A stretch of DNA of 32,000 nucleotides, taken from positions 660,001 through 692,000 of the forward strand of contig CP091279.1 in NCBI GenBank assembly GCA_021650915.1. The letters are read 5' to 3'. The notes under the pieces were generated by a model. The model was not told the origin of the DNA, searched no databases, and worked only from the letters and a program-made list of their open reading frames with translations. The translations under genes were made by a program, and so were the position numbers. Shown here piece after piece: positions 1-32,000 of the stretch. The DNA comes from Candidatus Brocadia sp. GTDB lineage: Bacteria > Planctomycetota > Brocadiia > Brocadiales > Brocadiaceae. The first letter of the stretch is position 1. The number at the start of each line of letters is the position of its first letter.

Positions 1-1552
1 CCATATCCAATAGTTCATAAATACCAATTCTGCCATGGTATCCAATGTCGTTGCAGTGTTTACAGCCTCTTCCCTTATAAAACGAGACATCTTTCACCTC
101 TTCTGCATCAAACCCCATTTTTGATAATTGATCATCGGTGTAGATAACCTGCTCTTTACACTGTGTGCAAATCTTTCTAACCAGACGTTGGGCCATAATG
201 CCTTGTAAAGAAGTGGCAACAAGAAAGGGTTTTATACCCATGTCAATCAGTCTTGTAATAGCAGATGGGGCATCATTGGTATGAAGCGTGCTCAGAACCA
301 GATGTCCTGTTAGAGCAGCTGCAATGGCAGTATCTGCCGTTTCTGTATCACGAATTTCTCCCACAAGGATGATATTCGGGTCTTGCCTGAGCATCGTTCT
401 TAAGATTGTCGGAAAATTAAAACCTATCTTCTCATTTACCTCACCCTGATTAACGCCAGGGAGGGTATACTCTACCGGGTCTTCTGCGGTAATAATCTTT
501 GTGTCAATTTTATTCAGTTCGTTAATGACAGCATACAGAGTTGTTGTTTTACCGCTGCCTGTAGGACCAGTAATCAGGAATATACCATTTGGTTTTTTAA
601 TAATGGAGTGAAAACGCTTGTCGTCATTTTCACAAAATCCCAGTTTTTTTAAGTCCAGCAAAATGACTGATTTTTCCAAGAGTCGCATAACAATGCTTTC
701 TCCATAAATGGATGGTAAGCACGATACTCGGATATCCATCTCTTTTCCTGCATGCTCCAGGCTGATACGGCCATCCTGTGGTCGTCTTTTTTCTGCAATA
801 TCAATGCTGGCGAGAATTTTAATTCTTGAAATGATTGGGTCCTGAAGATGTTTTGGGAGAACGTCTGACTCCTGGCATACCCCATCGATGCGGTATCGTA
901 TGCGTAATCTGTTTGAAAGTGGTTCCACATGAATATCGCTGGCACGGGATGAGGCTGCTTTATTGATAATCAGGGAAACGAGTTGAATAACGGGTCCGTC
1001 ATCTTCCGTAGCGTTTGCTTCCCTCTGGTATTTATCCCTCCGATCATCCTCTGCCTTAGGTATAGGTGACTCACGGAAGGCGAGTTCTTTCAGCAGGGTA
1101 TCAATCGTCTCTGAAGGTTGCTGGTCAAAATATTTGCGAATAGCATTTTTCAGATGCTCTGGTGTGGTAAGAACACATTTGATATCGGCATTGAGTCGAA
1201 AGCGCAGGTTGTCAATAAATCCAAGGTCTGGCGGACTGGTCACTGCAATGGTTATAGTGCCACTATTATTTGATATTGGTATGATACCGTATTTTCTTAT
1301 GAGTGATGCGGGCAATAGTGTTAGTATTTCAGGGGAAATGCTAACACTCTCTAAATCAATTACCGGTAAATTATAATGTATGGACAGACACCGAATAATT
1401 TCATGATATGTTGAATAGCCGAGGCTAACAAGGGCATCTTCCAACGGGATGTTTTCTGTTTTTTGAGTTTCTTTGGCTTTATCCATCTGTTCTTTGCTTA
1501 TGATACCGGCATTCAATAAAGCCTCTTCTCGTTGGTTCTGGGGAGTATTCAT
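1..1552 (-). CDS. Type II secretion / type IV pilus assembly ATPase (GspE/PilB family); the C-terminal end runs off the window
   Basis: Not in the ORF track because there is no stop in the window. Manual minus-strand translation from the ATG at 1552 gives MNTPQNQREEALLNAGIISKEQMDKAKE... Motifs seen: N-terminal T2SSE_N-like region, Walker A GPTGSGKTTT (about 551-580), Asp box/Walker B IILVGEIRD, His box GHLVLSTLHTND, and a tetracysteine CTQCK...CKHCN near the window edge. The track ORFs 649..945 and 1134..1376 lie inside this gene in other frames. Confidence 0.9.
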   Translation of the reverse strand, partial: MNTPQNQREEALLNAGIISKEQMDKAKETQKTENIPLEDALVSLGYSTYHEIIRCLSIHYNLPVIDLESVSISPEILTLLPASLIRKYGIIPISNNSGTITIAVTSPPDLGFIDNLRFRLNADIKCVLTTPEHLKNAIRKYFDQQPSETIDTLLKELAFRESPIPKAEDDRRDKYQREANATEDDGPVIQLVSLIINKAASSRASDIHVEPLSNRLRIRYRIDGVCQESDVLPKHLQDPIISRIKILASIDIAEKRRPQDGRISLEHAGKEMDIRVSCLPSIYGESIVMRLLEKSVILLDLKKLGFCENDDKRFHSIIKKPNGIFLITGPTGSGKTTTLYAVINELNKIDTKIITAEDPVEYTLPGVNQGEVNEKIGFNFPTILRTMLRQDPNIILVGEIRDTETADTAIAAALTGHLVLSTLHTNDAPSAITRLIDMGIKPFLVATSLQGIMAQRLVRKICTQCKEQVIYTDDQLSKMGFDAEEVKDVSFYKGRGCKHCNDIGYHGRIGIYELLDM

Positions 1553-1745
1553 GTTAATTTGCTTGAAATATCCGAAAGGTACCTATAGAATTCATAGCGC
1601 TTTAAATATGAATTGATTTGTGTAGAAATATATGAGCTTAAACAGTTTGTAACGTTTCTTTTATAATATCGGTGAAACATCAAAATCCTTTAGATCGTTG
1701 TTGGGTTGTAATATGTTGTCTAATACTTATTTATGACTTATATTT

Positions 1746-2807
1746 ATGAAACTGTTAAAGTACACAATAGATCAGATTGAAGAGGTATCGATGGATGCTA
1801 CTGGTGATATTGAGGCAAAATTTAAGGCCTTTGCAATACCACGGGGTAGCCTGGGGCGGTTGGAAGAGTTAGCAATGGTGTATGCATCAATAAAAGGTAC
1901 TGTTGACTGCACGATCAGACATAAAAAGATATTTACGATGGCAGGCGACCATGGTGTCGTCGAAGAGGGTGTCAGTGCCTTCCCGCAGCAAGTTACCAGG
2001 CAGATGGTACAGAACTTTATCGATGGAAGGGCGGCTATCAACGTGCTTGCGCGGCATATTGGCGCGAAGGTGATTGTGGTTGACTGTGGAGTCGCTTCAT
2101 ATTTACAGTTACAACCGGGTCTTAAAATCAGAAAGATTGGCCTTGGTACAAAAAATATAGCGGTGGAGCCGGCGATGTCCAGGGAAGAGGCTGTCCGGTC
2201 TATTGAAGCTGGCATTGAACTCGTGGAGGAAGAACGTAAAGAAGGAGTTGATATTATTGGTACGGGAGATATGGGCATTGCCAATACGACCCCCAGCAGT
2301 GCTCTGCTATCCGTCCTGGGCGGAATGGATGTTGTTGCTGCCACAGGTCGTGGAGCCGGATTAGACGAGGGATTACTCCAGAGAAAGATGGCAGTAATAA
2401 AAAAGGCTATCGATATAAATCAACCCAATCGACATGACCCAATTGATGTTTTGGCAAAGGTTGGGGGGTATGAGATTGGTGGCATTGCTGGTTTATGCCT
2501 GGGCGCTGCACGCTATCGGATTCCGATTGTTCTTGATGGGTTTATTTCCACAGCCGGAGCTTTAATAGCCGATGCACTGGAACCGAAGGTGAACAAATAC
2601 CTGATAGCGTCACACGTCTCAGCAGAAAAGGGACATAAAATGATGTTAAAGTTACTCAACAAAAATCCCATACTCGATCTGAATATGAGGTTAGGTGAAG
2701 GCACCGGTGCCGCTTTGGGTATAAACCTGGTAGAAGCCGGAGTAAGATTGCTGCATGAAATGGCTACCTTTCAGGAAGCAGGGGTGTCAGAACCGAATCT
2801 GAAGTAA
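1746..2807 (+). CDS. cobT: Nicotinate-nucleotide--dimethylbenzimidazole phosphoribosyltransferase
   Basis: 353-aa ORF. It has the GTGDMGIANTT signature, a family-typical length, and the C-terminal MRLGEGTGAAL motif. Confidence 0.85.
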   Translation: MKLLKYTIDQIEEVSMDATGDIEAKFKAFAIPRGSLGRLEELAMVYASIKGTVDCTIRHKKIFTMAGDHGVVEEGVSAFPQQVTRQMVQNFIDGRAAINVLARHIGAKVIVVDCGVASYLQLQPGLKIRKIGLGTKNIAVEPAMSREEAVRSIEAGIELVEEERKEGVDIIGTGDMGIANTTPSSALLSVLGGMDVVAATGRGAGLDEGLLQRKMAVIKKAIDINQPNRHDPIDVLAKVGGYEIGGIAGLCLGAARYRIPIVLDGFISTAGALIADALEPKVNKYLIASHVSAEKGHKMMLKLLNKNPILDLNMRLGEGTGAALGINLVEAGVRLLHEMATFQEAGVSEPNLK

Positions 2808-2819
2808 AATTGGCAGCCC

Positions 2820-4202
2820 TCAGTTTTCCTTTTCCTCTGCCCTAGCCTTCAGGAATTTCACCATAGTGGTAACGCTGTCTTTAACATCACCAAAAATCAT
2901 CAGCGTTTTCTGGTTATAAAACAATTCACTGTCTGCTCCTGAGAAGCCAGGACTCAAACTTCGTTTACAGATGATCACCGTCTTTGCCTTGTTTGCATTG
3001 AGGACGGGCATATCGTGAAGCAGACACGTATTGGTATTCTTTGCAGCGGGATTGATAATATCATTTGCTCCAATAACTAAGGCAACGTCGGTGTTCTGAA
3101 AATCGTCGTTAATCGTTTCAGTGGCAAAAAGAAGGTTTGGCGACACTTTCGCCTCTTTCAGCAGGGCGGGTAGCTGCCCAGGCACGCGGCCTGCGGCGGG
3201 ATGTAGTGCGTAGCGGACATTGGCTCCTCTCTTAGTTAAGACGTTTTCCAGATCATGAAGTATCTCCTGTGCCTGAGCAACAACGAGGCCGTAACCGGGA
3301 ACAATAATTATTGATTGTGCGTTCTCAAGCAGTATTATTGAATCTTCTGGTGCATGTGCGATAACTTTGTGATGGTCGTTCCTGTCGGAATCTTCCAGAA
3401 CCGTAACTTTAACAGATTTCAGCATATCAGCCGGTAAGGAGCGGTTCATCGTATTGCAGGTGATAATCGTCAGGGCAATACAAAAAGTGCAAATAATTAT
3501 ACCACTCATAATGAAGATATTGCTGGATAATAAAAACCCCGTTGCTACGGCAGCAAAGCCAGCGTATGAAATCAGCAACGACACGACCACCTGCATATTT
3601 GCGCCACCTATAGGAATGACAAGCAATATTCCCAGCGCAGAAGAAATAACAAAAAAGGCAAGAAGATATGCTCCGCATGTCTGACTAAAAGAGATAATAA
3701 CACAAAATACAAGGCAAACGATAAAAAGGAGCAGATGCAACGAATGCTTTATTTCACAGACCCCAGGGGCAGGTTTAACAAAATCCCGAAGTTTGGCGTA
3801 TACAACAAGACTGCCCGTAATGGTTACCATGCCAATAAGCAAACCAAGCACTATGGAAATGATAATGTTTAGTTGTATTTCACGTATGGTGAGATAGTGT
3901 TCTATCAGTGCAACGGACACCGACACTGCTCCGCCAAGCCCGTTATAAAAGGCTACAATCCTGGATACCTCAGTCAGCTTAGCTTTCTTGGCAAGAATGA
4001 CACTGACCGTGCTTCCGATGAAGCTACTTGCAATAATAAAACTAAAATCATGAATCTTCTTGTGTAAAAGAGTGATCACAATGGCAATGAGCATCGCAAT
4101 CATGGCAAGCATGTTACCCCGGTGCGCAGTTTTTGATGAACTGAGTCCCTTAACACCGAAGATGACCATGATCGATGAAAGAATATAGGCAATCGTTATC
4201 AT
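2820..4202 (-). CDS. pntB: NAD(P) transhydrogenase beta subunit homolog (PntB-like), with no pntA partner in the window
   Basis: 460 aa. The N-terminal two-thirds is polytopic membrane. The C-terminal dIII-like domain carries VPGYGLVVAQAQ, HPAAGRVPG, VIGANDIINPAA, KRS and FGD motifs. Confidence 0.8.
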   Translation of the reverse strand: MITIAYILSSIMVIFGVKGLSSSKTAHRGNMLAMIAMLIAIVITLLHKKIHDFSFIIASSFIGSTVSVILAKKAKLTEVSRIVAFYNGLGGAVSVSVALIEHYLTIREIQLNIIISIVLGLLIGMVTITGSLVVYAKLRDFVKPAPGVCEIKHSLHLLLFIVCLVFCVIISFSQTCGAYLLAFFVISSALGILLVIPIGGANMQVVVSLLISYAGFAAVATGFLLSSNIFIMSGIIICTFCIALTIITCNTMNRSLPADMLKSVKVTVLEDSDRNDHHKVIAHAPEDSIILLENAQSIIIVPGYGLVVAQAQEILHDLENVLTKRGANVRYALHPAAGRVPGQLPALLKEAKVSPNLLFATETINDDFQNTDVALVIGANDIINPAAKNTNTCLLHDMPVLNANKAKTVIICKRSLSPGFSGADSELFYNQKTLMIFGDVKDSVTTMVKFLKARAEEKEN

Positions 4203-4414
4203 AGTTGTAAGGCAGAAGTAATTAATGGACTCTTATCATAGCAAAGTTATTCGCCATATTTCAACTTAAGACTAAATCCTGCCAATAACCTATTTCGTCC
4301 CGAAATCATTATTGAAGTTGCGTCAGAGACTATAAAATGATAATATAAACCGCATTATAATCGGATAATAAGAAAATTACCCCACCGATGTATTTTATTT
4401 GAAAGGAGTCATAA

Positions 4415-4900
4415 ATGCCAACGAAACAGTGGAATACCCCGCCCGCGCTACAGATTGATGCCAACAAGACCTACCATGCAACAATTGAGACCAACCGGGG
4501 TAAAATTTCGATTGAATTATTCCCAAAAAACGCCCCGAAGACGGTTAATAATTTTGTCTTCCTCGCTAAAGAGGGCTTCTACGACGGAGTTGTGTTCCAT
4601 CGGGTAATCAATGATTTTATGATCCAGGGTGGAGACCCTACCGGAACGGGTCGGGGTGGTCCTGGTTACAAGTTTGAGGATGAAACAAAAGGGAACCCGT
4701 TGACACATGATACCGGAGTAATTTCCATGGCGAATGCCGGACCAAATACCAATGGTAGCCAATTTTTTATCACGCACTGCCCGCAGCCTCACCTCAACGG
4801 GAAACACACGGTTTTTGGTAAAGTAATCACCGGTCAGGATGTTGTTGATGCAATTCGGCAAGGCGATACCATGACGAAGGTAACGATTACCGAAAGCTAA
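4415..4900 (+). CDS. ppiB: Cytoplasmic cyclophilin-type peptidyl-prolyl cis-trans isomerase
   Basis: 161 aa with [25 protein letters not shown] and NGSQFFIT motifs. The SD GAAAGGAG lies just upstream of the ATG. No signal peptide. Confidence 0.9.
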
Positions 4901-4919
4901 ATGTCTATGCCGGAGAAAA

Positions 4920-5408
4920 ATGAATAATTCCAGAGACGTATTTGATACTGCGTACCTGAAGAAACTCATGAATCAAAAAAACATAATTCAGATTACCCGA
5001 ACAATTTCAATTAATGAGCATGAAATCCAATGTGATTTCATCCGTGCCTCTGGACCCGGCGGTCAGAATGTTAACAAGGTTGCCACCGCAGTGCAGCTTC
5101 GCTTTAATGTCAGGAAATGTCCTTCACTTCCTGAAGACATTCGTGAACGCCTTGTTCGCATCGCCGGGAAACGAATTACCAGAGACGGCATCGTTATCAT
5201 GATTGCACGGCGATTCAGAACCCAGGAAGGAAACCGTCAGGACGCAATCAACCGGTTAGTTGCATTAATACAGAAGGCCGCTGAAAAGCCAAAACCCAGA
5301 CGACAAACAATGCCCACGTTAGCGTCAAAGAGACGCCGTTTGGATTTCAAAGACCATCGGCGTTGTACGAAACGGTTGAGACAGTCTTCACCTCAGGCAG
5401 ACTCCTAG
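4920..5408 (+). CDS. arfB: Alternative ribosome-rescue factor ArfB (peptidyl-tRNA hydrolase, RF-1 domain, GGQ motif)
   Basis: ASGPGGQNVNKV GGQ motif and a basic C-terminal tail (KPKPRRQTMPTLASKRRRL). GGAG lies 5 nt upstream of the ATG at 4920. An alternative in-frame ATG at 4968 would give a more typical length. Confidence 0.8.
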   Translation: MNNSRDVFDTAYLKKLMNQKNIIQITRTISINEHEIQCDFIRASGPGGQNVNKVATAVQLRFNVRKCPSLPEDIRERLVRIAGKRITRDGIVIMIARRFRTQEGNRQDAINRLVALIQKAAEKPKPRRQTMPTLASKRRRLDFKDHRRCTKRLRQSSPQADS

Positions 5409-5435
5409 CTTTTTCCCTGTACACATCAGATTTTT

Positions 5436-6023
5436 ATGAATAATGCTCTTTTTGCCGGGTATACTGTGGATCAAAGGCAAATCATTGTACTTTTGTGTTT
5501 TGTCATAGTTTTATTTTCAGGTAGCATGCTTGCATATAATAGGGTGAAAACCACTGGAAAACGGACCGTTACCATCGTAGAAAATGATTCCTCCGATTTA
5601 AAAATAAAAGATATAATCATTCATGGGAAAGTTATGAAAAGCGACGATGAATGGAAGCGGATACTTTCGTCGGAACAATACAAGATTATCCGCCAAAAGG
5701 GGACGGAACTGCCCTTTACCGGTAAATACCACAATTTTAAGGGTGAAGGAGTCTTTCGGTGTGTGGGTTGTGGGAATGATTTGTTCCGATCGGAAGCGAA
5801 ATTTGACTCCGGGACAGGTTGGCCAAGCTTCCGTGAGCCAGTTCCTGAAAAGCATGTTGCCACCGCAACCGATGTAAGCCATGGCATGGTAAGAACCGAA
5901 GTTGTGTGCAGCCGATGTGATGCACATCTTGGACATGTATTTCAGGATGGGCCACCGCCTACCGGACTTCGTTATTGCATCAATTCTGCTGCCCTGAATT
6001 TTGTGAAGAAACAAGAGGAATAG
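5436..6023 (+). CDS. msrB: Peptide-methionine (R)-S-oxide reductase MsrB with an N-terminal membrane anchor
   Basis: CVGCGNDLF...GWPSF...[16 protein letters not shown]...RYCINS: two CxxC zinc pairs plus the catalytic Cys. The N-terminal hydrophobic segment is [19 protein letters not shown]. Confidence 0.9.
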
Positions 6024-6385
6024 CGTCTTGTATGAAGATACGAATGCGAAGAGCATCCTTGTCCAAATTAACCCGATTTTTGCAATTTGGTAGATGTACA
6101 GCCCACCGAGTCAGGAAAATCAAGGGATCATATAAAGCGGTTGCCACTACAATGCCTTTTAGAAAATTTACTTCAATAAAATCAAGGGGTTCCTGACTAT
6201 TCCTGCCCAAAAAACCTTGTTTTGCCGCGAATTGCAAAGGTCTGGCGAAGCAATCGGCCCGAAGGCGTAACTACTGGTTGGAGATCTGTATGCGGGCATA
6301 CCGTCTGTACATTTTGGATGAAGGGGAAACGAAAGCATTTCCCGTCTCTGTCCAGCGAAACCGTATAAATAAAATGAACACCTGA

Positions 6386-9300
6386 TTACTTGTAGACAAT
6401 CAGGAGATCTTTAGCCTCAACACGCTCTTTTGCCTTAACCAGCACCTGGCCGATTACACCATCGTGTTCGGCATAAACGGTAGTTTCCATCTTCATAGCC
6501 TCCATAATAAGAAGCGGATCATTTTTACTTACGGTATCACCCGCTGCAATCTTTATGTTAACGACCATTCCCGGCATGGGAGCCCCGACATGCTTGGCGT
6601 TATCGTCTTCTGCCTGAGGGCGTTTGATTACGGAGGCAGTTATCTTGCGATTGGCGATGACGACTTCTCTCGGTTGGCCATTATATTCGAAGAAGACGGT
6701 GCAGTTTCCTTCTTCGTTTGCCGGACTAATCGCGATCAGTTTAAAAATTAATGTCTTTCCTTCCTCGATTTCAATGAAGACTTCTTCGTTTATGGGCAGA
6801 CCATAAAAGAAGACGTCCGTGGGGATAACAGAAACGTCATCGTATTTTTTCCTGTGCTCGGCATATTGAATGAAGACTTCGGGATACATCAAATAGGACA
6901 TGAGTTCTTCTTTGGTAATCGCTCTTGATATTTGTGTTTCAACCTTTTTTGCGATTTCCTCAAAATTCACCGGCGGCAGATTAGCACCTGGTCTTTCCGT
7001 TGAAGCTTGAGATCCGCGCAGAATTTTCTCCTGTATCTCGCGCGGGAAACCCCCGGTCGGTTGGCCGAGACGACCTTCAAAGAATTCTACTACTGAGGTG
7101 GGGAAAGAAATATCCCTGGAATTGGTGATAATGTCCCGTGCCTGGATGGTATTTGTTACCAAAAACAGGGTCATATCTCCAACGACCTTTGAAGAGGGAG
7201 TAACTTTCACAATATCTCCAAAGAGCTGATTGACGTCTGCATAGACATTGGTAATTTCATGCCAGCGATGCGCCAGACCCATGGACTGTGCCTGCTGGAA
7301 GAGATTGGTAAACTGTCCGCCGGGGATTTCGTGGTGATATACCTCTGCTGTGCTTGCTTTTTGGATGGATTCAAATATCTCATAATACTCTCTGACAACT
7401 TCCCAGTAAGCCGAGAGGGATCCGAGTGCCTGGAAGTCCATACCCGTGTCTCGTTCGTGGAAACGCATCATTTCAACGAGGGTATTCATATTGGGTTGCG
7501 ATGTCAGCCCGGAAAAGGGGCCTGTAGCGGCGTCAACAATATCCACACCTGCCTCTGCTGCCTTAATAAGCGTAGCGATCTGGCCGCCCGACGTATCATG
7601 GGTGTGAAGGTGGATGGGAATCTTCAGTTCAGATTTCAGTGCGCTGACCAGTTCAAAGGCTGCGTAAGGCTTCAGGAGTCCCGCCATATCCTTGATTGAC
7701 AGGATATGGGCTCCTAGTCCTTCCAGCTCTTTCGCCATTTTTACATAATAGTCCAGCGTATACTTATTCTGCTTCGGATTGAGAAGATCACCGGTGTAAC
7801 AGATGGCCGCTTCACACAAGGAATTGGTTTCCAGGACGGCATCCATTGCCACTTTCATATTTTCAACCCAGTTGAGCGAATCGAAAACGCGGAAGATATC
7901 TATGCCACTCTCTGCAGACTGTTTGATAAACGCCCTGACGACGTTATCAGGGTAGTTGGTGTAGCCGACGCCATTCGAGGCCCTGAGCAACATCTGAAAA
8001 AGAATATTTGGGGCCAGCTTGCGCATGTGGTATAGCCGTTCCCAGGGACATTCCCAGAGGAATCTCATGGCGGTGTCAAACGTTGCTCCACCCCACATTT
8101 CCAGGGAGAAGAAATCTGCATGATTTCTTGAGTATGCTTCTATTATTTTCAGCATATCCACGGTTCTCATGCGGGTAGCCAGGAGAGACTGATGTGCATC
8201 GCGGAAGGTAGTGTCCGTAAGCAAGAGTTTTTTCTCCTTGAGGATATGCTGTACGAATTTCTTCGCGCCCAGTTCACGGAAAAGGTCTCGGCTGCCTCTT
8301 GGCCTGGCTTGTTTACGGTCAACAGCGGGAACCGGCGCTTCACGACGGCACACTGTCTTCGGCACTTCTTTAATCAGGGGGTGACCATTGACAAGGATGT
8401 CTCCGATAAAACGCATGATGCGGAAGGCACGGTCTCTGCGACTTGCAAAGCGGAAGATATCATGATTTTCATCAATAAAGCGTGTCGTGCATTTCCCGCT
8501 GTGGAAATCTTTATGATTGACCAGATTAATAAGAAACGGGATATTGGTTTTTACGCCGCGAATCCGGAACTCATGCAGCGCCCTGTCCATACGGTGTATG
8601 GTCTCTTCAAAGCAGGAGCCATACGCAGTAACTTTCACCAGCATGGAATCATAGTAAGGCGTTACGAGGGCTCCGGAGAATGCCGTGCCAGCGTCAAGCC
8701 GAATGCCCATGCCCCCTGCAGAACGGTAGTGCTGAATACGCCCATAGTCTGGAGTAAACTTGTTGGAAGGGTCTTCTGTGGTAATCCGGCACTGAAAGGC
8801 AATGCCGTGCGCCTGAATCGCTTCCTGGTTTGGTATGAGGATTTCCGGTGAATTGAGAGGGAATCCTGCGCTGACAAGGATCTGTCGCTTCACCAGATCA
8901 AAACCGGTAATGATTTCAGTGACGGTGTGTTCAACCTGAATTCTGGGGTTAATCTCGATAAAATAAAATTGATTCGTTTCTGTGTCGAGAAGAAATTCAA
9001 CAGTTCCCGCGTTGTCATAGTGAACTGATTTACATATGCTAACGGCTGCCTCGCAGATGTTCCGCCTGACGTTTTCATCAAGATTCTGTGCCGGCGCTAT
9101 CTCAACTACTTTTTGGTGGCGTCTCTGGAGTGAGCAATCACGTTCAAACAGGTGTACAATATTGCCGTATTTATCACCAAGGATCTGTACCTCAAGATGG
9201 CGCGCCTTTTCGACATATTTTTCTATGAAACATTCATCGGAACCAAATGCTGACAGTGACTCCCGTTGTGCTTCATAAAGTCGTCTGCTTAAATCCAATT

Positions 9301-9844
9301 CATTGCGAACCACGCGCATACCGCGTCCGCCTCCGCCATGGGCAGCCTTGATAATCACCGGATATCCCAACGTGTCGCAAAGAATCTTGGCCTCATCAAA
9401 ACTCTTTATGGGATAATTATATCCGGAAAGTATGGGTACCTGTGCCTTTCCGGCAATTATTTTGGCCGAGGTTTTATTGCCGAGCATGTCAAGAATTTCC
9501 GGACGAGGACCAATGAAGGTAATGCCGGCGGTTTCACACGCACGGGCAAAGTTGGCATTCTCTGAAAGAAACCCGTAGCCTGGGTGAATGGCGTCCACTT
9601 CCTTCTCTCTTGCCAGTTGAATGATGCCTTCAATATCCAAATAGGCCTTGACCGGGTCTTTTCCCTTCCCAATCTGATACGCTTCGTCTGCCTTAAATCG
9701 ATGGAGCGCAAAGCGGTCTTCATAGGAATAGATCGCCACCGTTCGTATGCCGACTTCATAGGCTGCCCGACAGACCCGGATTGCTATTTCGCTACGGTTG
9801 GCAACCAGGAGTTTTTTAAATTGTTTGATTTCCATATTTTTCAT
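6386..9844 (-). CDS. pyc: Pyruvate carboxylase, single-chain (biotin carboxylase + carboxyltransferase + BCCP)
   Basis: About 1150 aa. It contains the ATP-grasp GGGGRGMR, a central HMGL-like/TIM carboxyltransferase region and the C-terminal biotinyl motif EAMKMET. The track start at 9862 is TTG. I prefer the ATG at 9844 (MKNMEIKQFKKLLVANR...). The 5' end overlaps the stop of the upstream nitroreductase gene. Confidence 0.9.
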   Translation of the reverse strand: MKNMEIKQFKKLLVANRSEIAIRVCRAAYEVGIRTVAIYSYEDRFALHRFKADEAYQIGKGKDPVKAYLDIEGIIQLAREKEVDAIHPGYGFLSENANFARACETAGITFIGPRPEILDMLGNKTSAKIIAGKAQVPILSGYNYPIKSFDEAKILCDTLGYPVIIKAAHGGGGRGMRVVRNELDLSRRLYEAQRESLSAFGSDECFIEKYVEKARHLEVQILGDKYGNIVHLFERDCSLQRRHQKVVEIAPAQNLDENVRRNICEAAVSICKSVHYDNAGTVEFLLDTETNQFYFIEINPRIQVEHTVTEIITGFDLVKRQILVSAGFPLNSPEILIPNQEAIQAHGIAFQCRITTEDPSNKFTPDYGRIQHYRSAGGMGIRLDAGTAFSGALVTPYYDSMLVKVTAYGSCFEETIHRMDRALHEFRIRGVKTNIPFLINLVNHKDFHSGKCTTRFIDENHDIFRFASRRDRAFRIMRFIGDILVNGHPLIKEVPKTVCRREAPVPAVDRKQARPRGSRDLFRELGAKKFVQHILKEKKLLLTDTTFRDAHQSLLATRMRTVDMLKIIEAYSRNHADFFSLEMWGGATFDTAMRFLWECPWERLYHMRKLAPNILFQMLLRASNGVGYTNYPDNVVRAFIKQSAESGIDIFRVFDSLNWVENMKVAMDAVLETNSLCEAAICYTGDLLNPKQNKYTLDYYVKMAKELEGLGAHILSIKDMAGLLKPYAAFELVSALKSELKIPIHLHTHDTSGGQIATLIKAAEAGVDIVDAATGPFSGLTSQPNMNTLVEMMRFHERDTGMDFQALGSLSAYWEVVREYYEIFESIQKASTAEVYHHEIPGGQFTNLFQQAQSMGLAHRWHEITNVYADVNQLFGDIVKVTPSSKVVGDMTLFLVTNTIQARDIITNSRDISFPTSVVEFFEGRLGQPTGGFPREIQEKILRGSQASTERPGANLPPVNFEEIAKKVETQISRAITKEELMSYLMYPEVFIQYAEHRKKYDDVSVIPTDVFFYGLPINEEVFIEIEEGKTLIFKLIAISPANEEGNCTVFFEYNGQPREVVIANRKITASVIKRPQAEDDNAKHVGAPMPGMVVNIKIAAGDTVSKNDPLLIMEAMKMETTVYAEHDGVIGQVLVKAKERVEAKDLLIVYK

Positions 9845-10448
9845 AATAAACCATCTTCTCAAGGGTAAATCGTGGTCTTTGCGGTGGCTCTTCAGCAGGG
9901 TATCCTAAAGGGAGCAAGGCAATAATTTCGATATTGCTCGGGATCTCGAGTATTTCTTTAACCTTATGGTCGTCGAACCATCTGACCCAGCAGGTTCCCA
10001 GCCCCAATTCCACGGCGTGAAGAACCATATGCTCAATAGCGATATCCGTATTTCCCGTGGCTGCAATGAGCAGATGCCATTTCATGTCGGCGCTTATCCC
10101 CTCCTTTTTTAAAGATGGAACAAAAACCTCACGGGTCTTTGCTGGAAGTGCGCCAGCATCGATTAGTTCATCAATCCGCTCCGGAAATTTTTCAAATGCC
10201 TTTATGTCGGCGCAACAGGCGATGATGACAGGCGCTTGTCCTACATGCCGCTGGTGGTACGAGGCCGACTGCAATTTTTTTCTCGTTTCGGCATCTTTTA
10301 CCACAATGAATTTCCATGGCTGCGTGTTAGAGCCTGACGGGGCAAGCCGTGCACTTTCCAAAAGCTGTAATATCAGGTCCTCAGGCACGGGGTCTGATTT
10401 GAACCTCCTGATACTTCGCCGTTTCTGAATCGCTTCCTTGACGTCCAT
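9816..10448 (-). CDS. Nitroreductase-family flavoprotein
   Basis: MDVKEAIQKRRSIRRF...APSGSNTQPW is the classic nitroreductase N-terminus. The track ORF extends to 10508, but those extra 20 aa have no SD and are not family-like. The start is uncertain between 10448 and 10508. Confidence 0.8.
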   Translation of the reverse strand: MDVKEAIQKRRSIRRFKSDPVPEDLILQLLESARLAPSGSNTQPWKFIVVKDAETRKKLQSASYHQRHVGQAPVIIACCADIKAFEKFPERIDELIDAGALPAKTREVFVPSLKKEGISADMKWHLLIAATGNTDIAIEHMVLHAVELGLGTCWVRWFDDHKVKEILEIPSNIEIIALLPLGYPAEEPPQRPRFTLEKMVYYEKYGNQTI

Positions 10449-10580
10449 ATTGATAAGCCACCCGCTTGCACCGACTTTGTGCAAGATGCTGTGGTTAGGG
10501 TTTCTCATTCTGCAGATGAGTTGCTCTGATCTAAATTTGGAAGATTATTTCATAAACAAGCGAAGATTTCAAGATTTTTA

Positions 10581-10620
10581 TCATAAGGTAATGTTGTCAT
10601 AAGGTTTTTTCTGCTTGACA
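10581..10620 (+). promoter_or_regulatory. Direct repeat TCATAAGGT (x2, 16-bp register) abutting a TTGACA box; putative regulated promoter of the macro/kinase operon
   Basis: TCATAAGGT occurs at 10581-10589 and again at 10597-10605, with TTGACA at 10615-10620. No convincing -10 hexamer at 16-18 nt spacing, so this is weak. Confidence 0.25.
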
Positions 10621-10712
10621 ATTATTGTTAAATAAATTCCAATAACCAAATCAACGCAATGATGTGAATCCGCTAGCAGGGAATTCTTATGCAGGTTTTT
10701 CAGGATAACAAA

Positions 10713-11249
10713 ATGATACAAATTACTATAAACAAGGCAGTGTTAGAACTCACTGAGGGTGATATTACGGAACAGGAAACGGATGCTATCGTCAACGCTG
10801 CAAATTCGAGTCTTTTGGGTGGTGGCGGGGTAGACGGAGCAATCCACAGGGCTGGCGGACATTCAATATTGGAGGAGTGCAAAAAGATAGGGGGGTGTCC
10901 AACGGGTGAAGCGCGAATCACCACCGGAGGGAACCTGAAGGCAAGGTACGTTATTCATACGGTGGGACCGGTTTATCACGACGGCAAGAGGAATGAGCCG
11001 GAATTGTTGGCCAATACATATAAAAATAGTCTTATCCTTGCATCTCAATATAATCTTAGAAGTGTGGCATTTCCGTCTATCAGCACGGGTGCCTATGGTT
11101 TTCCTATGAACGAAGCAGCCGTAATAGCTTTAAAGACCGTGATGGCCTATTTAAAAACCCATACGGATATCCGTATGGTGCGTTTTGTCCTCTTCAACCT
11201 GAAGGCATACCAAATTTACGAAGACTCGTTAAAGGCATTCATGGGGTAA
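10713..11249 (+). CDS. Macro-domain protein (YmdB-like O-acetyl-ADP-ribose deacetylase / ADP-ribose binding)
   Basis: GDITEQETDAIVNAANSSLLGGGGVDGAIHRAGG and FPSISTGAYGFP motifs. The track start is 10689. The ATG at 10713 has AGGA upstream and matches the family N-terminus better. Confidence 0.85.
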   Translation: MIQITINKAVLELTEGDITEQETDAIVNAANSSLLGGGGVDGAIHRAGGHSILEECKKIGGCPTGEARITTGGNLKARYVIHTVGPVYHDGKRNEPELLANTYKNSLILASQYNLRSVAFPSISTGAYGFPMNEAAVIALKTVMAYLKTHTDIRMVRFVLFNLKAYQIYEDSLKAFMG

Positions 11250-11255
11250 AATACC

Positions 11256-12827
11256 GTGTTTACCACCAAAAAAGAGATTATCATGAGGATCAATAAGATT
11301 ATTTTCTCCAGTCTGGATATTCGCGAGGTTTACCAGACGATGAGCAACGAGCTCTTGAAAGTAATTGATTTTGACCGGTTGAGCGTTACCCTTATTACGG
11401 AAGATAATAATCTCTATGAAAACTTTGTTCTGTCAAAGGATTATGAACATACGGCGTTGAAAGAAGGGGTATTCTATCCTATGGAAGGAAGCCTAATGAA
11501 ACGCGTTGTGCAGTATCGTGAGCCGGTGATTGTCGATGATACGTCGAAGGGGCGGTTTCTTACTGATACGGTTTTGTTCAAAGAAGGAATTCGGTCACGG
11601 TTGGGTTTTCCCTTAGAATACAAGGGAAAGGTGATTGGAAGTGTAAATTTTGGCACCAAGCGGAAAGTCTATTATTCAAAGAAACATATCCATTTTTTCT
11701 CACAAATTGCCCCTCAACTGGCTATGGCAATTGAGAATACCCGTCTTTTTAACAAGATTAAAGAAGCGGAAAAAAAATACCGGGATATTATTGAAAGTTC
11801 GCCGGATATTATCTTTGAGTGTACGACTGAGGGAAAGTTTCTCCTGATGAGTGCTGCTCTAGAAAAGATTACGGGTTATCCGGCAGACCATTTTTATCAT
11901 AACCAGGGGTATGGTTTATCTCTTTGCCATAGCGACGATCGGGAACGGGTGCAGAATGAAATTCTTCAGCTCTTGCATGGGTTACGTGGCATTTTACTGG
12001 ACCTCGAATTTCGTGTGATTCACAAGCAAGGAATGGTTGTATGGTTATCGCTTGAAGCGCTTCCTCTTAAAGAAGGTAATACGATCGTTGGCATTGAGGG
12101 TTTTTGCCGCGATATCACCGAAAGAAAAAAATTGGAAGAATTAAAGGATAATCTGATTCGTGACGTTACTCATGAACTGAAGACACCCGTTGCCAAGATA
12201 GAGATGGCTGTAGATATGTTTGAACGTTCTCTTAACGCGGGGAATGAAGGCGTCTCCAAAAGAGGTTTTCAGGTGCATGAAATACTGAGAAATAATATCG
12301 GCCGTTTGAAGAATAGTATAAAAAACATCCTTGATATCTCCAAACTGGAATCAGGGACGGAACTCTTGAATGTGTCCCTTGTTTCTGTCGCCGATATGGT
12401 GAAACAGGTTATCAGCGAAATGACGGAGGCCGCTACTGTGAAAGGGGATGTTATCGTCAATCTTCTGTCGCCTGCTCTTCCCATGATAAGAGCAGATCGG
12501 GACAAAATATACCAGTTAATAGCACACCTGATCGATAATGCGATAAAATTTACCGAACAGGGAAAAATTAGTATATCGGCGCGGACATTCCCGGATGCAC
12601 TTGAGCTAACCGTAGAAGATACGGGCCGGGGATTGGATGAAGAAACAAAAAAGCGGGTATTTGAGAAGTTTTACAAGGAAACACCTTCGGCCTATGGGTC
12701 GGGGATTGGTCTTGCAATCTGCAAAAATATTGTGCAAATCCATAAGGGTAAAATTTGGGTAGAATCCAAGGGAAAAGGAATGGGATCGCAGTTTACTTTT
12801 ACCTTGCCGATAACTGGAGACCGTTAG
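11256..12827 (+). CDS. Cytoplasmic sensor histidine kinase (GAF + PAS + HisKA + HATPase_c)
   Basis: H-box VTHELKTPV, N-box DNAIKFT, G1 EDTGRGL, G2 GSGIGLAICK. No TM segments. GTG start 7 nt after the macro gene stop (alternative ATG at 11283). Confidence 0.85.
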   Translation: MFTTKKEIIMRINKIIFSSLDIREVYQTMSNELLKVIDFDRLSVTLITEDNNLYENFVLSKDYEHTALKEGVFYPMEGSLMKRVVQYREPVIVDDTSKGRFLTDTVLFKEGIRSRLGFPLEYKGKVIGSVNFGTKRKVYYSKKHIHFFSQIAPQLAMAIENTRLFNKIKEAEKKYRDIIESSPDIIFECTTEGKFLLMSAALEKITGYPADHFYHNQGYGLSLCHSDDRERVQNEILQLLHGLRGILLDLEFRVIHKQGMVVWLSLEALPLKEGNTIVGIEGFCRDITERKKLEELKDNLIRDVTHELKTPVAKIEMAVDMFERSLNAGNEGVSKRGFQVHEILRNNIGRLKNSIKNILDISKLESGTELLNVSLVSVADMVKQVISEMTEAATVKGDVIVNLLSPALPMIRADRDKIYQLIAHLIDNAIKFTEQGKISISARTFPDALELTVEDTGRGLDEETKKRVFEKFYKETPSAYGSGIGLAICKNIVQIHKGKIWVESKGKGMGSQFTFTLPITGDR

Positions 12828-12874
12828 TTATTTTTCACCTCGAACAATCTTCTTTAAGGAGTTGAAAAAGGATA

Positions 12875-13243
12875 ATGAAGACGATATTGATTATAGAAGA
12901 CGATCAGGAAATGCAGGAATTTTATAAGGATATGTTACAGGGGGAACAATTTACCGTAACTCTGGCCTCAAATGCAGATGAGGGTCTTAAGAAAGCAAAA
13001 GAAAAGAACTACGATTTGGTGATCCTCGATATCTTGATGGAAGGGGTTACGGGTGACCGGATCTTTGCCCTGCTGCGAAAAGACAGCAGGTATAGGAATG
13101 TTCCCGTCATTATGGCCTCTGCTCTTGATGAAAAAACCTATCGGTGTTTTCAAGCATTGGGAAATGTCTCTTTTCTTGAGAAACCGTTTAATAAGGGAAA
13201 GCTTTTCGCTGAGATAGCCAAGAGACTCCAACCGCTTAAATAA
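12875..13243 (+). CDS. Single-domain response regulator (CheY-like receiver)
   Basis: 122 aa with acidic pocket EDD, phospho-acceptor context LVILDILM, and a conserved Lys (EKPF). Confidence 0.85.
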   Translation: MKTILIIEDDQEMQEFYKDMLQGEQFTVTLASNADEGLKKAKEKNYDLVILDILMEGVTGDRIFALLRKDSRYRNVPVIMASALDEKTYRCFQALGNVSFLEKPFNKGKLFAEIAKRLQPLK

Positions 13244-13297
13244 TTTACAAAGCTTTTTGTCTGAAGGGTGATTGTTTCAAATCAGAACAGCAGGAAT

Positions 13298-13331
13298 AAA
13301 AAAGGGTTGTGCAATACGTATCACACAACCC
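13298..13331 (-). terminator. Rho-independent terminator downstream of the zinc-ribbon gene
   Basis: Minus strand: GGGTTGTG (13331-13324) / 12-nt loop / CACAACCC (13311-13304), followed by TTTTTT (13303-13298). Confidence 0.6.
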
Positions 13332-13357
13332 CGCAAACAAATAGGCTAAATATTTTT

Positions 13358-13627
13358 TTAATAAGGTATTTGTATAAATTCTCCCGCGGAACTTCCATCG
13401 TTATTATACACGGTTGGCATGTAAAACGTATTTTCTGCGGCTTGATCTATCTTCTGGTTGCACCGCGGACAACGTCTGTTGTGTGGCCCGCGACTAATAA
13501 ATTTTTTGCCACACATGAGACAACTTCTTTCCGCCTTATCTGTGTAAACATTCTTTAGGGAAAGATTTTTTTCATTATACTTTCTCTGAGCTTTACGTTT
13601 TGATTTTTCTTTTTGTTGAACACTCAT
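13358..13627 (-). CDS. Small basic zinc-ribbon protein of unknown function (89 aa)
   Basis: AGGAG plus a 6-nt spacer before the ATG at 13627. Lys/Arg-rich N-terminus (QQKEKSKRKAQRKYNEK). Single C-x2-C-x13-C-x2-C ribbon (CLMCGKKFISRGPHNRRCPRCN). It has its own terminator and is preceded by the riboswitch leader. Confidence 0.7.
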   Translation of the reverse strand: MSVQQKEKSKRKAQRKYNEKNLSLKNVYTDKAERSCLMCGKKFISRGPHNRRCPRCNQKIDQAAENTFYMPTVYNNDGSSAGEFIQIPY

Positions 13628-13739
13628 GGTAAACTCCTGGATAGATTAAGATGTAATTTATAACTTTGCATAAAAAAACAAAACCAAAAAGAATATTGTT
13701 CCCAATATATTCATAAAAATTTTATCCACTATCATAAAT

Positions 13740-13860
13740 AAAAAAGCCTTACTGCAAAGATATTTTCTTGCATATCTTCGGCAGTAAGGCTGTCTTTATG
13801 ATTAAGACCCTTTACTTTGCGTCCCTTGGTTACCCAAGGTTTGCCTTTATCAGAATATGT
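13740..13860 (-). promoter_or_regulatory. c-di-GMP-I (GEMM-I) type riboswitch: aptamer (about 13779-13855) plus overlapping intrinsic terminator (13740-13793)
   Basis: The minus-strand RNA reads CUGAUAAAGGCAAACCUUGGGUAACCAAGGGACGCAAAGUAAAGGGUCUUAAUCAUAAAGACAGCCUUACUGCCGAAGAUAUGCAAGAAAAUAUCUUUGCAGUAAGGCUUUUUUAUUU. It shows the conserved GGCAAACC, a GNRA-capped hairpin, GGGACGCAAAG and a second hairpin. A long hairpin plus U-run follows. No ORF in the leader. Confidence 0.8.
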
Positions 13861-13886
13861 TTTATTGGATTACTAAAATATCCGCT

Positions 13887-13914
13887 ATTTTAATATTATA
13901 AAATTCTCTGTCAA
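13887..13914 (-). promoter_or_regulatory. Sigma70-like promoter driving the riboswitch leader
   Basis: Minus strand: TTGACA (13914-13909), 16 nt, TAAAAT (13892-13887). Predicted TSS near 13880. Confidence 0.55.
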
Positions 13915-14016
13915 GAAAAATTTCTTAAACAAACAAACTACTCTAACTTTGTTGAATAAAGGGAGTTAGTAATTAAATTGTATAGGAATTTCCATTTTAT
14001 TTATGCGGATTTGCGG

Positions 14017-14105
14017 TAGGGTGGATTAAGCGAGAGCGAATCCACCTTTCCTGTAAATAGTGTTGGTGGATTCGGCGTAAAAACCAACGCCTTGATCCAC
14101 CCTAC
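14017..14105. repeat. REP/BIME-like pair of inverted palindromic units
   Basis: Unit 1 is GTAGGGTGGATTAAGCGAGAGCGAATCCACC (14017-14046). Unit 2, inverted, is GGTGGATTCGGCGTAAAAACCAACGCCTTGATCCACCCTAC (14065-14105). Each unit is a hairpin, and the outer GTAGGGTGGAT/ATCCACCCTAC can also pair. Confidence 0.6.
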
Positions 14106-14202
14106 TCATAACTGGATTCTCTTCGGTGCTCACCTCCGATCCACTGTTTTTTTAATCTTCGTGAGACACGAAAGAATTTGTGATAGCAAAAAACGTTTTT
14201 CC

Positions 14203-14230
14203 TTGTATTTAGATAAAAGCATCGTATAAT
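14203..14230 (+). promoter_or_regulatory. Putative promoter of tRNA-Pro
   Basis: TTGTAT (14203-14208), 16 nt, TATAAT (14225-14230), about 35 nt upstream of the tRNA 5' end. Confidence 0.45.
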
Positions 14231-14265
14231 GGATGCACCCTTTAATAGTGTAATGAGTGTCGTGA

Positions 14266-14343
<78 letters not shown>

Positions 14344-14501
14344 TTTCAAACCCCAGCACATGCCTGTAAAACATTGTAATTCGCATAAACATGTTGATAT
14401 TGAAAAAGTTCAACATGGGAATTCCCGTGAAATCGCAAGTCTTTTTCTGCCTCTTTTCAAAGAATAGGAAACGGAGTGAAATACCCTTGGAAAATACAGG
14501 C

Positions 14502-14789
14502 TTATTTCTTTGATTTCTTAGATTTTCCCGTTTTCTTGACTGCAGGTTTTTTGGGTATTTGTAAGGGCGATGGACGGCAAAGCATTTCCCGTTTTGCCGC
14601 AAGCCGCCCGCATGAATCGCAAATGTACTTTAAATTGACCAGCTTGGGAGAACATACATGCCGAGGATCACCAGTTGTCGTTCCGCAGTATTTACAGGCA
14701 ACAACCTTTTTTGCGGGAATTGGATTACAAAGATGACCTTTTTCTTCCATGACCAAGCCGCACGTCTTGCAGGTATAGATATTTGCCAT
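14502..14789 (-). CDS. Small Cys/His-rich protein with three tandem CxxCG-x8-[H/M]xCxP repeats and a Lys-rich tail (95 aa)
   Basis: The true start is probably the ATG at 14789 (MANIYTCKTCG...), preceded by GGGAGG (14801-14796) with a 6-nt spacer. The track ORF to 14924 is an upstream over-extension. The repeat structure is visible by eye. Confidence 0.65.
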   Translation of the reverse strand: MANIYTCKTCGLVMEEKGHLCNPIPAKKVVACKYCGTTTGDPRHVCSPKLVNLKYICDSCGRLAAKREMLCRPSPLQIPKKPAVKKTGKSKKSKK

Positions 14790-15134
14790 ACAGTACCTCC
14801 CATCTATCCATTTTGTCTCTGATTTCGTTTGTATAAAGAGATTGTATTTTTCTTCATCTTTTCCGAAAAACATCTCTAAAAAAAGAAATTGCCCCTTACT
14901 CTCTCCTTTCTTTAAAAATGTCAAACCAAATCTGTTGTTAAGCTACACCAGGACGCTCTCCCTCTTTATTGTATTGTTTTTTCGTGTACTCCAATTGCCT
15001 AATCGTGATTTTTACTCCGGTACTAAACGGTTCCCGAATTTTTCTGCAGATTGGCATTGATTGAAATGCCACGATGATGGCTTTGTACTCTGACAGGCAT
15101 GCTTACCTTGTATTTTCGCTACTGATTATCTAAG

Positions 15135-15207
15135 TACCCCCAAGGGGATTTGAACCCCTGTCTCCAGGCTGAGAACCTGGCATCCTGGGCCACTAGACGA
15201 TGGGGGC
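15135..15207 (-). tRNA. tRNA-Glu (anticodon CTC), CCA not encoded
   Basis: Minus strand: GCCCCCATCGTCTAGTGGCCCAGGATGCCAGGTTCTCAGCCTGGAGACAGGGGTTCAAATCCCCTTGGGGGTA. Glu-type D arm GTCTAG..GGCCCAGGA, anticodon loop TTCTCAG, T arm AGGGG-TTCAAAT-CCCCT. Confidence 0.85.
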
Positions 15208-15471
15208 CTGTATATGGTATATATGGAAAAAAATATTTAGAATCATCAATAAAGTATCGTACAAAAATACTATATTTATTTTGCGATGTCAATAGAATTT
15301 AGTTTTTGGCGTATGTTTCTTCCATTACTTCTCTTGTGTCTGGAAAACCCCGCCTATTTGCTCGCTTTTTCTGTCACAGGGGTGAAACGTTTGCTGTAAT
15401 TGGTACAAGCATGCACATAAAAGAATCGCTTCTGTTTTTTCGAAAGACGAAATTATTACCTTTGATAAAAG

Positions 15472-15501
15472 TTGAAAGCTTCTGGGTAATCTTGCTATAA
15501 T
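15472..15501 (+). promoter_or_regulatory. Putative extended -10 promoter upstream of the YqhA-like gene
   Basis: TTGAAA (15472-15477), 18 nt, TGC-TATAAT (15493-15501). This would give a leader of about 200 nt. Confidence 0.4.
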
Positions 15502-15710
15502 GCTGTCTTTATAACTTATCCTTGGCTTCTTCTATCGTAGATAATTCCTCAGGCCCGGATAAAAAAAGATAAAAGTGATTTGCTGCGTGACGGTTTTGAA
15601 GTATCGGCCATGTCTGTCCCTGTAAGGACGGGAGGGGCAAAAACAGGAGAATCTGTTATGACGTTATCATGGCTGTCGCCTCAATCAATTAAAATATTTA
15701 AGGGAATTAT

Positions 15711-16250
15711 ATGAAAAATCGGGATTTCTTGACCACTGTCAATAAGGGATTTATTGATGCAGGACGGTATTTTGTTGCAGTCGCTTCTATTCTTACCATT
15801 TTAGCCGCTGGTTTTTTGATCTTTGCCGGGATTTGGGAGTTTCTGAACGGTGTTCCGACGATGATAGCTCTTTTGCAAAAACCTAGCACCAAATGTTTGG
15901 AGTTGTCAGTGCATTTTATTTCTGCAATCGATCTGTTTATGGTTGCTGTAGTGATGTTTGTTATGGGAATTGGACTTTTTGAATTATTTGTTGATAGAGA
16001 TCAATCTATTGACTATCCTCACTGGCTAAGAATACAGGATCTTAACGATCTGAAAGAAAAATTAATTGCCGCAGCCGTAGTAGTTATCGTCATTACCTTT
16101 TTGAAACACATTGTTATGTGGGAAAATCCTTTAGAAACCTTGTACTTTGGAGGCTCTATTGCTCTTGTCATCGTGGCAATCACATTCTTTTCCAAGCTGG
16201 TAGTAAGTGATGAGTTGCGAAAAAAGAAGGGAGGAGAAACGAAACAATGA
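15711..16250 (+). CDS. Integral membrane protein, YqhA/UPF0114-like
   Basis: 179 aa with 4 hydrophobic helices. The pattern IDLFMVAVVMFVMGIGLFELFV followed by LKEKLIAAAVVVIVITFL resembles the UPF0114 family as I remember it. Confidence 0.55.
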   Translation: MKNRDFLTTVNKGFIDAGRYFVAVASILTILAAGFLIFAGIWEFLNGVPTMIALLQKPSTKCLELSVHFISAIDLFMVAVVMFVMGIGLFELFVDRDQSIDYPHWLRIQDLNDLKEKLIAAAVVVIVITFLKHIVMWENPLETLYFGGSIALVIVAITFFSKLVVSDELRKKKGGETKQ

Positions 16251-16574
16251 TTAGAAAGCCCCAACGGTTCTGCGTTGATTGTGCTTAAAATGCTTCTGCA
16301 GGCGGACGGGAAAAATATGCTACAGCGTTCCAAACTTAATGTCTATAATGGTCACCTTGCGTACGTGATTCGCGCGGACACGAGGGATAATATTTTATGC
16401 ATAAGGTTTTTAACGAGAGAAAACTCGTGTACAATAGTATGATACAAACGCATCCCGGCTTTCAATAAAAGGACTGATGAGGAATGTCCCGGTTTCTAAA
16501 GGGGGCATGAAGACTGATATCACTGAAAAAAATAATTCCCTAGCGCAGCACAGCCGCAACCAAATTTCCTTTAT

Positions 16575-16727
16575 GGTAACACTTTAGTTTTTTGAAAAAT
16601 TACCATAATAACGATGTTGCCGCACGGTGTAGGGGCGAAGCATTTGCCATAAATTGGCATACATGGATTCACACCCCAAGCAGGCAAATGCTTCGCCCCC
16701 ACCTTTTCAAAAAACTAAAGTGTTACC
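16575..16727. repeat. Nested inverted-repeat (MITE/REP-like) element
   Basis: Outer perfect 24-bp IR: GGTAACACTTTAGTTTTTTGAAAA (16575-16598) pairs with 16704-16727. Inner perfect 17-bp IR: GGGGCGAAGCATTTGCC (16632-16648) pairs with 16683-16699. Confidence 0.7.
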
Positions 16728-16744
16728 CTTTATGAAAAGGGGGG

Positions 16745-16835
16745 AGATTGCTTCGGAAAAGGCCTCGCAATGACACCAACCATGCACTTTGATGGTACAC
16801 TGCACGTTGTCATTGCGAGTGAAGCGAAGCAATCT
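16745..16835. repeat. Palindromic repeat of the GTCATTGCGAG...CGAAGCAATCT type
   Basis: AGATTGCTTCG..CTCGCAATGACA (16745-16775) is inverted against TGTCATTGCGAG..CGAAGCAATCT (16808-16835). Confidence 0.65.
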
Positions 16836-17073
16836 TTCACTCATAAAAAACGGTACCTCCTGAAAAGGGGTTTGTGAAAAACTTACAAAAAAAGAAATTT
16901 CTATACAGTAATACTCTATAACACCGCAAGAGACCGCAAGAGACGGTCTTACACGGGTATGGACAACGCTTGTGCTCGCCTGCCGAATAATAGTTTCTCC
17001 CTGAAGTAGAGCATCAGTAACAAACATTCATATACCGCGAATCCTTTTCAATTCATCGCTGCCTTGATTTTGG

Positions 17074-17103
17074 TTGTTTTCTCTCCTCTTTTTGTGCTAT
17101 ATT
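17074..17103 (+). promoter_or_regulatory. Possible extended -10 promoter for the hpt / FHA-protease transcription unit
   Basis: TTGTTT (17074-17079), 18 nt, TGC-TATATT (17095-17103). The -35 is weak. Confidence 0.3.
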
Positions 17104-17257
17104 CTTTAAAGAAAAGGCGAACCTCTTTTACATGGTGTTCAAGGCTTAAACCACTCGGAGAGTCCGTCATTTCTGGCTAAAATCTGCAATGAGACTTTGC
17201 CTTAACAACGTTAAATAAAAACTATTCTGCAGAGGATTGAAAAGGAGGTGTGAAGCT

Positions 17258-17812
17258 GTGGAGAAAGATGTTGCACGGGTAATTATTAATGAAAAACAGA
17301 TTCGGGATAAGCTTTTGGAACTATCAAAGACGTTGATTCGTGATTATCAGGACAAAGACTGGACGGTCATTGCTATTCTGAACGGAAGCCTTATCTTTCT
17401 TGCTGATTTGATTCGTTTAATTCCTTTTCCTGTTCGATTAGATACTATCGATGCTGCTACTTATGGTGAGTCGACTTTACCTCAGGGTGAGACGAAGGTT
17501 ATTCGCCAATTTAAGATCGATATAGAAGGAAAACACGTCTTGGTAATTGATGATATTGCTGACACAGGAAGCACTTTGAAAAGGGTGCTGGAAGATATCA
17601 GAAAATACCATCCCAGGACACTGAAGAGTTGTGTTCTTTTAAATCGGATAGGCAGGAGGCGGTATGATATTCGTCCGGAATATTGTTGTTTTGATATTGG
17701 TGATGATTATGTCGTCGGTTATGGATTGGATTACAATAACAAATATCGAAATCTGCCGTTTATCGCAGTGTTGAAAGACGAATGTTATCGTGGTGATGGT
17801 GTCGTCAGATAA
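17258..17812 (+). CDS. hpt: Hypoxanthine(-guanine) phosphoribosyltransferase
   Basis: PRPP-binding motif VLVIDDIADTGSTL and YVVGYGLDY. The GTG at 17258 sits 9 nt after AAGGAGG (17242-17248). The track start at 17237 is a TTG that lies upstream of that SD. Confidence 0.85.
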   Translation: MEKDVARVIINEKQIRDKLLELSKTLIRDYQDKDWTVIAILNGSLIFLADLIRLIPFPVRLDTIDAATYGESTLPQGETKVIRQFKIDIEGKHVLVIDDIADTGSTLKRVLEDIRKYHPRTLKSCVLLNRIGRRRYDIRPEYCCFDIGDDYVVGYGLDYNNKYRNLPFIAVLKDECYRGDGVVR

Positions 17813-17836
17813 GAAGGAACAGCGATAGGTATTTCT

Positions 17837-19201
17837 TTGAAGGCTATTTTCGTCCATCTAACGGGGAGTCGTAGAGGAAATACAGAAGTATTTTCCATTG
17901 ACACGATATCAATTGGTACTGATGCCGAAGCCAGCCTCCATTTTGACCCTGAGATTGATAGAAGCACATCAAAGTATCATGCCAAAATACGGTTGCAGGA
18001 ATGCGACTATGTATTAGAAGACCAGGGAAGTGTAAAAGGAACGCTGGTAAACAATCGGCTGGTTAGCAAGATCATATTAAAAGATGGTGATTTGATAGAG
18101 TTTGGGGACGGCGGTCCCAAGGTGCGTTTTCGTATCAAGTCGGATGACGCCGATGTCTGTAAGCCATGGACGCAGATCATAGAAGATTCTTTAGGGATAG
18201 CGAGTGTATCTCAACGGGGAAAAATTACAACAGCGACCACATTCTTTAAGCAACTGCTATGGGAGGCCTTTACTCAAACGTCTCATACCTTTAAGATTAC
18301 AGCTTTTCTCTGTCTTTTTTTTGCAATTAGCGGCCTTATATCGTATTTTTATGTACAATATGTCAGGTTGACAAAGACTGCAGAAAAGGTGAGACTTCTT
18401 GAGATTGAACGCTCAGTTGCTGAGCATATCATCAAGACTTATAGTGGAGGGGTTTGTCTGATTCAGGGGGCATTCTATTTCCTCGACGAAGAGACTGGAG
18501 AACCACTCATGATGATGGGTAAGGGTCAGCGGGGGATTCATGAATACACAGGCACCGGTTTTATGGTAAGTGTTGATGGGTTGATACTGACCAATCGTCA
18601 TATCGCCGAACCATGGTGGGAGATGGAAATGTCTCCTTATATCTATAGGGAACCCACAATTCAACCCAAGTTTGAAGTGTTCAGGGCATTTTTCCCTGGT
18701 ATTAAAGAACCATTTTCTTTGAAGGTTGAAAAAATTTCGCAGGAGGTGGATGTGGCGTTGCTCCGCATTGATACTCGCGGAGCGAAGATTCCTGTTCTTG
18801 AATTAGACGTTACCGGTAAAGTGGCAATAGCAGGAGAGCCGATGATGTTGTTAGGTTATCCTGCCGGTGTTAACGCTATTTTTGCAAAAACTGACCCTGC
18901 GATTGTAAAACAGCTTTTTAGTTTGCCTTTTATCGAATTGGTGCAGGAAATTTCCAATTGGGGATTGATACGGCCTCTTTCGACACAAGGACATTTAAGC
19001 GATATCATGTATAATAGGATCGTCTATGATGCTCAAACGACTGCTGGTGGTAGCGGTGGACCTATCTTTAATAACAAAGGGAAGGTAATTGGGATTAATT
19101 ACGGGATTTTTCCTGGCTTTCGAGGTTCCAATTTTGGCGTTCCAATTAGTTATGGTTTGGAACTGATTAAAACAATGTCGATGAAGAAAAAGGATAAATA
19201 A
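17837..19201 (+). CDS. FHA-domain / single-TM / trypsin-like (S1, Trypsin_2-type) serine protease
   Basis: N-terminal FHA (SIGTDAEASLHF...SKYHAKI...EDQGSVKGTLVNN...DGDLIEFG). TM segment ITAFLCLFFAISGLISYFYVQYV. Catalytic triad contexts LTNRHIA, DVALLRI and TTAGGSGGPIF. TTG start. Confidence 0.8.
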   Translation: MKAIFVHLTGSRRGNTEVFSIDTISIGTDAEASLHFDPEIDRSTSKYHAKIRLQECDYVLEDQGSVKGTLVNNRLVSKIILKDGDLIEFGDGGPKVRFRIKSDDADVCKPWTQIIEDSLGIASVSQRGKITTATTFFKQLLWEAFTQTSHTFKITAFLCLFFAISGLISYFYVQYVRLTKTAEKVRLLEIERSVAEHIIKTYSGGVCLIQGAFYFLDEETGEPLMMMGKGQRGIHEYTGTGFMVSVDGLILTNRHIAEPWWEMEMSPYIYREPTIQPKFEVFRAFFPGIKEPFSLKVEKISQEVDVALLRIDTRGAKIPVLELDVTGKVAIAGEPMMLLGYPAGVNAIFAKTDPAIVKQLFSLPFIELVQEISNWGLIRPLSTQGHLSDIMYNRIVYDAQTTAGGSGGPIFNNKGKVIGINYGIFPGFRGSNFGVPISYGLELIKTMSMKKKDK

Positions 19202-19867
19202 ATGAGAAATGGGTTATTTCTGGGCCAGGGGGGGAAATATAAAAAGTTTTGCATTTTAATTCTCTCTCTGGTGGTATCAGGAATGTTTTGTAACGCATCA
19301 AATGCGCATTCCGATGGCGCACCCTTGGCATGCCTCGGTAGTGGGTTTGACAGATATAGTTTTCGTTTTGCTGCTCCCGGTACGTTTACCTGTGGCAATT
19401 TAGGATGTCACTATCAATACCCAGTTAATTCAGGCAAAGGTAAGCTTATGCTCTTTGTGGTAGATAAATGTGAACCAAATGAGATTGTTGATATCTTGGT
19501 TTCTTTTAAACAGACGACTAAGGAGTTTCATGGATTTCAAGTTACGGCACATGATAACTATTACGGCAATCGTTTGGTAGGCACCTTTATCAATGTTGGA
19601 AATGATGAAGACACTCAGGTGGAGGCTGGTGGGCGCTTTGCTACGCACACGAAAAAGGGGACAAATCAAAAATTCTGGCATGTAAAATGGCAGGCGCCTC
19701 CTGAGGATTTCCTGGTAGCTAATCCTGTAAGATTTTATGCTATGGGAGTCGAGGCTAATAATGACGGCACAGCTATGGGTGATTATATATACAAAGCAAC
19801 AAGGCTTATTACGGTAACACGAAAGAAGGTAAAAAAAGAGCAAGTCCGTATCATGAAGAAAGAATGA
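19202..19867 (+). CDS. Secreted protein, Reeler/DOMON-like fold suspected, with a C-x4-C-H motif
   Basis: The ATG directly abuts the protease stop. Signal peptide KKFCILILSLVVSGMFCNASNA. Motifs HSDGAP, TCGNLGCH, HGFQVTA, ANNDGTAMGDYIY. Confidence 0.65.
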   Translation: MRNGLFLGQGGKYKKFCILILSLVVSGMFCNASNAHSDGAPLACLGSGFDRYSFRFAAPGTFTCGNLGCHYQYPVNSGKGKLMLFVVDKCEPNEIVDILVSFKQTTKEFHGFQVTAHDNYYGNRLVGTFINVGNDEDTQVEAGGRFATHTKKGTNQKFWHVKWQAPPEDFLVANPVRFYAMGVEANNDGTAMGDYIYKATRLITVTRKKVKKEQVRIMKKE

Positions 19868-19870
19868 GTC

Positions 19871-20446
19871 ATGAAACTAAACATATTTCTCTCTGTGATG
19901 CTATTTATCTTGGGCATTTCCCGCATAACAAATGCTTCTCAGCTCGATTTTTCGTGGAATGCACCAAAGACGTATATTCATAATAAGGGAACAGGTGGAG
20001 AGGTGATGTATATTATCTGGTTCTATAATTTAGGAAATACTATAGAAAAGCCTATATTGGTGCCAGTAGAAGTATTTTTGATGACCGATACCGGAGAGAA
20101 ATATCTGGATGCTTATTATCCGGAAATCATGGAGCACGTTGCTCAATTAGATGGGGATTACAAAGAAGGGAAAAAATATCAATACGCCGCCATCGCAAGG
20201 GGGGAGTTGCCTCCAAAAACGCTAAAACATTGTGTCGCTATGTTTGAGGATATAGACCCTAAAGCACGACGTCTTGATATTTTTGTAACGGGTATATCCC
20301 ATTTTTTTTTCTGGCGGTGGCGGGTGGTAGATTATTCCTACAAAATCACCTATGAAAAAGAGCAAAACTACTGGAAGTTAATCGAGCACGGTATGACCAA
20401 GGACGCCTCGCATCGTGCTAATGATTTAGAGTCTGGAAATTGGTAA
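19871..20446 (+). CDS. Secreted hypothetical protein (191 aa)
   Basis: Starts 3 nt after the previous stop. Signal peptide MKLNIFLSVMLFILGISRITNA. I recognise no family. Confidence 0.6.
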   Translation: MKLNIFLSVMLFILGISRITNASQLDFSWNAPKTYIHNKGTGGEVMYIIWFYNLGNTIEKPILVPVEVFLMTDTGEKYLDAYYPEIMEHVAQLDGDYKEGKKYQYAAIARGELPPKTLKHCVAMFEDIDPKARRLDIFVTGISHFFFWRWRVVDYSYKITYEKEQNYWKLIEHGMTKDASHRANDLESGNW

Positions 20447-20581
20447 AAGGAGAAAACCGCATAACATTGAGAGCTTTTGCACGGTACTTTATATAACTGA
20501 TTTTCTGGAGGAGAAAAACGATAACAAAAGAACTGGTTCATAATCGAAAAATACTTTTGGTTTTTTGGGAGGAGGGGTATA

Positions 20582-21040
20582 ATGCGTAAAAATATTGGCA
20601 TGGTATTGTTTTTCGCCTTTGTAACAAGTTTTTGTGTGAATGAAAGTTTTGCCGATAAGGGAGTTAAGACAGAGGGCGCTGCTGGAAAAGAAAAGGCGGA
20701 GGGGTCTCACGGCAAGGATAAGGGAGCTATAGAAGAGGGTGCCGGTAAAGATAGCACAGGAAGATCGCAGAAAAAGGTTGAAAAGAGACTGAATGACTTA
20801 ACTGCAAAGCTTAACCTAAATGCAGAACAACAGAATCAGATAAAAGAAATACTTATTAAATCCAGAGAAGATCATATGGCAGCCTGGGCAGAGACGAAGA
20901 TAAAGCTGAAGGAAGTGAGACGCAAAGCGCATGCTCAGATAGAAACTCTTTTAACCGCCGATCAGAAAGAGAAGTTTAAGGGAATTTGCAAGGCGAGTGA
21001 AGCACAAAAACAGGAAGAAGACATCGACGAAGACGAGTAG
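20582..21040 (+). CDS. Periplasmic Spy/CpxP-family (LTXXQ) protein
   Basis: SD GGGAGGAGG. Signal peptide. Two LTxxQ-like motifs (LNLNAEQQNQIKEI, LLTADQKEKFKGI). Acidic tail. Followed by a strong terminator. Confidence 0.7.
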   Translation: MRKNIGMVLFFAFVTSFCVNESFADKGVKTEGAAGKEKAEGSHGKDKGAIEEGAGKDSTGRSQKKVEKRLNDLTAKLNLNAEQQNQIKEILIKSREDHMAAWAETKIKLKEVRRKAHAQIETLLTADQKEKFKGICKASEAQKQEEDIDEDE

Positions 21041-21060
21041 CGTGATGACCCGTAAACAAC

Positions 21061-21105
21061 AAAAGGCTACGAAGAGGTTTGATACTCTTCGTAGCCTTTT
21101 TGTTT
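21061..21105 (+). terminator. Rho-independent terminator (potentially bidirectional, between convergent genes)
   Basis: AAAAGGCTACGAAGAG / gtttgat / ACTCTTCGTAGCCTTTTTGTTT: a 12-bp GC-containing stem flanked by an A-run and a T-run. Confidence 0.85.
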
Positions 21106-21202
21106 AATATGTAGTGGTTTTAACTTTCTGTATGTATGCTGTACTTGGTTTTGAAAATAATAAATTTCACAATCTTCGCAGAATAATGTTTTACAGATAT
21201 TT

Positions 21203-22291
21203 TCATACATTAAATCTGAAATGCATAATGTCCCCATCTTTTACAATGTATTCCTTACCTTCAAGTCTCAAGAATCCTTTCTCCTTGACCTTTTGTTCTG
21301 AACCTACCGATATCAGGTCGTGATAATTATACGTTTCAGCACAGATAAATCCACGTTCAAAATCAGAATGAATTACGCCGGCTGCCTGAGGGGCCTTTGT
21401 TCCTTGTTTAATAGTCCATGCCTTTATTTCTTTAGGACCTGCCGTAAAATAGGTAATTAATCCTAACAAGTGGTATGTTTCTCGGATCAGTCTTTCAAGT
21501 CCGGATTCCTCTATTTCCATCTCCTGATAGTATGTCTTCCTTTCCGCTGGTTCCATCTGAGAAATTTCTGCCTCTATATCACCAGAAATAACAACGCATT
21601 TGGAATTTTCCTTCAGAGAATAGTTAATGACAGTATCGATGAAGGGTTTATCTTTTTCGTAATCAAAAACATTAATAACGTATAATACAGGCTTTGCAGT
21701 CAATAAATGTAAATCATCGATGTGTTTCCTTTCCTCATCGGTCTGGCCAGCCAATCTAACAGGTATGCTGTTATTCAATGCATCGCGGATTTTTTTTAAT
21801 GTGGTAACAGAAGCAATAATATTTTTATCTCCCGTTTTTGTCAACTTTTCGTTTTTCATTAACCGTTTTTCCACCGTCTCCAGATCAGCCAGAATCAGCT
21901 CTGTATTGATAATTTCGATATCCCTGATCGGATTTATTCCTCCTTCTACGTGTACGATATCACTTTTCTCAAAGCATCGCACCACATGTAAAACAGCATT
22001 AACACTCTTAATATGTCCTAAAAATTGGTTTCCCAAACCCTCTCCCTGGCTGGCGCCCTTCACTAAACCAGCAATATCAACAAACTCAACTGTGGTGGGG
22101 ACAATTTTTTCCGTTGTAATCAGCTCTGCTATTTTATCAAGGCGTTGATCCGGAACGGTAACGATACCCACGTTGGGATCGATGGTACAAAAGGGATAAT
22201 TTGCCGAGGCGGCCTTGGCTGAAGTTAATGCATTAAAGATCGTGGATTTTCCTACGTTTGGTAATCCAACAATACCGCAATTTAAACCCAT
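21203..22291 (-). CDS. ychF: Redox-regulated ribosome-binding ATPase YchF
   Basis: GIVGLPNVGKSTIFNALT P-loop, TGS-like C-terminus, 362 aa. Confidence 0.95.
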   Translation of the reverse strand: MGLNCGIVGLPNVGKSTIFNALTSAKAASANYPFCTIDPNVGIVTVPDQRLDKIAELITTEKIVPTTVEFVDIAGLVKGASQGEGLGNQFLGHIKSVNAVLHVVRCFEKSDIVHVEGGINPIRDIEIINTELILADLETVEKRLMKNEKLTKTGDKNIIASVTTLKKIRDALNNSIPVRLAGQTDEERKHIDDLHLLTAKPVLYVINVFDYEKDKPFIDTVINYSLKENSKCVVISGDIEAEISQMEPAERKTYYQEMEIEESGLERLIRETYHLLGLITYFTAGPKEIKAWTIKQGTKAPQAAGVIHSDFERGFICAETYNYHDLISVGSEQKVKEKGFLRLEGKEYIVKDGDIMHFRFNV

Positions 22292-22468
22292 GGGTAGATT
22301 CTACTCCTATTTTCGAAACAAAAAATAAACCTAAATCCCCATTGCATACATGGAAATTTAGGGTTTATTTGCTATGCAAACCAATTGCTGAATAAAAAAT
22401 ACTGAATAAATAATAACGAGTTATGTCAGAAGAAGCAACACTTTCTCCCAGGTGATTGCTTAAGAAGT

Positions 22469-23131
22469 TTAGTGACCGTGATTACTGTCCATTGTTTGGG
22501 GCAGCATCTTTGCCATTGAAATAATACCCCTCTCGAGCTCGTCTCTTAAAACCTTAAGGGAGAGATCTTTTCGATTCGCAAGTTCTTCAAGGAATTCCTT
22601 ATTGGCATCGTCCGTTCCAATAGCCATGATTTCTACTCCCTGCATTCTGAGTTCATTTGCTGCTTCAAATGTAGCTTTTTTATCATCCGGCATTCCGTCT
22701 GTTATCACACAGATCACTTTCTTGCCGGCCTTGTCTGCAAGGCTATCTCTTGCAATTTTGATGGCGGCTGCCATGTTCGTTGAGCCGCTGGCTGTCATGC
22801 TTTCAACTTTTGTGTTGAGGCACGTAAGTTCATTTTGCAATTCAAGGAGGTGTTCTGCGCCAGATGAGAATTGAATGAGACCTACCGAATATTCCTTTTC
22901 CAGCGCTTCTTTGGCAAAGCCGATTGCACCATGTTTTGCCTGCTCTAATTTATTGCCCTCTGCCATGCTTCCTGAACAATCAACAAGGAGATATACATTT
23001 TTGAAAGACCGTCGCATTATTACGGGTTTTCCGGAAGCTGCCTCAAGTTTCTTTACCCATTGTTTATCCTGATAACGTGTGAGATCACGTTTTCTGTTCG
23101 TTGAATTCAGTATTGATTTTTCTTTATCCAT
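22469..23131 (-). CDS. Cytoplasmic von Willebrand factor type A (vWA) domain protein with intact MIDAS
   Basis: VYLLVDCSGSM (DxSxS), GSTNM and ITDGMPDD. No signal peptide. Starts 12 nt after the J-domain gene stop with no SD. Confidence 0.8.
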   Translation of the reverse strand: MDKEKSILNSTNRKRDLTRYQDKQWVKKLEAASGKPVIMRRSFKNVYLLVDCSGSMAEGNKLEQAKHGAIGFAKEALEKEYSVGLIQFSSGAEHLLELQNELTCLNTKVESMTASGSTNMAAAIKIARDSLADKAGKKVICVITDGMPDDKKATFEAANELRMQGVEIMAIGTDDANKEFLEELANRKDLSLKVLRDELERGIISMAKMLPQTMDSNHGH

Positions 23132-23143
23132 GAATGGTATTTT

Positions 23144-24346
23144 TCACCAGAAGTTTCGAGCTTCCTTTAAGAAATTATACGCCCAATTAATCTCTTTAAA
23201 ACGATCTTCCGCTAATTTTTTGATACCACGGGTAGTTTGTTCTGCGTTATCGGGATGATAGTTACGCGCTAAATCCCGGTACGCCTTCTTGATATCTTCA
23301 TTTGAGGCATGAGGAGAAATTTCCATAACACGGTATGCTTTTTCTTCTTCCGTCTCTTTCTTATAACTAGTTGTTCCCTCTTCCTGATATTTTATGGCTA
23401 GCTCCCTCAGTTGCTGAAGGTCCATCATGATCTCTTTTACAATGTCATGAAAATCATCCCATTTTTTATCCACGAGAAGTGATTTTAGATTTTCTGAGGT
23501 TAAACCTTCATAATCGTACTCCATTTCCTTTATCATGGGCATGCTGCTGGTCCAGTTTACTTCAATGGCCACGATTGTATATAGTTTCATTGCGGCACGG
23601 TAGTGATTGTTTGCCTTTTCTAAATGCATTCTGTCTTCTTCAGCTCGTTTGATGTTTTCAGCAATCAAATTATTCAGGCCGGTTGTATCAGTAAGGAGCT
23701 CATTTTTGTGAATATTGACAAATTCTTGAATTCCGGAATTGGAATCTATAGGAAAAGAGACTTTCAACTGGTAAGCAATTGACTTGATAGCAGTTTCCAA
23801 TGAACGCAATTCATGGATTCTCTCGAGCTGGGTATTTATCCGATCCACAAGGTAACTGCCGCGTTCCCATATTGCTTCCTTAAAAGTTTCTCCTGGTTTT
23901 GCCTTTATGATGGTTATAATAACAACCATTCCAGACATAATATATCCGATAATCATATTGGCTTGAGATGAAAGTCTCGTTAGATTATCGAAGGCACCCT
24001 TGTTATGAACGATACCTAATATCAACCAGATTGATGCCATTCCTAAGATAATACAAAAAAACGTTGCCAGTTTCGCTTTTGCATACAATTCAATTTGTGA
24101 TTCATCCACTTCCCAATTCAATTTTTGCCCGTCAAACTGAACAATGAGTATCCTTGACAAAACCCCACGGGAATTCAAATATTGGATTCTCTGAGCACGA
24201 AAGAGATACAGGACTAAAAGGATTACACTTATAGCAACAATACAGGCCGGCAAGGTGATCAGTGCTACTCGAAGTAAACCAAAAGCCAATAGCAAGAGAA
24301 GTAACAGAGTAACAATGATTGCTATAAAGCCTATGAATTCCTTCAT
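23144..24346 (-). CDS. Polytopic membrane protein with a C-terminal J-domain (DnaJ-like co-chaperone)
   Basis: About 4 N-terminal hydrophobic helices and a helical central region. C-terminal AYRVMEISPHASNEDIKKAYRDLARNYHPD...FKEINWAYNFL (HPD motif). Confidence 0.8.
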   Translation of the reverse strand: MKEFIGFIAIIVTLLLLLLLAFGLLRVALITLPACIVAISVILLVLYLFRAQRIQYLNSRGVLSRILIVQFDGQKLNWEVDESQIELYAKAKLATFFCIILGMASIWLILGIVHNKGAFDNLTRLSSQANMIIGYIMSGMVVIITIIKAKPGETFKEAIWERGSYLVDRINTQLERIHELRSLETAIKSIAYQLKVSFPIDSNSGIQEFVNIHKNELLTDTTGLNNLIAENIKRAEEDRMHLEKANNHYRAAMKLYTIVAIEVNWTSSMPMIKEMEYDYEGLTSENLKSLLVDKKWDDFHDIVKEIMMDLQQLRELAIKYQEEGTTSYKKETEEEKAYRVMEISPHASNEDIKKAYRDLARNYHPDNAEQTTRGIKKLAEDRFKEINWAYNFLKEARNFW

Positions 24347-24443
24347 GCGATAATGTACCTTAAAATATTTGCCCGTCCATACGTTACCATTACCATAAAA
24401 TTTATGAAGTCAGAGAAAGAATATTTACGCTATTTGTTTAGGC

Positions 24444-25016
24444 TTATTTGTCAAACTTCACATATTCAATAATTACAGGAGATGCGGGAACATCCTCAAA
24501 TCCTGACTTAGTTACCGTTGACTGGTTTGCAATGGTATCTACGACATTCATACCCTCCACAACTTTTCCAAATACACAATAACCCCAGTCGTGGGAATTC
24601 TTCCCTTTGTGGTCAAGGAAGGTGTTGTCAACGGTGTTAATAAAGAATTGCGCTGTGGCAGAATGAGGATCCATGGTACGTGCCATCGCCACGGTGCCAC
24701 GAAGATTTTCGAGCCCGTTGTCGGCTTCGTTTGCAATGGGAGCTTGTGTGGGTTTTTGTTGCATATTGGCGGTAAAACCGCCTCCCTGAATCATAAAATC
24801 TTTAATCACGCGATGAAAAATAGTGCCGTTATAAAATCCATTGCTTACATAGCCAAGAAAATTCTCCACCGTTTTTGGAGCGGCTTTTTGATTGAGTTCA
24901 AGAATGATGGTGCCCTTATTGGTTTCTAAACGAACTCGTGGGTTGGGCGAGGTTGCCATGACCGGCTGTGCAAAACAAAAGAACGTAATGACAAGGATGA
25001 CAATAAATTTTTTCAA
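24444..25016 (-). CDS. ppiA: Periplasmic cyclophilin-type peptidyl-prolyl isomerase
   Basis: FHRVIKDFMIQGGG and SATAQFFIN motifs. Signal peptide KKFIVILVITFFCFAQPVMA. The TTG at 25016 lies 6 nt after GGAGGGG. The track ATG at 25034 has no SD. Confidence 0.85.
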   Translation of the reverse strand: MKKFIVILVITFFCFAQPVMATSPNPRVRLETNKGTIILELNQKAAPKTVENFLGYVSNGFYNGTIFHRVIKDFMIQGGGFTANMQQKPTQAPIANEADNGLENLRGTVAMARTMDPHSATAQFFINTVDNTFLDHKGKNSHDWGYCVFGKVVEGMNVVDTIANQSTVTKSGFEDVPASPVIIEYVKFDK

Positions 25017-25121
25017 GATTACCCCTCCATTCATAAAGTGATGAGCTTCTTATCAAATAAACAAACTGAAAGTCCTTTTATTCCATAATTTGGAGTTTGT
25101 CGTGCGGTGGTAAAGAGATTT

Positions 25122-25197
25122 TGGTAGCGGTGGAGGGAATTGAACCCCCGACGCGCGGCTTATGAGTCCGCTGCTCTACCAACTGAGCTACACCGCC
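25122..25197 (-). tRNA. tRNA with CAT anticodon (elongator Met, or Ile2 if lysidine-modified), CCA encoded
   Basis: Minus strand: GGCGGTGTAGCTCAGTTGGTAGAGCAGCGGACTCATAAGCCGCGCGTCGGGGGTTCAATTCCCTCCACCGCTACCA. Positions 1:72 are paired (G:U) and the anticodon stem lacks the three G:C pairs, so it is not an initiator. Confidence 0.85.
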
Positions 25198-25404
25198 ACC
25201 TCGTTACGCTGTTTTTGAGATGTAGTCTTGTTAGAAAGGCAAATGAAATATTTATTAGTACATGTTGCTACCGTAGCGTAGTGGAAAGGATAACAACTCT
25301 GCTAACTATTTTCAAGGATTATTCCTATTTATTGTAAAAAGTTACGAACGAGATTGTACCGGATGACAATTATAGATTAGCCGAAGCAAAATTTATTATT
25401 TTGC

Positions 25405-25433
25405 TTGACAATAATTTTTAATGATGCTATCCT
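25405..25433 (+). promoter_or_regulatory. Possible promoter about 310 nt upstream of polA
   Basis: TTGACA (25405-25410), 17 nt, TATCCT (25428-25433). The string TGCTTGACAAT is shared with 10612-10622. Confidence 0.3.
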
Positions 25434-25744
25434 TACCTACATATCTTATCAAAACATGATGAGTTTCAGATAATGTATAGGTTGTCCAGCCTGAAGTTAG
25501 CTGAAGTATCGCGCTAACCTCCCCTTTATTTGTTCTGGTAGTTACAACATCGTTAATAAACCGCGTTAATCTTATAACAACGTTACATTGTTTTTTTCGT
25601 AATCTTCAAATATTATTCATAAATAATTTTTACGATTCTCCGCAAAGTGTCTTGCCCAGTAATTGCATGTCTGTATTATTTTCAGATGCTTCCGAACAAA
25701 ACATTGTTTTGAAGGCACTCAAGGCTTTACATCGCTAACAGAGA

Positions 25745-28411
25745 ATGTCAGAGCGATTTTTTATCATTGATGGCCACTCACAGTGCTACCAGGCTTTCTA
25801 TGCCATTACGGCAAGACTGACAACTCCCGACGGAAAACCGGTAAATGCAGTATATGGTTTTACAAGGATGCTGCAGAAGTTACTCAGAGAGTATCAGCCG
25901 GAATATATTGCAGTGGTATTCGATACAAAAGGTATCACCCATAGACACAGTAGTTATCGTGAGTATAAAGCAAACCGTAAACCGACACCTGATGAATTGC
26001 AGGCACAAATTCCCCTGATTTACAAAATCGTCAGGGCCTTTAATATTCCTGTTTACGCTGTTAAAGGTTACGAGGCGGATGACATTATCGGCACCCTCGT
26101 TACCTTACTCTCTGACAAACCAATCGAAGTTGTCATCGTGACTGCGGACAAAGATATGGAACAATTACTGAATGTAAAGGTGAAAATATTGCATGCAAAA
26201 AAGGGAATGATGATTGACCAGGAGTCCCTTTTCAAGGAAAAGGGGATACGCCCGGAGCAGGTAGTAGACGTACTGGCTCTTTCTGGAGACACTGCAGACA
26301 ACATACCTGGAGTGCCCGGCATTGGCAATAAAACAGCATTGGAACTTATCCAAAAATGGGGATCGCTGGAATCTGTGCTCACCAAGGTAAGTCTCATTTC
26401 CGGAAAGAAAAGACAGGAAAATTTACGGTTATTTGCCGACCAGGCGCGGCTTTCCCAAAAACTCTTGCTTCTGTGTCGCGATATCCCTATCGCTCTGGAC
26501 ATGAATGCGTGCAAGAGAAACACATCAGAAACAACTGAACGGAAAAAACTATTCAGAGCACTTGGGTTCCACACCCTTCTTACAGACATGGTTGCTACGG
26601 CAGAGACCGAGGAAACAAGGTATCAGTTGGTAGATACCAGAGAAAAGTTTCATGAATTTCTTGCCCAATTGATTACCCAAAGGACAATTGCCGTAGATTT
26701 GGAGACGACCAGCACGAATCCTCTTATTGCCAGGATCGTGGGGATTTCGTTTTCCTGGAAGGCTCGTGAGGCACATTATATACCATTGATGACACCAGAA
26801 GGAACGGCACAGGTAAGCGCAGATATCGTGCTATCTCAACTTCGTCCTGTTTTGGAGGACGAAAATATTAGGAAAATAGGGCAGAATATTAAATACGACA
26901 TCCTGGTACTCAGAAACAATAACATTCATTTACGAGGGATTGCATTTGACGCGATGATTGCTTCCTATCTCCTGAATCCAGGGAAAAGGAATCATAACCT
27001 GGACGATATAGCCTTTGAGTATTTATCGTATAAGACCATACTTACATCAGAAGTAATAGGATCAGGAAAAGAACAAATCACGATGAATAAGGCTGATGTT
27101 GCAAAGGTCTGTAAATATGCCTGTCAGGATGCTGATATCTCATTTCGTTTAGCCAGTGTTATGGAACCTCATCTTAAAGAAAATACATTATCGCAACTCA
27201 TGCAGGACATAGAGATACCACTGATTTATGTTTTGGCGGAAATGGAATGGAATGGGATTTGTGCCGACATTCATGTTTTACAAAAGATATCCGATATTTT
27301 AACTGTGAAATTGCAACAGATAGAAAAGGAGATCCATGCTTCCGCAGGATACGAGTTTAATATCAGTTCACCCAGGCAATTGAGTAAGGTTCTCTTTGAA
27401 AAACTTGAATTACCCCGTCTCAGGCGTACCAAAACGGGATTGTCAACGGATGCAAATGTCCTGACCACCCTTGCATGGCAACACAACTTGCCCAAGTTAG
27501 TCCTCGAATACCGCCAGCTTATGAAATTAAAAAATACCTATGCCGATGCCTTACCGGAGATGGTAAATCCCAATACCAGCCGCATTCATACCTCATTTAA
27601 CCAGACCGTCACGGCAACGGGACGGCTCAGTAGCAGCGATCCGAACCTGCAAAACATTCCCATTCGTACAGAAATGGGGAGACAAATCCGGCGTGCCTTT
27701 GTCCCGTGTGAAAATGATACCGTGTTTTTATCGGCAGATTATTCACAGATAGAATTACGCATCCTGGCACATTTTTCCGGGGATGAGGCCATGGTGGCAG
27801 CATTTCATCAGGACAAGGATATTCATTCGTCCGTTGCCTCTGCAATCTATAACGTTCCAATAGAAAACGTGATTCCCGAAATGAGACGGAATGCAAAGGC
27901 TGTTAACTTTGGAATAATCTACGGACTAAGTGAATTCGGACTTTCGCGCGATACCGGGCTGTCTCTGGAAAAAGCGCGGGAGTTTATTGACACCTATTTT
28001 ACTTTATACCAGGGGGTAAAAAGATTCCGGGACACGGTTATAGAAGAGGCAAGAACCCATGGTTATGTAACAACGCTGTTTCATAGAAGACGGTCTGTAT
28101 CCGATCTTCGTTCTGGAAATAAAAAACTGAGAAACCTATCGGAACGTATTGCTGTTAATACCATTATTCAAGGCTCTGCAGCCGATTTAATCAAGGTTGC
28201 CATGAACAATATTCATGCACAGTTGAAGAAAGGCGTTTACGGGGCGAAGATGCTTCTTCAGATACATGATGAATTGCTTTTTGAGGTGCAAAATAATACA
28301 TTGCCATTGACGCGTTCCCTTGTGCAAGAGGAAATGAGTCATGCCGTTACGCTGAAAGTTCCCATCAAGGTAAACATAAAAACCGGGATAAACTGGATGG
28401 AAACCGTGTGA
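25745..28411 (+). CDS. polA: DNA polymerase I (5'-3' exonuclease + 3'-5' exonuclease + polymerase domains)
   Basis: 888 aa. Motifs: Exo I VDLETTS, motif A DYSQIELRILAH, motif B RRNAKAVNFGIIYG, motif C QIHDELLFE. Confidence 0.95.
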   Translation: MSERFFIIDGHSQCYQAFYAITARLTTPDGKPVNAVYGFTRMLQKLLREYQPEYIAVVFDTKGITHRHSSYREYKANRKPTPDELQAQIPLIYKIVRAFNIPVYAVKGYEADDIIGTLVTLLSDKPIEVVIVTADKDMEQLLNVKVKILHAKKGMMIDQESLFKEKGIRPEQVVDVLALSGDTADNIPGVPGIGNKTALELIQKWGSLESVLTKVSLISGKKRQENLRLFADQARLSQKLLLLCRDIPIALDMNACKRNTSETTERKKLFRALGFHTLLTDMVATAETEETRYQLVDTREKFHEFLAQLITQRTIAVDLETTSTNPLIARIVGISFSWKAREAHYIPLMTPEGTAQVSADIVLSQLRPVLEDENIRKIGQNIKYDILVLRNNNIHLRGIAFDAMIASYLLNPGKRNHNLDDIAFEYLSYKTILTSEVIGSGKEQITMNKADVAKVCKYACQDADISFRLASVMEPHLKENTLSQLMQDIEIPLIYVLAEMEWNGICADIHVLQKISDILTVKLQQIEKEIHASAGYEFNISSPRQLSKVLFEKLELPRLRRTKTGLSTDANVLTTLAWQHNLPKLVLEYRQLMKLKNTYADALPEMVNPNTSRIHTSFNQTVTATGRLSSSDPNLQNIPIRTEMGRQIRRAFVPCENDTVFLSADYSQIELRILAHFSGDEAMVAAFHQDKDIHSSVASAIYNVPIENVIPEMRRNAKAVNFGIIYGLSEFGLSRDTGLSLEKAREFIDTYFTLYQGVKRFRDTVIEEARTHGYVTTLFHRRRSVSDLRSGNKKLRNLSERIAVNTIIQGSAADLIKVAMNNIHAQLKKGVYGAKMLLQIHDELLFEVQNNTLPLTRSLVQEEMSHAVTLKVPIKVNIKTGINWMETV

Positions 28412-29019
28412 ATTCAAAACCCAAAGTTATTGGCATAACCGGTGGAATATCGAGTGGAAAAAGTACTATAGCGCGTATGCTGGCTTCATTAGGCGCAGAG
28501 GTTATTGATGCTGATGAAATGTGCCATAAACTCTTTTTCACAAAAGGTATAAAAGCGAAAATTATCGAACGGTTTGGAAATAGCATCCTGGACATGTATG
28601 GCAAGATAGACCGATCGCGGCTTGCGGAGATTGTGTTTCAGAATAAGACGAGTTTAGGTGACCTTTGTAGTATTCTGCACCCCATTGTTATTGAACAGAT
28701 ACGATTAAGGATAGACGAGATTGAAAATCGGAGACGCCGCAAGGTTGTTGTAATTGATGCAGCATTATTAGAAGAGTCCGATCTTTCTTTGCTCTGTGAT
28801 TACATTATCTTTGTCAATACCGGAAGAGACCATAGGGTAAACCGGAGTAAAATCAGCCGTCATTGGCAGGACGGTGAATTAGAAAAAAGGGAACGGTTTC
28901 AAATGAGTTTGGAGGACAAAAGAAAGAAATCAGATTACATTATCGATAATAATTTTACCGAGGAAAATACTTACAGACAGATAAAAGAATTTTGGCAACT
29001 CTATCTGGGAAAAGGATGA
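28408..29019 (+). CDS. coaE: Dephospho-CoA kinase
   Basis: IGITGGISSGKST P-loop. The GTG start overlaps the polA stop (GTGA). Confidence 0.9.
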   Translation: MNSKPKVIGITGGISSGKSTIARMLASLGAEVIDADEMCHKLFFTKGIKAKIIERFGNSILDMYGKIDRSRLAEIVFQNKTSLGDLCSILHPIVIEQIRLRIDEIENRRRRKVVVIDAALLEESDLSLLCDYIIFVNTGRDHRVNRSKISRHWQDGELEKRERFQMSLEDKRKKSDYIIDNNFTEENTYRQIKEFWQLYLGKG

Positions 29020-29051
29020 TTATCAATTAACTTTGAAGGAGGAAACATTAC

Positions 29052-30386
29052 ATGTCGGCGCCAAATGGGAAAAAAGAGCCCGTGGTTGTAGATCAGGAAA
29101 CGAATGAAAAATACGAAGAAATTAAACGCGGTGAGATGCATATTACCGAATTGCAGAAAATGACCATTAAGGAATTGCAGGAAACCGCAAAGAATGAGGG
29201 GATCAAAGAGTATACGGGACTGAAGAAGCAAGACTTGATTTTCAAAATCCTGAAAGAGCGGGTAAATCAGAACGGCCTTATGTATGGGGAAGGAGTAGTT
29301 GAGGTGCTTCCCGAAGGGTTTGGATTTTTGCGGTCACCGGATTACAATTATTTACCATGTCCGGATGATATTTATATCTCTCCGTCTCAGATCCGCCGGT
29401 TCGGTATCAGGACCGGCGTCATTGTGTCCGGACAGATAAGGCCACCAAAGGATACTGAACGGTATTTTGCGCTATTACGGGTAGAGGCAATCAATTTTGA
29501 GAATCCGGAAATTATGGGAGAAAAGATAGTCTTCGATGATTTGACGCCCTTACATCCCACAGAAAGAATTTTTTTAGAAAAAAGCCCGACAGAGTTTGAA
29601 ACAAGGATTATGGATCTCGTTACCCCTATTGGGAAGGGGCAGAGAGGGCTGATCGTTGCGCCTCCCAGAACGGGAAAAACCGTGTTATTGCAAAAGATTG
29701 CAAACAGTATTACCAAGAATCATCCCGAAGTGTATTTGATTATCCTGCTTATTGATGAACGGCCGGAAGAAGTAACTGATATGGCCAGGTCTGTGGAAGC
29801 GGAAGTTATTGGCTCTACGTTTGATGAGCCAGCAAGCCGACACATTCAGGTGGCGGAAATGGTGATTGAAAAGGCAAAACGAATGGTGGAATACGGTAAA
29901 GACGTCGTTGTTCTCCTTGATTCCATTACACGATTAGCGCGAGCATATAACACCGAGGTTCCTCACAGCGGGAAAATCCTCTCCGGTGGTGTGGATGCCA
30001 GCGCATTACAAAAACCGAAGCGGTTTTTTGGAGCAGCAAGAAATATTGAAGAGGGTGGCAGTCTTACCATCATTGCCACGGCATTAATCGATACCGGTAG
30101 CAGAATGGATGAGGTGATCTTTGAAGAGTTTAAAGGTACGGGGAATATGGAACTGCATCTTGACAGGAAATTGGCAGATCGCAGATTATTTCCCGCAATA
30201 GACATTACCCGCTCCGGTACCCGGAAAGAAGAGTTGATCGTAAATGCAGAGGAAATTAAACGCATGTGGATGCTTCGAAAGGTGCTCAACGAAATGAATC
30301 CAATCGAGGCCATGGAATTACTGAAGAACAGGCTGGCAAAATCAAAGACTAACGCTGAATTTCTCATGACGATGAATATTACGTAA
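29052..30386 (+). CDS. rho: Transcription termination factor Rho
   Basis: N-terminal Rho_N helix, RNA-binding GFGFLR, Walker A PPRTGKT, 444 aa, SD GAAGGAGG. Confidence 0.95.
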
Positions 30387-30426
30387 TCAATTTCCTTTAT
30401 CTATTTGAAATTTATACCACTATCAT

Positions 30427-31671
30427 ATGTCTTCTCTTTTCATATATGACAAGGCTGAAAAGGTGCTGGTGATGTTGCTTGCCGGTGGACAGGGTGAACG
30501 TCTCTATCCACTGACAAAAGACAGAGCGAAACCAGCGGTACCCTTCGGCGGCATCTATCGTATTATTGATTTCCCTTTAAGTAATTGTTTGAACTCGGGT
30601 TTGAAAAAGATTTCCGTGTTGACACAGTACAAATCGTATTCACTTGACAGACATTTACGCATTGGCTGGAATATAGGTAATTACGAACTGGGTGAATTTA
30701 TTGAAAGTATTCCACCACAAAAGAGAACAAGTGATTTGTGGTACCAGGGTACAGCCGATGCCGTCTATCAGAATATTTACGTATTAGAAAGAGAAAGACC
30801 GGAAAAAGTTTTGATCCTGGCCGGTGACCATATTTATAAAATGGATTATCGTGAATTAATCGCATTCCATGAATCAAAGCAGGCAGAGGTAACCATCCCC
30901 TGTCTGGAGGTTCCTTTGCACGAAGCGAATCGTTTTGGAATCGTAAGTATTAATAACGATCTGCAAATTACGGATTTTGTAGAAAAGCCGCCGCATCCCA
31001 GGCCAATACCTTCAAATCCCAATGTGGCGCTGGTGTCTATGGGAATATATTTGTTTAATACGGAGGTACTGGTAAAGCAGGTTATTGGAGACGCAAAACA
31101 GGATACCAGCCATGATTTTGGAAAAAATATTATTCCTTCAATGATCAGTAATAGCCGATTGTTTGCATATATATTTAATGATAAAAACAATAAAGCAGTG
31201 AAATATTGGAGAGATATAGGAACGCTCGACGCATACTGGGATGCGAATATGGATCTTGTTCAGGTTGAACCTATTTTTAATCTCTACGACACGTCATGGC
31301 CGATTCGTACGTATTATGAACGGTATCCGCCGGCAAAGACCGTGTTTTCAGAGCTATTTCCTGGCGGAAGGTGCGGTATGGTGCTGAATTCCCTGGTTTC
31401 CAACGGATGTATTATCAGTGGGGCACGCGTAGAGAAGTCTGTTATATCGCCAAACGTGAGAATCGAAGATCATTCCGAAGTCTACGATTCAATTATCATG
31501 GATGGTGTTCGAATCGGCAAAAATGTCAAAATTCGAAATACCATCATTGATAAATCAGTCATTGTTCCTGACGGAAAGCAGATCGGATACAATCCAGAAG
31601 AAGACGCCCGGCAGTTTACCGTAACAGAAAAAGGCATTGTTGTAGTTCCCAAGGAGTTGCCTTTGCTTTAG
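30427..31671 (+). CDS. glgC: Glucose-1-phosphate adenylyltransferase
   Basis: LAGGQGERLYPLTKDRAKPAVPFGG..RIIDFPLSNCLNSG and a C-terminal left-handed beta-helix region. Confidence 0.9.
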   Translation: MSSLFIYDKAEKVLVMLLAGGQGERLYPLTKDRAKPAVPFGGIYRIIDFPLSNCLNSGLKKISVLTQYKSYSLDRHLRIGWNIGNYELGEFIESIPPQKRTSDLWYQGTADAVYQNIYVLERERPEKVLILAGDHIYKMDYRELIAFHESKQAEVTIPCLEVPLHEANRFGIVSINNDLQITDFVEKPPHPRPIPSNPNVALVSMGIYLFNTEVLVKQVIGDAKQDTSHDFGKNIIPSMISNSRLFAYIFNDKNNKAVKYWRDIGTLDAYWDANMDLVQVEPIFNLYDTSWPIRTYYERYPPAKTVFSELFPGGRCGMVLNSLVSNGCIISGARVEKSVISPNVRIEDHSEVYDSIIMDGVRIGKNVKIRNTIIDKSVIVPDGKQIGYNPEEDARQFTVTEKGIVVVPKELPLL

Positions 31672-31882
31672 CCATGCTGACAAGAACGTGCAGCAGTATT
31701 CCCTTTCTCACGCAAAAACCTCTCTTTTTCCTGTCATTACATTTCTTTCTTTCAAGCACCACGCTCATCTCTCTTTCCCGGGCTTGTCTCCTCACAGGAA
31801 ATTTGTTTTTTTGTGTTTATTTTTTGATGGTAACTTTTATAATACGGCGGCTTCGTTATCCCACAAAATAACAGATATCGGT

Positions 31883-32000
31883 ATGAGCATGCTCGATCTT
31901 ACTGAAAACAACCTGAATAAAAATATCTTTAAGTTAAGCATCCCGTTGATTATTGAAAATATTTTGCATATGAGTGTTTTTATTTCAGATACCCTCATGG
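31883..32000 (+). CDS. MATE-family efflux transporter, N-terminal fragment (runs off the window)
   Basis: Manual translation gives MSMLDLTENNLNKNIFKLSIPLIIENILHMSVFISDTLM, which resembles MATE N-termini (I.KLA.P.i.enll......vDt.mvg). Only 39 codons are visible. Confidence 0.5.
   Translation, partial: MSMLDLTENNLNKNIFKLSIPLIIENILHMSVFISDTLM

Follow-up and report, generated by a model that had tools for sequence, protein, structure and literature searches.

On the minus strand of the Candidatus Brocadia DNA analysed here, a stretch of 32,000 nucleotides referred to below as the window, the leader of a gene for an 89-aa zinc-ribbon protein very probably contains a canonical class-I c-di-GMP riboswitch acting as a transcriptional ON switch. 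An aptamer of this class with the canonical pocket nucleotides is followed by an intrinsic terminator that overlaps it, and the arrangement is conserved upstream of the same gene in Brocadia-lineage relatives; binding of c-di-GMP by the aptamer is predicted from the sequence. In other respects the element is an ordinary class-I c-di-GMP riboswitch that can be found by standard pipelines, and a full-text literature search returned no report of a c-di-GMP riboswitch in anammox bacteria. The coordinates of the features are collected in Table 1. All sequence features that had been listed in a preliminary description of this DNA are present on the minus strand where they had been placed, with the exception of the detail of a UGCC/GGCA pairing, discussed below.

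The whole window was scanned against Rfam 15 at gathering thresholds, and a sole riboswitch was found. Its best family was RF03167, named 'c-di-GMP-I-GGC', with 71.5 bits against a gathering score of 59 (E = 2.9e-15). At full length, exactly one other clan member exceeds its gathering score as well, and it is hidden by clan competition. In order to expose the hidden match, the region 13786-13875, from which the last 10 nt of the aptamer are removed, was rescanned. RF01051, the canonical c-di-GMP-I family, then matched at 13786-13855 of the minus strand with 56.1 bits against a gathering score of 35 (E = 3.8e-11), the 3' end being trimmed, and RF03167 fell below its own threshold once these 10 nt had been removed. 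A minus-strand match to RF01051 had been proposed as the test of the original class call, and it was obtained. The negative control, c-di-GMP-II (RF01786), gave no match at E ≤ 10 on 13600-14000, and a permissive Rfam scan of the same region revealed nothing else credible.

Table 1. Positions of the riboswitch module and of the downstream gene in the window
Feature	Position	Strand	Basis or detail
Sigma-70-type promoter TTGACA-16-TAAAAT	13914-13887	minus	11/12 consensus positions matched
Transcription start, predicted	~13881-13879	minus	inferred
Outer P1 extension	CAUAU 13859-13855 with AUAUG 13775-13771	minus	folds of the isolated aptamer domain
c-di-GMP-I (GEMM-I) aptamer	13854-13776	minus	covariance-model match
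G, Vc2 G20 equivalent	13845	minus	model position 10 in the RF03167 alignment; invariant in 14 sequences
G-C/C-G pairs	13844-13843 with 13820-13819	minus	family structure
Hairpin 1	13839-13834 with 13829-13824	minus	CCUUGG/CCAAGG; GUAA cap 13833-13830
A, Vc2 A47 equivalent	13818	minus	A also in all 14 relatives
Hairpin 2	13816-13804 with 13796-13783	minus	covariance-model structure
Intrinsic terminator	13791-13740	minus	5' arm 13791-13772; 3' arm 13763-13745; U6 13745-13740
C, Vc2 C92 equivalent	13781	minus	model position 75; invariant in 14 sequences
GGAAC-N17-TGTT motif	13702-13677	minus	between the terminator and the gene
Shine-Dalgarno AGGAG	13638-13634	minus	6 nt upstream of the ATG; kept in related loci
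89-aa CxxC-X14-CxxC zinc-ribbon gene	13627-13358	minus	ORF list

Conservation of the module and the gene behind it

A dedicated promoter, TTGACA-16-TAAAAT, had been assigned to the leader from its letters, and this assignment stood, with all but one of its hexamer positions agreeing with the consensus. The hexamers are kept as TTGACA-N16-TA(A/C/G)AAT in 14/14 Brocadia-lineage loci, namely the window and 13 relatives; they lie 65-85 nt upstream of the AAGGCAAACC block and are separated by a spacer of variable sequence. Another promoter-like site, at 13758-13731 and overlapping the terminator, was rejected, its -10 element not being kept in the relatives.

A scan of species-representative genomes gave 34 loci encoding the 89-aa protein, all of which were scanned with Rfam. 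Thirteen of them (L007-L014, L016, L026, L027, L030 and L032), among which is every locus named Brocadia, carry the aptamer in front of the gene, and the corresponding loci of Jettenia, Kuenenia, Loosdrechtia and other Brocadiaceae do not. In most of the riboswitch-less loci a divergent tRNA-Pro gene lies only ~170-250 nt upstream. From this distribution, either the Brocadia lineage acquired the riboswitch module in front of a gene that is found family-wide, or the module was lost in the other lineages. The promoter, aptamer and terminator occur in the same sense-orientation arrangement upstream of the gene in 13/13 relatives, and the flanks of these relatives share only ~79-86% identity with the window. 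The exact 89-aa product is furthermore encoded in several Candidatus Brocadia assemblies that are 99.3-99.97% identical to the window over 3.6-6.3 kb. A pattern scan of metagenomes added one extra locus, L041, in which this combination of aptamer and terminator stands in front of a gene for a signal-peptide protein composed of YISYYD/LMYATN/TTVD repeats; secreted surface proteins of this kind are typical targets of c-di-GMP riboswitches and are often under their control. A tandem aptamer upstream in L041 was considered and rejected, one aptamer being found there. Hairpins equivalent to the terminator, with energies of -20 to -26 kcal/mol and a U tract, are present in 15/15 loci (the window, the 13 relatives and L041).

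In the 14-sequence alignment, 95% of the cells of the aptamer are paired, with changes on both sides in three pairs, all of them in hairpin 1. For the terminator, 95.9% of cells are paired and one pair is doubly changed. Most pairs are invariant, and the observed covariation values were reached by 26 to 68 of 500 shuffled controls. The covariation within the lineage is thus weak, being consistent with the structure and not independently decisive, and what carries the structural claim is the match to a family whose structure is known.

The gene starts 113 nt beyond the U tract. Its product had been described as a small uncharacterised protein, which was borne out: no Pfam or NCBIfam family scored above cut-off for the 89-aa ORF, for which sub-threshold zinc-ribbon matches were the only ones obtained. 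The protein has 25 close homologues, and every one with a named source belongs to the Brocadiaceae or to unclassified Planctomycetota. A mean pLDDT of 65 was obtained for the AlphaFold model, in which only the zinc ribbon and one helix are confident, and a Foldseek search against the PDB gave nothing at E ≤ 0.001, the best match being YacG at E = 0.8. By profile search, 343 small proteins sharing the motif CLMCGKxFxSxGxxNRRCxxC were collected; when ten of these were scanned against Pfam, none passed a family cut-off for this motif. A 25-aa ORF at 13735-13658 was also considered as the target and was rejected, as the conserved nucleotides, judged by eye, do not share one reading frame among L007, L008, L013 and the window.

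A second conserved motif, GGAAC-N17-TGTT, stands downstream of the terminator and ahead of the gene. In the form GGAAC-N16-18-TGTT it occurs in 34/35 Brocadiaceae loci, those of riboswitch-less genera included, at -75 to -97 relative to the annotated match start, with invariant ends and a free spacer. Promoters of the ECF-sigma type have a -35 element GGAAC and a -10 element of the GTT or CGT type, ~16-18 nt apart, and the motif probably is an ancestral second promoter of this type for the downstream gene. A sigma-54 reading of TGGAAC…TTG was rejected; its GG-to-GC/GT spacing is 9 nt, against 10 nt in canonical sigma-54 promoters, and the ECF-type pattern fits better. In L020 and L029, two loci without the riboswitch, no sigma-70-like promoter was detected a short way upstream of the gene; the sole same-strand match, in L020, adjoins the tRNA.

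Given a conserved promoter-like motif in this position, the gene may have two transcriptional inputs, of which the riboswitch would govern one. A stronger version of this idea is that the gene is mainly driven by the proximal GGAAC-N17-TGTT and that the upstream unit yields a short terminated RNA with little regulatory effect, which could be a c-di-GMP sink, a small RNA or an attenuated relic. The conservation of the motif in every genus, whether or not it has the riboswitch, would agree with such an arrangement, as would the strength of the terminator and the fact that no other sigma-70-like promoter was seen ahead of the gene in those loci without a riboswitch that were examined. It is nevertheless considered unlikely, because the promoter, the aptamer, the terminator and the overlap of the latter two are intact in 13 divergent Brocadia-lineage loci, and because in these loci the module invariably points towards the zinc-ribbon gene and immediately precedes it, while in L041 it is likewise placed as a 5' leader.

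The aptamer, its pocket and its family label

Reading of the minus strand from 14100 to 13500 showed that the aptamer blocks GGCAAACC, CCUUGG-GUAA-CCAAGG, GGGACGCAAAG and the second hairpin are all present as they had been described. The closure of the 3' UGCC onto a 5' GGCA, by contrast, had been wrongly drawn. In the family structure G13844-C13843 pair instead with G13820-C13819, while on the 3' side G13782 and C13781 are unpaired pocket nucleotides and C13780-G13779 pair with the 5' leader. P1 proper is weak, consisting of U·G, U·G and G-C, with 71% of its cells paired in the alignment. It is extended by an outer P1 helix, which by eye reads ACAU/AUGU in L013, L016 and L030 and the 3' partner of which falls within the 5' arm of the terminator.

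The tetraloop receptor of hairpin 2 is absent: in the window the consensus distal segment (CUAAgg…cuAuG) is mostly deleted and the distal part of the hairpin is a 7-nt loop. Other species have inserted hairpins of ~45 nt in this part, and in other Brocadia loci unrelated insertions stand at the place of the receptor. Such a receptor is common, not universal, in c-di-GMP-I aptamers, and members without a GAAA tetraloop often lack it.

Three nucleotides of the Vc2 aptamer, G20, A47 and C92, contact the ligand, G20 at one guanine and C92 through Watson-Crick pairing with the second guanine (PMC4744006). Alignment to both the RF03167 and the RF01051 models demonstrated that a canonical pocket of the G20/A47/C92 type is present in the Brocadia RNA. 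The interhelical C-G pair, which has been described as universal in GEMM RNAs (PMC4744006), is formed here by C13821, in GAC, and G13790, in the AG bulge, both of which are invariant in 14 sequences.

The G at the Vc2 G20 position, from which the preliminary description had concluded a preference for c-di-GMP, was confirmed. This position bears on the possibility that the aptamer senses 3'3'-cGAMP, or both cyclic dinucleotides, as in the GEMM-Ib subclass. Such a ligand would be compatible with the fold, which is the same, and some aptamers with G20 have been reported to be promiscuous. The cGAMP class, however, is made up of rare variants with a changed pocket nucleotide (PMC7266159; PMC9481103), and since the selectivity position of the Brocadia RNA is occupied by G and not by A, without exception among 14 sequences, recognition of cGAMP is regarded as very unlikely.

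The core consensus sequences of the two matching families differ in one position, RF03167 having GGGACGC-G-AAg and RF01051 having gGACGC-A-AAg, and the window reads GGGACGCAAAG. The G of the RF03167 consensus that stands 3' of GGGACGC (model position 37) is A in the window, in the 13 Brocadia-lineage aptamers and in L041. If 'GGC' denotes the nucleotides at positions 20, 47 and 92, as we take it to do, the variant-defining G is the equivalent of A47. A true c-di-GMP-I-GGC variant, with an altered pocket that may sense something other than c-di-GMP, would be in line with RF03167 being the best-scoring family for the window, for 12 related loci and for L041, but it is scarcely to be expected when neither the window nor any of the 14 relatives has the diagnostic G, A standing in its place, and when L016 scores about equally with the two families (57.5 bits with RF01051 and 58.0 with RF03167). 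Because the variant-defining G is A throughout, the RF03167 label appears misleading and canonical class I the better call, so that the class named at the outset was upheld over the top Rfam label. Judging from the A at the variant position and the near-tie in L016, the higher score of RF03167 seems to reflect overall similarity to its narrow seed alignment and not the variant pocket. The gathering score of RF03167 thus admits aptamers with a canonical pocket, and automatic annotation would mislabel the Brocadia lineage as the variant class.

Terminator and proposed switching mechanism

The leader from 13886 to 13730 folds with -49.5 kcal/mol (z = -6.1), and 0/200 shuffles fold equally well. 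The minimum-free-energy fold of the full leader contains the terminator hairpin and hairpin 1 of the aptamer, without hairpin 2 and P1. The long hairpin GCCUUACUGCCGAAGAUAU...AUAUCUUUGCAGUAAGGC with its tract of six U residues, already noticed as a probable expression platform, is the dominant element of this fold. Taken alone, it has 19 pairs, one bulged C and an 8-nt loop, with an energy of -26.3 kcal/mol; a simple terminator scanner missed it, the 8-nt loop together with the bulge, or else the length of the stem, lying outside the pattern of the scanner.

Overlap between the terminator and the aptamer had likewise been claimed, and it is evident from the coordinates, the 5' arm at 13791-13772 overlapping aptamer positions 13796-13776. 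Four parts of the aptamer contribute to this arm: hairpin 2 and P1 with their 3' strands, the outer P1 with most of its own 3' strand, and the pocket with its nucleotides G13782 and C13781. As these strands are shared, the aptamer and the terminator cannot coexist. Since the unliganded minimum-free-energy fold contains the terminator, a ligand-stabilised aptamer should prevent termination, and the polarity suggested by this mutually exclusive pairing is most likely that of an ON switch, i.e. ligand-dependent anti-termination. Class-I c-di-GMP riboswitches of both polarities, ON and OFF, are known, but an OFF switch or a translational switch in place of anti-termination is very unlikely here, as the 5' arm of the terminator is itself made of the 3' strands of the aptamer, a separate anti-terminator is neither needed nor visible, and the ribosome-binding site lies ~100 nt past the terminator with no pairing to the aptamer seen. 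A complex expression platform has been described for Bc1, another class-I c-di-GMP riboswitch (PMC11218506).

In the proposed anti-termination mechanism, transcription would start near 13880 at the dedicated sigma-70-type promoter. Without ligand, the 19-bp terminator would form and RNA polymerase would stop at U6, leaving a transcript of ~140 nt. Occupation of the G20/A47/C92-type pocket by c-di-GMP would hold the shared strands in the aptamer, so that the terminator could not nucleate, and this ligand-bound state would allow read-through into the 89-aa zinc-ribbon gene. The GGAAC-N17-TGTT motif downstream of the terminator would probably act as an independent input to the gene.

Biological context and comparison with known systems

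The window had been said to contain no GGDEF, EAL or PilZ gene, and none was found among the 26 ORFs of at least 89 aa that were chosen as likely genes and scanned. The immediate neighbours on the other strand encode a GAF-PAS histidine kinase and a receiver-only response regulator. Anammox bacteria are available neither in pure culture nor for genetic manipulation, and the riboswitch would provide a direct, sequence-readable target of c-di-GMP in this group, which points to the 89-aa zinc-ribbon protein, and to the secreted repeat protein on the L041 contig, as members of a c-di-GMP regulon. In anammox granular sludge, levels of c-di-GMP correlate with extracellular polymer production and aggregation (reviewed in PMC11224092). 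It is possible, although only as a tentative proposal, that Brocadia gained the module of promoter, ON riboswitch and terminator in front of a gene that already had an ECF-type promoter, resulting in OR-type control by two inputs that is tied to c-di-GMP-governed aggregation, with the zinc-ribbon protein as a new c-di-GMP effector. If so, a small zinc-ribbon protein would be linked to the aggregated lifestyle of anammox granules.

Among the closest known RNAs is the c-di-GMP-I family RF01051 with its prototype Vc2 from Vibrio cholerae, which has the same two hairpins, the first capped by a GNRA tetraloop, and the same GGCAAACC…GGGACGCAAAG core. Both also have the G20/A47/C92 pocket and the interhelical C-G pair. 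The Brocadia RNA differs in its short second hairpin, which has a 7-nt loop and no tetraloop-receptor segment, in its GUAA tetraloop, where Vc2 has GAAA, and in its setting, the host being an anammox planctomycete and the target an uncharacterised zinc-ribbon protein. The c-AMP-GMP riboswitches (GEMM-Ib) are built on the same scaffold; their members have a changed pocket nucleotide, A, at the position of Vc2 G20, whereas the Brocadia RNA has G there. With c-di-GMP-I-GGC (RF03167), the Brocadia RNA is broadly similar in helix lengths and in the sequence of the second hairpin, but the conserved G of the variant is A in the Brocadia RNA and in all its relatives, and the change in the pocket is absent.

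With respect to regulation, a close counterpart is the Bc2 RNA of Bacillus thuringiensis BMB171, a c-di-GMP-I riboswitch upstream of cap that was shown experimentally to be an anti-termination ON switch (PMC4933901). In both cases a class-I aptamer is followed by an intrinsic terminator, and the logic of repression and de-repression, in which the ligand favours read-through, would be shared by the Brocadia element as judged from its pairing. The two systems differ in their targets, that of Bc2 being a collagen adhesin, and in that the Brocadia aptamer would itself serve as the anti-terminator, by way of the strands that it has in common with the terminator.

Zinc-ribbon family and upstream motifs

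The 89-residue zinc-ribbon protein encoded downstream of the riboswitch is part of a larger family that is uncharacterised; 343 cluster representatives of it (P0026-P0172 among the proteins retrieved) were found by profile search at E <= 0.001. Its members are approximately 55-140 residues long and share the motif CLMCGKxFxSxGxxNRRCxxC…YY.P.VY, with an additional cysteine-rich N-terminal domain present in some of them. In 34 of 35 Brocadiaceae loci the gene is preceded, at a distance of 75-97 nt, by GGAAC-N16-18-TGTT, the ends of which are invariant while the spacer varies freely. By its appearance this motif looks like a promoter of the ECF-sigma type, and it is found at loci both with and without the riboswitch. 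A second promoter-like sequence, TTTGCA-16-TATGAT, is probably a chance match, since its -10 element is not kept in related loci.

Features in and around the riboswitch locus (window coordinates)
Feature	Position	Strand	Remark
Histidine kinase and receiver genes	11256-13243	+	converge on 3' end of zinc-ribbon gene
Zinc-ribbon gene	13358-13627	-	
GGAAC-N16-18-TGTT	13677-13702	-	same position in related loci L007-L040
TTTGCA-16-TATGAT	13731-13758	-	9/12 matches; overlaps terminator 3' arm
c-di-GMP-I aptamer	13776-13854	-	
Tip of second aptamer hairpin	13797-13803	-	alignment A2, columns 54-90
tRNA-Pro	14266-14343	+	adjoins synteny break (about 14075-14120)
140-aa Cys-rich ORF	14502-14924	-	several CxxC/CNP motifs; lysine-rich tail

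Neighbouring genes and synteny

The kinase (GAF-PAS-HisKA-HATPase) and the stand-alone receiver protein keep their arrangement with the zinc-ribbon gene in six near-identical assemblies. Assemblies that match the window at 99.3-99.97% identity over the riboswitch locus lose synteny just upstream of it; beyond the break, mreB/mreC follow in L003 and a porin gene in L006. The sequences suggest a rearrangement or an assembly breakpoint beside the tRNA-Pro gene. No above-threshold family match was found for the cysteine-rich ORF; where related assemblies retain this flank (L001, L002, L004 and L005), it is called as a gene, with a length of 95-140 residues.

Aptamer variation and Rfam label

The tip of the second hairpin is hypervariable across Brocadia species: at one extreme it is a 7-nt loop, at the other it carries inserted hairpins about 45 nt long (L013, L014, L016 and L026). 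In the window, this hairpin lacks the tetraloop-receptor segment of the RF01051 consensus. The same aptamer and terminator module occurs in L041, a groundwater metagenome contig, at about 945-1082 (-), where the first hairpin reads CCCCGA-GCAA-UCGGGG, with compensatory changes, and the ORF downstream, running towards position 1, encodes a signal-peptide protein built of repeats (YISYYD…LMYATN…TTVD). The gathering score of RF03167, the c-di-GMP-I-GGC variant, is passed by the aptamers of the window, L007-L014, L026, L027, L030, L032 and L041, every one of which has the canonical A at the position that defines the variant. Under automatic annotation, Brocadia-lineage aptamers would thus receive the wrong label, that of the 'GGC' variant.
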